A DNA stretch of 64,000 nt, from contig CAVPSB010000021.1 in the NCBI GenBank assembly GCA_963708025.1, positions 1 to 64,000 of the forward strand, given 5' to 3'. The position numbers were made by a program, and so were the translations under genes. This document shows positions 1-64,000 of the stretch, one piece after another. The DNA is from an uncultured Candidatus Rokubacteria bacterium (GTDB lineage Bacteria; Methylomirabilota; Methylomirabilia; Rokubacteriales; DASRDR01). The notes under the pieces were generated by a model. The model searched no databases. It saw nothing but the letters and a program-made list of their open reading frames with translations, and was not told the DNA's origin. Within the stretch, counting starts at the first letter, position 1; the number at the start of each line of letters is the position of its first letter.

Positions 1-2
1 GG

Positions 3-2252
3 AAGATGCAGGAGAAGGTGACTGGGAAGATCCTGACGCTGGACCGCGCGCTGGAGCCGACGCTGCCCGCCCTCCTTTCGCTCCTGGATGTGCCGGTCGA
101 GGAGGCCGCCTGGCGGACGCTCGACCCGTCCCAGCGTCGGCAGCGCACGCTGGATGCGCTCAAGAGGCTCCTCCTGCGAGAGGCCCAGGGTCAGCCGGTG
201 CTCGTCGTCTTCGAGGACCTTCATTGGATCGACGGCGAGACGCAAGCGCTTCTCGACGGCTTGGTCGAGAGCCTTCCGGCCGCGCGGCTGATGCTCCTGG
301 TGAACTACCGCCCGGAGTACGAACACCGCTGGGGCAGCAAGACCTACTACACGCAGCTGCGCCTGGACCCGCTGCCACCGGAGAGTGCCGGGGAGCTCCT
401 CCAGGCGTTGCTCGGCGGCGACCCGAGCCTCCAGCCGCTGACTCGACTCCTCATCGAGCGCACCGAGGGGAATCCGTTCTTCCTGGAGGAGAGCGTCCGC
501 ACCCTGGTCGAGACGGGCGCGCTCATCGGGGGGCGAGGCGCCTACCGGCTGGGCACGCCCGCGGCGGTCATCCAGGTGCCGGCGACGGTGCAGGCCGTGC
601 TGGCTGCCCGGATCGACCGACTGCCACCGGAGGAGAAGCGGCTCCTTCAGACCTCCGCCGTCATCGGGAAGGACGTGCCCGAAGCCGTGCTCCAGGCCGT
701 CGCCGAGATGCGCGAGGAGGACCTTCGGCGGGGGCTCGCACACCTCCAGGCGGCAGAATTCCTGTACGAGACGAGCCTCTTCCCCGAGCTGGTGTACACG
801 TTCAAGCACGCGCTGACCCAGGAAGTGTCGTACGGGAGCCTGCTGCACGACCGGCGACGGGCGTTGCATGCTCGAGTCCTGGCCGCCATGGAAGACGCGG
901 GCTACGGCCGGCTCTCGCTGAACACGGAGCGGCTTGCACACCACGCGCTGAAGGGCGAGGAATGGGCCCGGGCCGCGCAGTATCTCCATCTCGCCGGTCG
1001 GCGGGCCATCGCGGAAGTGCGATTTCCAAGTGCCATCGGCTTCTACGAGGCCGCGATCCGAGCTCTGGACCAACAGGGCGAAGATGCCGACCTGGCACTG
1101 AAACTCGATGCCTATCTCGAGCTCGGTACCGCACGAACCGAATCCGGCCAGCTCGAGGGGTACAAAGAGTTGTTGGCCCAAGCCGACGCGCTGGCGCGGG
1201 CACTGAATGACCGCGAGCGACTCGCCCAGGTCCGCGTGAGACAGGCCCAGGGTCTGTGGAACCTGTGGTCGGGGCCGGGCAACCTGAATGGCGCGATCGA
1301 GGTGGCGCGGGAGGCGTTCGCGCTGGCGGCTCCTGATGACCTCAGGACGCGCAGCTATGCGCAGTTCCTCGTGGGCGCCGCCTCCCTCGCCCGTGGAAGC
1401 TTCCAGGACGCAGTCCAGGAGTTCGACGCCGGCGTGGCCCTGTTCACCGCGGTGCCGGTTGACGCGGAGGCGGCCGGGCTGGTTCTCCCCATCCGGGGGA
1501 GCATCCGGGGCTGGGAGGCCGAGGCGTACGCCGCGCTCGGTGAGTTCGGACCAGCCCTTGCTGCGGCGGACGAGGCCCAGCGAATCGCGAGCCAGTTGCG
1601 CCACACTTCGACCGATGGGCTCGCCGGGGCGTTCTCGGGCAACGTCCTCCTGATGCGGGGCCAGCTTGAAGCCGCCGCGCGCGCGTTCGAGCGCGGACTT
1701 GCCAGCGGGCGGTTTGTCTCGGCCAACTCACTGGGCCTCGCAACCTCCCACCTCTTGCTGGGCCGGCGCGCTGACGGTATGAGAACACTGGCGCGGGCCT
1801 TCGAGATCATGGGCGACCCACTCGGGCCACAGTCGAAGATCCTCACCCGGTACGGGTTCCTTGCCGCGGGGGCGTATCTGGCGGCTGGGCTGCTAGAAGA
1901 AGCGGCAGCGGACGCGGCTCGAGGGCTCGCACTCGCGACGGTGGACAACGCGCGAGCGTACCACGTGCCCCTCGGCCGGATCCGCGCCGAGGCGCTCGCC
2001 CTCCAGGGCAAAGAGCCTCGCCGCGATGAGGCACTCTCGGGCTGGGGCCGGCTCATCGAACTCGCGACGGAACTGTCGATGCGTCCGGAGCTGGCCCACT
2101 GCCACCTCGGCCTCGGCAAGCTCTACCGTCGCACCGGTGACGGCGTGAAGGGCCAGGAGCACCTGACCACCGCCGCGACGCTGTACCGCGAGATGGACAT
2201 GGGCTTCTGGCTGGCGCAGGCGGAGGCGGCTGAGGCGACGATCGGAAACTAG
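3..2252 (+). CDS. STAND-type AAA ATPase with TPR-like C-terminus (adenylate/guanylate cyclase-associated family), 5'-truncated by the window edge
   Basis: Walker B VFEDLHWID, RTEGNPFFLEE, VPATVQAVLAARIDRL and YTFKHALTQEV motifs, followed by helical repeats. The frame is open to the window edge. Confidence 0.85.
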   Translation, partial: KMQEKVTGKILTLDRALEPTLPALLSLLDVPVEEAAWRTLDPSQRRQRTLDALKRLLLREAQGQPVLVVFEDLHWIDGETQALLDGLVESLPAARLMLLVNYRPEYEHRWGSKTYYTQLRLDPLPPESAGELLQALLGGDPSLQPLTRLLIERTEGNPFFLEESVRTLVETGALIGGRGAYRLGTPAAVIQVPATVQAVLAARIDRLPPEEKRLLQTSAVIGKDVPEAVLQAVAEMREEDLRRGLAHLQAAEFLYETSLFPELVYTFKHALTQEVSYGSLLHDRRRALHARVLAAMEDAGYGRLSLNTERLAHHALKGEEWARAAQYLHLAGRRAIAEVRFPSAIGFYEAAIRALDQQGEDADLALKLDAYLELGTARTESGQLEGYKELLAQADALARALNDRERLAQVRVRQAQGLWNLWSGPGNLNGAIEVAREAFALAAPDDLRTRSYAQFLVGAASLARGSFQDAVQEFDAGVALFTAVPVDAEAAGLVLPIRGSIRGWEAEAYAALGEFGPALAAADEAQRIASQLRHTSTDGLAGAFSGNVLLMRGQLEAAARAFERGLASGRFVSANSLGLATSHLLLGRRADGMRTLARAFEIMGDPLGPQSKILTRYGFLAAGAYLAAGLLEEAAADAARGLALATVDNARAYHVPLGRIRAEALALQGKEPRRDEALSGWGRLIELATELSMRPELAHCHLGLGKLYRRTGDGVKGQEHLTTAATLYREMDMGFWLAQAEAAEATIGN

Positions 2253-2589
2253 GGGAGGCGAACGGCGATCGCCCTCGAGGTCATACTCGCCCGTCTCCCG
2301 TCGCACCCCTTTGGGGACAATGGGCAGGCGGCCGATCACGGGTTACTCGGCTGGGGACCGGCCAGGCTGACAGGGGGGCAGGAAGAAACGCGCTGACGCC
2401 ACGCCGCTCGCTTCATCCTCCGCCAGCTACGGAGTCGTGATCGCTCTCGGTGGCGCGCTGAATGGGCTAGGCCGTGGAACGGCCGCGACGGCGAAGGTCC
2501 CGATCCCGAGCCACGCCGTCCACGTCGGGGCTATTGGCGTCCTGCGTCTGAAACCGTCAACGGGTCGCTCACTCGAATCGGCTCGACGC

Positions 2590-5500
2590 CTACGCCGATC
2601 CGGTCAGATCGTACAGCGGTCGGACGGCGGGGGCTTGGTCCAGACTCGTGCGGAGCCTTTGATCTCTCAAGGTTCCTTTCACGCGGTCAACGACATCGCG
2701 CGCAGCGCGGTAGGCCTCACGGGCCAAGTCATGCCGCCCCCGTGCCGCATGGAGCCGTCCCAACGCCGCGCGCGTCGTCCAGATCTGCGTCGGGTTGCCG
2801 ATCGCCTCGGCGATGGTAAGGGCCTGCTGGTAGGCCGTCTCGGCATCGTCCTGCTGTCGCCGGGCGAGGGCGATGTGGCCCCGGAGGCGCCACCCCTTCG
2901 CCAGGTTCTTTCTTGAGTTCGTGCGCGTCGCGAGATCCAGGCAGCGGTCGCCAAACTCCGTCGCGCGGTCGGGGTCGCCGCGGGCCAGCCACAGCTCCCC
3001 CAAGCTCGCGAACAGCCTCATCGAGTAGCGCCAGCGCATCCACTGGCTGGTGCGCGGGTTGTCCCAGAAGCGATACGCGCTCTCGAGGTGCTCTGCGGCC
3101 TCGGCGAGATCCCCCTTCGCGAGGTAGACCTCTCCGAGGTTGACCTCGGCGTTCGGGAACGTCCCAGGGTCGTCCCGCCGCCGACCCACCTCGGCGCTCT
3201 GGCGATTGAGATCGATGGCCCCGTCGAGATCTCCCAGTTCCGCATGCAGCCAGCCGAGACAGTTGAGCAGGCGGTGGTGGATCGCCTCGTCGCCGACCTT
3301 CTCGGCAAAGCTCAACCCCTCTCGGAACAGTGTCAGCGCGGCCTCGTAGTCGCCCTTGCCGGTGAGCGTCATCCCGTGGATGAAGAAGTTGAAGAGGAGG
3401 GGGACGAGGAGGTGATGCTCCCGGGCCAGGACCAGGCCTTCGGCCTGGAGCCGCGATGCGGCGTCGTACTCCCCTTCCCAGTTCTTCAGGACCCCCGCGA
3501 CGGACAGCGACAGGGACCGGGTGGCCCACTCGCGGCTGGAGAGGCTGGTCACCAGCGCCTGGTCGATCGCGCCCCTGGCCTCGTCGAGGCCGCCGCTCAC
3601 GGCGCGCACGAACCCGATGGTGAATTGCGCGCGGGCCATGGTGGCGCCACCGCCCGGCCCCGCCACCCTAATCGCCTCCCGGGCGTGCGCCACGGAGCCG
3701 TCGAGGTCGCGCGCCCACATCGCCGCCCAGCCGATGGCAGCCAGCGCCTTGGCTTCGCGCGCCCGATCCCCGATTTGGCGGGCGAGGACCATCACCCGCT
3801 CGGCCTCGGCCCGTGATCGGTCGAACTCGCTCAGGACGAAGTACAGCGCCGCCCTCGCCTCGTGAATCTCGCTGACGGCTCCCGGATCCGCCAGCCCGCC
3901 CGGGCGGCCGGCCGCCTCGAGGGCCTGGTCGTACAGCGTGAGCGCCTCACGAACGGCGAACGCGCGCGCAGCCTTCGCGGCCGCCCTCACGAGGTACGTG
4001 AGCGCCTTCGGCCACTCCCCGGCCTTCGAGAAGTGGTGGGCCAGGACCTCCTCCTGCCCGGGCAGACGGTCCGCGTAGAGCTCTTCGATCGCGAGCCCGA
4101 CCCGTCGATGGAGGTCAGCTCGGCGCGCGGGGTCGAGCGAGCCGTACACGACCTCGTGCGTCAGCGCGTGGGTGAACGCATACGTGAGCTCGGGGAAGGG
4201 GCTCTTCTCCTGCACCAGCTCGGCGGCCGTGAGCTCGCGGAGCGGGCCGTCGCTCCCCTCGGGGGACTCGACAACGCGATCGACGAGCCGTCGGCTGAAC
4301 TCCCGGCCGATCACCGACGCCACCTCGAGGATCTGCCGCGAGGCGTCGCCCAGTCGCTGAATGCGCGCCCGGACCACGTCGTGGATCGTGACCGGCACGA
4401 CGAGCGCCTCGAGGTCATGCACCACGACCAGCTCGCTCCCCTCACGACGCAGCGCCTCCGTCTCCTGGAGCGAGCGCAACACCTCCTCCACGAAGAACGG
4501 GTTCCCCTCGGTCCGGCGGACCAGGAGCGCCTGCAGGGCTTCCGGGAGCTCATCGGCCGACAAGAGCCCCCGCGCCATCGTGGCACTGTCGGCCGCCGAG
4601 AGGGCCGCCAGGGTGAGTCGCGTGTGGAAGATCCGGTCGCCGAGCGGCGGCGCGTATCCCGGCCGGTGCGTCACGATCATGAGGCTCCGGTGGGCCACGA
4701 GACTGTCCGCCAGCGCCGCGATGAACTCCTCCGTGGCTCGGTCCGCCCAGTGCAGGTCTTCCCAGACCACGATGATCGGTCGGCGCTCGGCGCTGCGCAC
4801 GAGCTGCCGTCGCATCGCGTCGAAGATCTCCGCCCGCCGGAGCTTCGGGTCCAGCTGGAGGACCCCGGCGTCGGCGGGATCGATCGACAGCAGGTGTCGC
4901 ACGAACGGAAGCCCGGGCCGAAGGTCCTCGCCGAGCTGGAGCACCGCTCGCTCGATCTTCTCGATGATCAGCGCCGGAGGGTCAGCCTCGTCGATCCCGA
5001 ACGCGTGGCGGACGAGGTCGATGAGCGGGTGGAACGGGATCGTATGGCCGACGGACAGTGCGTGCCCCTCCATCCACGTCGCCCCTTCGCGGACGCGACG
5101 CCGGAACTCCCGCAGGAGCCGGGACTTGCCAATGCCCGGCTCCCCGACGATCGACACGAGCTGCCCATGACCCGCGCGAGCCTGGTCGAGGCGCTCGCGG
5201 AGCAGCCCCAGCTCGGCCTCGCGGCCCACGAACGCGGTGAGCCCGTGCTCGAAATCGCGCGCGCCGACGAGCCGACGCCCGCCGGCCGCGGGCCCCATCC
5301 CGGCACTGATCGGGACCAGCTCGAACCGCCGGGCCAGCAGAGCTGCCGTCTGGGGGCTCACCGCCACCGTGCCCGTCTCGGCCTGCTCCCCCAGCGCCTC
5401 CAGGACGGCCCAGGCGGGGCGCTTGGCATCCCCATCGACGGCCATTCCCTCGCGATGTCGACCGACCCGGGTCAGCTCGGTGTGGAGCGCGAGGGTCACC

Positions 5501-6863
5501 GCGGGCCGGGTCGGGTTCTCCTCTCGCGCCCTGGAGGCGATCTTCTGGATCGCGACCGCGGCAAAGGCGGCGTGCTCCACCGCGTCCTCCACCGGCGTCA
5601 GGCCGAAGGCCGCGATCAGGCCCGTCGCGCTCAGCTCGTCCACGACGCCGCCGAAGCTCTGGACCTTGTCGACGATGGCTTCCATGGCTCGGCTGAGCTC
5701 AGACGACCCACACTCCTGTCCGGACGATCCGAGCCGCGCCCGCAGAAAAGTCACGCGTCGCGACTCCCAGCGGATCCTTGTCGGCGCGGCACTCGCCGGG
5801 GGCACGGAAGGCAGCGCGGGCGCCTGCTCTGCTGGTTCGGCCGGCTCGGTGACCTCGCGGATCCCTGGGCGGCGGGGAGCCGGGCTCCCAGAGCCCAGCC
5901 CGTGCTTTTCCATCCGGTAGCGCAGGGTATTCCGCGGGACTCCAAGCTGGGCGGCCGCCCGCGAGATGTTCCATCTGGCCGCGCGGAGTATGGTGAGGAG
6001 ACGGTCCCGTTCCGCTTCCGTCTCCGCCTCGCGGGCCGCGCGCCGCTCCTCCGCACCGCTCGGCGACCTCGCATCGAGGCCGCCGCGGGGCGGCAGCCCC
6101 AGCATCTCCGGGGTCACGGCGGCTCCCTCCGAGAGTAGCGCTACCCGTTCCATCACGTTTCCCAGTTCCCGGACATGACCAGGCCACGGGTGGGCGAGTA
6201 GCATGGCCCGCGCCTCACGGGTCAGCGTCTTGAGCGGCAGCCCGTACGCCTCGCAGGCGCGTCGAAGGAAGTGCTCGGCCAGGCGCAGGATGTCCTCGCC
6301 CCGCTCGCGGAGCGGCGGCAGTCGGAGCGTGACCACCGCGAGTCGGTGATAGAGGTCCTCCCGGAAGCGCCGCGCTCGGACGGCCCCGTCCAGGTCCTCG
6401 CTGGTGGCGGCGATCAGCCACAGGTTGACCGCCTCGCTCCGCGTGCCTCCTAGCCGCCGCACCGTGCGCTCCTCGAGCACCTTGAGGAGCTTCGCCTGGA
6501 GGCTTTCCGGAAGGAGGCCCACCTCGTCGAGGAACAGCGTCCCCCCTGAGCCGCCTGAAAGAGCCCCACCTTGGCCTGCCGGGCATCCGTGAACGCCCCC
6601 CGCTCGAATCCGAACAGCTCGGCTTCGAGCAGGGTCTCGGGGATGGCCGCGCAGTTGACGTCGATGAACGGCCCCGCGGCCCGCGGGCCAGCCCGGTGAA
6701 TCACGCTTGCGAGCAGGCCCTTGCCGGTCCCGGTCTCTCCGAGGATGAGGATCGGCGGCAGGCGGCGTAAGCCCACGGCCTGTCGCTCGAGCAGGCGCGT
6801 GACCTGGTCGCGGATCGCCACGATCCCGGGGCTCTCGCCAAAGATCTCTTTCAGCGCCGGCAC
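2590..6863 (-). CDS. Giant sigma-54 enhancer-binding protein: AAA activator + Fis HTH + degenerate cyclase-like domain + STAND ATPase + TPR; one frameshift at ~6541-6546
   Basis: GETGTGK, NCAAIPETLLEAELFG and GAFTDA motifs. Restoring one base in the C6 run gives GGTLFLDEVG. Then FREDLYHRL, WPGHVREL, HTH WNISRAAAQLGVPRNTLRYR, a second Walker A GEPGIGKS, and WEDLHWAD. GTG start has a GGAG RBS. Confidence 0.85.
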
Positions 6864-6976
6864 GTCTCCAATCCTAACGCGCCGGCCGGGTGTCGAACAC
6901 TGCCGAAATCCGCCGGTCTTCGGCGCTGCGGGCCCCCGGGTTGCGGGTAAGTGACCGAGTTTCAAGGCGTTCGAGT

Positions 6977-6991
6977 TGGCACTCCTATTGC
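6977..6991 (+). promoter_or_regulatory. sigma-54 (-24/-12) promoter upstream of the mtoX operon
   Basis: TGGCAC-TCCTA-TTGC matches TGGCAC-N5-TTGC exactly. It lies in the divergent intergenic region beside a sigma-54 activator gene. Confidence 0.85.
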
Positions 6992-7051
6992 CCCTCGAAA
7001 TGCGGAAACAGGATCCCGGCGGGACCCAAAGCCGGGGGAAGGGAGCGAGCG

Positions 7052-7216
7052 ATGCGCAACGGTCCACGAGGCATCGACCGAGTGCTGGGCTATCTGGGTC
7101 TGCTCCTCATCGGCACCCTGGACTGGGCCGCCGACCGTATCCATGTCGGGCCGACGGTGTTTCGGGGGACTGCCCATCCACCCATCGCACATGCCTCAAG
7201 GAGGGCTCACGCATGA
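7052..7216 (+). CDS. Possible 54-aa small protein upstream of mtoX
   Basis: ATG with a GGGAG RBS ~60 nt after the sigma-54 promoter. Contains the hydrophobic stretch VLGYLGLLLIGTL. Its stop overlaps the mtoX start (ATGA). Confidence 0.4.
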   Translation: MRNGPRGIDRVLGYLGLLLIGTLDWAADRIHVGPTVFRGTAHPPIAHASRRAHA

Positions 7217-8538
7217 AGACCGTACGGAGAGACAGACTCACCTGGTACGCCGCCACGGTGGCGATCGCGATCGTGCTCACGGTCGTCGGCCGCCCGGTGT
7301 GGGCGGACGAGACATGCCAATCGCCCTACATGCCCAAGATCACCGGGGAGGAAGAGTTCGTCTACGTCTGGACCCTCGGCGTCGAGGGTCTTGGTGACGG
7401 GTCGGACAAACTGGTCACGGTGGACGCCCGGCGCGGGTCGCCGACCTTCGGGCAGGTGATCCATACCATCTCGGTAGGTGGACGCCACGAGGCCCATCAC
7501 GCCGACTTCACGGATGACCGGCGCCACCTCTGGGCGAGCGGCCTCGACACGAGCCAGATCTTCGTATTCGACGTGCACACCGATCCGGCGAAGCCGCGCC
7601 TCGTGAAGACGATCGACGACTTCGTCCAGGCGTCCGGTGGCGTGGTGGGTCCACACGGCTTCTACGCCCTGCCCGGCCGCATGCTGATCGGCGGTCTGTC
7701 CAATGCGAAGGACCAGACAGGCCGCACAGCCCTCGTCGAATACACCAACGAAGGCGGGTACATTGCCACCCACTGGATGCCGACCGACGCGGCTCCGCTG
7801 GGAGCCGTCGTCGAGAAGGTCGCAGACGGCTACGGCTACGACGCCCGCGTCCTGCCCCGGAAGAACGTCATGTTCACGACGTCGTTCACCGGGCGGTCGA
7901 ACTACCTCATGGATTTCGGCCAGATGCTGAAGGACGAGGCGGCCATGAAGCGGTTTGGCCAGACCGCCGTGGTGTGGAACTTCCATACCCGCCAACCGAA
8001 GAAGGTCTTCCACGTGCCAGGGGCGCCGCTCGAGGTGCGGGTGGCGTGGGGGCCGACACACAACTACGCCTTCACCACGACCGCCCTGACCTCCCAGATC
8101 TGGCTCATCTACGAGGACGAGCGGGGCGAGTGGCAGGCCAAGGCCGTCGCCGACATCGGCGACCCGAAGAAGATCCCGCTGCCGGTGGACATCAGCCTCT
8201 CGGTCGACGACCGGATCCTCTGGGTCAACTCGTTCATGGACGGGATGGCTCGGGCCTTCGACGTCTCCGACCCGTTCCACCCGAAGCCGATCTACGAAAA
8301 GCAGATCGGCCGCCAGCTCAACATGGTCTCCCAGAGCTGGGATGGCAAGCGTCTCTACTTCACGAGCTCGCTCCTGGCTCACTGGGACAAGCAGGGCGCG
8401 GACAACGAGCAGTTCCTGAAGGCGTACACCTGGGACGGCCAGGAGCTCCGAGACCGCTTCGCGCTCGACTTCACGGCGCTCAAGCTCGGACGACCACACG
8501 TGATGCGGTTCGGCAGCCGCGAGCTCTATCGGAACTGA
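7213..8538 (+). CDS. mtoX: Methanethiol oxidase-like protein / selenium-binding protein SBP56 family, secreted
   Basis: Signal peptide, then DETCQSPY...VWTLG, GSDKLVT, EAHHADFTDDRR, GPHGFYALPGRM, VPGAPLE, PLPVDIS, NMVSQSWDGKR and WDKQG, all typical of bacterial MtoX. Confidence 0.9.
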   Translation: MKTVRRDRLTWYAATVAIAIVLTVVGRPVWADETCQSPYMPKITGEEEFVYVWTLGVEGLGDGSDKLVTVDARRGSPTFGQVIHTISVGGRHEAHHADFTDDRRHLWASGLDTSQIFVFDVHTDPAKPRLVKTIDDFVQASGGVVGPHGFYALPGRMLIGGLSNAKDQTGRTALVEYTNEGGYIATHWMPTDAAPLGAVVEKVADGYGYDARVLPRKNVMFTTSFTGRSNYLMDFGQMLKDEAAMKRFGQTAVVWNFHTRQPKKVFHVPGAPLEVRVAWGPTHNYAFTTTALTSQIWLIYEDERGEWQAKAVADIGDPKKIPLPVDISLSVDDRILWVNSFMDGMARAFDVSDPFHPKPIYEKQIGRQLNMVSQSWDGKRLYFTSSLLAHWDKQGADNEQFLKAYTWDGQELRDRFALDFTALKLGRPHVMRFGSRELYRN

Positions 8539-8545
8539 CCCCGCC

Positions 8546-8573
8546 GGGCGCCAGGCGCCGGCGCCTGGCGCCC
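8546..8573. repeat. Perfect 28-bp palindrome between mtoX and the SCO gene
   Basis: GGGCGCCAGGCGCCGGCGCCTGGCGCCC equals its own reverse complement. It starts 7 nt after the mtoX stop and has no U-tract. Confidence 0.8.
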
Positions 8574-8603
8574 TCGAGGTCGAACGTCGAGGGGAGAGAC
8601 GAC

Positions 8604-9338
8604 ATGCGCACCACCCGGATCGCTCACGTGACCGTCCTCGCGACCGTGGCCATGGCGGTGGTCGGCGCGCCCGGCCCGGGCGCCTGGGGCCACCCCGGGC
8701 AGTCGCACGGGAGGCCGCCCGAGCCGTCGGCGGTCGAGGCCTCATTCGGGCGCCGCGTCGAGTTCGACGCCCCCGCGCCGGGGAGCTATCGGCTGCCCGT
8801 CATCAAGCCCGCGCCGGACGGGGCAGTGCTCGACGCGGGCGGCGTCGAGCGCCGCTTGCACCAGCTGATGGCCGGCAAGGTCGTCGCCCTGAGCTTCGTC
8901 TACACTCAGTGCAGCGACGCGCGGGGCTGTCCCCTCGCGACCGCCGTCCTCTCCCAGATCCACCAGGCGAGTGCATCAGACCCGGCGCTCGCCGAGCACC
9001 TCAAGCTCATCACCCTGAGCTTCGATCCGGCGCACGACACCCCGGCGGTGATGGCGCGCTATGCCCGTCCACGCGACCCCGCGGCTCGGGCAAGCGAGTG
9101 GCAGCGCCTGACCACGGCTTCCGAGCGTGCCCTCGCCCCCATCCTCGCCGGCTACGGCCAGCTTGTCTCCCGGCCAACCGGCAGCCGGGCCGCCGGCCTG
9201 ACCCACCGCCTGCGCGTCTACCTCATCGACCCTCAGCAGCGGATCCGGAACATCTACGGGCTTGACTTCCTCGACCCGGGGCTCCTCCTAGCCGACGTCC
9301 GGACACTCCTCCTCGAGGAGCAGCGAGGTCGCCGGTGA
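8604..9338 (+). CDS. SCO1/SenC family copper chaperone
   Basis: Signal peptide, SFVYTQCSDARGCP, LSFDPAHDTP and H-x-LRVYLID. SCO genes are known neighbours of mtoX. Confidence 0.9.
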   Translation: MRTTRIAHVTVLATVAMAVVGAPGPGAWGHPGQSHGRPPEPSAVEASFGRRVEFDAPAPGSYRLPVIKPAPDGAVLDAGGVERRLHQLMAGKVVALSFVYTQCSDARGCPLATAVLSQIHQASASDPALAEHLKLITLSFDPAHDTPAVMARYARPRDPAARASEWQRLTTASERALAPILAGYGQLVSRPTGSRAAGLTHRLRVYLIDPQQRIRNIYGLDFLDPGLLLADVRTLLLEEQRGRR

Positions 9339-9437
9339 CGGCCCGGGCCGCGAGAGTCGGATTCCTCGGGTCACCCCACTCGTCACCGATGCGAGGCAAA
9401 ACGTCAGAGAGAGGTTCGGGCAGGAGGCCCCGGCCGA

Positions 9438-10337
9438 CTATTGGGACAGGACGAGCGAACACAGGCGCTGCTCGGCCCTGGCCCTCAGGTCGTCGAGCTT
9501 GAACATCGCGCCGAACTGTTCGAGCGCGAACGAGGCCGACACCGCGCCGTAACGGCCCGCTTGCCCCAGGTCGCCCGTCTCGGCCAGCCCGACCAGAAAG
9601 CCGCCACAGTACGCGTTCCCGGCACCCGTCACGTCCACGATGTTGGCGACGGGCACGGCGGGCACGGCCACCGGGGCCTCGCCCTGGCCGGCCACCAGAC
9701 TCCCCGCCTCTCCCATTCGCAGCACGGCCACCCGCACCCCGGCCTCCAGAAGCGCCGCCAGGACCTGCCACGGATCCTCGAGCCCGGTCAGACGCCGGGC
9801 TTGGAACAGATTGGGGGAGACCACGTCCAGCAGCGGGGCGAGCTCGCCGAACAGCGCTCGGTTCTGTGGCCGGCAAAAGACGTTCCACGGCTCCCAGAGG
9901 ATGTGGCGACAGCCAGCGGCCCGCAGGCGCGCCATCCACTCGCGGAGCGGGTCGGGCGCATCGCACTCGAGGCGGGCGCCCCTGGCGCCGGCATACTCCG
10001 CCGGCAATTCGTCCGGCCGCGGACACATGGCCATGAACAGGGCCACGTCGGTGCGGTCCACGTGGGTACGGCGACCGTCGTGCTCGTACAACTGCCAGGC
10101 CCGAGGGGACGGCGCGTCACGCCTCACCGGACCACTCAGGTCGAACGCCCGCGCCAGCTCTCGACGATCCGCTTCGGGGACGTCGCGGCCGAGGGCCGCC
10201 AGGAGCGCCACCGGCCCGCTCCACACGCGCATCCCCATCGCCGCGTGCGTCGCCCCTCCCCCGAGCACCCCCATGCGGGTCTGACCATCCGGCAGGACGA
10301 TGTCGTCAATGACGACCGAGCCGATCGACAGGAACAT
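9438..10337 (-). CDS. PfkB family carbohydrate kinase
   Basis: N-terminal LGGGATHAA and C-terminal VDVTGAGNAYCGGF signature. Confidence 0.9.
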   Translation of the reverse strand: MFLSIGSVVIDDIVLPDGQTRMGVLGGGATHAAMGMRVWSGPVALLAALGRDVPEADRRELARAFDLSGPVRRDAPSPRAWQLYEHDGRRTHVDRTDVALFMAMCPRPDELPAEYAGARGARLECDAPDPLREWMARLRAAGCRHILWEPWNVFCRPQNRALFGELAPLLDVVSPNLFQARRLTGLEDPWQVLAALLEAGVRVAVLRMGEAGSLVAGQGEAPVAVPAVPVANIVDVTGAGNAYCGGFLVGLAETGDLGQAGRYGAVSASFALEQFGAMFKLDDLRARAEQRLCSLVLSQ

Positions 10338-10383
10338 TCCACGCTCTCTCGAATTCCGCCGTCGAGGCGTCTGTCGGCCCCCG

Positions 10384-11523
10384 TCACGGCTGGATCGCGC
10401 CCCACATCTCGCTGGTGCGGACCCGGTTGATCCCCGGTGCGCGCCCCGCGCCGGAGGGGCGGAAGAACGGTTCCCCTAGGACCTCCGCGCGGTAAGCGGC
10501 GAACAGCTCACCGGGGATGGCCGCGATGAGGGGCGAGAACATCTCCGGCACCCCCTCCGCCAGGGGGAGCAGGTGGGCGGCGACCTCGCGCAGGGTCGAG
10601 GCGGACGCGGGCGCGACGGCCACCACGCGGCGCCCGATGGCCTTGGCGGCGACGGCCGCCTCGGCGGCCCGGGACAGATCCCGCCCGCCCGCGGTGATGA
10701 AGAACGTCGGCGTGGCCGTGGCCCGGGCGAAGAATTGCAGATGCGCCCACTCCTCCGTGTCCTGCCCCACCGCCCCGTCGCCCGAGGCTTCGAGCACCTT
10801 GGCGGCACAGAACAGCGCCGTCGCGTAGTTCGGCCCGCCACCCACGAAGACGAACTCGGCCGCGTCCCGCCATTCTTCCGCCAGGGCGTGCGCCCCCGGG
10901 TCGCAGCCGTCGAGGGTCCGCTGGGCGGCGTCCGCCAGCGCCAGGATGTCGCGCCGCGCGGCGGTGGCGGCGCCCCAGTCGAGGTGGCCCCGGACCTCGC
11001 CGATGCGGACGGCCGTCAGGAGCAGTCCGAGCTGGCTCGCAAGGTAGGATCGGACCCGCGGTGTGTGCACGCCCGGCGGATCGGGAAACGGGGACGTGGC
11101 CGACAGGACGACCAGCTCGGCGGCCTCGGCCAGGCGGCTGCCGGGCGTGGCGGTGAGGGCCAATGTGCGGGCGCCCGCCTGCCTGGCCAGCCGAAGCGCC
11201 TCGGTCGTGCGCGCCACCTCCCCCGAGACCGAGACTCCGATCACCAGGTTCGTGCCGGGCCCGGTCGGCGGGAGGTAGCCGGCCGCGTAGCGGGCGAATT
11301 GCAGGGCACTCATGGGTTCGGTCGGCCGACCGGCCAGGGCTTCGAAGGCCAGCTCCGAGCCGAGCGAGGCATGATGCGAGTCGCCGCAGCCGGTGACATA
11401 CAGGCGCTTGACGGACAGGCAGAGCTTGTGGTCGAGCGTCTTCCGCACCGTGTCGTCGAGGACGGGGACCAGCTCGCGGATGAGCGTAGGCAGACTGTGG
11501 ACCTGGGCGACCATGGAGTTCAT
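10384..11523 (-). CDS. Double SIS-domain sugar-phosphate isomerase/deglycase/deaminase (GlmS C-terminal, FrlB/AgaS-like)
   Basis: TGCGDSHHA, VSVSGEVART, and second SIS domain GGGPNYATA...KVLE...EEWAH. Confidence 0.85.
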   Translation of the reverse strand: MNSMVAQVHSLPTLIRELVPVLDDTVRKTLDHKLCLSVKRLYVTGCGDSHHASLGSELAFEALAGRPTEPMSALQFARYAAGYLPPTGPGTNLVIGVSVSGEVARTTEALRLARQAGARTLALTATPGSRLAEAAELVVLSATSPFPDPPGVHTPRVRSYLASQLGLLLTAVRIGEVRGHLDWGAATAARRDILALADAAQRTLDGCDPGAHALAEEWRDAAEFVFVGGGPNYATALFCAAKVLEASGDGAVGQDTEEWAHLQFFARATATPTFFITAGGRDLSRAAEAAVAAKAIGRRVVAVAPASASTLREVAAHLLPLAEGVPEMFSPLIAAIPGELFAAYRAEVLGEPFFRPSGAGRAPGINRVRTSEMWGAIQP

Positions 11524-11575
11524 CGAAGACCGCGTCCTCGCCGGGCACAGGATGTTGATCGGCGTCAGGGTACCC

Positions 11576-11995
11576 TCACGCAGGATCGGCCATCACCCGC
11601 ACGAGCACCTTGCGCTGGCGCGGCCCGTCGAACTCGGCGAGCATCAGGCTCTGCGAGCGGCCCAGCGCCAGCTCGCCGCCTGACACGATGAGAGACAGGC
11701 TGGTGCCGGTCAGCGCGACCTTGATGTGCCCGGCGGCGTCGGCCGGCGTGTCGTAGGTGTGGTGGAAGTCCACGCGCGTCGGCACGAGGCGCCGCAATTC
11801 GGATCCGATGTCGGCGGCGGTGGCGGGGTCGCTGCCCGAGTTGATGATCAGCCCCGCCGTGGTGTGCGGCACGAACACGATGCAGATGCCGTCCGTCAGG
11901 CCGCTCTCTTTCACGGCGGCCTGGACCTGGTCGGTGATGTTCAGCAGGCTCTCGCCGGGTGGCGTCTCGAGCTGCACCGTGGTCAACCGCCTCAT
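11576..11995 (-). CDS. yjbQ: YjbQ / UPF0047 family protein
   Basis: FVPHTTAGL, AAGHIK and LGRSQSLMLAEFDGPRQR motifs. Confidence 0.9.
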   Translation of the reverse strand: MRRLTTVQLETPPGESLLNITDQVQAAVKESGLTDGICIVFVPHTTAGLIINSGSDPATAADIGSELRRLVPTRVDFHHTYDTPADAAGHIKVALTGTSLSLIVSGGELALGRSQSLMLAEFDGPRQRKVLVRVMADPA

Positions 11996-12502
11996 GGGCT
12001 CTCTCGTTTCGCCGGATTTGTGAGGAGCGGCTGCTCGGGGTCCCCTAGGCTCGGCCGCGCCGCGCGCCGGCGCGGGTGGCGCCGTTGATCGCCTGGACCT
12101 TGCCGAAGGGCACGAGCGCGGGGCGGTAGGTCAGAAGCCCGCTCCGCCCCGATGGTGCGCGACCGGCGCGGGCCGTGTCAAGGGCGCGGCCGAGGAGACG
12201 GCTCTGCGTGGCACTGGCCGCGCCCCGGACGCCGGCGCCGTCACGCGAGAGGGCCGGACGGACCCAGAGCTTCGTATGGTGCGGCGTCGAGGGCCGCTTC
12301 GGTCGGCTGATCCGTTGGCATCGAGCGCTGGGCCGTCAGCCCCGTCGCGACGAGTTCCCGCCATCCGTGCCCGCGACGAACACGACGAGCCTAAGGGGTC
12401 ACGACATTGGAAGCCCCGCGTACGCGAGGAATGGGGATCGAGAGCGGCCTAGGCCGAGGAGCGGTCGGAGAGTCTTTCCGTCACGCCCAGCCCGGTTCCG
12501 TG

Positions 12503-15500
12503 TCAAGTGGGGGGGCTGGCGGCTTCGGTCTTCAGTGCGAGCGTCACGGCGTGGTAGAGGGCATCGATCGCGGCGACTCGCGAGACGGCGTCTGGGACAG
12601 CCCCGGCTCGGCTGAGCCGTTCGAGCTCCGCGCACTGGGCCGAGAGGCCGGTCGCACCCAGCATCGCGCTCGTCAACTTGAGCGTGTGAGCGACCTGTTG
12701 CATGCCCGGCGCCTCGCCTCGGGAGGCGGCGTCACGGAGCCCCGCGAGGAATCGAGGGGTGCCCTCGAGGAACGTGTCTATGACCTGCCGCAGCGCTTCA
12801 GCCCCGCCCAGCTCCTCCCGGAGCTGCGCGAGCACCTCCCGGTCGAGCATGACCGCGGTGGCGGAGCTGTCGGTCGGGCCTTCGCTCGAGGTCGCGTTCT
12901 GGTTTCCTGTCGGCCGGCACAGACTGAGTGCGCGACTGAGCCGGTCCCGGTTGACGGGCTTGACCACGTAGTCGTCCATACCCGCAGCCAGGCACGCCTC
13001 GCGGTCGCCTTGCATCGCCTCCGCGGTCATCGCGATGATCCGCGGCCGCTCACCGACTGGCCAGCGCGCGCAGATCGCGCGGGTCGCCTCGAGACCATCC
13101 ATCTCCGGCATCTGCACGTCCATGAAGATCACGTCGTAGGGGTTCCGCGACAGCCGCTCGAGCACCTCTTGCCCTGTCGTGGCGACCTCCGCGTGATAGC
13201 CGAGCCGTTCGAGCAGCCGGAGCGCAACCTGCTGGTTCGCCGGGTTGTCCTCGGCCACCAGGATCCTGAGTAGAGAGGCCACCGGTGCTGGCTGGTCGGC
13301 AGGCGGGCCGGACACCGGATGGACGCGGCTCGGCAGCTCGCCGACGATCCGACAGAGCTGGTCGTGGAGCTGCGAGAGCTTCAGCGGCTTGGAGAGCACG
13401 GCTGCGAACCCAGCTTCCCGGTGCCCGGTGGGAAGCGACTGACCGATGGAGGACAACAGGATGAGCACGGGCAGCCGCGATCCCGGTAGCTGGCGAATCG
13501 CCTGGGCCAGGGCGATCCCGTCCATCACCGGCATCTGATAGTCGAGGAGCGCGATGTCGTAGGGGTCGCCCTGTCGGATCCACTCGAGCGCTTCGGCCGG
13601 CGTCTCCGATTCCCGAGCGAAGAGGCCCCACTTCTCCGCCTGGAGTCTCAGGATCCGGCGGTTGGTGCGGTTGTCGTCCACGATGAGGACTCGCTTCCCG
13701 GCCAGAAGCGACGGCGGCCCCGGAGGCAGGACCGGGGTGGGCGGCGGAGCCGCCTTGGCCACGATGATGAAGTGAAAAGTGGAACCCTTCCCGACCTCGC
13801 TTTCGGCCCAGATCCGCCCGCCCATCAGCTCGGTGAGGCGCTTGCAGATGGCGAGGCCGAGGCCAGTTCCGCCGTATCGGCGCGTCGTCGACGCATCCAC
13901 CTGGCTGAACGACTGGAACAGCCGATCGAACCGGTCAGCAGGGATGCCGATGCCGGTGTCGCGGACCGCGAAGTGGACCTCGTACCCTCGGTCGCCGAGC
14001 GGCACGGCCTCGACGGCGACGCCGATCTCTCCCGCGGGGGTGAATTTGACGGCGTTGCTCAGGAGGTTCACGAGAACCTGGCGGAGGCGGCCGACGTCCC
14101 CCAGGAGCGCCAGCGGGACGGTGTCTTCCAGGAGATAGGTGAGCTCCAGACCTTTCTCCTGAGCCTTCGGCGCGACCAACTGGAGGGACTCCTCCATGCA
14201 TTCCGGGAGGTCGAAGGGTACCTCCTCCAGTTCCAGCTTCTCCGATTCGATCTTGGAGAAGTCCAGGATGTCATTGATGACCGTCAGCAGATGGTCGCCG
14301 CTGGCCAGGATGGTCTCGGCGAACTCCCGCTGCTGGCCATTCAGCGAGGTTTCCACGAGGAGGGTGGACATGCCGATGATCGCGTTCAGCGGAGTCCGGA
14401 TCTCGTGGCTCATGTTGGCGAGGAACGCAGACTTGGCCTGGGTGGCCGCTTCGGCGGCGATCCGGGCACGTTCGAGCTCCGTCTCGGCGCGCTTCCGCTC
14501 GATGAACTGACCGACCTGGCCGCCGACGCCGTCGAACATCTTCAGTAGGTCCTCGTCGGGTTCGCGGATCTCCGGGCTGAAGAACTCCATCACCCCCAGG
14601 AACCCGCTGGGGCCGACGATCGGGAACCCGAATGCTCCGTGGAGCCCTTCCTTGGCCGCGTGCGGGGCCCGGGGAAAATTCGGATCGTGGATCACGTCGG
14701 GAATCCACGCAGCGGTGCCGCTCTTCCAGACCCGCCCTGGCAGTCCCACGCCAAGGGGGAAGACCATGTGCCGGTTGACCTCCACGAACTCGGCGAGCGT
14801 TCGGGGCGACGGCGCGATCCACATCTCAGCGCACCTGAGCACGTTCCGCTCGGCGTCGAGGCTCCACCGCGCCCCCAGAACCCAGTCCAGGCTTTCCCCG
14901 ATCGCCTGCAGGATGCGCGGCATCGCCGCGGCGGGGCTCGCCGACTCGGCCAGGATGTGGGTCGTCGCGTACTGGGTCGCCAGCCGTCGCTCTCCCGCCT
15001 TTCGCTTCCGGTCGGTCCGGTTCAGCATTCGCGCGGTGACCCAGACGAGGGTCGCGAGGACCAGGATGGTGAGCACGACGGCGATCGCCAGGCCGACTTC
15101 GGTCTCGTAAAACCCTGCCCGCTCGCCGACGAGCCTCAACCAGCCCAGGACCGCCGGGATGAGGACGGTAGCCGGGAGGAGCCGTCGCGCCAGGATGCCG
15201 CCCGCCTCGTCGCTCGTCACGACCACCATCAGCCCCTGATCGGGATGCGCGCACAGGATTCCCACGCCGAGCGCCAAGAAGGCGACCGCCGTCGGCAGCG
15301 CCATGGGAATGTAGCGGGCTACGCCGTAGAGTTCGCCGACCCCGTAGACGTAACCGAGGATAGAGGCCAGGGCGATTGCGGACGGGACGAGGACGACGAC
15401 CTGGGCGGACCGGTACCGGTGTCCAGGCTCCAGGAGAAGCAACGCGATCCCGAGGAAGACGAGGGTGAGGCCGGTGTTGGGCGCGATCCGGTTCTCGCCG

Positions 15501-15859
15501 AGCCTGTCATGGAACAGGATCTGATCCAAACCGAGATTCTCGCCGATTGCGTACCCCGCGAGGGTGACGAGGCCGATGAGCACGACGAGTCCGGCCGCCA
15601 CCGGCGCCGCCCGATTGTTCTCTGGCACACGGACCGATGCCGGCGGCTGGGAGAGCCACAGGGCACCCGCCGCCAGGACAAAGGCGAAAGCCGTGGTCGG
15701 GTTCATCGCGACCCGACCGGGCAGGATGGTCGTGAGGAGGGCGACGTCGAAGTGCCATGCGAGAAGGATCGCCCCGACCCCGATGACGACGAGAGCGCTC
15801 ATCGCCCGCGAAAGGGCGGTGAGGCGGGCGACCCGGCGCAGGTTGACAGCCGGTCTCAT
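12503..15859 (-). CDS. Hybrid sensor histidine kinase (multi-TM, GAF, HisKA, HATPase, 2 REC, HPt)
   Basis: About 7 TM segments, GAF GLPGRVW, H-box [14 protein letters not shown]-box [19 protein letters not shown], two receiver domains, and HPt AHTLK. Confidence 0.95.
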
Positions 15860-15898
15860 GAGCTCGGCGGGGGGACCGCCCGATCCGACGGCCTTCCG

Positions 15899-17245
15899 TC
15901 ACGCCCCGCCGCGCGCGGTGCCGCGCCGCAGGAGCCAGGCGCGCACGCGCGTGCGCACGTACGTCGGCTTGAACGGCTTGGTCAGGTAGTCCGTCACCCC
16001 GGACTCGAAACCGGCCGTGGTGTTTAGGGCGCCGGCCTGGCCCGTGAGGAGCACGACGGGCACGTCGCGCAGCTCGGGGTCCGCATCGGCACGCAAGGCG
16101 CGTGTCACTTCCATGCCATCGGCCCCCGGCATCTGCCAGTCCAGCAGGATGAGGGCCGGTCTCTCAGCGCGGGCGATGCGGAGGGCCGTCTGGCCGTCAC
16201 CGGCGGTCAGTATCCGGAAACCCTCCGGCTGGAGCGTCAGGGTCAGGATCTGCACGACGGTGGGATCGTCGTCGGCGATCAAGATCGTCTGGGCGTCGCC
16301 GGGCGCGCCGGTCGGCGGCGCGGCGGGCGCACGCGGAGTCACGGCGCGGGAGGCGGCGACCCCCGTTCCCGTCAGCTCGAGGATCTGCCCTTCGGCAGCC
16401 GCGAAGACCTCCAAACTGCTCGGGGCGGCGCGGCGGCGGCAGATCTCCGCCAGCTGATCGAGTGCCGTGTCGTCACGCAGGGGGTCGTGATGGAACAGCG
16501 CCAGACGCTTGGCACCCGCGGCCACGGCATAGTCCACCGCCCACTCGGCCGGCGTGTGGCCCCAGCTGGTCCGCTGGGGATACTCGGCGATCGTGTACTG
16601 CGCGTCGTGGATGACCAAGTCAGCCTCGGCCAACCACGCCACGTGCCGCTGATCCTCTCGATGCACAGGCGACCCGCCGGCGCCGCGGGCGATGGGGCCT
16701 TCCGGATCTCGCCCGTGCGGCTCGTGATCGACGGCATACACGACGACGACGCCGTTGGCTTCGAGCCGGTACCCGAGGGCGAGAGCCGGATGGTTCAGGT
16801 ACTGGGCGACGACGCGCGTCTTGCCGATCTCGAAACTGCCCTCGGCGAGGTCGTGGAAGCGGATCGTGGCGCCGCACTGCGCCAGCGTGACCGGAAAGTA
16901 GGTGTACTGCATTTGCCCCGCGAGCGTGGCCTCGAGCTGCTGGCCGAGACCGCCTGGCGCATAGATGTCCCACTCGTTGTCACCGGCGAAGAGCGGAGCG
17001 AAGAACGGCAAGCCCTGAATGTGATCCCAGTGGGTGTGGGTGATCAGGAGCTGGCCGCGCAGCGGACGCTCGCCGGGGGCGGCCAGTGCGAGTCCCAGTC
17101 CGTACGCGCCGGTGCCGCAGTCCAGGACGATGAGGGCTCCGTCAGGCGTCCGCACCTCGACGCAGGAGGTATTCCCCCCGTACCGTAGTGTGGTCGGGCC
17201 CGGCCTTGCCAGGGAGCCTCTGGTGCCCCAGAACCGGACGAGCAT
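15899..17245 (-). CDS. MBL-fold metallo-hydrolase (putative phosphodiesterase) fused to a C-terminal receiver domain
   Basis: FWGTRGS...YGGNTSCVEV, THTHWDHIQG, WGH and LFHHDP. REC domain has ILIADDD, LLDWQMP and DYLTKPF. Confidence 0.9.
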   Translation of the reverse strand: MLVRFWGTRGSLARPGPTTLRYGGNTSCVEVRTPDGALIVLDCGTGAYGLGLALAAPGERPLRGQLLITHTHWDHIQGLPFFAPLFAGDNEWDIYAPGGLGQQLEATLAGQMQYTYFPVTLAQCGATIRFHDLAEGSFEIGKTRVVAQYLNHPALALGYRLEANGVVVVYAVDHEPHGRDPEGPIARGAGGSPVHREDQRHVAWLAEADLVIHDAQYTIAEYPQRTSWGHTPAEWAVDYAVAAGAKRLALFHHDPLRDDTALDQLAEICRRRAAPSSLEVFAAAEGQILELTGTGVAASRAVTPRAPAAPPTGAPGDAQTILIADDDPTVVQILTLTLQPEGFRILTAGDGQTALRIARAERPALILLDWQMPGADGMEVTRALRADADPELRDVPVVLLTGQAGALNTTAGFESGVTDYLTKPFKPTYVRTRVRAWLLRRGTARGGA

Positions 17246-17782
17246 GTCCGTCTCCAAGCTCGCGCGTTCGGGACGCGTCGATGAGGTGAGTGTCACACTT
17301 GAATTGCGGCGAAGTCAATGGGGCTAGCCAGATGCTACGTAATCGCTTGGAGGCGCTATTCTCGTGCAGTGTGCTCTGGCCCTCGTCGGCGGCGGGTCAC
17401 AGAAATACGTGGAAGATCAGAATGGCGCCGGCCAGCAGCACAGAACCGAAGATCTTCGGTAATCTCGGCCTGATACGAAACCTACAGGGGCACGGAAATC
17501 CCGATCGGCGCCCCCTACATCGTCGCCCCCCGCCGTTTGACGCCCGCCGGCAGCCGGCCTACACTGGCGACACTGGGCACGTGGCCAACACTGGTCTCTT
17601 CAGGGGGTGAACGAGACGAACTGGACTATCTCGCGAACGACCCAGCGGCTCGCCTGCATCGAACGGCGGGGCCTCGGTCCCGGAGTCGATGCTCCACCGC
17701 CCCATCAGCGCGCGCGCCGGCCACCGGTCCGCGAGCCGGCGGGGTCGGTGGAGAGCGGGACCCGGCCCGAGCGCCCGCCCAG

Positions 17783-20700
17783 GTGATCGAGCCTCACCGC
17801 GACCCTGGCGCTTCGCGCGTCCCGCCCGGCGAGGCCGAGGAAGGCCCCGAGCGTCCCGGGGAAGCCGACAGCGTCGGGCGGCCGCTCGATGACCCACGGC
17901 CGCCCGGCTCGTCCCTCCTCGAGCTGGACGAGGAGCGGAAGGTCGTGTCGATTCTGTTCGTCGACCTCGTCGGGTTCGCTGCGCGATCGGATCGGGCCGA
18001 CCCCGAGGACGTCCGGGCCACACTCCGGCCTTACTACACCTGCGTCAGACGAGAGCTTGCGCGATGGGGCGGCACCGTGGAGAAATTCATCGGGGATGCC
18101 GTGATGGCCATCTTCGGCGCTCCCGTGGCTCACGAGGACGATGCCGAACGGGCGGTGCGGGCCGGCCTTCGCGTCGTCCACGCGGTCCAGGAGCTGAACG
18201 CGACCGAGCCAGGGCTCGGACTGGCTCTCCGGGCCGCCGTCACCACCGGGGAAGCGGTCGTGGCGCGTAGGGCCAGGACGGTGGAAGGCGAGGGCATTGC
18301 GACGGGCGATGTGGTCAACACGGCGGCCCGTCTCCAGGTGATCGCCCCGGTCGGAGCGGTGGTGGTTGACGAGGTGACCTATCGGACGACCCGGCATCTC
18401 GTGGACTACGAGACGCTCGAACCCGTCTCGGTCAAGGGAAAGCCCGCGCCGATCCGGGTGTGGCAAGCCAAGGCCGCCCGCAGTCGATACGGCGCGGATG
18501 TCGCGCAGCCGACGCCCTCGCCCTTCATCGGCCGCAACCACGAGCTGGCGCTCCTGAAGGCCATGTACGCTCGCGCCGCGCGGGAGGCTTCGTTGCAGCT
18601 CGTCACGGTGACCGGCGAGCCGGGGATCGGGAAGAGTCGCCTGGTGCGGGAGTTCCGCGCCTTCGTCAACTGGCAGCCCGAGCGGGCGCGCTGGCGGCAA
18701 GGCCGATGCCTTCCCTATGGGGAGGGCATCACCTTCTGGGCATTGGGGGAGATCGTCAAGAGTCAGGCGGGAATCCTGGAATCGGACAGTCCACATGAGG
18801 CATCCGACAAGCTCACGGCGGCCATCGGTGCGATCGTGGACGATCCCACCGAGCGGGACTGGCTCAAGACCCGCCTGGCCTTCTTGGTTGGCACGAGCGC
18901 CCCCGGCGTCGGGGCCCCGGCCGAGCGATCCGAATCGTTTGCCGCCTGGCGGCGTTTCCTCGAGGCCATCGCGGCCGACCGGCCGCTGGTCCTCGTCTTC
19001 GAGGACGTGCACTGGGCCGGCGCCGAGCTGCTCCAATTCGTGGAACATCTCGTGGACTGGGCGGCCAGCCTGCCGTTCCTGGTCGTCTGCACGACGAGGC
19101 TCGAGCTCTTCGAGCGTCATCCGGGATGGGGCGGCGGCAAGCGGGACTCCACGACCATTTCGCTCTCCCCGCTCTCTCGTGAAGAAACGGCCCGGTTGAT
19201 CGCCGCGCACCTCTCCGAGGCCGCGCTCCCGCCCGAGACCCAGATCGCGCTCCTCGAGCGAGCGGGCGGAAATCCGTTGTACGCCGAAGAATTCGCTCGC
19301 ATGCTCAGTGACCGCGGGATGCTCGAACGCCGGGGACAGACCATGCAGCTTGCGGTCGGCGCCGACATCCCGGTGCCCGAGACCGTCCAGGCCGTGATCG
19401 CCGCCCGGCTCGACACGCTGCCAACCGAGCGGAAGGCGCTCCTCCACGACGCCGCCGTCGTGGGCCGAGCCTTCTGGGTGGGCGCGCTGGCCTTCATGAG
19501 CGGGCTCGACGAGCGCGCGGTGGAACAAGGCCTCCGGGCGGTCGCCAAGAAGGAGCTCGTGCGTCCCGTGCGGAACTCGTCGGTCAAAGGTCAGGCCGAG
19601 TATTCGTTCGGCCACCTGCTCATCCGTGACGTCGCCTACCAGCAGATCCCCCGAGCGGCGCGGGTGCGCAAACACCGGGCGGCCGCCGCCTGGATCGAGC
19701 GCCTGGCCGGGGACCGGGTGACCGACCACGCCGAGATCCTCGCGCACCACTACGGGCAGGCCCTTCAGCTCGCGAAGGCCGCCGGGCTGGCTGACGACAC
19801 GCGCGAGCTCGAGGCTCAGGCCCGGCGCTTCCTGATCATGGCCGGGGACCGAGCGCTCGAGTTCGACGCCCGGAAGGCGGAGGCCTTCTACCGGCAGGCG
19901 CTCACGCTCTGTCCTCCGCGTCATCCCGACCGCGCAGGGCTGCTCGGGAAGACAGCCGAGGCCGCCCTCGTCGGCGGCCGGCTGTCCGAGGCCCAGCGTG
20001 ACTTCGAGGAGGCGATCGTCGAGTTCCGCGCTCAGGGGGAGACCCTCGGCGCCGGCGAGGTGATGGTGCGGCTGGCCAGGACGTACTGGTTCCGGGGCGA
20101 GACAGACCGAAAACGGGCGCTTCTCGTGCAGGCGATCGACCTGCTCGAGCGCGAGCCGCCCGGCCGCGAGCTGGCCTTGGCCTACACTCACACCGCCGCG
20201 GACCACATGGTCGCCAACCGCTCCCAGGACTGCGCCGTGTGGTCGGAGAAGGCCCTGGCCCTGGCCCAGGAGCTCGGGCTCGATGCCGAGGGCATCCGGG
20301 CGCGTCAGCTCCGGGGGCTCGCGCGGTGCCAGCTCAGCGACGTGGGCGGAGGCCTTGCCGACCTGCGGGAAGCGCTTCGCCTCAGCCTCGATCTCGGGCT
20401 GGGAAACGAAACGATCCGGTCCTACGGAAACCTCGGCGACTGGGTATGGCTAGCCGAGGGTCCGGCCCGGGGCCTGGACGTCAAGCGGGCGGGGATCGAG
20501 TTCGGGGAGCGGCGCGGGCTCACCCTTCCGGTCATGTGGGCCAAAGCCGAGACGCTCTGGCCTCTGTTCGACCTCGGCCAATGGGACGAGCTGCTTCGCG
20601 TCGCCGGGGACGTGATCGAGTGGGACCGGCGACAGGGCGGGGGTCAGGTGACCGTCGTCGCGCTCACGTACATGGCGTACGTGCTCGTGTGCCGCGGAGA

Positions 20701-21271
20701 GCTGAGCCAGGCCCATGCCCTCGCCGAGGAGTTCCTGCCGCGCGCCCGGGAGATCCGAGACCCGCAGGTCCTCGTCCCGGCCGTGGCCGTTGACTCACTC
20801 ATCGAGCACGCGCGCGGCAACCGTTCAACGGCTGTCCGGCTGATCGAGGAGATCGAGGAGGTCACCCGGGATCGGCCGGTCTTCCGAGCCCGCCACCTGC
20901 CCGAGGCGCTCCGCGTGTGTGTGGCCGCGGGCGCGATCCGCCTTGCCGAGGGCCTGCTGGACACCAGCGTGCACCTCGCCGCCCGCCACCGGTATTCCGT
21001 GCTGACGGGCCGCGCCGTGCTCACCGAGGCTCGAGGCAGGCATGATGCGGCGAGCGCACTCTATGCCGAGGCGGCCGAGCAGTGGGCGGACTACGGGTTC
21101 GCGCTGGAGCGCGGGCAGGCGGCACTGGGGGCCGGCCGCTGCCTCGTCGCCGTGGGCCGGCACCACGAGGCGGCCGCCCGGCTGGACGAAGCCCGGAGGG
21201 CGTTCGACGCGCTCCGGGCCGCGCCCCTGCTCGCCGAAGTCGACCGCATCCTGGCGCAAGGCCTGACATGA
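17783..21271 (+). CDS. Class III adenylate/guanylate cyclase + STAND ATPase + TPR (start uncertain; frame open from 17537)
   Basis: LFVDLVGF, EKFIGDAVMA, GDVVNTAARLQ, Walker A GEPGIGKS, VFEDVHWA and GGNPLYAEE. Confidence 0.9.
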   Translation: MIEPHRDPGASRVPPGEAEEGPERPGEADSVGRPLDDPRPPGSSLLELDEERKVVSILFVDLVGFAARSDRADPEDVRATLRPYYTCVRRELARWGGTVEKFIGDAVMAIFGAPVAHEDDAERAVRAGLRVVHAVQELNATEPGLGLALRAAVTTGEAVVARRARTVEGEGIATGDVVNTAARLQVIAPVGAVVVDEVTYRTTRHLVDYETLEPVSVKGKPAPIRVWQAKAARSRYGADVAQPTPSPFIGRNHELALLKAMYARAAREASLQLVTVTGEPGIGKSRLVREFRAFVNWQPERARWRQGRCLPYGEGITFWALGEIVKSQAGILESDSPHEASDKLTAAIGAIVDDPTERDWLKTRLAFLVGTSAPGVGAPAERSESFAAWRRFLEAIAADRPLVLVFEDVHWAGAELLQFVEHLVDWAASLPFLVVCTTRLELFERHPGWGGGKRDSTTISLSPLSREETARLIAAHLSEAALPPETQIALLERAGGNPLYAEEFARMLSDRGMLERRGQTMQLAVGADIPVPETVQAVIAARLDTLPTERKALLHDAAVVGRAFWVGALAFMSGLDERAVEQGLRAVAKKELVRPVRNSSVKGQAEYSFGHLLIRDVAYQQIPRAARVRKHRAAAAWIERLAGDRVTDHAEILAHHYGQALQLAKAAGLADDTRELEAQARRFLIMAGDRALEFDARKAEAFYRQALTLCPPRHPDRAGLLGKTAEAALVGGRLSEAQRDFEEAIVEFRAQGETLGAGEVMVRLARTYWFRGETDRKRALLVQAIDLLEREPPGRELALAYTHTAADHMVANRSQDCAVWSEKALALAQELGLDAEGIRARQLRGLARCQLSDVGGGLADLREALRLSLDLGLGNETIRSYGNLGDWVWLAEGPARGLDVKRAGIEFGERRGLTLPVMWAKAETLWPLFDLGQWDELLRVAGDVIEWDRRQGGGQVTVVALTYMAYVLVCRGELSQAHALAEEFLPRAREIRDPQVLVPAVAVDSLIEHARGNRSTAVRLIEEIEEVTRDRPVFRARHLPEALRVCVAAGAIRLAEGLLDTSVHLAARHRYSVLTGRAVLTEARGRHDAASALYAEAAEQWADYGFALERGQAALGAGRCLVAVGRHHEAAARLDEARRAFDALRAAPLLAEVDRILAQGLT

Positions 21272-24200
21272 CCGAAGAGCGCCGCATCGTAACCGTGCTG
21301 TTCGCGGACATGACGGGCGCGACAGCGCTCGGCGAGGCCCGTGATCCCGAGGATGTTCGAGCCCTCCTGACGCGCTATTACAGCATCGCGAGAGAAGTGG
21401 TCAGCGCGCACGGCGGCACCCTCGAGAAGTTCATCGGCGACGCCGTGATGGCGGTCTTCGGGCTTCCCCAGGCACACGGTGACGATGCCCAGCGCGCGAT
21501 GTCGGCGGCGCTCGAGATCCGCGACCGCGTCCGGGCGGACCCGAAGCTCGGTCCCCAGCAGCCGGTGCGCATCGGGGTGAACACCGGCGAGGTGGTCGCC
21601 ATGCGCGACGGCGCCGCCAGCGACTTCCTGATCACTGGCGACGCCGTGAACGTTGCCGCGCGCCTGCAGCAGACCGCCGAGCCGTGGACCATCCTGTGCG
21701 GCGAGCGGACCGCCCGGGCTGCTCGGGACCGGTTCACCCTGGGCCGTCCGACCGAGATCGATGTGAAAGGAAAGCGGCTGCCGATCCAGGCGCTGCCCCT
21801 CCTCGGGCGGGCGGCCGAGGCCGCGCTGTCCCGCTTCCCGCTCATCGGCCGGGACGACGACCTGGCGCAGCTCGAGCTGGTCGCCCGGCGGGCCTTCACG
21901 GATCGCCGGCCATTTCTCGTGAGCCTCATCGCGCCCGCCGGCACCGGGAAGACCCGCCTGGTGGAGGAGTTCCTGCATCGGCTGCCCGCACTCTCGCCCG
22001 ACGCAACGGTGGCGATCGCGCAGTGTCTCCCTTACGGCCAGCGGGTCACCTACTGGCCGCTTCGCGCCCTGCTGGTCCGCCTCGTCGGCTTGAAGGAAGA
22101 GGCAGCGCCGGAAACCGTGCGCGAGGCGATTCGGGTCTGGCTTCACGACCGCGGTGTCGAATCACCCGAGCGTGCGGCAGACCTGCTCGCCGCGACGATC
22201 GGCGCCGGTGAACCGGAGGTCATCGACCGGCCCGCCCTCTTTGCTGCCTGGCGCACGGCCATCGAGGTGGCGGCGCGACGGTCGCCGCTGGTTCTGGTGT
22301 TCGAGGACCTGCACTGGTCGAGCGACAGCCTCCTCGATCTCGTGGAGTTCATCGTGCAGCCCCGGGGCGATGCGGCGGTGCTCATGATCGCCCTCACCCG
22401 TCCGGAGCTGCTCGATCGGCGCCCCGCATGGGGAGGAGGCCGGCGGAACTACGTCGCCTTGTCGATGGAGCCCCTCAGCGACGATTCGGTCGCGCAACTG
22501 GTCCGCCACATGGTCGGCCCCGATGCCCCGCGGATCGTCGAGCGTGTCGTGGCCCGCGCCGAAGGCAATCCCTTCTTCGCGGGCGAGATCGTCCAGTCGA
22601 TCAGGGAACGCGTCCTCTCGCTGAGTGATGTCGCTGCCGTCGAGCATGCGCTCGCGACGCTCCCCGACACGATCCAGGCGACCATCCTGGCGCGACTCGA
22701 TCTCCTGGAGCCGGCGGAGCGGCGGATCTTGCAGCTCGGCGCGGTGTTCGGGCGGGCGTTCCGCGTGGCCGGAATCGCCGCCCTCGGACCGGAGCTGGCG
22801 CCCGACAGCGACGCGCTGGTGGATCGGCTCGTCCGGAAGGATCTCATCCGGCCCTCGGCCGGAGACAGCTTTGCCTTCCGCCACATCCTGATCCGAGAGG
22901 TGGCCTATCAGACGCTGCTTCGCGCGGAACGGGCGGACTTGCACGCGGCGGCCGCCCGCCGGCTCGAAGGACGTGCTGGCGGGCAAGAGGATGCGCTTGC
23001 CGAGCTGATCGCCTATCACTTTCGCGAAGCCGCCACCCTCACCAGCGTGACCAAGATCGCGCAGCTCGACGCGGTCGAGATCCGGCGAAAGGCGGTGGGC
23101 TGGCTCAAGCGCGCGGCCGACGTGGCGGCGGCCGGCGCCGCGACAGCCGAAGCCGCCCGGCACCTGCGCGCGGCCATCGAGCTGGCGGCGACCGATGACC
23201 TCCCGGAGCTCCAGGAGCGCCTCGGTGACGTGTCCGGGGGAGACGCCGGGGCGGAGGCGTACCGGGCTGCCCTTCGGCTCTGCCGGGAGCTGGGCCGGCC
23301 GGTCGATCAGGAGCTGCGCATCCTGGGCAGCCTCCTCACCCGGTACATGCGTTTTCAGGGGACGGTGGGGGACCGGCCGTCCGAGGAGGAGATCCTACGA
23401 CTCCGCGCGGACGGCCGGGCGCTCCTCGACCAGGCTCGTGACGAGCGGGCCATCGCGAGCTTCCTGATCGCGGACGGGTTCTATCCGTTCTGGCGAGGGG
23501 CGCAGGCAACGGTATCGGACATCGCCGAAGCCGAGGCGAGCACGGGACGCGGCCTGGCGATCGCCGACCGCCTCGACGATCCCCGGCTCCGCAGCGCCGC
23601 GCTCGACGCACTCACCTGTTGCGCGCAAGCGCGCGGGGCGTGGGCGCAGTCCCGACAGTGTGCCCAGCAGCGTCTTGCCTTCGAGGACCGCCTCGATCTC
23701 CACGAACGCCTCGACGCCTACACGATGGTGGCGTGGGCCTCGGCCCTGCTGGGCGACCTCGCCCAGGTGGACCGCGCGACCGCCTCGGCTCTGGGTCTGT
23801 TTCAATCCGGGCAGGTCCACTGGTGGGGGCTCCACTCCGCTGCCTGGCGGGCGTACGCCCTGACGCTCCTCGGGCGGTGGGACGAGGCGCTCGCCGTCGC
23901 CGAGCACGCTCGCAAGATCTGGGCCGAGGGGGGACTCATCCCGGCCGCGTACTGTGTCCATGGCTTCATCGCCGCCCTGGATGTCGGGCGGGCCCGTCAC
24001 GACAGCCAGCTCGTCGACCGGTATCGCGCGGTGCTCGACGAGATCCTGAAGCACTTTGCCGCGGACTCCCTCTTCGGGCGATTGCGCCCGTATGGCCGCG
24101 GAGACCTCGAAACGCTGGAGGCGGAGGTCGTCCGGGGCTTCGGCACGATTCCGCGCGCCCGGCAGCAGCTCGTCGAGCGCACGCTCTCGCTGTGTGCCGA

Positions 24201-24522
24201 CCTCGACCGATCGCTCGCACCCGAAGTGATCCGGCCGATCGTGGAATCTGCCGCCGCCGACGGCCTCCAGCTGCTGGAGGCCCAGGCGCGACGGGCGCTC
24301 GGCATCGCGATGCGCGACACCGCCGAGCTCACGCGCGCCCTCGAGATCTTCGAGGAGACGCGGGCGGTGCCGTACGCCGCGCGGGTCCGCTGCGAGCGGG
24401 CGCTCCTCACCGGCAACCAGACCGAGCTCGAGGCCGGCATGCACGTCCTGGAGGCGCTGGGCGATCTCGACCAGCTGGCCCGGATGGAGCGGGCCCGCGG
24501 CAAAGCCCGCGGCTCGTCGTGA
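21268..24522 (+). CDS. Class III adenylate/guanylate cyclase + STAND ATPase + helical repeats
   Basis: LFADMTG, EKFIGDAVMA, GDAVNVAARLQ, APAGTGKT and VFEDLHWS. ATGA overlap with the upstream paralog. Confidence 0.9.
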   Translation: MTEERRIVTVLFADMTGATALGEARDPEDVRALLTRYYSIAREVVSAHGGTLEKFIGDAVMAVFGLPQAHGDDAQRAMSAALEIRDRVRADPKLGPQQPVRIGVNTGEVVAMRDGAASDFLITGDAVNVAARLQQTAEPWTILCGERTARAARDRFTLGRPTEIDVKGKRLPIQALPLLGRAAEAALSRFPLIGRDDDLAQLELVARRAFTDRRPFLVSLIAPAGTGKTRLVEEFLHRLPALSPDATVAIAQCLPYGQRVTYWPLRALLVRLVGLKEEAAPETVREAIRVWLHDRGVESPERAADLLAATIGAGEPEVIDRPALFAAWRTAIEVAARRSPLVLVFEDLHWSSDSLLDLVEFIVQPRGDAAVLMIALTRPELLDRRPAWGGGRRNYVALSMEPLSDDSVAQLVRHMVGPDAPRIVERVVARAEGNPFFAGEIVQSIRERVLSLSDVAAVEHALATLPDTIQATILARLDLLEPAERRILQLGAVFGRAFRVAGIAALGPELAPDSDALVDRLVRKDLIRPSAGDSFAFRHILIREVAYQTLLRAERADLHAAAARRLEGRAGGQEDALAELIAYHFREAATLTSVTKIAQLDAVEIRRKAVGWLKRAADVAAAGAATAEAARHLRAAIELAATDDLPELQERLGDVSGGDAGAEAYRAALRLCRELGRPVDQELRILGSLLTRYMRFQGTVGDRPSEEEILRLRADGRALLDQARDERAIASFLIADGFYPFWRGAQATVSDIAEAEASTGRGLAIADRLDDPRLRSAALDALTCCAQARGAWAQSRQCAQQRLAFEDRLDLHERLDAYTMVAWASALLGDLAQVDRATASALGLFQSGQVHWWGLHSAAWRAYALTLLGRWDEALAVAEHARKIWAEGGLIPAAYCVHGFIAALDVGRARHDSQLVDRYRAVLDEILKHFAADSLFGRLRPYGRGDLETLEAEVVRGFGTIPRARQQLVERTLSLCADLDRSLAPEVIRPIVESAAADGLQLLEAQARRALGIAMRDTAELTRALEIFEETRAVPYAARVRCERALLTGNQTELEAGMHVLEALGDLDQLARMERARGKARGSS

Positions 24523-24555
24523 GACCGATTCGACCCTGATCGCCCGTCCAGTTCC

Positions 24556-25557
24556 TCACCCGGCCGAGTTGCGACGTCCTCTGCGCACGCTGTCGAACGC
24601 CACCGCCACGACTATGAAGGTGCCGACGAAGGCACCCTGCCAGAAGGTGCTGATGCCGAGCAGGGTCAGGCTGTTGCGGATGATCTCGATCAGCGCGGCG
24701 CCGACCACGGCGCCCAGGACCGTGCCGCTGCCGCCCATCAGATTGGCCCCACCGATGACCGCGGCCGCGATCACGCCGAGCTCCATCGACTGGCCCAGAT
24801 TGGTCGTCACGCCGCCGAGCCAGCTCGCCTCCAGAACGCCGGCCAGGCCCGCCATGAACCCGGACAGCATGTAGATGCCGATCTTGATCCGCTTGACCGG
24901 CAGGCCGGTCAGGATCGCCGCCTTCTCGTTGCCGCCCACCGCCATGATCCGCGCGCCCCAGCGTGTCCAGCGCAGCGCGAATCCGACGACCACAGAGCAG
25001 GCGCCCAGCACCAGCACTGGATTGGGAATGCCCAGCGTCGATCCGCCGCCCAGCCACAGGAAGAGATCGTGGTCGGGGCCGAACTGGTAGACCATCTTGT
25101 TCTGCGACGCCACCATGCCCAGGCTGCGGGCGACCGACAGCATCCCCAGGGTGGTGACGAACGGCGGTATCCGGACATAGGCGATGAGGACGCCGTTGAC
25201 CAGCCCGACCGCCAGCGAGGCGGCCAGCCCGGCCGCGATGCCGACCCAGACCGTGTTGCCGGCATTGAGCACGACTCCGGTGACCATCGCCGACACGCCG
25301 AGGATCGAGCCGACCGACAGGTCGATGCCCCCGGTGATGATCACTGCCGTCATCCCGATCGCGACGATGGCCACGAAGGCGAAGTTGCGGGTCACGTTGA
25401 ACAGATTCTGCGGCGTGGCAAACGCGTCGGTCGCGAATGACAGGATGACGGCGGCCAGCAGGGCGGCCGCAAGCACCCAGAACGACTGCAGACCGAGCAC
25501 GCGTCCGACCAGGCCGTGGCTGCGGGCGTCAATGGCGCGCTCGAGATCGCCCGACAT
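24556..25557 (-). CDS. Sugar ABC transporter permease (RbsC family)
   Basis: ITGGIDLSVGS, IPPFVTTLG, GGNEKAA and IAAAVIGG. Confidence 0.95.
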   Translation of the reverse strand: MSGDLERAIDARSHGLVGRVLGLQSFWVLAAALLAAVILSFATDAFATPQNLFNVTRNFAFVAIVAIGMTAVIITGGIDLSVGSILGVSAMVTGVVLNAGNTVWVGIAAGLAASLAVGLVNGVLIAYVRIPPFVTTLGMLSVARSLGMVASQNKMVYQFGPDHDLFLWLGGGSTLGIPNPVLVLGACSVVVGFALRWTRWGARIMAVGGNEKAAILTGLPVKRIKIGIYMLSGFMAGLAGVLEASWLGGVTTNLGQSMELGVIAAAVIGGANLMGGSGTVLGAVVGAALIEIIRNSLTLLGISTFWQGAFVGTFIVVAVAFDSVRRGRRNSAG

Positions 25558-25579
25558 CGAGTCCTCCCTCCTCGCTGGG

Positions 25580-26320
25580 TCAGGCGGCGGTGATCGCCCC
25601 GGTGATGAGCCCGGTCACCTCTTCGGGGCTGGTAGCGGAGATCGCCTTGTCGGCGACCTTGGTGCCGCGGCGCAGCACGATGATTCGATCGGCCACCGCG
25701 AACACGTCGGGCATGCGGTGGCTGATCAGCACGACGGCGATACCCTGGTCACGCAGCCGGCGCACCAGATTCAGGACTTCGGCGACCTGGCGGACCGATA
25801 TCGCCGCGGTCGGCTCGTCCATGAGCACGATCTTCGGATTGGACAGCCGGGTCCGGGCGATCGCCACCGCCTGACGCTGGCCGCCGGACATGTCACGAAC
25901 GACATCTCGCGGCCGGGTCTCCGACTTCAGCTCGACGAACAGCTCGGCGGCGCGCCGGGTCATCGCCTTGAAGTCGAGCACGCGCAGCGGCCCGATCCAG
26001 CGCGTGAGCTCCCGGCCCATGAAGATGTTGATCGAGGCCGGCAGATTGTCGCAGAGCGCCAGATCTTGATAGACGATCTCGATCCCGCTCTGGCGGGCCT
26101 CTGACGGCCGCGCGAACACGGTCGGCCTGCCGTCGACGAACAGCTTGCCGGTGGTGGGCGGGAAGTTGCCGGCGACGACCTTGACCAGGGTCGACTTGCC
26201 GGCGCCGTTGTCTCCCATCAGACCGACCACTTCGCCGGCCGAGACGGTCAGCGAGACGTCATCGAGCGCATGGATGGCGCCGAAGTGCTTCGATAGGCCC
26301 TGGCATTCCAGTATCGGCAT
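25580..26320 (-). CDS. Sugar ABC transporter ATP-binding protein (single domain)
   Basis: GDNGAGKST, MSGGQRQ, LMDEPTAA and ISH. Confidence 0.95.
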   Translation of the reverse strand: MPILECQGLSKHFGAIHALDDVSLTVSAGEVVGLMGDNGAGKSTLVKVVAGNFPPTTGKLFVDGRPTVFARPSEARQSGIEIVYQDLALCDNLPASINIFMGRELTRWIGPLRVLDFKAMTRRAAELFVELKSETRPRDVVRDMSGGQRQAVAIARTRLSNPKIVLMDEPTAAISVRQVAEVLNLVRRLRDQGIAVVLISHRMPDVFAVADRIIVLRRGTKVADKAISATSPEEVTGLITGAITAA

Positions 26321-26584
26321 TGTCCGTCTCCTCCACGACCGCGCCGGTGTCGTCGCTGGCCCCCGATGGCGGCAGCGCCGGCAACCCTCGAGGTCACCGA
26401 TCACCCGTCAGATGATAGCGGAATTGTCCGACGAGTCACCTTGACCGTCCACCGGCAGCTTCGCTAGACTCGGCCCCGGAGGAGCAGCCCTGTGTCTCCT
26501 GGTGCCAGGCCCGACCGGCGAGGTCGGAGCACCTGGCTCGCCAACCTCGACGTGCGGCACCCCGCTGACAGGGAGAGTGCGAAC

Positions 26585-27571
26585 ATGAAAAAGCTGTTGG
26601 GACTGGCCGCGGTCGCCGTGCTGGCGATCGCCGCGCAACCGGCGCTGGCCCAGGACAAGACGCTCGCCATCGTGGTCAAGGGACTGGACAATCCGTTCTT
26701 CGAGCAGATCAATCTCGGGTGCCAGAAGTGGAATGCCGAGAACAAGGGGAAGGGGTACACCTGCCTCTACACCGGGCCGGCCTCCAGCACCGACGAGGCC
26801 GGTGAGGTTCAGATCGTCGACGACCTGCTGACCAAGGGCGTGGCCGCCATCGCGATCTCGCCGTCCAATGCGCCGCTGATGGCTAACTTATTGAAGAAGA
26901 AGGCGCCGAAGATCCCGGTCATGACGATCGATGCCGACCTGGCCAAGGAAGACGCCGGCTTGCGGAAGACCTACCTCGGGACCGACAACTACCTGATGGG
27001 GGTCAAGTTCGCCGAGTATCTGAAGAAGTTCAAGCCGAAGGGCGGCACCATCTGCCTGCAGCTCGGCAACGTGGCGGCCGACAACATCAATGCCCGCGCC
27101 GCCGGCACCCGCGACACCCTGGCCGGCAAGAAGGGGACCGCCCGGCTGACCGGGCAGAACGGCTGGAAGGAGATCGATGGCTGCCCGGTGTTCACCAACG
27201 ATCAGGCCGACCTCGCCAACCGGCAGATGGCCGACGTCTTCACCGCCAATCCCAAGCTCGATGCCTTCGTGCTGGAAGGCGGCTGGGCTCAGTTCGCGCC
27301 CCAGGCCTACTCGCAGGTCACCGGCCAGGTGATGGACAGATTGAAGAGCAAGGCGCTGGTGATCGTGGCGGGCGACACCCTGCCGCCCCAGCTGGAGGCG
27401 CTCAAGGCCGGCCGCAGCCATGTCCAGGTCGGTCAGCGTCCCTTCGAGATGGGCTACCGCGCTCCATCGGTGATGATCGATCTGATCAACGGCAAGAAGG
27501 TCAATCCGGTGATCTACACCGGTCTCGACGAGTGCACGCAGGAGAACGTCGCCACCTGCATCGCCAAGTAG
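26585..27571 (+). CDS. Sugar ABC transporter substrate-binding protein (RbsB-like)
   Basis: Signal peptide, KGLDNPFF, AIAISPS, YLGTDNY and VGQRPFEMGY. Divergent from the ATPase/permease genes. Confidence 0.92.
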   Translation: MKKLLGLAAVAVLAIAAQPALAQDKTLAIVVKGLDNPFFEQINLGCQKWNAENKGKGYTCLYTGPASSTDEAGEVQIVDDLLTKGVAAIAISPSNAPLMANLLKKKAPKIPVMTIDADLAKEDAGLRKTYLGTDNYLMGVKFAEYLKKFKPKGGTICLQLGNVAADNINARAAGTRDTLAGKKGTARLTGQNGWKEIDGCPVFTNDQADLANRQMADVFTANPKLDAFVLEGGWAQFAPQAYSQVTGQVMDRLKSKALVIVAGDTLPPQLEALKAGRSHVQVGQRPFEMGYRAPSVMIDLINGKKVNPVIYTGLDECTQENVATCIAK

Positions 27572-27587
27572 CGCGCCCCGCAAGTTC

Positions 27588-27617
27588 GCGCGCCGGCGGG
27601 TCCCCCCGCCGACGCGC
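27588..27617. terminator. GC-rich hairpin between convergent genes
   Basis: GCGCGCCGGCGG...CCGCCGACGCGC imperfect inverted repeat after the SBP stop; no clear U-tract. Confidence 0.35.
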
Positions 27618-27671
27618 GCCGCGCCGCGGCGGCGCCGCCGGCGTCGCTTCACCCCGAATCAGACCACGCTG

Positions 27672-28166
27672 TCAGTCGGGGTGGTACACCTGCATCATCG
27701 CGCGCAGGTCCTGGCGCAGCTCCTCGAGCGTCGGGCGACCGACGAACCAGCCCCCGTCGTAGACCTTGTGGATGGCGAGATCCGGCCCCACCGAGAAGCT
27801 ATAGGGGATCGCGATGCGGGGGTGGTTTGGATCGGTCTCGTCGACGATGTCCAGCTCGGTGACGGCCCGGCGGTCATGATCGCTCAGGAACGTGAACGTC
27901 GCGCCCAGCCCGGCGCGCAGCGCCCCGCAGACCTCCGGGGCGTCGGTGCTGATCACCGCCAGGTGGCAGTAGTTGACGTCGAGCTCGCGCTGCAGCTCGG
28001 TCAAGTGCCGCAACTGGCACTGGCACTTCGGTCACCAGTAGCCGCGGTAGAAGCTCACGATGAGCGGGTACCCGGCGGCGAGCTTGGAGAGCCTCACGGC
28101 TGCCCGCCGGTGGTCGGGCAGCTCGAGGTCGGGAAGGTGACCACCAACGACGAGGTCGGCGCGCAT
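27672..28166 (-). CDS. AhpC/TSA (peroxiredoxin-like) redoxin, probable selenoprotein with UxxC; TGA at 28032-28034
   Basis: ORFs 28032..28235 and 27672..28013 are in the same frame and read FYRGYW-TGA-PKCQCQL. The TGA sits at the first Cys of the RGxWCPxC motif and is followed by a hairpin. Confidence 0.85.
28003..28028 (-). promoter_or_regulatory. Candidate bacterial SECIS hairpin of the redoxin gene
   Basis: mRNA reads UGA CCG AAGUGCC AGUGCC AGUUGC GGCACUU. GGCACU(U) can pair with either (A)AGUGCC copy; the second copy starts 10 nt after the UGA. Confidence 0.6.
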
Positions 28167-28253
28167 GCCTGCCTCCTGTGAAGGACGCGAGTTCACGACG
28201 CCGTGGGTCGCTACGGAGTGGATGATCCCTCGCACCAGACGATCTAGCCGAGG

Positions 28254-29087
28254 TCAGCGCAAGTGACCCGGCGCCCAGTGGATGACGGATCGGTCGTTCG
28301 GCGGAACGGCCCGGGGCCAGAGGACTCCGTCGCGCTCCTCGGCGAGAGCCTCGATCGCCCGGTGGAGGCGGTCATCGGCCGCCGTCCCCGGGCCGACGAC
28401 GAGGCGGAACCGGAGGAAGTCGAGGGCCTCCGACCGGGTGCCGAGAGGCACGAGGGGTGCCGGGCCGATGGGCACGACGGTGGGCTCCACCCCCAGCTCG
28501 CGCAGCACGGCCACGAGCTCGTCGCGACAGGGGAGCCGCAAGCGCTCCTCCTCGTGCACCCATCGCCAGAAGGGAGCCAGGGGGGTTTGCGGGGGATCCG
28601 TCACGGCCACGAGGGCCGCGCAGCGGCGCGCGGCTGCATCGAGCTTGCGCAGGAAGGGCTCGATGGCCTGGATGCCGTAGGTCACGTGGGCCGCGAACAC
28701 CAGCGCGGCCGGCGCGACCTGGGCGTCCTCCCAGCGAGCCGGGACGATGCGGATGTTGCGCACGCCGTGCCTGGCGATCTCGTCTTCCAGCACGGCCCGC
28801 ATCGCGGGCGACGGCTCGACGGCCACGAGCTGGCGGCAGCGGCGCGACAGGGGAATGGCGATCCGACCTCCGCCCGCGCCGACGTCGATGACGTCGTCCT
28901 CCGGGCCGATCAGCGCGGCCAGGGCCTCCGGCGTCGGGTCCGCGGCCGGATCGGCGGGCGCCCGGAAGTTCTTGGCCAGTGCCTGCCAGAAGTCCGGGGG
29001 CACGTCCACCGTGGAGCGTACGCGCTCCGCCTGCAGCATTTCGTCGCGCACCATCCGATCGTGTCGGGCCACCGCGGACTCGCCCAT
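28254..29087 (-). CDS. Class I SAM-dependent methyltransferase
   Basis: VIDVGAGGGR, VAVEPSPAM and AAHVTY. Confidence 0.85.
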   Translation of the reverse strand: MGESAVARHDRMVRDEMLQAERVRSTVDVPPDFWQALAKNFRAPADPAADPTPEALAALIGPEDDVIDVGAGGGRIAIPLSRRCRQLVAVEPSPAMRAVLEDEIARHGVRNIRIVPARWEDAQVAPAALVFAAHVTYGIQAIEPFLRKLDAAARRCAALVAVTDPPQTPLAPFWRWVHEEERLRLPCRDELVAVLRELGVEPTVVPIGPAPLVPLGTRSEALDFLRFRLVVGPGTAADDRLHRAIEALAEERDGVLWPRAVPPNDRSVIHWAPGHLR

Positions 29088-29259
29088 GTTCCCTCCGTTA
29101 CGGGCTGGGACGCCCCGCCCCGCCACGCGGGCCCCCTCGCAGGGTACGCCCGGATGTGCCGGCGCGCCGGGACGTTCGACTCGCCGCCTCTCGCTGCCGT
29201 GCAGCCGCGCCTGACACTAGCCGAACTCCAGCGCAGGGCGTGCGCGTCACGCACCGGCT

Positions 29260-30084
29260 CTACGCTCGGCACCGGTCCACCTGGACGAGCCGGGCCAGGA
29301 TCGCCTCGTGCAGGAGGCCGTTCGAGGCCACGAGGCCCCGCTCGCAGGCCAACGATTCGCCCCGGTAGTCGATCGGCGCTCCGCCGACGTCGGAAACCCG
29401 CCCGCCGGCGGCCCTCACCAGGGCATCGACGGCACACACGTCCCACCGCCGGAGACCGCGGCCCACGGCCACGTACGCTTCCGCCGCGCCCTGGGCGCCC
29501 TGGGCGCCCTTGAGCCCGGCGCTGCCCATGGCCCGGACCTCGCGGACCGCGAGAGCGCCCAGCGCCCGCTCCAGCCGGGCGCTACGATGCGAGCGCGACG
29601 CGACGATCCGCGCCTGCGCCAGCTCCCCGGTCGCACTGGCGCGGATCGCCACCCAGCGCCCCCCCGGCTCCACGCGCCAGGCCCCGAGGCCCGCCCCTCC
29701 GATCCAGGCCACGTCGGACACCGGGGCATGGATGACCCCGGCCACCGGGCTCGACCCGGCCACCAGGCCGATCATCACCACGAAGTCGCCGTTCCGATCG
29801 ATGAATTCCCGGGTCCCATCGAGCGGATCGACGGACAGCACGCGCTCGGCTCGGCGAAACCCCTGGAAGGACACCGGATCGCTCTCTTCCGACACCACGG
29901 GCACGCCGGGAAACGCGCCGTGCAGGCACCGGACGAGCAGCTCGTTGGACCGGCGGTCCGCGGCGGTCACAGGATCCCGGGGCCCCTTGAACGCCACGGT
30001 GAAATCCCCCTCGTACACGTCCCGTACGACGCGGGCGGCCGCAGCCGCGCTCTCCACCAGCGCCTCGAGCCCCGAGCGATCCAC
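29260..30084 (-). CDS. cysQ: 3'(2'),5'-bisphosphate nucleotidase CysQ / inositol monophosphatase family
   Basis: PVTAAD, VSEE, VDPLDGTREF, ASRSH, GSAGLK and WDVCA. Confidence 0.85.
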   Translation of the reverse strand: MDRSGLEALVESAAAAARVVRDVYEGDFTVAFKGPRDPVTAADRRSNELLVRCLHGAFPGVPVVSEESDPVSFQGFRRAERVLSVDPLDGTREFIDRNGDFVVMIGLVAGSSPVAGVIHAPVSDVAWIGGAGLGAWRVEPGGRWVAIRASATGELAQARIVASRSHRSARLERALGALAVREVRAMGSAGLKGAQGAQGAAEAYVAVGRGLRRWDVCAVDALVRAAGGRVSDVGGAPIDYRGESLACERGLVASNGLLHEAILARLVQVDRCRA

Positions 30085-30111
30085 GGGTGTCGTCTTCAGG
30101 GGATCACCGGA

Positions 30112-30666
30112 TCAGAGTCCTCGTCGGTCGAGCCAGCGCATGAGGACCAGACCCAGCCCCAGCACCGGCAGGATCACCACCCAGTGGTTGACTCCGAGCA
30201 CGCCGGCCAGGGTCAGCTTTCCGTAGACGCCGACCTTCAACAGCGTGTCCGCGAGGAAGGGGTAGGTCTCCGCGTAGAGCCACGCCCCGAGCAGAATGCC
30301 CAGGATTCCCCGGAACAGCCCGTCCATGCGGCCTTCGCCGAAGGCCCCCACGCAGGTGCCGGGTCAGAAGCCGAGGAGCAGCATGCCGACGCCGAAGATC
30401 GCCGCGCCGAGGACGTTCGCTCCCAGCAGGACGGGCTTGACGTGGAGGTTCACCAGCCCGAGGTCGTAGAGGAGGTAGACGCCCACCATCCCCGCGAGGA
30501 TCCCGCCCATCATGACCTTGAGGACGGTGAGGTCGGTCAGCCGGAAGAACGCGACGATCTTGTCGTAGCGCGTGACCTGCCCCCGCTGGAGGATGAACCC
30601 GAAGGCGATCCCCGTCGCGAGACCGAGCAGGAGGCGCGGGGCGCCCGTGATCTCGAGTGGTCCCAT
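30112..30666 (-). CDS. YeeE/YedE family sulfur transporter (GxCPG type), probable selenoprotein; TGA at 30364-30366
   Basis: GIAFGFILQRG...IFGVGMLLLGF-TGA-PGTCVGAFGEG is continuous in one frame. The TGA sits at the Cys of the conserved GxCPGT motif. Confidence 0.88.
30330..30346 (-). promoter_or_regulatory. Candidate SECIS hairpin of the downstream YeeE gene
   Basis: GGCCUUC-GGC-GAAGGCC forms a perfect 7-bp stem 17 nt after the UGA. Further pairing is possible below it (UGC/GCA, CCCG/CGGG). Confidence 0.55.
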
Positions 30667-31190
30667 CAGTCGGCCCTCCGGAAGACGAGCCGGGCGGCAG
30701 CGATGCCGGCCAGCATCATGGTGCCGAGGAAGATCCAGCTGCTGAGCGCGAGCTGCAGGCTCCCACTGAGCCCGTGGCCCGATGTTCAGCCGTCGGCGAG
30801 CCGGGCCCCGAAGCCGACGAGCACCCCGCCCAGGAGCCCAATCGCCCACCGCCGCGCCGGGTTGGTGCCGAAGCGGTTGACCCACGCCTCGGGCAGCGCC
30901 GTCGTCACCGCCACCGACCGCCGGGCCAGGCGCGCGGCGAGCCACGCCCCGACCGGGATCCCCAGGACCAGCATGAACTGCCAGTCCACCAGCGGCTTGA
31001 CCGTCTGCCAGTACGCGTTGCCCGCGACGTGCTGGGGCGCCACGACGGAGACCGCCATCCCGGCGGCTCTCGAAAACGTGGTCGAGACCGACAGGTAGTA
31101 GTTCGCCGTGTAGAAGGCGAACATGTTGAGGACACCGAGGGCAAGCCCGGCTTGCCACCAGGGCCACTCCCGCTGTCGTATCCAGGTCAT
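30666..31190 (-). CDS. YeeE/YedE family sulfur transporter (GCTSGH type), probable selenoprotein; TGA at 30786-30788
   Basis: GGVLVGFGARLADG-TGA-TSGHGLSGSLQLALSSWIFLG...FRRAD*. The TGA sits at the Cys of GARxAxGCTSGHG. The readthrough stop overlaps the next ATG (TGATG). Confidence 0.9.
30756..30774 (-). promoter_or_regulatory. Candidate SECIS hairpin of the upstream YeeE gene
   Basis: CGGGCUC-AGUGG-GAGCCUG stem-loop starts 11 nt after the UGA and has a GU-containing loop, similar to the E. coli fdhF SECIS spacing. Confidence 0.65.
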
Positions 31191-31224
31191 CCGACACCTC
31201 CTGCCCGGCGGAGATGTGCCGCCG

Positions 31225-31827
31225 TCACTTCAGGCTCGCGTAGTACGCCGCCAGGTCGCCGAGAGCGTCGTCGGAGAGGGTCTTGACCAGCGCCTTGAGG
31301 GCGACGAGGTTCGGCTCTCCCGGGCTCCTCACGTCCGTCTTGAACTTCTGGAGCTGGAGCCGCAGGTAGCCGGCCGGCTGTCCCGCGATGTTCGGCACGC
31401 CCTTGGCGGGGTCGCCGGCGCCCGCCGGACCGTGGCACACGACGCACACGGCGGAGGCCGCGCTGCCGCGGGCCACGGCGCTCGCGTCGGCCGGGAGCGG
31501 AGACGGCTCCCGCCGTTGGGCCGCGAAGTACGCGGCGACGTCGTTGACGCCGAGCTCCGCGACCAGCTTGGCGAACGGCTCCATCTCGGCGGCCGGCCGG
31601 CGCCCCGACGCGTAGTCCTCGACGGCCTTCTTGAAGTACCACGGCGCCATCCCGGCCAGGATCGGCGTCGTGTTCGCTCGGCTGTTCCCGCCGAGTCCGT
31701 GGCACGCGCTGCAGGCGAACGCCTTCGGGTAGCCGGGCCCCAGCGGGTCGGCGCTCGCCGCGGCGGCGAGCACGCCCGCGTTCAGGATCACGACGGAGAT
31801 CACGATCAGCCGACGGGTCGCGCGCAT
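31225..31827 (-). CDS. Diheme cytochrome c (c553/c4; FccA/SoxE-like partner of the sulfide dehydrogenase)
   Basis: Signal peptide, CSACH and CVVCH, PILAGM and PNIAGQ. Directly downstream of fccB. Confidence 0.88.
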   Translation of the reverse strand: MRATRRLIVISVVILNAGVLAAAASADPLGPGYPKAFACSACHGLGGNSRANTTPILAGMAPWYFKKAVEDYASGRRPAAEMEPFAKLVAELGVNDVAAYFAAQRREPSPLPADASAVARGSAASAVCVVCHGPAGAGDPAKGVPNIAGQPAGYLRLQLQKFKTDVRSPGEPNLVALKALVKTLSDDALGDLAAYYASLK

Positions 31828-31838
31828 GGTCGCCTCCC

Positions 31839-33099
31839 CTACCCGAGGATGTCCTGCCAGATGTTGGTGGCCCATGACAGGGCGTTCTGCGCGAACGCCT
31901 CCGACTGGCCGGGCGTCAGCTTCTGCTCGATCTGCTCCACCTTCCGGTTCCGGATCCGGTACGCGTTGATCACCCCCATCACCTCGCGGTCGCTGACCCA
32001 GCTGTAGCAGGTGTTGATGGGCGCCATCGGCGCCGGATCTCTGCCTTGCAGGAGGCTGACCACCGCGTTCGCGACGATCTTGCCCATGCTGTTCGCCACC
32101 GTGCCGGACTTCGGCACCGGGATCCCGATCGTCGCGTCGCCCACGACGTGGACGCCCTTGGCCTTGACCGACTCGTACGTGACGTGGTTGACCTCGCACC
32201 ACCGCTTGTCGCCGGCCACGAGGTCGGCCTGGACCGCGATGGCCCCGGCGCGCTGGGGCGGGATGACGTTGACGACGTCGTACTTGACCCGGTCGCCGAG
32301 CTCCGTGACGACCTCGCCGGCGCCGGGGTCCACCTGGGTCACCTTCGTCGAGGCCCGGTACTCGAGGTTGGGATAGGCACGCCAGGCGGCCTTGAACAAG
32401 CGCCGGCTTCGAGATGACGTCCTGGTTGGCGTCGAGCACGAGCACCTTCGACCGCGGCTTGGCGCTCTTCAGGTACCAGGCGACCTGACAGGCGCGCTCG
32501 TACGGGCCCGGCGGGCACCGATACGCGGCCGGCGGGATGGTCATGACGAAGACGCCGCCGTCGGGCATGGCCTGGATCTGCTGGGCCAGCTGGACCGTCT
32601 GGGGTCCCGCCTTCCAGGCGTGCAGGACGCGGTCCCCGGCGGCGGCCAGCCCGTCGATCTGCTCGAGCTGGAAGTCGACGCCCGGGGCGACGATGAGCCG
32701 GTCGTACTCCAGGTATCCGGCCCCGACGCGGACGCGCCGGACGTCGGGCTCGATGGCGGTGGCCGCCTCGTGGCGGATCGTCACGCCGTGCCGCCGGAGC
32801 CCGTCGTAGGGCATCGTCAGGCTGGCCAGGGTCCGGACGCCGCTGAGCACCAGGTTGCTCAAGGGACAGGAGACGAACTCCCGGTTCGGCTCGAGCAGGA
32901 TGACCTCGATGCCCGGATCGGCGAGGCGGACGTACTTGGCCGCCGTGGCCCCGCTCCACCCCCCGCCGACCACGACGACGCGGCGGCCCGTCTTGGGCGC
33001 CAGGTCAGCGGGCTGGGCGAACGCGAGGGTCGGCCAGCCCAGCGCCGCCACGGCCGCGGTGGACCGTCCGAGGAATTGTCGACGCGAGACGGGGTGCAT
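31839..33099 (-). CDS. fccB: Flavocytochrome c sulfide dehydrogenase flavoprotein subunit (FccB/SoxF), one frameshift at ~32400
   Basis: Tat signal SRRQFL, VVVGGGWSGATAA, SCPLSN, HAWKAG, YRCPPGPYERA, VIPPQRAG, PKSG and NTCYS. Confidence 0.9.
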
Positions 33100-33161
33100 G
33101 GCTTCTCCTCCCTGGATGTGAGACGGCCGAGGATCACCCGGCCGCACTCGCCTGGACGTGG

Positions 33162-34050
33162 TCACTTCCCGAGCGACTCGCGCTCCATCAGCACGTAGGT
33201 CCCATAGGCGTTGATCCGGTTCGCCGGCTCGAACGCGGGCAGGTGGCGTGAATCGGCTCCAGTCGGCCTTCGCGTACGCCTCCTCGAACGGCACCATGTC
33301 CTGGACGGCTTGCCCCATCACGGCGCGGAGGTGGACCAGGTACTCCCGCGTGAAGACGAGGTGCGCGACCGGGTCGCGAGAGGCCGGGCCGTGCCCCGGC
33401 ACCATCACGTGCGGTCGGAGCGGCACGAGGCGGTCGATCGCCCGGAGCCATCCCTTGCTGTCTCCCCCGCCGACGAAGGGCACCCGCCCCGCGAACGCGA
33501 TGTCCCCGACGAACAGCACGCCGTCCGGGCGAACGGCCAGCACGATGTCTTCCGGCGAGTGGGCGGGTCCCACGTAGGTGAGCTCGAAGTCGAGTCCGCC
33601 CAGCGCGAAGCGCTCGTCGCCCGCGAGCCACCGGTCCGGCGGGACGAGCTCCGTCTTCTCGGTCAGCCCCGGCCCCAGATCCCGCCGGCGCTGCGCGAGC
33701 CGGGCGCCGCTGTCGTTCTGGAGGTACTCCCGGCCCCGCTCGTGGGCCCAGATCTCGGCGCCGATCTCCTTGAACGCCCCCAGCCCGTAGAAGTGGTCCG
33801 CGTGGTAGTGCGTGACGACGACGCGGCGGATCGGCCTCGGGGTGACCCGGGCGATCGCCGACCGGAGCGCCCGGCCGAGCCGATAGGTGCCCAGGGCGTC
33901 CACGACCACCACGCCCTCGTCGGTGACGACGAACCCCGCGTTCGAGTTGAACCCCTCGTTGTCCGGCGACGCCATGCCCGGCACGCCCTCCACGTAGTAG
34001 GCATGCGGGCCGACCTGTTGCGGGCGGACCGTCACGGCCATGTCAGCCAC
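33162..34050 (-). CDS. MBL-fold metallo-hydrolase (SoxH-like), frameshift at ~33246; start uncertain
   Basis: NAGFVVTDEGVVVVD, THYHADH, GPAHS and VPGHG. The C-terminus HLPAFEPANRINAYGTY is in a shifted frame. Confidence 0.8.
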
Positions 34051-34065
34051 TCCCTGGCCGCGGCA

Positions 34066-35792
34066 TCACTCCGCGGCGAGGCCGGGGTCTCCCGCGACCC
34101 CGAGGAGCACGGGACGGTTCGGCGTGAGCGGCTTCACCACCTTCCGGTCCCGGAGGTAGCGGGTCACGACGTCCCAGATCGGCTCCCCCCCGGCGCTCCG
34201 CGCCTCCTCGGACACGGGGGCCCAGCCGGCCACCTTGTACTTCCGGGCCGGGTCGATCGGGCGGCCGCCCAGGCGCATGTCACTGATCCGGGAGCCGGGC
34301 GAGCGCTCCCGGCGCGCACGCGTACGTCAGCCCTCCGACGCGCACCATGTCGCCGCCCTGCTGGTAGTACGGATCCGGGTTGAACAGGTTGTCGCCGACG
34401 TCCTCCAGGATCGCCTTGATGGTCTCCCCGGTCATCTCGGTCAGCGTCGTGTAGGGGTAGGTGATCGCCGTCTGGTCCATCACGTGCTCGAAGGTGACGG
34501 CCTGACCCGGCAGGATCGTCGTCCCCCAGCGGAAGCCGGGCGAGAACGCGATCTCCGCGCCCTTCACCGTCATCAGGGCGTCCAGGATCAGCTGGTCGAA
34601 CGTGCCGTTGAAGTTGCCCCGCCGGTACAGGAGTCCCTCGGTCACGGCCAGCGCCTCCGACAGCTTCGCCTCGTACGGCGCCCGCACGCGCCGGATGTGC
34701 GCCTCCATGCCCGGGTCGGCCGGGAGCAGGTTGGCGAAGACGGGGAGCAGCCGGTACCGGAAGTCGGCCACCTTGCCGCCCGTGACCTGGAGGTCCAGCA
34801 CGGCCAGGAACTTCCCGTTGGAGCCGGCGTTCGTCACGAGGGTCCGGCCCCCGGCGTTCCGGACGATCGACGGCGCCGGCATCCCGTCGTGGGTGTGGCC
34901 CGCCCAGGATGGCGTCGATGCCGCGCACCCGGCCGGCCAGCTTCAGGTCGACGTCCATCCCGTTGTGGGACAGCACGACGACGACCTGCGCCCCCTTGGA
35001 CCGGCGCCTCGTCCACGGTCTTCTGGAGAGGCTCCTCCCGGATGCCGAACGTCCACGTGGGCACGAAGTAGCGGGGATTCGCGATCGGCGTGTAGGGGAA
35101 GGCCTGCCCGACGATCGCCACGGCCACCCCGTTCACCGTCCTGATCACGTACCCCGGGAAGACCGGGTCCTCGAAGTCCGCGGTCCTGACGTTCTGGGCC
35201 ACGAAGTCGATCTGGCCCTTGAAGTCCTTCTCCACGACCTCCGTCACGCGCTCGGCGCCGTACGTGAACTCCCAGTGTCCCGTCATGACGTCCACGCCGA
35301 GGAGCTTCGCCGCGTCGACCATGTCCTGGCCGCGGGTCCAGAGCGACGTCGCCGAGCCCTGCCAGGTGTCGCCGCCGTCGAGCAGCAGCGCGCCGGGGCG
35401 GCTCGCCCGGAGGCGCTTGACCAGCGTGGCCAGGTGCGCGAACCCGCCGACCTTGCCGTAGGTCCGGGCGGCCCGCGCGAAGTCCAGATGGGTGAAGGCG
35501 TGGGCCTCTCGCGTGCCCGGGTCGGAGGCCGAACTGCCGGAGCAGCCGCTCGCCGACGAGGTGCGGGCGGCTGGCCGGCGCCGTCGCCGACGCCGAGGTT
35601 CACGCTCGGCTCGCGGAAGTAGACCGGGAGGAGCTGGGCGTGCGTGTCGGTGAAGTGGAGGAGGCTCACGTGGCCGAAGCGCGGCACCTCGTAGAGCTGG
35701 TCGGCCGTCGCCGCCAGGCTCACCCGCCGGTCGACCGCGAGCCCGCTCGCCGCCGCCACCAGGAGGACCTGCAGGAAGTCCCGTCGCGTCAT
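34066..35792 (-). CDS. soxB: Thiosulfohydrolase SoxB, five +1 frameshifts (~35567, 35519, 35003, 34900, 34298)
   Basis: Tat TRRDFL, HFTDTHAQLLPVYFREPS, DGGDTWQG, GHWEFT, GQAFPYTPIANP, LSHNG, LYRRGNFNG, SPGFRWG and NPDPYYQQGGDMVR. Confidence 0.92.
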
Positions 35793-35854
35793 CGCCGATC
35801 GTTCCTCTCCCCGCGGCCCCGCCCCTGCCGGCCCGTCTCGCCCGGCGCTCGCAC

Positions 35855-36496
35855 CTATCGGTTCACCGGCGACGCGGGGTCCAGGAGCAGCGCGACCAGG
35901 TGCGTGATCTGCTCCTCGGTCAGGATGCCGTTGTGACCGAACCGCGGCATGGACGAGCACGGGATGAAGCCCTGGGGATTGGAGATCCGCGCGAACACGT
36001 ACTTCTGCATGCCCACGGAGTCACCGCGCTGCTTGCCGTACTGGTAGAGGCTCGGCCCGATGGTCCCGTACGACAGCTCGTGCGGCGCGAGCTGATGGCA
36101 GGCGTAGCAGTTCCCGCCGGCCGGCCGGGCGGGATCGTCGCTGAACTGCTTCCCGACACCGCTCTGCGCGATCCGCTCCCCCTGCCGCCAGTCGCCCATG
36201 TACTTCCCGTCGGCGGGGTACTTCACCGCGGCCAGGTTCGCCTCCTGGATCCGCCGCGCCGCCTCGGGGGACAGCGAGGCCCGGGGGTCCGGCCGGCTGC
36301 AGAGGGCCTGGGCCTCGTCCTGGTCGAGGCGGTCCAGGGTGGCCTGGCCCCGAGCTTTGAACGAGGACTTCAGCACCGCGAGCACGTCCGCCGGGGCCTG
36401 GGCCTGGATGGCGGTGGCGCCGAGCGCGATCGCGAAGACGACGAGCACGCTGCCGAGCCTCGATCCCGTCATGAGCCCCCTCCGCCTGGTCGACAT
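35855..36496 (-). CDS. soxX: Sulfur oxidation c-type cytochrome SoxX
   Basis: GDWRQGERIAQSG, GNCYACHQ, GTIGPSL and MPRFG. Confidence 0.92.
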   Translation of the reverse strand: MSTRRRGLMTGSRLGSVLVVFAIALGATAIQAQAPADVLAVLKSSFKARGQATLDRLDQDEAQALCSRPDPRASLSPEAARRIQEANLAAVKYPADGKYMGDWRQGERIAQSGVGKQFSDDPARPAGGNCYACHQLAPHELSYGTIGPSLYQYGKQRGDSVGMQKYVFARISNPQGFIPCSSMPRFGHNGILTEEQITHLVALLLDPASPVNR

Positions 36497-36513
36497 GTCG
36501 TGGCCGCCCCGGA

Positions 36514-37358
36514 TCAGCGCTTGATCGCCGGCGCGTTGAAGGTCCCGCCGTTCGCGTTCCGGGCCAGGAACATGGTCAGCGCGATGGACGCGTCCGACCC
36601 GAACTCGAGCGGGGGGAACCGCTGCTGCCGGAAGCAGTCGTAGAGCCGCCACTGCATCGTCCGGAGCTCGCCCTGGGAGACCCGGTAGGCCGGCCAGCTC
36701 GTGTAGGCGCGCTGCGCGTCCTTGGGGTCCGTCAGATTCGGCAGGTCCTGCAGCCGGATCCGCTTGCCGGTCTCGGAGTGACACGTCGCGCAGGCGAAAT
36801 CGTGCGGCCCGCCCCGGAAGAAGAAGATCCGCTCGCCGAGGGTGTAGGCCTCGCGCTCCTGGGGATGATCGAGCGGCACCCGCATGCGCACCCCCTTGGA
36901 CTCGGAGGTGACCCAGGCCACCAGCGCCTCGATGTCCGAGCGCTTGCTCCCGTCGCCGATAGGGTCGCTGCGTCGCCTCCGCCCGGTGAGAATCCCTGCA
37001 GCGTCACCATGCAGTGGACCAGCCGGGTCTCGAGGTCCATGACCCGGTTGGCGTCGGGGAAGTAGCGAGGGAGCTCGGCGTAGGCGCCCTTCACGATGCC
37101 TGGCCCCTTGCCGAGGTCACACGGCTCCAGCGAGACGTTCCTGGGGCCCCGCTTCTGCGCCCATAGCCCCTCGCCGCGCGCCTCCCACAGCTCCGCGGGG
37201 TTGCCCTCCGCGAGCGCCTCCCGGTAGCGCTCGATCTCCTTGACCGTGTCGCCCCCGCTCGGGCCGGCACCCTGCTGGGCGCTGGCCACGAAGCCGATCA
37301 GGACGAGGCCCCCGCCCAGTGCGAGACCGAATAGCCGCCAGCTTCTCGTCTTGTGCAT
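36514..37358 (-). CDS. soxA: Sulfur oxidation c-type cytochrome SoxA (monoheme type), two +1 frameshifts at ~36960-36985
   Basis: GNPAELWEARGE, AYAELPRYF, CATCH, RIRLQDLPNL, WPAYRVSQG, RLYDCFRQQR and APAIKR. Confidence 0.92.
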
Positions 37359-37454
37359 GCTCCCCTCCCCGGGGGCCCGCCTCACGGCCTCGGCTGCCCG
37401 GACTCACCCTTCCGACGTGGAAGACCGGGTCCCCGGCGTGGTGCCGTCAGGGCG

Positions 37455-37766
37455 CTACTTGACCTCGACCTCGTCCGTCCGCGTGTCGCCCTTGTTGTCC
37501 GTCCACGTGATCTGGAGCTTGTCGCCCGGCTTGCCGCCCGCGAACTGAAACTGCAGGTACGGATTCTTCGACACGGCCGGCCCCCACTCGGCCAGCAGCA
37601 CGGTCCGGCCGTTGTGCGTCGCGGCGACCGACTGGATGAAGTGCGCCGGGACGACGTTGCCCGCCGAATCCTTTCGCTGGCCGGTCTCCATCTCGTGGCT
37701 CATGAGGACGCGGACCAGCACGCGGTCCCCCTGCATCGTGGCTCGGATACGCATCGGGTCAGCCAT
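37455..37766 (-). CDS. soxZ: Thiosulfate oxidation carrier complex protein SoxZ
   Basis: LMSHEMETGQRKD, PAHFIQ, SKNPYLQF and WTDNKGD. Confidence 0.95.
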   Translation of the reverse strand: MADPMRIRATMQGDRVLVRVLMSHEMETGQRKDSAGNVVPAHFIQSVAATHNGRTVLLAEWGPAVSKNPYLQFQFAGGKPGDKLQITWTDNKGDTRTDEVEVK

Positions 37767-37826
37767 GTGGTCCCTCTCAGTTGCTGTCGTGCCTCGGAAG
37801 ACTCGCCCCGGTCGGGACGCCTGCCG

Positions 37827-38324
37827 CTAGCCTCCGCAGCCGCCCAGCGTGACCTTGATCTCCCGGGTCGCGATGAAGTACTTGCCGTCCTTGGTCCGGA
37901 TCAGCGCGTGGACGTTCGACGATTCGCTGATCTTCACGCGGGTCGACACGATCGGATCCGTGCCCGGCGGGAAGCGGAAGTTGGCGGCCAGCTTGTTCGG
38001 GTTCTTCTCGATCATGATCGCGATCGACTCGGTGTCCGGGATGCGACTCGTGACGCTCACCGGGACGACCGCGCCGTTCTCCGCGATCTCGGGCGTCGAG
38101 CCCCAGGACACCTCCGTCGTCTCCGTGGGGCTCCCCCCGCCGTAGGCCTTGACGACCTCGTCGACGGTCTTGGCCGAGAACGCGTCCTTGTTCCAGGCCA
38201 CGCCCGACGGCTGCGCGGCCGCTTCGGGCGGGCGTCCGAGGCGCCCGGCCCCGACGACGCCCGCGATCACCGCGCTCCCGAAGACCTTGAGCACCTGCCT
38301 GCGACTCCCGTTCACTGGCTGCAT
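37827..38324 (-). CDS. soxY: Thiosulfate oxidation carrier protein SoxY
   Basis: Tat signal, PEIAENGAVVPV, EKNPN and C-terminal KVTLGGCGG. Confidence 0.97.
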   Translation of the reverse strand: MQPVNGSRRQVLKVFGSAVIAGVVGAGRLGRPPEAAAQPSGVAWNKDAFSAKTVDEVVKAYGGGSPTETTEVSWGSTPEIAENGAVVPVSVTSRIPDTESIAIMIEKNPNKLAANFRFPPGTDPIVSTRVKISESSNVHALIRTKDGKYFIATREIKVTLGGCGG

Positions 38325-38334
38325 CGATTCCCCC

Positions 38335-39405
38335 TCACTTCAGCTCGGCCAGGATCCACTGCGCGATCGCCTGCAGGTCACCCTCGCTCACGTGCGCCTG
38401 GGGCGGCATGGGCACGGAACCCCAGGTGCCGACGCCACCGCTCTTCATCCGGCTCACCAGGGCCGTCGTCGCCTCCGTGGTCTGCCGGTACTTTCCGGCG
38501 ATTTCCAGGAACGAGGGCCCGACCGTCCGCTGGTCGACCGCGTGACAGGCCACGCAGGCATGCTTCCGGGCGAGCGCCAGGCCATCGCTGCCCGTCGGTC
38601 CGCCCGCCGGCGCCACCGGCACCGTCGCCAGCGCCCGGGCCGCCTCACCCGCGGCGCCCGCCAGCGGCGGCTTCGTCGTGTCCGCCCCCCGCACCGGCCC
38701 GACGAGACGGTTCTGCTCGAGCAGGTTGCCGTGCGAGTTCCGCGCGTGGGCGGGGATCGTGGACGTCACCGTGCCCTCCGGCGGGCAGTCCCGCATGCAC
38801 GCGGGGCTCCTCACGTCGGGCGTTCCCTTCACGTCCCAGAGCCCGTGCCGCCGCGTGAGACCGTGCCGGTTCGGCAGCCGGTCCTGGACCTCCCGGATGT
38901 TCGCGTCCGAGAGGACGAAGTCGGCGGGCACGATGTCGCCGAGGTTGAGGATGTAGGCGACCAGCGCGTAGACCTCCTCCGTGGTCAGGCTCTTCGGCGC
39001 GTTCCACGGCATGGCCCGGTTGATGTAGTCCCAGAGCGTCGAGAGCGTGGCGAGCTTCATCAGGGTCGTCCGTTGCTCGTTCGGCTTCCGCAGCGCGGCC
39101 GCGTGCCCCGTCGCGATGTCCTCCTTCGTGGTCCCGCCCACGATCGGCGGGAACACCTGGGTGCTCTCCCCGAACGTGCCGTGGCAGGCCGCGCACTTCT
39201 CGTCCCACACCTCCTGGCCCTTCGCCACGCTGCCGGAGCCCCTGGGCAAGCCGGTGAAGTCGGGCCGGACGTCGATGTCCCACGCCCCGATCTCGGCGGG
39301 CGTGGCCGGCCGGCCGACGCCGCGGAAGTGGCCATGCGCGTGCGCCACGCCGCCGGCCAGGAGCGCCACGGCAAGCGCGCCGAGGACGCTACGAGACCTG
39401 GACAT
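38335..39405 (-). CDS. soxD: Sulfane dehydrogenase cytochrome subunit SoxD (diheme)
   Basis: GRPATPAEIGAWDIDVRPD, CAACHG, WDYINRAMPW and a second heme site CVACH. Confidence 0.92.
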   Translation of the reverse strand: MSRSRSVLGALAVALLAGGVAHAHGHFRGVGRPATPAEIGAWDIDVRPDFTGLPRGSGSVAKGQEVWDEKCAACHGTFGESTQVFPPIVGGTTKEDIATGHAAALRKPNEQRTTLMKLATLSTLWDYINRAMPWNAPKSLTTEEVYALVAYILNLGDIVPADFVLSDANIREVQDRLPNRHGLTRRHGLWDVKGTPDVRSPACMRDCPPEGTVTSTIPAHARNSHGNLLEQNRLVGPVRGADTTKPPLAGAAGEAARALATVPVAPAGGPTGSDGLALARKHACVACHAVDQRTVGPSFLEIAGKYRQTTEATTALVSRMKSGGVGTWGSVPMPPQAHVSEGDLQAIAQWILAELK

Positions 39406-40742
39406 TCGACACCTCGCCGGACGCCGCCACCTGCCACGACTGGATGGCGTTGTTGTGATAGATCGAGCGCGTGCCCCGGACCGCCCGGAGCTGCCGGATC
39501 GTGGGCTGGACGTAGCCTGTCTCGTCGATGGCGCGGCTCTGGAGGAGCGCCGGGCGGCCGTCCCAGACCCAGTCGCAGGTGAAGCGCGTGAGGCACTTCG
39601 GGAGGATCGGCGGCTGGAGGCGGGCGGTGCGCCAGTTGCGGCCGCCGTCGACGGAGACATCGATGCGCGTGACGCGACCGCGGCCGGACCAGGCGACGCC
39701 CGTGACGTTGCAGTAGCCCCGCGGCCAGCAGCACCTGCCCGCCCGACGGGGTGGTGATGACCGACTTGCATTCCTGGATCGACGTGTACTGGCGATGCGT
39801 CCCGTCCGGCATGAGATCCACGTAGTGCAGGACCTCGTCCTTCGTCCCGTAGGGCTGGTCCCCGACCTCGAGCCGGCGCAGCCACTTGACCCAGGAGACG
39901 CCCTGGACCCCGGGGACCACCAGTCGCAAGGGGTATCCGTTCTCCGGCCGCAGCATCTCGCCGTTCATCCCCCACGCCACGAGGACGTCGTCGAGCGCGC
40001 GGGCCATCGAGATCGTGCGCGTCAGCCCCGAGCCGTCGGCTCCCTCGGCGAGGACGAACTTCCCCCGCGTCTTGTCGATCCCACATTCGTCGAGCAGGAC
40101 GGCCAGGGACACGCCCGTGTACTCGCAGCAGGACAGCATGCCGTGCGTGTACTGCACCGTGGGCACCGCGGCGTTGCCCCACTCCATCCCCGTGTTCGCC
40201 CCGCACTCGATGAAGTGGATCCGCGAGGTGGACGGGAGCCGCATCAGGTCGTCCATGGTGTAGACCGTGGGCCGCTTCACGAGCCCCATGACCATGAGCC
40301 GATGCTGGCTGGGGTCGATGTCGTGCCACCCCTGATGGTGACGCTCGAAGTGCAGGCCACTCGGCGTGATCATGCCGAAGAAGCCCTGAAGCGGGGCGAA
40401 GGAGACCGAGGCCGCCGAGACGCGGGTCAGGCCCGGGCTCTCGCGCCGCATCAGGTTCGCCTCGTACTTCGAGGGCAGTCCGTAGCCGCGCGCCGCCACC
40501 GGCTGGCCGAGTGACGTGCTGTGGGGGGGCAGGGTGAGGATGGCCGGATCGCCCGCGCCCGCCGCCGAGCCTGCGCCCGCGGGCTGCCCGAAGGCCCGCC
40601 GGCCGGTCAGCGCGATCCCCGCGGCGAGCGCGCTCGCCTTCAGGAATCCGCGGCGACCGGCCTCGACGGCGGCGATGTCCCGCGCGCTCAGGAACCCTTC
40701 CGGCGCCGGCCGGATGCGACCCGGCCCGATCCGCTCGCTCAT
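39389..40742 (-). CDS. soxC: Sulfane dehydrogenase molybdopterin subunit SoxC, one frameshift at ~39722
   Basis: Tat RRGFL, ITPSGLHFERHH, FIECGAN, NGEMLRPENGYPLRL, SRAIDETGYVQP and YHNNAIQSW. Confidence 0.92.
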
Positions 40743-40801
40743 CCTACCTTCTCCCCTTCGGCGTTCCGGGGTCAGATCCGCTCACCCGCGTGTCGATCCA
40801 C

Positions 40802-41146
40802 TCACCGGACCCGGCGCATCAGGGCGTCGGCCTGGGCCCGTTCGGCTCGCAGATGGGTGGCGAGCACCCCGCGCATCGTCTCGCAGACTGTCTTGATCTC
40901 CGGGTAGCGCAGCCGGTAGAAGACCCCCCGGCCTTCCCGCCGGACCGTCAGCACCGCACTTGCCCGGAGCACGGCCAGGTGCTGCGAGAGGTTCGCCTTC
41001 GCGATCCGGAGCTTCCCGAGCAGCGTCGCGTACGGCACCTCCCGGTGGCCGATCAGATCGAGAATGCGCAGGCGCGTCGGGTGGCCGAGCGCCTTCGCGA
41101 TGTTCGCCTGGAGCACGAAGAGATCGGCGGGCGGATGTCGTGTCAC
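40802..41146 (-). CDS. ArsR/SmtB family transcriptional regulator heading the sox operon
   Basis: KALGHPTRLRIL, ANLSQHLAVLR and RREGRGVFYRL. Confidence 0.9.
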   Translation of the reverse strand: MTRHPPADLFVLQANIAKALGHPTRLRILDLIGHREVPYATLLGKLRIAKANLSQHLAVLRASAVLTVRREGRGVFYRLRYPEIKTVCETMRGVLATHLRAERAQADALMRRVR

Positions 41147-41188
41147 GGTGGCTCGCTCTTCCTCGTCTGGACAGACCGTTTAGGTGTT

Positions 41189-41214
41189 GCGAAACAACGT
41201 AACCGACGTTTCGC
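41189..41214. promoter_or_regulatory. Candidate operator upstream of the ArsR-sox operon
   Basis: GCGAAAC-N12-GTTTCGC inverted repeat in a locally AT-richer patch ~45 nt upstream of the ArsR start. Confidence 0.4.
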
Positions 41215-41354
41215 GGCTCGTCAAGACCTCATCGAGTGGGTCGAGTGCGCCTCCGGGACGCCGGACCGCCCTGGCGGCCACGGGATCCGTTCCGCCCGAC
41301 CCGGCCGGAGGTCCCCTCGGAGGGATGCGAGAAACCGTCGCCGTCCACGACCGA

Positions 41355-41852
41355 TCAGAACTCCAGGCTCTCCCGGATCGCCGCGATGCCCGCCTGGGCG
41401 CACCCGTCGTCCTGCGCGCCCCCGGGCGCGCCGGACACTCCGATCGCCCCGAGGAGCGAGCCGCCGGCCTCGATCATCATCCCGCCGCCGATCGCCACCA
41501 CACCGGGTCGGTGGCGAACGCCGCTCTGTGGCTTGCCCGCCTGCGTGAGATCGGCGAGCTCGCCGGTATTGGTCCGGAAGCTCACGGCCGTCCAGGCCTT
41601 CGCCACCGCGGTCTCCGGAGTGTGCGGGCCGGCGAATCGGTCGCGCAGCACGACCTGCACGACGCCCATGCGGTCCACGACGGCGACGGCCACCTGGTAG
41701 CCTTGATCGCGGCAGCGGCTCAACGCGGCCTGCGCGGCCTTGAGCGCGGTCTCCGGCGCCAGGAGCCGCACGGCAAAGGTCGCCTCCTCCGAAGAGACGG
41801 GGCCGGCGGCAAAGCTCAGGGACAGCACCATCGGGATGATCGTTCTGCGCAT
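41355..41852 (-). CDS. GlcG/HbpS family heme-binding protein (DUF336), secreted
   Basis: Signal peptide, VAVAVVDRMG, AKAWTAVSF and GAIGVSGAPGG...DDGCA. Confidence 0.9.
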   Translation of the reverse strand: MRRTIIPMVLSLSFAAGPVSSEEATFAVRLLAPETALKAAQAALSRCRDQGYQVAVAVVDRMGVVQVVLRDRFAGPHTPETAVAKAWTAVSFRTNTGELADLTQAGKPQSGVRHRPGVVAIGGGMMIEAGGSLLGAIGVSGAPGGAQDDGCAQAGIAAIRESLEF

Positions 41853-41952
41853 CGTGCTCGATCCTCCTGCGCCCCGTCGAGGCTACGGCCGAGGTTCCCT
41901 TGCGAGCCGCCGATCAGGAACGGTCGCCTGCGCTGCCGTGGGTGCGGTCGGC

Positions 41953-42411
41953 TCACCGCCGCCGCATGGCGCTCCAGGCCGGGAGGCCATTCTCATCGCG
42001 CAGGACCAGCACCTCGTCGCCCTTCTTGACCTCGGCAGCGATGATGGCTGGCTTCCCCGCGAGCGTGACCCGGGATCCCTTCACCTCCACCTTGTCCTTC
42101 GGCGCAAGCTTCATGTCCTGGTTCTCGAGATACCAACTCGGGCCGAGATGCACCGGGATCGTCTCCCTGTCCGTCTTGACGGTGAGGTGCACCCCCTGGG
42201 ACATGCCCTTCATCGGCGTGACGAGGTCAGCGCTGACGACCTCGCCGACGAGGGTCTCGACCGTCTTGGGGTCGTAAAGTCTCATGTACTGGCCCCCCGG
42301 CCCCCAGCCGCCGCTCCCGCGCCAGTGCGGACCGCGCTGCGCGAAGGACTCCGACATGGCCAGGACGCCGAGCACCGACAGAACCGAGATCGCGGCTATC
42401 AGCTTTCTCAT
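41953..42411 (-). CDS. Exported conserved hypothetical protein (OB-fold-like, VHLGP motif)
   Basis: Signal peptide, then YDPKTVETLVGEV, VHLGPSWYL and LRDENGLPAW. Confidence 0.75.
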   Translation of the reverse strand: MRKLIAAISVLSVLGVLAMSESFAQRGPHWRGSGGWGPGGQYMRLYDPKTVETLVGEVVSADLVTPMKGMSQGVHLTVKTDRETIPVHLGPSWYLENQDMKLAPKDKVEVKGSRVTLAGKPAIIAAEVKKGDEVLVLRDENGLPAWSAMRRR

Positions 42412-42506
42412 CACCCTTTTCCCCGTGTCCTCCCCCTGCCCTCGGCCGGTGGCCCGCCTGCGGGCAGGCCACAGCGATTCGCACCGCCCCGGAAAACCGA
42501 GATGCA

Positions 42507-42521
42507 GCAACGAGAGTGCCA
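42507..42521 (-). promoter_or_regulatory. sigma-54 (-24/-12) promoter
   Basis: Minus strand reads TGGCAC-TCTCG-TTGC, ~95 nt upstream of the 42411 start. Confidence 0.75.
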
Positions 42522-42809
42522 GGTGTGCACACCCGGGGAATCGACAATCCCGCGCGTGGTTGCGGAGAGCGGCCGCCGGGGAAGCGTGGGGCGCGGCAGG
42601 ACAGGTTGTGGCACCGTTGCCCCACTCGCGCCGCCGAGGTCCGCGCCCCTCGCCGGCGACGGAGCCCGATCGAGCGACGGAGCGACCGGGTGACTGGCAG
42701 CGGCAGGCCTCTTCCGTCAGGTGTGGATCCCTGGCATGGTCTTGCAGTGGAACTTCGTGCTGATGAAATCGGGGACCTTGTAGATGTCCCGGATGGTCCG
42801 CCCCGCCCG

Positions 42810-43799
42810 ATGACTGGGCCGGCTCGGCACGGGCAACTGCGTCCCCCGGAAGCCGGAGGAAGCTCGAAGCCACGACGGCGGGCACTGATCGGAGCGCTCG
42901 TCGTGACGCTGGTCGTGCACGGGGGCCTGGGTCTCGCCCAGGCTCTCTCGGCGTGGGTGACCGGGAGCGTCGGCATCGGAGCCAGCGCGCTGCATGTCCT
43001 CATGGGGAGCGTGGCCCATGTCTTCGCCCTGGCCGGGATCTGGCTGGGGACTCGTCCCCCCGATGCCACGCACCCGTACGGATACGGGCGCTACGAGCAC
43101 GTGGCGTCCATGGGCATCGGGATGCTCCTCCTGGCGGCCGTTGGCACGATCGTCATCACCTCGGTCGGGCACCTGGTCACGCCGATGCCCCTCTCGGCCC
43201 CGGGGATCGGCGCCGCCGTCATGGCCGCCTCGGCGGCTGCCAACGCGGGGCTCTACCTGTTTCTTCGTCGGCGGGCACGGACCCTGGGCAGTCAGGTGCT
43301 CGCGACGGAAGCGGTCCATGCGTGGGCCGACGGCCTTGCCGCCTTGGCCGTGATCGCGGGCATCGGGATCTCCCGGGCCGGCTTCCCTCGCCTGGATCCG
43401 GCCGTGGCCCTGGGCCTGGCCCTGCTCGTGGCGTGGCGAAGTTGGACCATCATCCAGGCCGCGACGGCCGTGCTGACGGACGCGGCCATGGTCGATCTCG
43501 ACGCGATCCGGCGCGCCGCGGCGGACGTCGCGGGGGTCCTCGACTGTCACGCGGTCCGCTGTCGCGGGGAAGCCGGCCGGGTCCGGGTTGACCTGCATAT
43601 CCACGTGGTGCCCGAGCTCACCGTGGCTCGCGCCCACGAGATCGCCCGAGCGGTCGAGGAACGCCTCAGGGCCGAGGTCGAAGGTGTCAGCGAGGTGCTG
43701 GTGCACGTGGGGGCGGGGCGCGGCGGTCAGGGGTCAGTGGTGTCGTCCGGGCCACCGGAGGTCGCACCACCCGGACCGCCTGACCGTCCGAACGCCTGA
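42810..43799 (+). CDS. Cation diffusion facilitator family transporter (FieF-like); start approximate
   Basis: PPDATHPYGYGRYE, EAVHAWAD, C-terminal DLHIHV...AHEIA...VLVHV and about 6 TM segments. Confidence 0.88.
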   Translation: MTGPARHGQLRPPEAGGSSKPRRRALIGALVVTLVVHGGLGLAQALSAWVTGSVGIGASALHVLMGSVAHVFALAGIWLGTRPPDATHPYGYGRYEHVASMGIGMLLLAAVGTIVITSVGHLVTPMPLSAPGIGAAVMAASAAANAGLYLFLRRRARTLGSQVLATEAVHAWADGLAALAVIAGIGISRAGFPRLDPAVALGLALLVAWRSWTIIQAATAVLTDAAMVDLDAIRRAAADVAGVLDCHAVRCRGEAGRVRVDLHIHVVPELTVARAHEIARAVEERLRAEVEGVSEVLVHVGAGRGGQGSVVSSGPPEVAPPGPPDRPNA

Positions 43800-44004
43800 C
43801 CGTCCCGAGGAGTGGGCCCGCGGCTTCACGGTTCCGGCCCGACCGGTGACGAACCGCCGCGCGGGCCCCGCGAGGCCTTGCCCCCGCGGCCGGGGGAGCC
43901 CGTGGCCGCGGCGAACCGCCAACAGGCCGCCCGGAGGTCGATGACGCCGACCGGTCCGTGGGGGCCGATCACCGGCCGGACGGCCGCGAGACGTGGAGGG
44001 GTGG

Positions 44005-45249
<1,245 letters not shown>

Positions 45250-45342
45250 GCAGGCCGCGCCGACGAGAATCGATCGAAACCCGCGGACGCCGTGAGGCAC
45301 CCGCGCCATCTTGCTGCCGCGTGATCGTCCCGGGCCGCCGGG

Positions 45343-45687
45343 GACGTCGCGGTCTTCGTCGCCACGCTGGAGTTCCTCGAGCGGCCCGGCGAGGCCCTCG
45401 GCGAAGCGGTCCGCGTCGCCCGGCGCGGCGTCGTCCTGGTCGTCCTGAACCGCTGGAGCCGCGGGGGCCTCTCGCGGCGGTGGGAGCCGCAGGCGCGGCG
45501 CCCGCTCCACGGCACGGCCCGCGACTATGCGTGCCCGCCGACCAGGCTCTCGGCAGCGGCCGGCGGGCAGCTCGAGCGTCTCCGCTGGACGAGCGCGCTC
45601 TTCCCGGACGGCCTCTGGCACGCACGCGCGCCCGTGCCGCTCGGGGACGTGCTCGGCGTGGTCGGCGTGCTACGATCCGGGGCGTGA
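45343..45687 (+). pseudogene. C-terminal remnant of a class I SAM methyltransferase
   Basis: The frame reads DVAVFVATLEFLERPGEALGEAVRVARRGVVLVVLNRWS..., but has no start codon and no GxGxG motif I. Confidence 0.6.
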
Positions 45688-45751
45688 TGCGCCACCCACC
45701 CCGAGCCGCCCCGCCACACCGAAGGCCCGCGCCGGCGACCCGGCCGGGCGC

Positions 45752-46389
45752 ATGCTCGTGAGGGCCGCGCTCCTCGCGGGCTGCTGTGGGCCATCTCGGC
45801 GGGGCTGGCCGCCGGCGAGGACGGCCGGCCCAGGGTGGCCGCGACGATCTTCCCCCTCTACGACATCGCCCGCCACGTCGCCGGGCCAGTCGTGGACGTC
45901 CTCCTGATCCTCCCACCCGGCGCGAGCCCCCACACGTTCGAGCCCACCCCGTCCCGGGTGCGGGCCCTCGCCGGCGCCCAGGCCGTCTTCGTGATCGGCC
46001 ACGGCCTCGTCTTCGCCGTGTTCGACGCCGACGGGGCGCAGGTCGCGGGGATTCGGGTCGGCCGGCTCCTGACCCTCTTCCACGTCCTGCTGGCGCTCGC
46101 GGTGATCGCCAGCATCAGCACGGTCGGCATCGTGCTGGCCAACCCGCTGCTCGTGATCCCGGCCGCCACGGCCAAGCTCCTGGCGCGCTCGCTCGCCCAG
46201 ATGTTCTGGCTCGCGCCCCTCGTCGGGATCGTGAGCGTCGTCGCGGGGCTCGCCGCGGCGTACAGGCTGGACCTGCCGTCCGGCCCGGCGATCGTCGTGG
46301 TGGCGGGGCTGACCTTCCTGACCGCGTGGACCGCCGGAACGCGGCGCCGTCGGCGGACGAGCCGACCGCCCGGACCAGGGTCGCCCTAG
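45752..46389 (+). pseudogene. Chimeric remnant of a Zn/Mn ABC transporter operon: ZnuA 5' end fused to ZnuB 3' end
   Basis: VAATIFPLYD...PPGASPHTFEPTP...VIGHGL (substrate-binding protein) joins directly to VFAVFD...VGIVL...LVIPAATA...DLPSGPAIV (permease). The signal peptide is frameshifted at ~45780. Confidence 0.8.
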
Positions 46390-47058
46390 TGCCCGTGTCC
46401 AGGCATCGCCTCGCCCCGCGCCATGGCGAGGTGATGCGGCTGGTGGTGAGCGCCGAGCGTCAGGAGGCCGATGAACCCGAGCCCCCGCACGCGCGCCACG
46501 GCTCTCGCGTCCCCGGCATCCCGCGCGGTGACGGTGAGCCGCACGCCGCCCGGGATCGACTCGGCCTTGGCCGCGAGTCCTGGCATCCGGTCGAGTTCCC
46601 CGGCGTGCGGGACGACCATGGCGCGGATGGCTCGCTCGGTCCGGCCGGCGCCGGTCACGTCCATCGCGAGGCCGCCCGGAACGGCGCTCGCCGTCACCTC
46701 GGCCCGCAGCATCGACCTCGTCCATGTCGATCAAGTGCTGACGGAGCCGCTCGAGATCCACCCGACTCCAGTCGGTCTGCGGATCCGCGTCCAAGAGCCG
46801 GACGATCTCGGCGATGGCGCCGAACGCGGCCTGGCCCGGCGACACCGGCACGCCGGCGGCCGCCGGGGCCCCGCCCGACGGCGCGGAGCCGTGCATCGGT
46901 CCATGCGGCATCTGGCCGTGGGGCATCATGCCGGGGCCCATCGAGCCTGGTGCCGTACCACCGCCGGGTGACGCCGGCTGCTGGGCTCGAACGCCGCCGG
47001 CCACGAGCGCCCCGCCGAGAACGACGGCGGCGAGTCCGACCGCGAATCGTGTCTTCAT
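46386..47058 (-). CDS. Exported His/Met-rich conserved hypothetical protein, frameshift at ~46713
   Basis: Signal peptide, MMPHGQMPHGPMH, GQAAFGAIAEIV...LRQHLIDMDEV. Continues in another frame to GAHHQPHHLAMARG. Confidence 0.7.
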
Positions 47059-47325
47059 CGTGCCCTCCTGTCGCGTGTGAGCGCAGATCCAATATGGGGC
47101 ACGCCCGTGGTCGGGGCCAGGGGATCTTGAACGGTGTGGCCCGCGCCGTCACCGCGCGGTGACCCGGCCCGGGAGTCGACCCACGAGCCGGCCACCGCGC
47201 CGGATGTCATTCACCTGGACGAGGCGATGTCCCTCTCGGAGACCGTTGCCGTCCAAGGGACCGATTCGCTGACGTCGGCCTGCACGGGACAGGTCCCCCT
47301 CGGGCACTTTGGCGGCAACATCGCG

Positions 47326-48846
47326 TCAGTGTCCGCTGGTGCTCGCGCCGCCCTCGGGCCCGTAGAAGATCTCCGGATTCTCCGGCCCTTCCACCAGGAG
47401 AAAGCCGGCCAGGCCGCGCTCGAGCCGCGAGAGGGAGTGATCCACGAGGATGTACCGGCCCGGCACCTCGAGCTTGAACTCCACGATCGCCGCGCCGCCG
47501 GCGGGTACCATCGTCGTCTGGACGTTCGTCGCGACGGGGGAGCCCAGCGCGGCCTGGTCGTAGACCCGGTCGAAGATCTCGCCGATGACGTGGAACGACG
47601 AGGTCACGTTCGGGCCGCCCACGCCGAAGAAGATGCGCACGGTCTCGCCGACCTTCGCCTTCAGCGGATGCTCGGCCGTCAGCGCGCCCACCGCTCCGTT
47701 GAACACCAGGTACTCCGGCCGCTCGGAGAGCAGCTTCTCGACGCTGAACTCGTCGTGCCCGCGCTGCCCGAAGGGCCGGTCCGTGTACAGCTCGCCCTGC
47801 ATGACGTAGAACTCGTGGTCGACCGGCGGCAGCCCGCCGGGCGGCTCCACCAGGATGAGGCCGTACATGCCGCTGGAGATGTGGTTGGCCACCATCGGCG
47901 TGGCGCAGTGATACACGTAGAGCCCGGGGTTGAGCGCCTTGAACCGGAACGACTTCACCTGGCCGGGCGGCGTCTGGGTCATCACCGCCCCGCCGCCGGG
48001 CCCGGTCACCGCGTGGAGATCGACGGAGTGGATCATGCGGCTGCTCTCGGCGTTCTTGAACGCGAGCTCGACCGTGTCCCCCAGCCGCACCCGCAGGAAG
48101 GGCCCCGGCACCTTGCCGTTGAAGGTCCAGTAGTTGTACGTCGTCTCGTTGGCCAGCTTGCCCACGAGCTCCACCGCCTCCAGCTCGACGCTCACGGTGT
48201 GGGGGGGGCCCGGCGAGAGCGGCCCCGGCAGGTCGGCCGGCGCCCGGACGATGCTCACCGACGGGGGCAGCGCGGCGACCGGCGCCACCACGCCGCCGAC
48301 GACGATCTTCCCTTCCATGCCCGCCTGGCGGTGCCCCGGCAGCGAGCAGAAGTACGCGCGCTCGCCGGGCGGGCTGGCGCGGAAGACGGTCACGCTGCTC
48401 GCGCCCTTGCGGATGACATGGTCGGTGGCGGCCTGGAAGTCGGGAAACGCGACGTCGTGCTCGATGCCGTCGTTGTTCACGAGGGTGACCTGGACGATGT
48501 CCCCGTCGGCCACCCGCAGCGTGGGATTGATGACGCCCTCGATGCCCCCGCCGACTCCGACGAAGGCCATCTTGCCGCCCGCCAGCTCGGTGCGGAGCGT
48601 GAAGCGCACGTTCGGGGTGTATTCGGCCGCCGGGCTGCTCTTGGAGAGCTTCGGCGCGGCCGGCGTGGCGGCCGGCGCGGGCCGTGGCGGCGGGGCCGTC
48701 CGGCCCTGGGCGAGCCGGTGCTGATGGGCCGGGGCGGGCCCATCGGCCGCGAGCGCGCGGGATCCCGCGATCGCGGCCAGCGGGATGGCGAGCAGGGCGA
48801 CGAGCCCGGTGACGGCGGTGAGACGGTTCGAACGGGTCCGTGTCAT
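47326..48846 (-). CDS. nirK: Copper-containing nitrite reductase with an extra N-terminal cupredoxin domain
   Basis: WTFNGKVPGP, HSVDLH, YHCATPMVANHISSGM, SSFHVIGEIFD and LVDHSL. Extra type-1 Cu site HDV...YFCSLPGHRQAGM. Confidence 0.95.
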   Translation of the reverse strand: MTRTRSNRLTAVTGLVALLAIPLAAIAGSRALAADGPAPAHQHRLAQGRTAPPPRPAPAATPAAPKLSKSSPAAEYTPNVRFTLRTELAGGKMAFVGVGGGIEGVINPTLRVADGDIVQVTLVNNDGIEHDVAFPDFQAATDHVIRKGASSVTVFRASPPGERAYFCSLPGHRQAGMEGKIVVGGVVAPVAALPPSVSIVRAPADLPGPLSPGPPHTVSVELEAVELVGKLANETTYNYWTFNGKVPGPFLRVRLGDTVELAFKNAESSRMIHSVDLHAVTGPGGGAVMTQTPPGQVKSFRFKALNPGLYVYHCATPMVANHISSGMYGLILVEPPGGLPPVDHEFYVMQGELYTDRPFGQRGHDEFSVEKLLSERPEYLVFNGAVGALTAEHPLKAKVGETVRIFFGVGGPNVTSSFHVIGEIFDRVYDQAALGSPVATNVQTTMVPAGGAAIVEFKLEVPGRYILVDHSLSRLERGLAGFLLVEGPENPEIFYGPEGGASTSGH

Positions 48847-48896
48847 GGCATCGTACCTCCTGGGTAGACGATCGCCCGACTCGGACCCCCGCCGTT

Positions 48897-48910
48897 ATGA
48901 GCTGGATCAG
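48897..48910. promoter_or_regulatory. Possible Crp/Fnr-family box upstream of nirK
   Basis: ATGAG-CTGG-ATCAG matches TTGAT-N4-ATCAA at 7 of 10 positions and is centred ~58 nt upstream of the nirK ATG. Confidence 0.35.
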
Positions 48911-48966
48911 GTCTCCCGGGCGGCTCCGCCAGGCGAAGGCGGCGGCCAGTGCCGGGGCCGGGCCGA

Positions 48967-49608
48967 TCAGCGGGGCTCCGCCATCCCCCCGGGTGAGGAG
49001 CCACTCCCCGGCCGGCCGGCCCCGATGCGGTCCGGCGTCCACGGCGGGTCGAAGGTCACCGTCACCTCGACCCCTTCGACACCGGGGATCCCGAGGACCG
49101 CCTGTCGGACCCAGTCCGCCATGACGGCGTGGAGGGGGCAGCCCGGCGCGGTCAGCGTCATCGTGACCCGGACCGCCGCGCCGTCGATCGCGACGCCGTA
49201 GATCAGACCCAGCTCGACAACCGAGAGGCCAACCTCCGGATCGACCACCGTCCGGAGCGCGTCGGTGATCCGGTCGGGCGTGAGGCCGACGGCCGCGTCC
49301 GAGCCACCGGCGATCGCCGCTCCGGGACCGGTGATGGGCGGCCGGTACGCGCAGCCGGGGTCCTCGGCCAGCGGGTCACCGGTCGCCGCGTAGGCGCGGG
49401 CCCGGCTGCCCCCGCACCGGTTCCGGTACTCGCAGCGCCCGCACCGGCCGCCGAGCCGGGAGGGGTCGCGGAGCGCGCGGAACAGGGGATCGTCGCGGTA
49501 CACCGCCACCAGGTCGCGCTCCCGCACGTTCCCTACCGGGATCGGCAGGAACCCGCTCGGGCAGATGTAGCAGATGACGATGAAGGGCGCGCGCTCGAAC
49601 GGCGTCAT
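48967..49608 (-). pseudogene. Radical SAM/SPASM gene with the catalytic core deleted, continuing in frame into a DUF59 (SufT/PaaD-like) domain
   Basis: MTPFERAPFIVI joins directly to the SPASM tail PSGFLP...CGRCEYRNRCGGSRARAYA...DPGC, with no CxxxCxxC motif. It is followed by VVDPEVGLSVVELGLIY...TAPGCP...FDPPWTP. Confidence 0.75.
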
Positions 49609-50915
49609 CGCGGGTCCGCCGGAAGGGCAGCCGGCACGGGATGGCCGGCCGCGCCGGGCAGAAGGTGGGAGAGAGTCCGCCCGAGGGCGGCGGCGAACGC
49701 GAGGGCGCCGGCGGCGACGGCAACCCCGGCCGCCGAGATGGCCGGGCGCGCGCCGGCCGCGACGGCGAGCGCGAGGGCGAGCGTGCCGCCGGTCAGGAGG
49801 GCATGGGCGAGGCGCTCGGCGCCCGGCCAGGAAAGCTGGGCAAGCGTCGGCACCGACTCGCGTCCCGCGCGGGAGGCGTAGACACGGTACCAGACCAGGA
49901 ACGGCACGATCTTCAGCATCATGCCGGCGATCGTGAGCGAGACCCAGCCGCCGAGCGTCACCACGGCGTAGGCCAGCGCCAGACGAGGCCCCGCCGCCAG
50001 GCCGGATGCGAGCGCCAGGCCCACCCCGATGGCCGGCACGAGGCAGGCGGTCCCCGTCAGCACGAAGCGGAGCCCCCAGTCGAGGGCCGGCCGCTTCCGG
50101 CGCCGAACGAAGCCGACCACCCACGCGGCATGGATCCCCAGCGCCGCCGCCACCGCCGCTCCCCCGAGCGCCACGAGGGTGGCGCGTCCGAGAAGGAGTC
50201 CCACCACCACCGCCGGCACCCCGAGCCCGAGCCCCCAGAGCTGGATGGCCCCGCCCCGGCCCCGCGGCTCCGGCGCGAGCAGGAACATCGGATAGACCCG
50301 CGCCGCCACGCCCACGATCATCGGCGCGATCCAGCCGAGGAGCGCCAGGTGGAAGTGGGCGGGCACTGCCGCGAGGACGCCGCCCGGAACGAGGTCGCGG
50401 CCATGAGTGAGGGCCAGCGCGAACCCGAACGCCAGCGTGAGCGTCAGCCCGCCGAGCGCCAAAGCGAGGCCGCGCGCGGTGAAGGTCCAGCGGGCGAGCC
50501 CTCGCAGGCTCACCATCACGTTGACCACGTGACTCAGGGCACCGGCCCCCACCAGGGCGGCCGCCCACGCGAGGCCGGCCCAGCGTCCGATCCAGAAGTG
50601 GCCGACCATCCCGAGGATCCCCGCGATGAGCCCCGCGAGCTGCCAGCGGGCGAGGCGCTCGCTCCAGAGCGGTCGCTCGATCGCCACCGGGATCAGCTGG
50701 TACGTCGCCCCCAGGATCGCGAGCATGATCCAGCCCAGCGCCACGACGTGGGCGAGCGCCAGGAGACGCGGGTGGTAGTAGTGGCCGGCCAGCTCGTCCC
50801 CGAGCCACGGGAGCGCGAGGGCCGCGAGGACGAACGCGCTCGCCGACGCCGTCAGGTAGGCGAGCGGCAGTGACACCGACGGGGCCCGGCCCGGCTCTGG
50901 CCGAGATGGCCTCAC
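49605..50915 (-). CDS. Polytopic membrane protein of DUF2249-associated clusters
   Basis: About 12 TM segments with repeated His-containing helices (AHVVALGW, AHFHLALLGW) and KIVPFLVW. GTGA/ATGA overlaps with both neighbours. Confidence 0.75.
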   Translation of the reverse strand: MRPSRPEPGRAPSVSLPLAYLTASASAFVLAALALPWLGDELAGHYYHPRLLALAHVVALGWIMLAILGATYQLIPVAIERPLWSERLARWQLAGLIAGILGMVGHFWIGRWAGLAWAAALVGAGALSHVVNVMVSLRGLARWTFTARGLALALGGLTLTLAFGFALALTHGRDLVPGGVLAAVPAHFHLALLGWIAPMIVGVAARVYPMFLLAPEPRGRGGAIQLWGLGLGVPAVVVGLLLGRATLVALGGAAVAAALGIHAAWVVGFVRRRKRPALDWGLRFVLTGTACLVPAIGVGLALASGLAAGPRLALAYAVVTLGGWVSLTIAGMMLKIVPFLVWYRVYASRAGRESVPTLAQLSWPGAERLAHALLTGGTLALALAVAAGARPAISAAGVAVAAGALAFAAALGRTLSHLLPGAAGHPVPAALPADPR

Positions 50916-51496
50916 GCCGACGGGCCCTCCCGCGAGATCGCGATCCTGACCAGCCCGGGCTCGGGCTCGTCGGTGACATGGCGGAGGCCGCGCGCCTCGA
51001 GCTGCGGGTAGAGGAAGAGCGGCCGCCGGTCGTGCAAGACCTCGAGCCGCTGGCCGGGGGCGAGCGCCTCGGCCGCCTCGAGGACGCGGACCAGCGGCAG
51101 CGGCGGCTCGAGGCCGCGCACGTCCAGGCGGACGGGGCTGGCGGGCGGCGTCGGCGTCCCCGCCGGCGACGCGGACGTCGCGGCCGGCCGTGTGGCGGGT
51201 GTGGCGGACGCCGGGCTGGCCGCCGCGTCCGGCCGGGCCGGGTCCCGGTAGAACCAGACCGTCCAGTCGTCCGCCGCGTGCCGCTCGGCGAAGTGCTGGA
51301 AGCCCCGCCGGGAGACGACACGGTAGAGCGGGACCGGCTCGAAGGGCGCCTTCAGGACCAGCACCCCGTCCGGACCGAGCCCGTCCACCGCCGCCATGAT
51401 CCGCGCGAACGGCTCGCGCCCGCCGCGGATGTCCTCCCGGACGTCGAGGTGGACGCGCCCGGACTCGGGCAGCCGGTCGAGGACGGCGGGTCTCAT
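50912..51496 (-). CDS. Tandem DUF2249 (TusA/SirA-like fold) protein
   Basis: Two repeats: LDVREDIRGGREPF...APFEPVPLY and LDVRGLEPPLPL...HDRRPLFLYPQL. Confidence 0.82.
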   Translation of the reverse strand: MRPAVLDRLPESGRVHLDVREDIRGGREPFARIMAAVDGLGPDGVLVLKAPFEPVPLYRVVSRRGFQHFAERHAADDWTVWFYRDPARPDAAASPASATPATRPAATSASPAGTPTPPASPVRLDVRGLEPPLPLVRVLEAAEALAPGQRLEVLHDRRPLFLYPQLEARGLRHVTDEPEPGLVRIAISREGPSA

Positions 51497-51759
51497 GGAG
51501 ACTTCTCGCCATTGCCCTCGCCGAGCGCCTGCAGCACCGTCTCCACCGGCACGCCGGCGGACGCGGCCGCCTGCGCCAGCGTCAGGCTCCCGCCGCAGCA
51601 CGTGTCGATGCCGAGGTTCCGCAGGGTCGCCAGCGCCCGTGGCGACCGCCGCCCGATCGCCTCGACCGTCGTCTCCGGAGCGACGGCGACGTCGGTCGCG
51701 CAGGCCCCGCCGCCGGGAGCGGCCGGGTCATCGTGATGGCATCCGCATGGGTGGCTCAT
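51493..51759 (-). CDS. DUF542 (ScdA/Ric N-terminal domain) protein
   Basis: LGIDTCCGGSLTLAQAA motif, N-terminal HPCGCHH, and a GAGGAGG RBS. Confidence 0.8.
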   Translation of the reverse strand: MSHPCGCHHDDPAAPGGGACATDVAVAPETTVEAIGRRSPRALATLRNLGIDTCCGGSLTLAQAAASAGVPVETVLQALGEGNGEKSP

Positions 51760-51807
51760 CGCCGGTTTCCTCCTCGAGGTCCAGGCTACGGCCTTCCGGC
51801 GCGGCCC

Positions 51808-51827
51808 GCTATGACCCGTGTCATAGC
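51808..51827. promoter_or_regulatory. Crp/Fnr-like palindromic operator upstream of the DUF542 operon
   Basis: Perfect GCTATGAC-CCGT-GTCATAGC, centred ~58 nt upstream of the ATG. A TAGCCT -10-like hexamer lies at 51783-51788 on the minus strand. Confidence 0.55.
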
Positions 51828-51840
51828 CCGATCTCAGTTC

Positions 51841-51900
51841 GGGACCTCCCGCCCTCCCCCCCAACCCCCCTCCCCCACCCACCGGGGGGAGGGGGGAGTC
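51841..51900 (+). repeat. Dispersed C/G-run repeat element, copy 1 (partial copies at 51931-51957 and 52031-52049)
   Basis: GGGACCTCCCGCC...CCCCCTCCCCCACCCACCGGGGGGAGGGGGG is near-identical to the reverse complement of 58364-58417. Confidence 0.75.
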
Positions 51901-52076
51901 GGAGGACCATTCCTTCACACGCTCTCAGTTCGGGACCTCCCGCCCACCCCCCCAGCCCCGCTCCCGCTCGACGGGATCGCCGGGACGGCTCGGGCCTGCG
52001 GCCCTCGCGACGTCCCGTCCCTCCGGTGGCCACCGGGGGGAGGGGGGAGCCGGACGGGCTCCATTCTCACAGGCTC

Positions 52077-52343
52077 TCAGCGGAGGATGAGCTCTCGCTC
52101 CGTCGAGAGCTCGAGGAGCAGCACCTGCTCGGGGCGGACCTCGACGTCGGCCGTCATGCGCTGCTCGATACCGGACGCGGCGTCGCCGTGGGCCGGCGGC
52201 CGGCTGGACTCGGCCAGCGTGGCCTCGAGCCGGTGACGCCCAGGCGAGAGCGGCAGCTCCTCGTAGACGAACGTCGGCCCGTCGTGCCGGAGACCGCTCG
52301 GGCGATAGGTCCGGTCCAGCAGCGGCCGGCCGTCGAGCGTCAC
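52077..52343 (-). pseudogene. Probable C-terminal gene remnant
   Basis: The protein-like tail LDGRPLLDRTYRPSGLRHDGPTFVYEELPLSPGRHRL has no RBS or convincing N-terminus and abuts the TetR promoter region. Confidence 0.45.
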
Positions 52344-52480
52344 GCGCCCGTTGGCCCCGGTATCGACCCCCCGCGCTGATGTGAACGCACCAGGAAAATG
52401 AGGCGTCTGCCGGATTCCCCGGCGGCGGCGAGCGCACTACCGTGAGGCCGTACGATCAGTCGATCGGTCGGAGGTTCGGC

Positions 52481-53119
52481 GTGGCGATCGAAACCCGGTA
52501 CGACGGCATCCTGGGGGCGGCCCGCGACGTCATCGCGCGGCGCGGCTTCCACCAGGCGTCGATCCGCGAGATCGCGCAGGCGGCAGGCCTCTCGCTGGCG
52601 GGCCTCTACCACTACGTCGGCGGCAAGGACGAGCTGCTCTTCCTCGTCCTCGCCCGGTCACTCGACCGGCTCCTGGCCGCCCTCGACGCGGCGTGCGCGG
52701 ACGCGGGGACGCCGGAGGCCCGCTTCCTGGCGCTGGTCCAGACCCATCTCGACTTCGGCTTCCGCGATTCGGCATCGCTGAAGATCGTCAACCGGGACTA
52801 CACCGAGCTCCCCGAGCCCCAGCGCGGCGAGATCGCCGCCAAGCGGCAGGACTACGTCCACCGCGGGCTCGCCATCCTGCGGGAGCTGGACCCGCACGAG
52901 CGCTCGGGCGACGAGCTCCTCTCCGCGACCAACCTGCTCCTGGGAATGCTCAACGGGATCGCCACCCGACCCTTCCAGCGCTCGGGGGAGGATGTCCGCG
53001 CCCTGGCCGACCAGGTCGCCTCGCTCTTCCTCCACGGCTTCCTGGCGACACCGGCCAGTGCGGTCCGGCTGCCGGCCGGCGAGGCGGGAGCCCTCGCGCC
53101 CGGCTGGAGGTCACCATGA
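52481..53119 (+). CDS. TetR/AcrR family transcriptional regulator
   Basis: GFHQASIREIAQAAGLSLAGLYHYVGGKDELL. GTG start with a GGAGG RBS; stop overlaps the next ATG. Confidence 0.92.
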   Translation: MAIETRYDGILGAARDVIARRGFHQASIREIAQAAGLSLAGLYHYVGGKDELLFLVLARSLDRLLAALDAACADAGTPEARFLALVQTHLDFGFRDSASLKIVNRDYTELPEPQRGEIAAKRQDYVHRGLAILRELDPHERSGDELLSATNLLLGMLNGIATRPFQRSGEDVRALADQVASLFLHGFLATPASAVRLPAGEAGALAPGWRSP

Positions 53120-54285
53120 CGACGGTCGCGACGACGGCCGACGCGGTCCTCGAGCGCTGCCGGCGGCTGATCGCCGAGCCCCTGGGGGCCGTCGCGACGC
53201 GCTGGAAGGCCGACCACCCGGGAGGCCGGGCGATCGCGGTCTATCCCGTGTGGGCGCCGGCCGAGCTGATCCACGCGGCGGGCATGCTGCCGCTCGCGCT
53301 GCTCGGCGGCGGCACCTCGGTCGAGCTCACCCACGCCGATGCGCGCTTCCAGTCGTTCGTCTGCTCGATCGCCAAGTCCACGCTCGAGCTCGGCTTCCAG
53401 GGGCTGCTCCAGGGCGTCGACGGGTTCGTCTTCTCGAACATCTGCGACGTGGCCCGGAACCTCGGGAGCCTGTACCAGCGGAACTTCCCGGACGCCCGCG
53501 TCGAGTACCTGCACCTCCCGCAGAACTCGACCTCGCCGGCCGTCGCCGCCTACGCGGCGGCCGAGCTTCGCCGGCTGGCCGACGGCTTCGACCGCGCGTT
53601 CGGGCTCCTGGTCACGGAGCCGGCGCTGGACAAGAGCATCGCGACCTACGACGGTCTCCGCGCGCGGCTCCGCGCGCTGTACGCCTTCCGGATCGAAGAG
53701 CCTCAGAAGCTCTCCACGACCGAGCTGTACACGATCGAGCGCGCGGTCACCACGGTGCCCGTCGAGGAGAGCCTGGCCTGGCTCGACACGCTCCTCACGG
53801 AGCTGCCCCGGCGCCCGGCCCGGCCCCGCGACCGGCTCCGGGTCGTCGTCGAAGGCGCGTTCTGCGAGCAGCCGCCTCTCGGCCTCCTCGAGGTGCTCGA
53901 GGAGGCGGGCTGCTACGTCGTGGAAGACGACTTCCTCCTCGGCTGGCGCTGGTTCACCTCCGACGTGGCCGGCGACGGCGATCCTTTCGAGCGGCTCGGG
54001 CGCGCGTACGTGGACCGGGCGGTCCCCTCCTCCACTCGCCACGAGGGCCGGGGGCACCGGGCGGACGGCCTCGTCGAGAAGGTACGCCGGTCGCGGGCGG
54101 GGGCGGTCGTCTTCCTGCCGGCCAAGTTCTGCGAGCCCGCCCTCTTCGACTACGTCCTGATGAAGCAAGGGCTGGAGCGGGCCGGCATCCCCCACCTCCT
54201 CGTCGAGTTCGAGGAGAAGATGTGGACCTTCGAGCGGACCCGGAACGAGATCGAGACGTTCGTGGAATCCATGCTGTTCGACTAG
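53116..54285 (+). CDS. bcrC: Benzoyl-CoA reductase subunit C-like (2-hydroxyacyl-CoA dehydratase family)
   Basis: PAELIHAAG, QSFVCSI, ICDVARNL, GAFCEQPPLGL, KFCEPALFD and ETFVES. Confidence 0.8.
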   Translation: MTTVATTADAVLERCRRLIAEPLGAVATRWKADHPGGRAIAVYPVWAPAELIHAAGMLPLALLGGGTSVELTHADARFQSFVCSIAKSTLELGFQGLLQGVDGFVFSNICDVARNLGSLYQRNFPDARVEYLHLPQNSTSPAVAAYAAAELRRLADGFDRAFGLLVTEPALDKSIATYDGLRARLRALYAFRIEEPQKLSTTELYTIERAVTTVPVEESLAWLDTLLTELPRRPARPRDRLRVVVEGAFCEQPPLGLLEVLEEAGCYVVEDDFLLGWRWFTSDVAGDGDPFERLGRAYVDRAVPSSTRHEGRGHRADGLVEKVRRSRAGAVVFLPAKFCEPALFDYVLMKQGLERAGIPHLLVEFEEKMWTFERTRNEIETFVESMLFD

Positions 54286-54301
54286 GAAGGCGGAGGACAC
54301 C

Positions 54302-55591
54302 ATGGCTCGAGCCGTCGCTGCCCAGGCCCAGCCGGTCACCGAGCGCCGGTACCAGGGGCAGGTCCACGAGCGCTCGCGGCAGCTCATGTCCGCCTGGATG
54401 GGGGAGCTCGCCCGCGCCGAGGCCGAGGGGCGCGCGACCGCCGCGCTCATGATCTCGGGCAACTGCGTGGAGCTGCTGCGCGCCTGTCACGTCCTCCCCA
54501 TGTTCCCCGAGGTCACCGCGCTCCAGAATGCGATCCGCCACAAGTCGCTCCCGCTGATCCTGAAGGCCGAGCAGGCGGGGTACTCCAGCGACAACTGCGC
54601 GTACGTCAAGGCCGACATCGGGCTCTTCCTCGACGGCGGCATGGGACCCGGGAAGCCCATGCCGTTCCCGACGGTCATCGTCTGCAACTACGTCGGCTGC
54701 AACGTGTACGTCAAGTGGTTCGAGCACCTGGCCGACATCTCGGGCGCGCGCCTGTTCGTCCTCGACGTCCCGTTCGCGCGGACGGACGCGCCGAGCCCCG
54801 CCGACATCCGGTACGTCGTGAGCCAGCTCGAGGAGCTGATCGCCCTGTTCGAGGGGATCACCGGGAAGAAGTTCGACATCGACGAGCTGCGGGAGATCCT
54901 GGGCCAGGCCGCGCGCGCCGAGGACGGCTACGCGCGGTGCAAGCACCTCACCAAGCATCACCCGGCGCCCTTCGACTCCTACTTCGACTCGATCAACATG
55001 ATGGGGCCGATCAACGTGCTCCGCGGGACCCGGGAGGCGGCCGACTTCTTCGACGAGGCCGTGGCCGAGTTCGAGGGCCTGGTGGCGGCGGGGCTCGGCC
55101 CGCTGTCCGAGGAGCGCTTCCGGACGGTGATCGAGGGTCCGCCGCCCTACCCCTACTACCGGAGCTTCCGCAACCTCTTCACCCGCTGGGGCGCGGTGGC
55201 CGTCCAGTCCACGTACTCCACGGTCGGCGGGATCTGGGAGTTCGGGTTCCGCAAGGACCCGCGCCGCCCGCTGGAGTCGATCGCCGAGCAGATGCTGCGC
55301 GAGAACCTGACCAACCGCTCCATCGTCGCCCGCTACGGGCAGATCCGCCGCTACGTGGAAGAGTGGGAGGCCGACGCCCTGGTCATCCACTCGATCAAGT
55401 CGTGCCGACTCTTCTCGGCCGGCCAGGGCGACATGCGCGACTACTTCACGCGTGAGCTGGGCGTGCCCACGCTCATGGTCGAGTCGGACCTCGAAGATCC
55501 CCGCTACTACGCCGAGGCGCAGATCAAGAACCGGATCGACGCTTTCTTCGAGTCCCTCGAGCACAAGAAGATGGTCGCCGGCGCTCGGTAG
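54302..55591 (+). CDS. bcrB: Benzoyl-CoA reductase subunit B-like
   Basis: [48 protein letters not shown] and [10 protein letters not shown]. Confidence 0.82.
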
Positions 55592-55622
55592 CGACCGGCC
55601 GACCACGAGGAGCGACGGGAGC

Positions 55623-58420
55623 ATGACGGCTCCAGGGGCGGCAGTGGGCAAGGTCCCCGTCTACTGCTACCAGTGCGTCGCGGGTCCCGACCTCCTCAAG
55701 GTCGTGGTCCGGGACGGGGTCGCGGTGGGCGTGGAGCCGAACCACGACCTGGCCGACGTGCACCCCGCCTGCGGCAAGGTCTGCGTCCGCGCGTACGGGC
55801 TCATCCACAAGCTCTACAACCCGGCGCGCGTCAAGACGCCGATGCGCCGGACGAATCCCCGGAAGGGCCGCCAGGAGGACCCGCGCTGGGTGCCGATCTC
55901 GTGGGACGAGGCGCTCGAGATCCTGGCCGGGCGGCTCCGGGCTGTCCGCGCCCGGGGGCTGGTCGACGAGGCTGGGTACCCGCGCCTGGCCGCGACCTTC
56001 GGCTCGGGGGGCATCGCCCCCGCCTACCTCGGGACCTTCGCGGCCTTCCTCTCCGCCTGGGGGCCGGTGGACCAGGGCATCGGCAGCGGCCAGGGCGTCA
56101 AGTGCTACCACTCGGAGCACCTCTACGGCGAGTTCTGGCATCGCGCCTTCACGGTGGCGGCCGACGTGCCCCACGCCGACCTGGTCCTCTCCTTCGGCTA
56201 CAACGGCGACGCCTCCGGCGGGGTCACCGGGGTCTTCCGCCACGCGGAGGCCCGGGCCCGCGGCCTCCGCTGGGTCCAGCTCGAGCCCCACCTCTCGGTG
56301 ACCGGCGCCGGCGCTGCCGAGTGGGTGCCGATCCGGCCCAAGACGGACGCCGCCGTGCTCTTCGCCCTGCTCCACGTGATCCTCGTCGAGCGGGACTGGC
56401 GCGCGGCCTGCGACGTGCCGTTCCTGGCCGCGATGACCAGCGCGCCCTACCTGGTCGGCCCCGGCGGCTACTACCTGCGCGATCCGGCCACCGACAAGCC
56501 CGTCGTCTGGGATCTCGACCGGGAGCGGCCGGTGCCGTTCGACGATCCCGGATGCCGCCGGCCCGCGCTGGACGGAAGCTATCTCGCGGCGGGGGTCGAG
56601 ATCGGGGCCGATGGCCTGCGGCGAACCATTGCGGAGCGCGTGCGCCCGGCCTTCGCCCACCTCGTCGAGCACGTGCGGCCCTACTCGCCGGAGTGGGCGG
56701 CGGCGATCGCCGACGTGCCCGCCGCCACCATCCGCCGCCTCGCCCTCGACTACCTGTCTCACGCCCGGGTCGGCGCGACGATCGAGATCGACGGCGTCGG
56801 CTACCCGCACCGGCCGGTCGCGATCGTCCTCGGCAAGAGCGTGACGAACGGGTGGGGCGGGTACGAGTGCTGCTGGGCCCGCACCGTGCTGGCCGCGCTG
56901 GTCGGCGCCCTCGAGGTGCCCGGGGGCATCCTCGGCACCACCGTGCGCCTGAATCGCCCCGCCCAGAACCGGCTCGACTCGGTCCGGCCCGGCCCCGACG
57001 GCTTCATGGCGCAGCCGCTCAACCCCACCGGCGCCAAGACCTGGGCCGCCCGGCCCCACGTCCGGAACGGGTACCGGACGCTCGTGCCCCTCGCCGACGA
57101 CTCCCCCTGGTCGGCGGCGCTGGGCCCGGCGCACCTGCCCTGGCTCTTCCTCGGAGAGCCCCCCGAGCACTGGCCCGCGCCGACGCTGCCGGACGTGTGG
57201 ATCGTCTTCCGCACGAACCCGGCCATCTCCAACTGGGACACGGGGCGGATCGAGCGCGAGCTCGAGCGGTTCCCCTTCATCGCCGCCTTCGCGTACACCC
57301 AGGACGAGACCAACTGGTACGCCGATCTCCTGCTCCCGGAGGCGACGGACCTCGAGTCACTCCAGCTCTACCGGGTCGGGGGCACCAAGTACATCGAGCA
57401 GTACTGGCGGCACACCGGCTGGGCGCTCCGCCAGCCGGTGCTGCCCCCCGGCGCCGGCCCCGCCGACACGCGCGACCTCACGGACATCGCCACCGAGCTG
57501 GCCGCGCGCGTCGGGATCCTCGACGAGTACCTCGGCGCCCTGAACCGGGGCGCCGGCACCACCGTGCCGCTCCGGGGCGACGGCTACGACCTCGGCTTCC
57601 CCGCGGGCGCCCGCCCCTCGACCGAGGCGATCTGGGACCGCGTCTGCCGCGCCGCCACCCGCTCGCTCTCCGGCGGCGCCGTCGAGTGCGACCTCGACTG
57701 GTTCCGCGAGCACGGGGCGTTCTTCGTGCCGTTCCAGACGTACCGGTACTACCTCCACGCCACCATGGTCGCCCAGGGCCTCCGCTACGAGCTGCCCTAC
57801 CAGGAGCGGATCAAGCGCGTGGGCGAGGAGCTCCGGGCGCGCCTCCACGAGCGCGGCATCACGTGGTGGGACGCCCAGCTCGACGAGTACCAGCCGCTCC
57901 CCGGCTGGAAGGACTTCCCCGCCATCTGGCGGCAGACCGCCGTCGCCCGCGGCCGGGACGGCGCGGAGTTCCCCTTCTGGCTCCTGACCAGCCGCTCCAT
58001 GCAGTACTCCTGGGGCGCGAACGTGTCGCTGCCGATCCTGGCGGAGGTGGCGCGCCACGTGACGGGCCACTTCGGCGTGATCCTGAACCGCGGCGCCGCC
58101 CGGGGTCTCGGCATCGGGGACGGCGACCTCGTCGAGATCGAGTCGCCGACCGGCCGGACGCGCGGGCGGGCCATCCTCCGGGAGGGTGTCCGCCCGGACG
58201 TCGCCGTCGTCCTCCAGCAGTTCGGTCACTGGGCCACGCCGTTCGCGCGCGACCTGGGGATGCCCAGCCTGAACCAGGTGGCGAGCATGGACCTGGCGCT
58301 CACCGACGCCACCGGCAGCGGCGCCGACCTCGTCCCGGTGGCGATCCGGAAAGCCCCGCAGTCAGCCCCCCCTTCCCCGGTGGGTGGGGAGGGGGGGTGG
58401 GGGGTGGCGGGAGGTCCTGA
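55623..58420 (+). CDS. padB: Molybdopterin oxidoreductase, phenylacetyl-CoA:acceptor oxidoreductase large subunit-like; stop apparently lost by an indel in the G-run repeat
   Basis: [11 protein letters not shown]...CVRAYGL...[35 protein letters not shown] and [11 protein letters not shown]. The TGA at 58418-58420 is one base out of frame, just before the padC GTG. Confidence 0.8.
58364..58417 (-). repeat. Dispersed C/G-run repeat element, inverted copy at the padB 3' end
   Basis: Its reverse complement matches 51841-51900. Confidence 0.75.
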
Positions 58421-58422
58421 CA

Positions 58423-59058
58423 GTGCGTTGGGGCATGGTCGTGGACCTCGGACGCTGCGTCGGGTGCCAGACGTGCACGATCGCCTGCAAGCAAGAGCAC
58501 GGGCTCCCGGCCGGCGTGTCCTGGCGCTTCGTCGCCGACTGCGAGGTCGGCGAGTATCCCGACGTCCGGCGCGTCTTCCTGCCCATGCAGTGCATGCACT
58601 GCGAGGAGCCGCCCTGCGTCCCGGTGTGCCCGACCGGCGCCTCGCGCCAGCGCGCGGACGGCATCGTGTGGGTCGCCTACGACGCCTGCGTGGGCTGCGG
58701 CTACTGCGCGGTGGCTTGCCCGTACCGGGCGCGCCACCTGGTCCAGGAGGCCGAGCCGTACTTCGCCGTCTCGATCCCGCCGGAGCAGGCGAGCGCGCGG
58801 CCCGAGCGGCGCGGCGTCATGACCAAGTGCACCTTCTGCAAGGAGCGGGTGGACGAGGGCCTGGCCCTCGGGCTCCGGCCCGGCGTGGACCCCGACGCGA
58901 CGCCGATGTGCGCGGTGGCGTGCATCGCCGGCGCGATCGTCTTCGGCGACCTCGACGACGCGGCGAGCCCGGTCGCGCGGCTCGTCGCCGAGGGGGACGC
59001 GGCGCCGCTGCTGCCGGAGTGCGGCACCGCGCCGGCCGTGTACTACCGGACACGGTGA
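58423..59058 (+). CDS. padC: 4x[4Fe-4S] electron-transfer subunit (DmsB/NrfC family; PadC-like)
   Basis: [37 protein letters not shown] and KCTFC. Confidence 0.85.
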
Positions 59059-59061
59059 GTC

Positions 59062-59961
59062 ATGGCGACGATGCCCGCCCGGACGCTGCCCGGCCGGACC
59101 CCGGCGGGGCCACTCTGCCTGCTCCCGCCGGTGGCCCAGACCCTCTGGGGCTGGCCGGCGGTCGCGAACTTCGCCCTGGGAGGGCTCGGCGCCGGACTCT
59201 ACGTGATGGCGGCCCTCGCGGCCGGCTTCGGGCCGTCGGCGACGCTCCGGGTCGCGGCCTGGCTCGGGCCCCTCCTGGTCCTCGCCGGTTTCGCCGCCGT
59301 GGCGACGGAGGCCGGCCGTCCGCTCCGGGGGCCGCGCGTCCTGGGACGGGTGCGGACCTCGTGGATGTCGCGCGAGCTGTGGCTCGGCGGCACGTTCGCG
59401 CTCCTCGCGGCGGGCACGCTGACCACCGACAGCCCGGGCCCGCGGGTCCTGGCGGCCGCCGCGGGGGTGGCGCTCGCGCTCGCCCAGGGCCAGATCCTGC
59501 GGCACGCGCGCGGCGTGGCGGCGTGGTCGGTCCCCCCGATGCCGGCCGTCTTCCTCACGTCGGCACTCGTGTCCGGCGCCGGCCTGCTCCTGCTCCTCGA
59601 GGCCGGCAGCGGGCGGTCGCTGGACCGGCTCCTCGGCACGGCGCTGGTCATCCTGATCGTGCACCTCTGCGTCTGGTCGCTCTTCGTCACCTGGTCCGGC
59701 GACGAGGCATTCGTCCACGGCGTCCGCCCGCTCCGCGGCGGCTCGAGCGGCCTGGTCGTGGTCGTCGGCGGCTATCTCGTCCCCTCGCTCCTCGCCGCGC
59801 TTGCGATCGCCCTGCCGCGGCTCGGCCCGGCATGCGCGGCGGCGGCCGGCGCCCTCATGGTCGCGGGCCAGGCCTGGATGAAGGCCGCGCTCATCCGGCA
59901 GGCCGGGCAGCTCCGACCGATCACGCTCCCCGCGGAGCGACTCCTCGGGAGGCCGTCATGA
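59062..59961 (+). CDS. padD: Membrane anchor subunit (DmsC/NrfD family; PadD-like)
   Basis: [34 protein letters not shown] and about 8 TM segments. Confidence 0.75.
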
Positions 59962-60770
59962 TCTACGGCGCGGGGGTCAACGTCGGCTCCACCCAGACCA
60001 AGGCCGTGCTCCTGGACGAGACCCGCCGGATCGTGGCACGCTCGCTGATCGCCACCGGGGCGAACGTCTCCCGCGCCGGCGAGGTGGCGTTCGTCCAGGC
60101 CGCCGAGGCGGCGGGGCTGCCGCGCGAGGCGATCGGCTACGTCGTCGGCACCGGCTACGGCCGCTACAAGGTGACCTTCGGCGACGCCCAGATCACGGAG
60201 ATCACCTGCCACGCCCGGGGCGCCCACTTCCTCTTCCCCCGGACGCGCACCGTCATCGACATGGGGGGCCAGGACACCAAGGCCATCCGCGTGAACCCCG
60301 ACGGCTCCGTCGCCGACTTCTCGATGAACGACAAGTGCGCGGCCGGCACCGGGCGCTTCCTGTCGGCGGCCGCCGACGTGACCGGGATCGGTCTCGACGA
60401 GATCGGGCCCGTGTCGCTCCGGGCCACGACACCGGTGCGGCTGACCTCGGTGTGCACGGTGTTCGTCGAGTCCGACATCATGTCGTACCTCGCCCAGCGG
60501 AAGACGGTCGAGGACATCCTGGGCGGGGTCCACAAGGCGATCGCCACGCGGACGATGGCGCTCGTCCGGCGGGTGGGCGTGGAGGACGAGGTCACGTTCA
60601 CGGGGGGGGTCTCCCGGAACGTCGGCATGGTCCGCGGGCTCGAGGGTGTCCTCGGACGACCGGTCAACGTGGGCCCGGACGGGCACTTCATCGGGGCGCT
60701 CGGGGCAGCCCTGTTCGCCCTCGAGCGGGCGGAGGCGGCCGCGGGCGCGGGCGTGGCGGGAGGGGGCTGA
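59958..60770 (+). CDS. bcrA: ASKHA ATPase activase subunit (BcrA/BadF/HgdC-like)
   Basis: [40 protein letters not shown] and CTVF. Confidence 0.75.
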
Positions 60771-60773
60771 GCC

Positions 60774-61574
60774 ATGCTGGTGGCAGGGATCGACCTCGGA
60801 TCGGGCACGACGAAGTGTGTCCTCGTCGACGGCGATCGCGCGGTGCGCGGCCGCGGCCTCCTCCGGACCAAGGCCGACTTCGAGAAGGTCGCCCGCGAGG
60901 CCCTCGACGCGGCGCTGGCGGACGCGGGCGTCGGCGCGGACGCCGTCGCCTACGCGGCCACCACCGGGCTCGGGCGCTACGCCATCCCGTTCCGGGACAT
61001 CCAGATCACCGACCTCACCTGCGGGGCGCGCGGCGCGGCGGCCCTGTTCCCCTCGACCCGCTTCGTCCTCGACATCGGGGCCCAGTGCTCGCGCGCGATC
61101 AAGCTCCGCGACGGGGGCAAGGTCAAGGAGTTCCACATGAACGAGAAGTGCGCGGCGGGGTCGGGCGGGTTCCTCGAGCGGGCGGCCAAGTACCTGGAGG
61201 TCGCGCTGACCGAGATCGGGCCCCTGTCGCTGACCGCGGGCCGGCCCCAGCCGATCTCCAGCGTCTGCGCCGTGCTGGCCGAGTCCGAGATCATCAACCA
61301 CATCTCGGAGGGCGTGTCGGTGGAGAACATCCTCCGCGGCATCCACAACTCGCTCGCCGACCGGGCGCTGTCCCTGCTGAAGCGGGTCGGGCTGGACGGC
61401 GAGATCACCCTGATCGGTGGCGTGGCCCTCCAGGCGGGGATGGTGGCGGCGCTCCGGGACAAGCTCGGCGTCCCGGTCAACGTGCCGGCGGAGCCCCAGT
61501 TGACGACCGCCCTCGGCGCCGCCCTCCTGGGCCTCCAGCGCCTGCGGAAGCTCGGCGCGCCCGCGGCCGCCTGA
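60774..61574 (+). CDS. bcrD: ASKHA ATPase activase subunit (BcrD/BadG-like)
   Basis: GIDLGSGTTK, TTGLGR, LDIGAQCSRAI, KCAAGSGGFLE and CAVLAESE. Confidence 0.75.
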   Translation: MLVAGIDLGSGTTKCVLVDGDRAVRGRGLLRTKADFEKVAREALDAALADAGVGADAVAYAATTGLGRYAIPFRDIQITDLTCGARGAAALFPSTRFVLDIGAQCSRAIKLRDGGKVKEFHMNEKCAAGSGGFLERAAKYLEVALTEIGPLSLTAGRPQPISSVCAVLAESEIINHISEGVSVENILRGIHNSLADRALSLLKRVGLDGEITLIGGVALQAGMVAALRDKLGVPVNVPAEPQLTTALGAALLGLQRLRKLGAPAAA

Positions 61575-61610
61575 AGGACGGGAGCCGGCGAGGACGAAAG
61601 CGAGGATGCC

Positions 61611-62057
61611 ATGAGCCGGACGGACGTGGTGGTGCGACCCCTGGAGCCGCCCGACGTCGACGCCATCGTCGCGATCGACGAGAAGCTCTCGGGCCAGACG
61701 CGGAAGGAGTACTGGCGGCGGCGGCTCGAGATCGCGAGCCTCCGGCCACCCTGGATGTCGGTCGTCGCCGAGACGGACGGCCGGCTGGTCGGGTTCCTCT
61801 TCGGCTGGGTCGGGGAATCGGAGTTCGGGATCGCCGAGGCCACGGGGTGGGTGGACCTGATCGCGGTGGACCCGGCCTATCGCGGCCGGGGGGTCGCCCG
61901 GGCCCTGTTCGAACGGTTCGTCCAGAGCGGCCGGGAGCTCCGCGCGCTCGGCCGGGTGGCGACGCTGATCGACCTGGGCCAGGCCGAGGTCCGGGAGTTC
62001 TTCCTGCGCCAGGGCTTCCAGCCCGGACGGATGGTCCAGCTGGAGCGGGCGGTGTGA
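61611..62057 (+). CDS. GNAT family N-acetyltransferase
   Basis: IAVDPAYRGRGVARAL acetyl-CoA-binding motif and FFLRQGF. Confidence 0.9.
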   Translation: MSRTDVVVRPLEPPDVDAIVAIDEKLSGQTRKEYWRRRLEIASLRPPWMSVVAETDGRLVGFLFGWVGESEFGIAEATGWVDLIAVDPAYRGRGVARALFERFVQSGRELRALGRVATLIDLGQAEVREFFLRQGFQPGRMVQLERAV

Positions 62058-62068
62058 AGGAGGCGTCC

Positions 62069-62914
62069 ATGACCGGCGTCATCGACTACTGGTGCAACAT
62101 CTTCACCCCGGAGGGCATCCGGGCGTGCTTCACCGAGCAGGAGGAGCTCCGGGAGGTCTTCCGGTGGTGGAAGCTCGAGGACCACCTCGTGGGCCATGCC
62201 CCCCGGGCGTTCCTGGAGCTCCTCGACCGCGCGGGCGTCGAGACGGTGCTCGTCCCCGCCGCCCGGATGGACTCCTTCCGGACGCGGCGGCCGCTCTGGG
62301 CCGTCCCCGTCAGCGCGGTGGCGGAGCTGGTCGAGCAGGCCCCGGACCGGATCCGCGGGCTGTACGGCATCGACCCCTGGACCCGAATGGACGGGGTTCG
62401 CGCGCTGGAGGAAGCGGTCCGGCGCCAGGGCTTCGTCGGCGCCCACCTGCATCCCTATGGCTTCGGGCTCGGGCTCAACGACGCGGCCTACTACCCCTTC
62501 TACGCCAAGTGCGTCGAGCTGGACGTCCCGCTCGTGGTCCAGGTCGGGCACTCGGCGGAGTCGATGCCCAGCGCGGCCGGGCGGCCGCTCCTGCTGGACG
62601 ACGTCGCCCTCTACTTCCCCGAGCTCCGGATCGTGGCCGCCCACACCGGCTGGCCCTGGGTGGAGGAGCTGATCGCGCTGGCCTGGAAGCACCGCAACCT
62701 CTTCATCGGCACCTCGGCCCACGCCCCGAAGTACTGGGACCCGGCGCTGGTGCGGTTCCTCGGCTCGCGCGGGATGGGGAAGGTGCTCTTCGGCACCGAC
62801 TACCCCGTGCTCCGCCACGGCGATGCGCTCGCCCAGATCGAGCCGCTCGGCCTGCGGGACGAGGCGCGCGCCTGGCTCCTCCGGGAGACGGCGCGCAAGG
62901 TCTTCAAGCTCTGA
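62069..62914 (+). CDS. Amidohydrolase family protein (Amidohydro_2)
   Basis: YYPFYAKCVELDVP, QVGHS, FPELRIVAAHTGWPW and KVLFGTDYP. Confidence 0.9.
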   Translation: MTGVIDYWCNIFTPEGIRACFTEQEELREVFRWWKLEDHLVGHAPRAFLELLDRAGVETVLVPAARMDSFRTRRPLWAVPVSAVAELVEQAPDRIRGLYGIDPWTRMDGVRALEEAVRRQGFVGAHLHPYGFGLGLNDAAYYPFYAKCVELDVPLVVQVGHSAESMPSAAGRPLLLDDVALYFPELRIVAAHTGWPWVEELIALAWKHRNLFIGTSAHAPKYWDPALVRFLGSRGMGKVLFGTDYPVLRHGDALAQIEPLGLRDEARAWLLRETARKVFKL

Positions 62915-62944
62915 CCGGGGCGCCTGGCCCCGAGGGGGACTCGC

Positions 62945-63526
62945 ATGAACTCCTGCCACCTGCTGCTCGACCGCTCCCGGGAGCGCGCGCCCGGTCCCGC
63001 CACCGCCGACCTCCAGCACGAGCACGAGGTGATCCTCCGGGCGCTCGCCGTCCTCGAGCGGCTGGGCGAGCGGCTCGCCCGTGGCCGGCCGGTGAGCGAC
63101 GCGACGCTGGCGGAGCTCGTGCAGCTCTTCCGGACCTTCGCCGACCGCTGTCACCACGGCAAGGAGGAAGACCACCTCTTCCCCGCCCTCCGGGCCAAGG
63201 GCGCGGGGGACGCCCTGCCGGTGTTCCTCGACGAGCACGAGGAGGGGCGGGGCTACCTCCGGACGCTTGCCGGGAGCGGCCCCCCCGCGGAGCGGGCGGC
63301 GGCGGCCCGCCGGTACGTCGGGATGCTGCGGAGCCACATCGAGCGGGAGAACGAGGTCCTGTTCCCGATGGCCGACGGGCTGTTCACCCCCGAGGAGCAC
63401 GCCGCGCTGGCCCGCGCGTACGCGGACGTGGAGGACCGGGTGGTCCCGCCCGGTGGGCACGACGAGCTGCTCGCCACCCTGGCCCGCCTCGAATCCGCCG
63501 TCCCGCTCGCGGAGCTCGGGTCGTGA
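62945..63526 (+). CDS. Hemerythrin (HHE) domain protein
   Basis: EHEVI, HHGKEEDHLFP, EHEEGR and HIERENEVLFP. Confidence 0.88.
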   Translation: MNSCHLLLDRSRERAPGPATADLQHEHEVILRALAVLERLGERLARGRPVSDATLAELVQLFRTFADRCHHGKEEDHLFPALRAKGAGDALPVFLDEHEEGRGYLRTLAGSGPPAERAAAARRYVGMLRSHIERENEVLFPMADGLFTPEEHAALARAYADVEDRVVPPGGHDELLATLARLESAVPLAELGS

Positions 63527-64000
63527 GCATCGGGGTCCGGAAGGTCAACCGCGTCGCCATCGCCGTCCGGAGCCTCGACCGGGCCCGGGCGTTCTTCGAG
63601 CGCCACTTCGGCGCCGAGTTCGGCCCGGTGGAGGACGTGGCGGTGGACGGCTACCGCTACGTCCCCTTCACGCTCGCCGGCTTCACCCTCGAGCTCCTGG
63701 AGCCCTACGACCCGAGGAGCCCGATCGCCCGCTTCCTGGAGAAGCGCGGCGAGGGGCTCTACCAGCTCTCCCTGACGGTGGACGACACCGACGCCGCCGC
63801 GGCCACCCTGCGGGCGGAAGGGCTCACGGTCATCGGGCCGCGGACGTACGACGAGGACGTCGTCCTGGAAGGGTGCCGGTGGAAGGAAGCGTTCGTCCAC
63901 CCGAAGGATGCCCACGGCGTCCTGATCTTCATCGGCGAGCGGACGCCGGTTTTCGGGACCTCCCCTCCCACCGTCCGGCCCGGCCGGCCCCCTCCCCCAC
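63523..64000 (+). CDS. VOC family protein (methylmalonyl-CoA epimerase-like), runs off the window; absent from the ORF track
   Basis: GTGA overlap with the upstream stop. The frame reads VAIAVRSLD...LELLEP...IARFLEKRGEGLYQL...FVHPKDAHGVLI. Confidence 0.85.
   Translation, partial: MSIGVRKVNRVAIAVRSLDRARAFFERHFGAEFGPVEDVAVDGYRYVPFTLAGFTLELLEPYDPRSPIARFLEKRGEGLYQLSLTVDDTDAAAATLRAEGLTVIGPRTYDEDVVLEGCRWKEAFVHPKDAHGVLIFIGERTPVFGTSPPTVRPGRPPPP
63955..64000 (+). repeat. Further partial copy of the C-run repeat at the VOC gene 3' end
   Basis: Contains TTCGGGACCTCCC and CCCCCTCCCCCAC, as at 51839-51880. Confidence 0.55.

Follow-up and report, generated by a model that had tools for sequence, protein, structure and literature searches.

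A sigma-54 activator fused to a pseudo-cyclase, STAND ATPase and TPR module, and its pairing with a methanethiol oxidase operon in an uncultured Rokubacteria genome

The locus studied here raises a double question: how could a sigma-54 activator that carries its sensory domains behind its ATPase motor be controlled, and which promoter does it serve? We analysed a stretch of 64,000 nucleotides from a contig of an uncultured Candidatus Rokubacteria bacterium (hereafter, the window), in which such a gene lies divergent from a methanethiol oxidase (mtoX) operon.

Domain organization and family of the fused activator

The gene encodes a protein of ~1424 aa if it is read through a break in its frame. 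The N-terminal frame starts at GTG 6863 and breaks at 6541-6546, while the remainder of the protein corresponds to the ORF 6522-2590, with the stop codon at 2590-2592. The features of the gene are as follows.

2590..6863, minus strand: fused activator/pseudo-cyclase/STAND ATPase/TPR gene (ORFs, translations, tblastn)
6541..6546: C6 run (coding strand: G6) at the frame break (sequence and homologue comparison)
6100..6863, minus strand: sigma-54 AAA+ domain and lid (PF00158, 102 and 64.8 bits; AAA_lid_14, 71.4 bits)
5905..6018, minus strand: Fis-type helix-turn-helix HTH_8, DNA-binding domain (PF02954, 43.1 bits, cut-off 22)
5227..5793, minus strand: degenerate class III cyclase-homology domain, or pseudo-cyclase (AF2, Foldseek, profile search against PDB sequences)
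4672..5232, minus strand: STAND-type P-loop NTPase AAA_16 (PF13191, 91.5 bits, cut-off 32.6)
2653..4044, minus strand: TPR/MalT-like superhelical sensor region (TPR_MalT, 78.9 bits; TPR_12, 79.3 bits; structure model)

The Sigma54_activat model (PF00158) is shared between the two pieces: the N-terminal one covers positions 11-95 of 168 (102 bits), with GETGTGK and GAFTDA, and the C-terminal one covers positions 103-167 (64.8 bits), followed by AAA_lid_14, HTH_8, AAA_16, TPR_MalT, and TPR_12. The AAA+ domain begins at residue ~8, with no N-terminal regulatory domain ahead, and contains the Walker A GETGTGK, the GAFTDA loop, the Walker B LFLDEV, REDLYHRL, and PWPGHVREL; many NCBIfam activator models match this region at 1e-25 to 1e-46. 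The gene product is a bacterial enhancer-binding protein with a sensory module of ~1000 residues placed C-terminal to the AAA+ motor and the helix-turn-helix (HTH).

The first domain of this module was modelled with a pLDDT of 87.3, and its best Foldseek matches were the class III cyclases Rv1625c, CyaB, Cya2, and RhoGC (E ~5e-11 to 3e-10; for 7yz9, E 4.6e-11 and TM 0.71). A profile search against PDB sequences picked out CyaB (E 0.049), relative to which Arg stands in place of Asp1 and Gly in place of Asp2; none of 15 orthologues (0/15) matched Pfam PF00211. Since both metal-binding Asp are lost, the synthesis of cAMP or cGMP is excluded, and the cyclase-like domain without catalytic motifs that had been read from the sequence is borne out by both its fold and its substitutions. 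The domain is predicted to form a homodimer: the model reaches a score of 0.54, compared with 0.02 for the highest of three controls, with at least 88% of the contacts in agreement among runs and a partner pLDDT of at least 81. As a benchmark, this score was reached by 20/30 proteins solved as pairs of one chain and by 1/23 solved as single chains, counts that hold only roughly because our own alignment was used. The homodimer pass may also reflect likeness to class III cyclases, dimers of which are solved.

The second P-loop NTPase and the TPRs were likewise found by both Pfam and the structure model. The STAND NTPase carries the Walker A GEPGIGKS and a Walker B-like VVWEDLHWAD, and the TPR region is modelled as all-helical repeats. 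The model of residues 425-1310 (NOD-TPR) has a pLDDT of 90.1; its best Foldseek match was the STAND-TPR protein PH0952 (6mfv_A; E 3e-14, 740 columns), with Avs3 and Apaf-1 also among the matches. Hence, the domain order given in the original prediction (activator and HTH, pseudo-cyclase, STAND ATPase, TPR) agrees with the Pfam and NCBIfam profiles and with the AF2/Foldseek folds, and all the elements that it named were found where it had placed them.

Among the 120 homologues listed, 113 combine the activator motif with the STAND Walker A, and 115 have a recognizable loop motif, which is GAFTDA in 99 and GAFTGA in 16; Asp thus occupies position five of the GAFTGA loop in most members of the family. 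A match at E<=1e-100 was present in 137/151 genomes of the same order. The family is widespread among uncultured Rokubacteria of soil. Our literature search found no description of a fused sigma-54 activator/STAND family.

The reading frame break at 6541-6546

At the break site, the homologues carry 'AAQGGTLFLDEVG', which needs seven G, and one G added at 6541-6546 yields their 'QGGTLFLDEV'. When the intact homologue P0003 (1425 aa, 88% identical) was aligned by tblastn, it gave two pieces abutting exactly at 6540 (residues 1-108 and 109-1424); one base is missing, and no further breaks or stops were seen over the full length. We read the break as an assembly error because the single-copy ileS gene of the same assembly is also frame-broken, being split over three frames by two breaks that can hardly be real, and because contigs of relatives from two metagenome runs carry one more base at the C6 run. 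These contigs come from relatives ~96% identical, of a strain other than the source, and their depths are low (4.79 and 3.61), so that either one, taken alone, could be mistaken.

Alternatively, the missing G could be real: the activator would then be a recent pseudogene, and the mtoX operon would be silent or driven by a paralogous fused activator using the shared TGTCGAA half-site. The break does stand in the assembled sequence, and indel errors are not frequent in the assembly, since the other seven of the eight long housekeeping genes tested lie in one frame, ileS being the exception. Moreover, real decay occurs in the fused family, as paralogue C18 of the same genome has four frame changes and no promoter; promoters have been lost beside orthologues in two related genomes and, besides this gene and C18, the genome has at least three fused paralogues with elements of the TGTCGAA type. 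On the other hand, besides the broken ileS and the extra base in the relatives' contigs, the gene is otherwise 88% identical to an intact homologue over its full length, and the promoter, the small ORF, mtoX, and SCO1 described below are all intact. A recent pseudogene therefore appears rather unlikely, and the single-base break is most likely an assembly error. The original prediction had treated a real frameshift as grounds for rejecting it: the break is indeed in the sequence, but, given ileS and the relatives' contigs, a real lesion is less likely than an assembly error.

The break could also be bridged in expression, either by transcriptional slippage or by a −1 shift of the ribosome on CAG_GGG_GGA (G_GGG_GGA). 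In this frame the six-G run matches the pattern X_XXY_YYZ, and either event would give exactly the QGGT of the homologues. However, the loss of any one base from a seven-G run yields the same pattern, and the full-length homologues listed are all encoded in one frame, which makes slippage very improbable.

Pairing of the activator with the mtoX operon

The region on the other side of the activator start contains the following features.

6891..6925: candidate enhancer (UAS) made of four half-sites and conserved between the genes of related loci
6948..6967: AAGTnnCnnnnTTT-like spacer motif, conserved as judged by eye; the −24 element follows ~30 nt downstream
6977..6991, plus strand: sigma-54 promoter −24/−12 element TGGCACTCCTATTGC (match to TGGCAC-N5-TTGC)
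7052..7216, plus strand: 54-codon ORF (tblastn in L002 and L004; alignment of eight loci)
7213..8538, plus strand: mtoX, methanethiol oxidase of the SBP56 family (NCBIfam NF052453)
8604..9338, plus strand: SCO1/SenC-type copper chaperone (PF02630, 50.3 bits, cut-off 22.8)

The TGGCACTCCTATTGC promoter, which had been placed ~115 nt upstream of the activator and pointing at mtoX, lies 114 nt upstream of GTG 6863 and is directed at the 54-codon ORF, mtoX, and SCO1/SenC. The TGGCAC-N5-TTGC pattern has two matches in the window against 0.06 expected (two matches occurred in 0/100 shuffles), and rpoN was found in the genome. The predicted mtoX and SCO genes downstream were confirmed by their profile scores: mtoX matches the NF052453 equivalog (MthilOxMtoX) with 737.7 bits (cut-off 650) and Pfam SBP56 with 153.6 bits. 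SCO1/SenC is the final gene of the operon, the next ORF being on the opposite strand, and it follows mtoX in 15/15 related loci fetched around an mtoX gene. The 54-codon ORF is an addition to the earlier account. In the alignment of eight loci it has the core DRxLGYLGLxLIGxxxWxADR with one hydrophobic helix, and its TGA stop overlaps the mtoX ATG (ATGA); it matched no Pfam family and is missing in the three genomes of genus g33, whose intergenic regions are shorter.

The candidate enhancer reads TGTCGAA-CAC-TGCCGAA-ATCC-GCCGG-TC-TTCGGCG and includes an inverted repeat at 6902-6924. In the window, the half-sites of the left pair are well preserved and those of the right pair degenerate, as they also are in L003, a relative with an intact activator gene. 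The TCGAA lies 85 bp from the −24 GG in the window. Over 13 loci this distance is 85-88 bp; three of them are paralogue loci of the same genome (85-87 bp), where each paralogue has its own TGTCGAA element and divergent sigma-54 promoter. In a second genus, a related element lies about one helical turn further off (94-95 vs 82-85 nt). A GG-N10-GC element occupies the position of the −24/−12 element in each of the first 10 divergent loci examined, and in three others. Lastly, the spacer motif at 6948-6967, spotted in aligned intergenic sequences of genomes of the same family, is a possible DNA-bending site.

The fused activator is divergent from mtoX in 10/15 related genomes with an mtoX-type gene, with activator identities from 83% down to 47%, and the conserved divergent cassette comprises the activator gene, the four-half-site element, the spacer, the GG-N10-GC promoter, and small ORF-mtoX-SCO1. 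Two close orthologues in other genomes (79% and 75% identical) have no sigma-54 promoter alongside. Among 23 distant family members, a −24/−12-like element was found on the divergent strand in 11 (shuffle control: mean 0.83, maximum 4) and on the same strand in none; at 12/23 no promoter-like element was found.

A different reading is that an unrelated enhancer-binding protein serves the promoter at 6977-6991 and that the fused gene controls something else. Indeed, the genome contains many sigma-54 activators (~25 matches of the N-terminal type), and in one related genome the whole cassette precedes mtoX with the activator gene not adjacent. This reading is improbable, considering that adjacency is kept in 10/15 genomes despite activator identities of 47-83% and that the upstream element accompanies members of the fused family, even paralogues having other targets. 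The conserved divergent synteny, which the original prediction depended on, and the element and promoter at fixed spacing give strong support to mtoX as candidate target: the pairing is well supported by comparative sequence data, and the fused activator probably turns on the divergent operon.

Known regulators and possible mode of control

Some enhancer-binding proteins, such as PspF and HrpR/HrpS, consist of AAA+ and HTH only, without an N-terminal regulatory domain; control is exerted in trans, by PspA on PspF and by HrpV on HrpS. Similarly, the fused protein starts at the sigma-54 AAA+, continues with the lid and a Fis-type HTH, and has a sigma-54 promoter nearby; unlike them, it has ~1000 sensory residues in cis after the HTH and, in 99 of the 115 family members with the motif among the homologues listed, GAFTDA in place of GAFTGA. 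Regulatory domains C-terminal to the AAA+ are shared with LevR-type proteins, in which the HTH is N-terminal and PRD/EII domains are under phosphorylation control; a Pfam search found no PRD/EII-type domains in the fused activator. AfsR/SARP-type regulators also join an N-terminal DNA-binding activator to an NB-ARC-type ATPase and TPRs, so the position of the transcription effector ahead of a STAND-TPR module is common to both, but the SARP effector acts on a sigma-70-type holoenzyme and has no ATPase motor.

The cyclase-ATPase-TPR architecture is known from the mycobacterial Rv0386-type LuxR regulators and the TOMM kinase/cyclase fusion family TIGR03903. Positions 326-1170 of the TIGR03903 model align with the last 1000 residues of the fused protein (259.8 bits, far under the family cut-off of 705.75), which contain the same cyclase-homology/AAA_16/TPR module; many unfused copies of this module occur in the genome, three in the window. 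Cyclase activity is described for Rv0386 (PMC3466318); unlike Rv0386-type and TOMM proteins, the fused activator has no kinase, no LuxR HTH, and neither of the metal-binding Asp. The STAND ATPases MalT (E. coli) and PH0952 (Pyrococcus horikoshii), which have a TPR/SUPR sensor (PMC6468293), resemble the fused activator in placing a TPR-type sensor behind an NBD-HD-WHD core and in being transcription activators with an inducer-controlled ATP switch. The MalT effector is a C-terminal LuxR-type HTH recruiting the sigma-70 holoenzyme, whereas in the fused protein the effector sits at the N-terminus and is itself an ATPase, the second in the chain, which needs both to form a ring and to remodel the sigma-54 holoenzyme. 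As for the target, PMC5739008 describes an mtoX-SCO1 operon of Ruegeria pomeroyi with a dedicated adjacent regulator, like that of the window, under IclR-type control and with transcription enhanced by methanethiol. The window locus differs in regulator family and promoter type, in having no mauG after SCO1, and in the small conserved ORF before mtoX.

STAND proteins are described in PMC6468293 as closed ADP-bound monomers that, with an inducer, become ATP-bound multimers. In the model that we favour, dimers of the fused activator, held by the pseudo-cyclase domain, would bind the TGTCGAA/TGCCGAA half-sites through their HTHs, with the STAND core closed (ADP-bound) and restrained by the TPR sensor in the resting state. 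An inducer tied to methanethiol or organosulfur metabolism could open the core, and ATP-bound STAND cores would multimerise, gathering the N-terminal AAA+ domains into an active ring. The symmetry of STAND assemblies may, however, differ from that of the AAA+ hexamer. That ligand-triggered STAND oligomerisation would drive the assembly of the activator ring, the NLR-like switch of the original prediction, is plausible and agrees with the known behaviour of both families.

The same protein and target are also compatible with negative control, in which the STAND-TPR module or the pseudo-cyclase keeps the AAA+ inactive until the inducer releases it, with no STAND role in ring building. Activators of the XylR/DmpR and NorR types are a precedent for release by inducer and, because PspF-like AAA+ and HTH cores are active on their own, a repressing appendage would be the simplest control. 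Furthermore, the structural and synteny data fit this scheme equally well, and STAND proteins with TPR sensors are described as restrained by autoinhibitory contacts (PMC6468293). However, the STAND Walker A is kept in 113/120 of the homologues listed and the Walker B-like motif is also conserved, as would be expected of a functional nucleotide switch more than of a passive clamp; in addition, the four same-face half-sites and the dimerising domain fit stepwise assembly. Neither point is decisive, and we regard purely negative control as possible, though the less probable scheme.

In the assembly model, the AAA+ ring would loop to the sigma-54 holoenzyme at 6977-6991 and open the small ORF-mtoX-SCO1 promoter. 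Because the element lies 28-62 nt before the activator's own start codon, its binding probably also autoregulates the activator gene. Taken as a whole, an activator fused to its sensor, with STAND-driven ring assembly and the mtoX operon as its target, is the explanation that we favour with reasonable, though not high, confidence.

Architecture and frame break of the fused activator

The gene divergent from mtoX (2590-6863, minus strand) encodes an activator of ~1,424 residues, in which a sigma-54 AAA+ core and an HTH are followed by a cyclase-like region, a STAND ATPase, and TPRs. In the assembly it is read in two pieces:

from GTG at 6863, minus strand: N-terminal piece of the activator, the first 108 residues, part of the sigma-54 interaction domain
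6541-6546: C6 run (G6 on the coding strand), the frame break at which the N-terminal frame is lost
6522-2590, minus strand: ORF of the remainder, without any second interruption

The original prediction described an activator AAA domain with the loop GAFTDA and an HTH at the N-terminus, then a cyclase-like domain lacking catalytic motifs, a second P-loop NTPase, and TPRs, and both the Pfam/NCBIfam profiles and the structure models agree with this architecture. PF00158 (Sigma54_activat) scored 102 bits at positions 11-95 (N-terminal piece) and 64.8 bits at 103-167, while the AAA+ lid and HTH_8 (43.1 bits) both lie in ORF 6522-2590. The sigma-54 motor motifs (Walker A GETGTGK, LFLDEV, and REDLYHRL) are present, and the activator loop retains the G, A, F, T, and final A of GAFTGA, with Asp as the fifth residue. 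The sigma-54 gene rpoN is found on contig C10 of the source genome as a 498-aa open frame (Sigma54_DBD, 210.1 bits). Judged by sequence, several features of an enhancer-binding protein are present: an AAA+ domain with Walker A, Walker B, and arginine fingers, an HTH with a candidate enhancer element near a predicted -24/-12 promoter, and rpoN in the genome.

Residues 1-108 of the intact homologue P0003 (1,425 aa, 88% identical) match the first piece and residues 109-1424 the second; the pieces abut at base 6540. At the break, homologues have AAQGGTLFLDEVG, for which seven G are required. One extra base at the C6 run was found in two contigs of ~96%-identical relatives, coming from two other metagenome runs; because their depths are 4.79 and 3.61, a single contig with the extra base could be erroneous. 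In the metagenome run with the largest share of the window's words (X1), no listed near-identical contig piece spans 6482-6549, and when metagenome contigs were scanned with the 96%-identical homologue, the best match reached 67%, so that none was near-identical.

In this assembly (8.17 Mb in 49 contigs, with the window spanning the first 64 kb of contig C21; G+C of the window 71%), rpoB, rpoC, dnaE, two uvrA genes, secA, and gyrA are single-frame. The sole copy of ileS (G000:C3:38677-41249) is spread over three reading frames, with a homopolymer at neither break. Since an essential single-copy ileS can hardly be doubly broken in reality, the assembly has indel errors, roughly two per ~26 kb tested, and these are expected to break further genes. 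Against an artefact at the C6 run stands real decay in the fused family. The fused copy on contig C18 (G000:C18:459648-462484) carries four frame changes, has no sigma-54 promoter or TGTCGAA element upstream, and is probably a genuine pseudogene. The frame-change junctions of the paralogues fail to separate error from decay because only some of them adjoin homopolymers (runs of five or six). A programmed frameshift was judged improbable. A frameshift had been named in advance as evidence against the prediction: it is present in the sequence, but the broken ileS and the extra base of the relatives make an assembly artefact the likely explanation.

Activator orthologues at two other loci, L004 (G029:C14) and L018 (G039:C4), are also frame-changed, with four and two tblastn pieces in differing frames, respectively. 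Both belong to assemblies with low contig numbers, and the orthologues of more fragmented assemblies are single-frame.

The pseudo-cyclase and STAND parts

Residues 284-1109 of the long piece align with positions 326-1170 of NCBIfam TIGR03903 (TOMM kinase/cyclase fusion). Membership of this family was ruled out by the score (259.8 bits against a cut-off of 705.75), the partial profile match, and the absence of the kinase.

The cyclase-like region, 189 residues between the HTH and AAA_16, was aligned from the window and 14 related loci. PF00211, the Pfam class III cyclase family, matched 0/15 orthologues at E ≤ 10, and the kinship with cyclases is visible only by profile-to-PDB and fold comparison. 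When a profile of the alignment was compared with PDB sequences, class III cyclases were four of the five best matches (CyaB, E 0.049). The AF2 model of the region (pLDDT 87.3) matched in Foldseek the cyclase domains of Rv1625c, CyaB, Cya2, and RhoGC, with E-values from 5e-11 to 3e-10 and TM about 0.7. The top match was 7yz9_A (E 4.6e-11, TM 0.71), and of the 189 matches at E ≤ 0.001, every listed one was a class III cyclase. In HMM alignments to Cya2 and CyaB, the first metal-binding Asp position is Arg (FLRARL) and the second is Gly (SATGL). Because both Asp are replaced and PF00211 finds no match, class III cyclase identity was rejected: the domain has the cyclase fold, yet it cannot be a cyclase.

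The two-copy model of this pseudo-cyclase scored 0.54, against 0.02 for the best of three controls, with runs agreeing in at least 88% of contacts and a pLDDT of at least 81. The dimer mark was reached by 20/30 proteins solved as one-chain pairs and by 1/23 solved as single chains, counts that apply roughly here, as the modeling used our own alignment. The model supports a symmetric homodimer, which may pass by likeness, since cyclase dimers have already been solved.

Further along the chain, AAA_16 scored 91.5 bits, with Walker A GEPGIGKS and a Walker B-like VVWEDLHWAD, and TPR_MalT and TPR_12 scored about 79 bits each (TPR_MalT 78.9). For the model of the last 886 residues (pLDDT 90.1), the best structural match in Foldseek was PH0952 (6mfv_A; E 3e-14 over 740 columns), a solved STAND protein with a TPR sensor, and lower matches included Avs3 (8dgc) and Apaf-1 (3sfz, 5juy). 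As modeled, this region has the make-up of a STAND protein with a TPR sensor, with a P-loop NBD, a Walker A, and an acidic Walker B, and with a NOD fold of NBD, helical domain, and winged helix, followed by the repeat sensor. Overall, the effector half resembles PspF, a minimal sigma-54 activator, and the sensor half resembles the STAND proteins MalT and PH0952, preceded by a dead cyclase domain as in cyclase-ATPase-TPR proteins.

Three AAA_16/TPR paralogues of the cyclase-ATPase-TPR type, without the activator part, also lie in the window, at 3-2252 (plus strand), 18065-20407, and 21367-23031; the first is truncated by the contig start and is TIGR03903-like (184.9 bits). Dozens of AAA_16/TPR copies without the activator part are present in the genome.

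A divergent cassette and its conservation

The genes facing away from the activator are arranged as follows:

6977-6991, plus strand: sigma-54 promoter TGGCACTCCTATTGC, 114 nt from the activator start
7052-7216, plus strand: small ORF of 54 codons, whose stop overlaps the next start
7213-8538, plus strand: mtoX (NCBIfam equivalog NF052453, 737.7 bits against a cut-off of 650, profile positions 2-406 of 408)
8604-9338, plus strand: SCO1/SenC gene, directly after mtoX

A TGGCAC-N5-TTGC promoter had been proposed ~115 nt upstream of the activator and directed at mtoX-SCO, and position, direction, and downstream genes all hold. The motif has two matches in the window, against 0.06 expected by chance. 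Simple scans of 6800-9500 gave neither sigma-70-type promoters nor intrinsic terminators. In the candidate enhancer element (6891-6925), the left pair of half-sites (6891-6897 and 6901-6907) is well kept. The right pair is degenerate, as it also is in G013, a related genome whose activator is intact. The available part of PMC5739008 gives SCO1/SenC and MauG as operon partners of mtoX in Hyphomicrobium. In the window, SCO1/SenC comes directly after mtoX, and no mauG adjoins the operon, because the next ORF is on the opposite strand.

The second exact TGGCAC-N5-TTGC match (42507-42521, minus strand) is intergenic; about 95 nt downstream of it begins a small ORF whose first residues resemble a signal peptide (MRKLIAAISVLSVLGVLAMS...). 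Going by its sequence and setting, it is probably another real sigma-54 promoter.

We searched for mtoX in 19 genomes with a fused copy at least 55% identical; 14 were over the cut-off and one more reached 603 bits, and the DNA around the mtoX genes of these 15 genomes was fetched and compared. The fused activator is divergent from mtoX-SCO1 in 10/15 (G035, G013, G029, G017, G033, G081, G109, G011, G059, and G007, with one partner cut by the contig end in the last two), and the activators of these loci range from 83% down to 47% identity to P0003. The expected synteny therefore stands in ten genomes, but an adjacent activator is absent in G021, G039, G026, and G095. In G021, the full upstream cassette precedes mtoX; in the other three, mtoX is only 53-58% identical to that of the window, and the fetched flanks are without a fused activator. 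In G089, the contig stops at the mtoX gene.

The features common to the divergent loci begin 25-65 nt from the activator start codon. The element has the consensus TGTCGAA-AAC-TGCCGAA-T-TCGnCGG-nC-TTCGACA; its four half-sites follow one another at intervals of about 10 bp and form two nested inverted repeats. It is followed by a spacer with a conserved AAGT...TTT motif, by a GG-N10-GC promoter and, within the taxonomic family of the window, by the small ORF, with the core DRxLGYLGLxLIGxxxWxADR. In 13 loci, TCGAA and the -24 GG are 85-88 bp apart (85 in the window). A second genus has a related element (GGAAAACTGnCGAAAC...) at 94-95 nt, against 82-85 nt in the others when measured from the same internal word, which places it one helical turn further from the promoter.

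G043 has no mtoX, and its copy of the element, promoter, and small ORF precedes genes for a Zn-dependent alcohol dehydrogenase and an aldehyde dehydrogenase (L021, G043:C66 8443-11054), which by sequence appears as re-use of the cassette for another target. For the activator orthologues that are 79% (G011) and 75% (G039) identical, the element is degenerate and a sigma-54 promoter is absent. The mtoX of G011 is paired with a 47%-identical paralogue (L009, G011:C72), and the 79%-identical orthologue is found elsewhere (L017, G011:C13). As mtoX pairs here with a distant paralogue and the near orthologue is without a promoter, partner replacement within the fused family is suggested.

At locus L012 (G021:C6), the small-ORF frame apparently enters the mtoX N-terminal region without a stop (...ADETCQSPYMPKI), owing either to a gene fusion or to an indel in the assembly.

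The fused family, its possible mechanism, and its meaning

At E ≤ 1e-100, a family member was found in 137 of the 151 genomes of the same taxonomic order, a tally that includes three unpublished genomes (G083, G032, and G055) from which nothing else here is drawn. Among the best 120 database homologues, 113 combine the activator loop with the STAND Walker A, and the loop reads GAFTDA in 99 and GAFTGA in 16. Where homologues have a named source, it is Methylomirabilota or Rokuibacteriota, and they are annotated, for example, as "sigma 54-interacting transcriptional regulator"; a few full-length fused copies are in bins with other labels. Four more fused copies are present in the source genome. 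In three (C2, C11, and C12), a TGTCGAA element and the copy's own sigma-54 promoter are 85-87 bp apart; the fourth is the C18 copy.

Among the 23 distant fused genes with enough upstream DNA, a -24/-12-like element lies 60-245 nt off on the divergent strand in 11 and on the same strand in none (shuffle control: mean 0.83, maximum 4). Only one of the 23 has a TCGAA-type element at 80-92 bp, so the distant paralogues must use other sites.

First genes behind the divergent promoters of distant members and of the same-genome C2 and C11 copies include:
flavin monooxygenase-like protein
SAM methyltransferase
TauE sulfite exporter
type-2 acyl-CoA dehydrogenase-like protein
another SBP56 protein
2-hydroxyacid dehydrogenase
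thioredoxin/DsbA-like protein
several pairs without a family

Our impression is that these targets lean to sulfur and small-molecule oxidoreductases. Four distant family members (L104, L106, L027, and L026) have a target pair in common, with proteins of about 200 and about 170 aa without a Pfam family. Their GGTA(T/C)C-N4-(C/A)TTGC promoters are 112-124 nt away from the start of the activator, and the pair makes up a conserved but uncharacterised operon.

What the sequences show directly is which parts there are and in what order, that the cassette has a fixed geometry, and that it is inherited together with the fused gene. Sigma-54 activators are AAA+ rings assembled on upstream sites, and in the textbook cases sensing is done by an N-terminal domain or a partner protein. 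STAND/NLR proteins multimerise when induced, and signal in that way. At rest, STAND proteins are closed ADP-bound monomers held by the sensor, which an inducer opens to form multimers (PMC6468293, in the part available). In the mechanism that we propose, the half-sites would be occupied by dimers joined via the pseudo-cyclase domain, an inducer would open the STAND core, and STAND multimerisation would gather the AAA+ domains into a ring able to activate the small ORF-mtoX-SCO1 operon. Equally simple would be an inducer that releases an autoinhibited AAA+ domain, in place of STAND-driven ring assembly. The activator is probably also autoregulated, since the predicted binding is so near its own start.

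The nature of the target and, by analogy, the inducing effect of methanethiol on mtoX in Ruegeria suggest methanethiol as a candidate inducer; the regulator there is an unrelated IclR protein (PMC5739008, in the part available). Extending the proposal of STAND-driven ring assembly, we tentatively consider a broader reading, possible though rather doubtful: a lineage-specific switch class with two ATP machines per chain, whose NLR-like STAND sensor would bind a small volatile or metabolic signal (here methanethiol or an oxidation product), multimerise, and build the sigma-54 AAA+ ring on the four-half-site enhancer, as a "transcriptional apoptosome" of bacteria. In Rokubacteria, this switch would have multiplied into a set of paralogues, each with its own divergent sigma-54 operon, many encoding sulfur or one-carbon oxidoreductases.

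The literature searched contains no account of a sigma-54/STAND fusion, nor of mtoX being under the control of sigma-54, a provisional result, as most subscription journals lay outside the search; a term search of PMC7159879 gave no mention of it. The fused family points to a mode of control of methanethiol oxidase, an organosulfur-cycle enzyme, that is absent from the papers searched; the regulator described for it in PMC5739008, in the part available, is the IclR-type protein of Ruegeria. With a natural fusion of a sigma-54 activator and a STAND protein, one could test directly whether induced proximity is by itself enough to assemble an AAA+ transcription motor, and it would show how two nucleotide switches are coordinated within one chain. 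For such experiments, the conserved cassette supplies concrete DNA sites and targets. Given its presence in most genomes of the order, the fused family is a dominant regulator type in a widespread uncultured phylum of soil and groundwater.

Follow-up and report, generated by a model that had tools for sequence, protein, structure and literature searches.

A split YeeE/YedE-type transporter with probable selenocysteine codons at both pathway positions, encoded behind a sox-fcc gene cluster

Two overlapping half-size transporter genes that lie behind a sox-fcc cluster are each interrupted by one in-frame TGA codon. Hence, the locus raises the question whether these codons end two broken genes or specify selenocysteine (Sec), and what kind of transporter the pair would encode in the latter case. 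The stretch of DNA analyzed here (the window) is 64,000 nucleotides long. The pair occupies positions 30112-31190, with both genes on the minus strand, and these coordinates proved right when checked against the sequence. We assign a probability of roughly 0.85 to the reading that both codons truly specify Sec, within a channel of the split YeeE type. The relevant features are:

30666..31190, minus strand: gene 1, 174 aa with predicted Sec135; PmpA/YedE1-like, C-terminal-half type YeeE/YedE
31197..31201, minus strand: ribosome-binding site GGAGG of gene 1, about 6-8 nt before the ATG
30786-30788, minus strand: TGA, predicted Sec codon 1, U135 of gene 1 (residue 135 of 174); GARLADG-TGA-TSGHGLSG, motif DG-U-TSGH
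30756..30774, minus strand: hairpin 1, CGGGCUC-AGUGG-GAGCCUG; 7-bp stem, UGA-to-loop distance 18 nt, -10.4 kcal/mol
30668-30666, minus strand: TGA, true stop of gene 1
30112..30666, minus strand: gene 2, 184 aa with predicted Sec101; PmpB/YedE2-like, N-terminal-half type
30364-30366, minus strand: TGA, predicted Sec codon 2, U101 of gene 2 (residue 101 of 184); LLLGF-TGA-PGTCVG, motif GF-U-PGTC
30352..30354, minus strand: Cys105 of gene 2, four residues after Sec101 (U-PGT-C), the sole cysteine across both proteins
30330..30346, minus strand: hairpin 2, GGCCUUC-GGC-GAAGGCC; 7-bp stem, UGA-to-loop distance 24 nt, -10.0 kcal/mol
30112-30114, minus strand: TGA, stop of gene 2

The ATG of gene 2 (30666-30664) overlaps the stop codon of gene 1 by one base in the junction TGATG, as given in a preliminary description of this DNA, and gene 2 also has a GGAGG-type ribosome-binding site, 8 nt before its ATG. 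Judged by sequence, the pair is two halves of a split YeeE/YedE protein (PF04143, Sulf_transp) of the PmpA/PmpB or YedE1/YedE2 kind. Gene 1 matches the Pfam model with 80 bits at model positions 171-308 and gene 2 with 49.5 bits at positions 10-149 (gathering cut-off 27), and phmmer aligns gene 1 to residues 239-331 of PDB 8j4c/6leo and gene 2 to residues 4-173 of 6leo. The layout is that of split PmpAB and YedE1E2, with adjacent half-size genes, one C-half-like and one N-half-like, each holding one conserved pathway residue. Three narrower identities were tried and rejected. Of the TsuA models, NF041049 gave 38.4 and 42.8 bits (NCBIfam cut-off 400) and NF052577 gave 30.5 and 22.1 bits (cut-off 645), and the models for YedE/FdhT gave 35.4 and 27.5 bits against 350 (NF033796) and 24.4 bits against 200 (TIGR04112). 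SoxT is full-length and found in a soxSRT arrangement, whereas the pair consists of half-size genes that close the cluster on its 3' side, with ~10 kb between them and the ArsR-type gene.

The in-frame UGAs had been described as lying at the conserved Cys of both genes, and the sequence bears this out. U135 of gene 1 aligns exactly with Cys293, and U101 of gene 2 exactly with Cys91, of Spirochaeta thermophila YeeE (StYeeE; phmmer); both conserved pathway positions of this protein are occupied, by U101 and U135, and a threonine stands at the position of its Cys22. According to PMC7449682, Cys293 and Cys91 are essential in StYeeE, Cys293 being the periplasm-facing thiosulfate contact and Cys91 lying centrally. 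For the split CpYedE1E2, PMC10812762 reports that uptake of zero-valent sulfur requires the two proteins YedE1 and YedE2 together, as well as the cysteine of each. The residues replaced in the pair are exactly the two that mutagenesis found indispensable in one-chain and split transporters. The regions spanning and following the UGAs read TSGHGLSG... and PGTCVGAFGEGR..., and the remaining cysteine, Cys105, is conserved in all seven close orthologs aligned. Among the 54 loci that show the motif it is present in five, which are the close orthologs L069-L073.

Alternation between Cys and TGA among homologs had been proposed as a check, and it is found at both sites, in all four combinations:

Both TGA: G000, G081, G083, G088, G103, G069, G208, G022
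Gene 1 Cys and gene 2 TGA: G039, G031, G021, G034, G054, G025
Gene 1 TGA and gene 2 Cys: 23 loci, mostly Desulfobacterota, Nitrospirota and Syntrophorhabdus
Both Cys: L070, G071

Among close orthologs, site 1 is TGA in seven and Cys in four. For gene 1, 9 of 37 match rows carry a TGA. For gene 2, a scan of 251 genomes of the phylum gave one TGA in 39 of 130 match rows, and all eight matches at an identity of at least 72% contain one. The gene-1-type partner at the 23 loci (Desulfobacterota, Nitrospirota and others) reads ARLADG-TGA-PSGH. Since the same two codons are TGA in the orthologs of other genomes, their placement at Cys positions is more than chance; both sites bear the mark of a bacterial selenoprotein, an in-frame UGA where homologs carry Cys, with TGA and Cys alternating. 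Decay of the frames beyond the codons, which the preliminary description had named as counter-evidence, was not seen in the orthologs, where these frames are intact and conserved. In five orthologs at an identity of at least 72%, 26-31 of 38-39 post-TGA residues of gene 1 and 51-57 of 83 of gene 2 are conserved (19/39 and 43/83 in G071). The orthologs share common ends of both proteins, and conservation downstream equals that upstream.

Each UGA is followed by a 7-bp stem-loop, as had been noted, and on folding both hairpins agree with the published bSECIS constraints (PMC13188914, section 5: loop of 3-9 nt with G in the first two loop positions, stem of 4-16 bp, spacing of 16-37 nt and MFE of -7.5 kcal/mol or lower). 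In this DNA of 71% G+C the folding energies of 50-62 nt stretches are unremarkable compared with shuffles (z-scores -0.4 to -1.4), and we therefore rely on conservation across species. Hairpin 1 is kept in 7/7 TGA orthologs and weakened in 4/4 Cys orthologs. Hairpin 2 is kept in 7/8 TGA orthologs and absent from 2/2 Cys orthologs; 5 bp of it remain in the TGA ortholog G103, and a compensatory change from U-A to C-G is found in G081, G076 and G069. In the Cys form G039 the protein sequence GHGLSGGLQ is identical to that of the TGA forms, yet synonymous changes break its hairpin.

A search of the genome for selA, selB, selC and selD, suggested earlier, found all four above curated cut-offs. The genes selA (598 bits) and selB (372 bits) adjoin the tRNA-Sec gene (selC, 76 bits) on contig C32, and selD (398 bits) itself contains an in-frame TGA; the machinery lies on contigs other than that of the pair, in an assembly with 8% estimated contamination. 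All ten related genomes checked encode selA, and nine of those carry the TGA form. Apart from the pair, the same genome holds a Sec-peroxiredoxin candidate. We reject a reassignment of TGA in the genetic code, since in the window it is the most frequent ordinary stop codon and closes 19 of the 28 ORFs that are likely to be coding. Four lines of evidence agree, namely the Sec machinery, the alternation of Cys and TGA, hairpins of SECIS type that track the codons and frames conserved downstream, and for these reasons both TGAs are, with high confidence, read as Sec codons, in agreement with the earlier proposal of Sec at both relay positions.

The pair sits behind a soxCDYZAXB-soxH-fccBA cluster and is followed by a CysQ-like gene:

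34280..41146, minus strand: rest of the sox cluster, overall span
40802-41146, minus strand: ArsR-type regulator
38335-40742, minus strand: SoxC-like molybdoenzyme with SoxD-like cytochrome
37827-38324, minus strand: SoxY, ends GGCGG
37455-37766, minus strand: SoxZ
36514-37385, minus strand: SoxA, in two frames
35855-36784, minus strand: SoxX-like cytochrome
34280-35960, minus strand: SoxB-like, in several frames
31225..34050, minus strand: SoxH-like metallo-beta-lactamase, flavocytochrome c sulfide dehydrogenase flavoprotein and dihaem cytochrome c (Pfam: Lactamase_B, Pyr_redox_2, FCSD_central, FCSD-flav_bind, Cytochrom_C)
29260..30084, minus strand: inositol monophosphatase family protein (CysQ-like; PF00459, E 9e-45), 27 nt after gene 2

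Several of the surrounding sox genes carry frame changes, which points to an imperfect assembly or a decaying cluster, and the flavoprotein gene of the flavocytochrome c sulfide dehydrogenase is likewise broken by a frame change. Gene 1 begins 34 nt after the stop of the cytochrome c gene on the same strand, and the pair is probably co-transcribed with the sox-fcc genes here.

Such a setting invites the explanation that the TGAs are true stops in a cluster undergoing decay, whether through nonsense mutation or faulty assembly, with pseudogenes or truncated products as the result. The broken sox genes nearby fit this, as does one relative that seems to have lost the pair, and public gene calls give only truncated pieces. 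As had been predicted for standard annotation, public collections list both genes under short 'hypothetical' pieces, 134, 100 and 71-79 aa long; the 134-aa product of gene 1 belongs to a cluster of 17 at 90% identity, in which all 15 members listed are 134 aa long, and the 100-aa product of gene 2 to a cluster of 10 sequences. However, the same codons are TGA in the orthologs of at least seven other genomes and in the two clusters just named, whose 17 and 10 sequences were assembled independently. The frames beyond them remain intact, with conservation on a par with that of the parts before them, the hairpins persist with TGA and not with Cys, and the genome has the complete Sec machinery. The nearby defects, moreover, are frame changes and not substitutions, as the preliminary description had already held. 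Assembled contigs from four metagenome runs, the best of which held 26% of sampled words, span both TGA sites (X1 records 4 and 5; X2 records 9 and 11), and the six TGA bases show no difference among the 40 contig differences listed (97 further ones exist), which is compatible with either reading. Taken together, true stops are a very remote prospect. Because its genes are filed as short fragments, the transporter is invisible in surveys, and a widespread transporter would have been missed by studies of the sulfur cycle and of selenoproteomes.

The Sec reading leaves room for different roles. Functional coupling to Sox/Fcc sulfur oxidation, as put forward in the preliminary description, found no support beyond the position in this one genome. 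None of the four orthologous loci examined has sox or fcc neighbors; instead, these are a chromate transporter with methyltransferases, a 1-Cys peroxiredoxin, HlyD/MacB and a cbb3 oxidase with USP. Fifteen loci of the wider family share no partner and lie mostly near housekeeping genes, and in a near-identical relative a 258-nt contig (~99% identity) joins position 30173 to 31182 without the pair. These observations agree with a real double-Sec channel that is unrelated to Sox. It would import or detoxify sulfane sulfur or thiosulfate on its own, would merely lie beside the sox-fcc cluster and might feed assimilation, as a CysQ-like gene follows. We take this explanation seriously, at slightly less than even odds. 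It has to account for the spacing of the pair, which shares its strand with both neighbors and is separated by 34 nt from the preceding cytochrome c gene and by 27 nt from the following gene, leaving no obvious room for a promoter of its own, and for full-length YeeE relatives (SoxT) that work with Sox systems (PMC11582611). A dedicated Sox role is somewhat less likely than not, and neither the substrate nor a Sox link can be read from context, because the neighborhoods of the orthologs and of the wider family vary. A channel for selenium (selenide, selenite-derived or selenopersulfide species) would resemble YedE/FdhT-type proteins of selenium metabolism. Both halves match NF033796 (YedE/FdhT) and TIGR04112 weakly, and the organism uses selenium (selD, the Sec-peroxiredoxin candidate and this pair), but the matches are far below cut-off (35 and 27.5 bits versus 350; 24 versus 200). 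In addition, neither at this locus nor at the orthologous ones is the pair flanked by selD, yedF or any other selenium gene, and the characterized split pair moves zero-valent sulfur according to PMC10812762. Selenium transport is accordingly improbable.

For the double-Sec, split YeeE-type channel that we favor, SelB and tRNA-Sec would recode each UGA, directed by the small hairpin 18 or 24 nt downstream, and other UGAs, the stops of both genes included, would terminate translation normally. Homology to the single-chain YeeE of known structure suggests that the halves assemble into a pseudo-symmetric hourglass. A heterodimer is very likely by analogy, and the heteromeric transporter proposed earlier is also how the literature reads half-size pairs: PMC11582611 proposes such heteromers, in line with the need for both subunits and both cysteines reported in PMC10812762. 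Sec135 of gene 1 would stand at the periplasmic entry (Cys293 position) and Sec101 of gene 2 about 7 A deeper (Cys91 position), with Cys105 predicted one helical turn later. The channel would most likely import reduced sulfur species (sulfane/zero-valent sulfur or thiosulfate), passed along Se-Se-S sites, and the sox-fcc genes would make such species in the periplasm; a sulfur substrate, suggested by analogy, has about an even chance. Sec at both positions argues for chemistry there, namely nucleophilic attack on sulfane sulfur, and not just for hydrogen bonding. That a narrow centre lined only by Sec135, Sec101 and Cys105 (U...U-x3-C) acts as a covalent chalcogen relay is an idea that we consider rather unlikely. 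If true, sulfane sulfur would move from periplasm to cytoplasm as Se-S and S-S adducts, in contrast to the free anion guided by hydrogen bonds that has been proposed for TsuA. The four natural Sec/Cys combinations would then be a ready-made series to test chemical group transfer in the YeeE family, and to ask what makes two Sec in a single small transporter worth their cost to soil Methylomirabilota. With the pair, sulfur handling in soil bacteria of the Methylomirabilota type would come to depend on selenium as well.

Among known systems, PmpA/PmpB of Serratia sp. ATCC 39006 and YedE1/YedE2 of Cupriavidus pinatubonensis JMP134 are likewise encoded by adjacent C-half and N-half genes, carry a single pathway residue per half, at the positions of Cys293 and Cys91, and lack a Cys22 equivalent. 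Compared by description, these proteins use cysteine and have ~130-140 aa, the split type being described with ~130 aa and four transmembrane helices per subunit, whereas the pair has predicted Sec, 174 and 184 aa and an extra Cys four residues after the Sec of gene 2. TsuA/YeeE of S. thermophila and E. coli (6LEO, 6LEP, 8J4C), a thiosulfate importer that works with TsuB/YeeD, belongs to the same fold family; its essential Cys293 and Cys91, to which the Sec sites correspond in the alignment, are separated by ~7 A at the narrow centre of the hourglass. TsuA differs in being a single polypeptide of 330-350 aa that has nine helices and contains three cysteines. Next to the pair, moreover, there is no gene resembling TsuB/YeeD. 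SoxT (SoxT1A/SoxT1B of Hyphomicrobium denitrificans) comprises YeeE-like importers encoded in sox/shdr regions and shares with the pair that a YeeE-family membrane protein is encoded with sox genes and an ArsR-type regulator. By the criteria of PMC11582611, SoxT differs in being full-length (330-350 aa, nine helices) with three Cys and a soxSRT order, whereas the pair is split, stands at the far end of the cluster and has orthologs that are not linked to sox.

The closest relation is to selenoproteins already on record. YeeE/YedE is catalogued as a selenoprotein family (PF04143, motif GUxSG, one Sec, example WP_012471001.1; tables of PMC13188914 and PMC9312934), and the supplement of Peng et al. 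2016 has the entry 'YeeE/YedE family 5 5', a census that counted only five members. The words YeeE/YedE are absent from the main texts of GOS 2008 and Peng 2016 and do not occur in two GOS supplement files, and in the literature searched we found no mention of the second Sec site (GF-U-PG) or of a double-Sec state. Novelty is less than the preliminary description implied, as Sec-containing YeeE/YedE has been listed since 2016, and the pair is a real, mis-annotated extension of this catalogued family. Its gene 1 motif DG-U-TSG fits GUxSG exactly within the same Pfam family, and WP_012471001.1 would presumably be a half-size protein of the gene 1 type. The listing has a single Sec and a single motif, whereas in the pair a Sec is predicted in the partner subunit too (GF-U-PG, at the Cys91-equivalent position), and the assembled channel would therefore hold two.

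Two adjacent genes on the minus strand each contain one in-frame TGA codon, and translation of both frames confirmed the motifs of the preliminary description (U, selenocysteine, Sec):

31190-30666, minus strand: gene 1, 174 residues, in-frame TGA at 30786-30788 (U135) in GARLADG-U-TSGHGLSG, terminal stop TGA
30666-30112, minus strand: gene 2, 184 residues, in-frame TGA at 30364-30366 (U101) in LLLGF-U-PGTCVG

The A of the gene 2 ATG is the last base of the terminal TGA of gene 1 (TGATG), the overlap already reported for this pair, and each start is preceded by a GGAGG-type ribosome-binding site. The G+C content of the window is 71%. TGA terminates 19 of its 28 likely coding ORFs and is hence an ordinary stop in this organism, so that recoding must be site-specific. 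We consider it very probable (about 0.9) that both TGA codons are decoded as Sec, as originally proposed. This reading draws on the decoding machinery, the codon alternation among homologs, the hairpins and the downstream frames.

All four genes of the machinery that the preliminary description suggested looking for, selA, selB, selC and selD, were found in the source genome G000 (8.17 Mb, 49 contigs, 99.7% complete, 8.2% contamination). On contig C32, selA (598 bits) and selB (372 bits) are clustered with tRNA-Sec (76 bits), no more than 5 kb apart. The best selD match (398 bits, C7:91381-92304) has one in-frame TGA inside, and judged by its sequence SelD is probably a selenoprotein itself. 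A second selD-like match on contig C23 lies within an 833-aa open frame, possibly a fusion. Furthermore, selA is present in 10/10 related genomes checked, nine of which have a TGA form. In a phylum scan of 251 genomes, gene 2 had matches in 116 and a TGA in 39 of 130 match rows; three of these 39 are from unpublished genomes (G055, G094, G104), on which no result hangs. All eight gene 2 matches of at least 72% identity contain exactly one TGA. For gene 1, a scan of the phylum gave a TGA in 9/37 match rows. The gene 2 scan also returned a distant gene-2-type match with two in-frame TGAs (G084:C13:21196-21732). Upon translation, the TGA falls on the Cys column in every fetched ortholog. The expected alternation of Cys and TGA exists at both sites, and all four states occur among orthologs. 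Adjacent genes with TGA in both are found in G000, G081, G083, G088, G103, G069, G208 and G022, and Cys in gene 1 combined with TGA in gene 2 in G039, G031, G021, G034, G054 and G025. The reverse state was seen at 23 of 65 loci of a species-wide scan, mainly from Desulfobacterota, Nitrospirota and Syntrophorhabdus, with the motif ARLADG-TGA-PSGH. Cys in both genes is found, for example, in L070 and G071.

The 7-bp stem-loop described after each UGA was borne out by folding. Hairpin 1 (gene 1; CGGGCUC-AGUGG-GAGCCUG, -10.4 kcal/mol) and hairpin 2 (gene 2; GGCCUUC-GGC-GAAGGCC, -10.0 kcal/mol) have their loops 18 and 24 nt from the UGA, respectively, carry a G within the first two loop positions and agree with the bacterial SECIS model in all four constraints quoted in PMC13188914 (section 5). 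Shuffle z-scores of these regions are weak in such G+C-rich DNA, and thus the case for the hairpins rests on the comparison of orthologs. Hairpin 1 is intact in all seven TGA orthologs (-9.5 to -10.4 kcal/mol) and weakened in all four Cys orthologs (-0.5 to -6.4 kcal/mol); G039 encodes the identical peptide GHGLSGGLQ with other synonymous codons, which disrupt the stem. Of eight TGA orthologs, seven have an intact hairpin 2 and G103 has 5 bp of it left; both Cys orthologs lack it. In G081, G076 and G069 a U-A pair is replaced by C-G with pairing preserved, probably a single event because the three belong to one genus. More distant TGA forms have a different hairpin in the same place (GGCCGU-GGGU-GCGGCC).

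Decay of the frames downstream of the TGA was not seen. In the orthologs these frames are intact, share common end points and are conserved about as much as the parts before the TGA. In gene 1, 26-31 of 38-39 residues are kept after the TGA in five orthologs of at least 72% identity (19/39 in G071), and 88-101 of 131-134 before it. The values for gene 2 are 51-57/83 (43/83 in G071) and 59-84/100. As had been predicted, standard annotation splits the genes: the exact truncated products of both have entries in the public protein collection, under the names 'hypothetical protein' or 'uncharacterized membrane protein YfcA'. The 134-aa piece of gene 1 belongs to a 90%-identity cluster of 17, with 134 aa in each of the 15 listed, the 100-aa piece of gene 2 to a cluster of ten (100 aa in nine of them, 101 aa in the tenth), and the 79-aa tail clusters with two 71-aa sequences. 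The TGA stops therefore recur across many separate assemblies. As to the proposed read check, assembled metagenome contigs show nothing against the two codons, which is not decisive.

The pair is preceded by sox and fcc genes:

Upstream, same strand: ArsR-type regulator, SoxC/D-like, SoxY (ending GGCGG), SoxZ, SoxA, SoxX-like cytochrome, SoxB-like
Upstream, same strand: SoxH-like metallo-beta-lactamase, flavocytochrome c flavoprotein, dihaem cytochrome c (stop 34 nt from gene 1)
27 nt 3' of gene 2: CysQ-like phosphatase gene

At 31225-40742 (minus strand), SoxA, SoxB-like, the FCSD flavoprotein and SoxC-like each extend over at least two reading frames, which could reflect assembly indel errors or a decaying sox cluster. 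The association with sox is not conserved, as no sox or fcc neighbours occur at four orthologous loci, G081/L069 (an NC10-labelled MAG), G083/L072, G039/L134 and L070 (a Binatia-labelled MAG). A 258-nt contig from the wetland metagenome run X3 (record 18, 2 mismatches) joins 30173 directly to 31182. It brings together the flanks on the cytochrome c and CysQ-like sides and omits 1008 nt, the whole Sec pair apart from 9 nt at the start of gene 1 and 62 nt at the end of gene 2. This junction, a single contig at a depth of about 6, hints that a near-identical relative deleted the pair and kept the flanks, a possible presence/absence polymorphism. In view of this gene context, co-transcription with sox-fcc is likely in this genome, and a dedicated Sox role, as the coupling had been described, is unproven.

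Across fifteen wider-family loci there is no common neighbour except at three Syntrophorhabdus-type loci, L089, L093 and L097 (about 10.5-12.1 kb and 6.5-9.1 kb), with TGA in gene 1 and Cys in gene 2. Here, a ~480-aa pyridine-nucleotide disulfide oxidoreductase lies directly 3' of the pair and an FMN reductase and a TtcA-like PP-loop ATPase lie 5', the latter resembling the TtcA neighbour of C. pinatubonensis yedE1E2 in the available part of PMC10812762. In L069, a flavoprotein resembling CoA-disulfide reductase and ending in a rhodanese domain (13939-15756, minus strand) lies downstream of the double-Sec pair, at a distance of ~3.4 kb. In the window, some 2 kb away from the pair, an AhpC/TSA-family ORF (27672-28253, minus strand) has a TGA at 28032-28034 in the motif FYRGYW-U-PKC (UxxC); its Pfam match is confined to model positions 39-121, after the TGA, and its sequence suggests a probable Sec-peroxiredoxin, a known selenoprotein kind.

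The preliminary description left open whether Sec-containing YeeE proteins inside sox clusters had been described. Sec-containing YeeE/YedE proteins are already catalogued, as a family in two reviews (PMC13188914 and, from 2022, PMC9312934) and as 'YeeE/YedE family 5 5' in a supplement of Peng et al. 2016, and gene 1, with G-U-T-S-G, is an ordinary member of this family. In the literature searched, which lay outside subscription journals and most supplements, no report linking PmpB or YedE2 with selenocysteine was found, PF04143 and 'selenoprotein' co-occurred in a 2026 review only, and the available text of Li et al. 2024 (PMC11582611) has no word starting 'seleno'. Within this scope, the GF-U-PG site of the partner subunit and a double-Sec channel appear undescribed. 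The pair thus extends a known selenoprotein kind and does not found a new class. Its use lies in annotation and in the natural test that it offers of how such channels transport.

Both products score over the cut-off of PF04143 (Sulf_transp), that of gene 1 in the C-terminal half (80 bits, model positions 171-308) and that of gene 2 in the N-terminal half (49.5 bits, positions 10-149). NCBIfam models for TsuA and YedE/FdhT match weakly, far under their cut-offs, and membership there was rejected. S. thermophila YeeE/TsuA entries are the only phmmer matches among PDB sequences; counted along these alignments, U135 aligns with Cys293 and U101 with Cys91, and the Cys22 position is a threonine. 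The sole Cys in either subunit lies in gene 2, four residues past Sec (U-PGT-C; 30352-30354, minus strand). It is kept in close orthologs only, in Sec and Cys forms alike, is missing from the wider family, and might be a stand-in for the absent Cys22 or a resolving residue. In the available text of PMC7449682, Cys293 of YeeE contacts thiosulfate in a periplasmic indentation, Cys91 and then Cys22 follow at ~7 A spacing through a thin centre, and complementation is lost in C91A and C293A, not in C22A. According to the part available of Li et al. 2024 (PMC11582611), the C-terminal half of YeeE resembles PmpA and the N-terminal half PmpB, each with one cysteine at exactly the Cys293 and Cys91 positions, and a PmpA-PmpB heterodimer is proposed. 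For C. pinatubonensis, the accessible text of PMC10812762 reports that YedE1 and YedE2 jointly, neither singly, sped zero-valent sulfur uptake, which was abolished by Cys to Ser exchange of either conserved residue. By homology and these published experiments, the heteromeric transporter suggested earlier is probable, as a YeeE-type channel. The half-model matches, the equivalence with Cys293 and Cys91 and the published split pairs identify the window pair as a split channel of the PmpAB/YedE1E2 type, with a C-half-type and an N-half-type gene and with both key cysteines written TGA where the known pairs have Cys.
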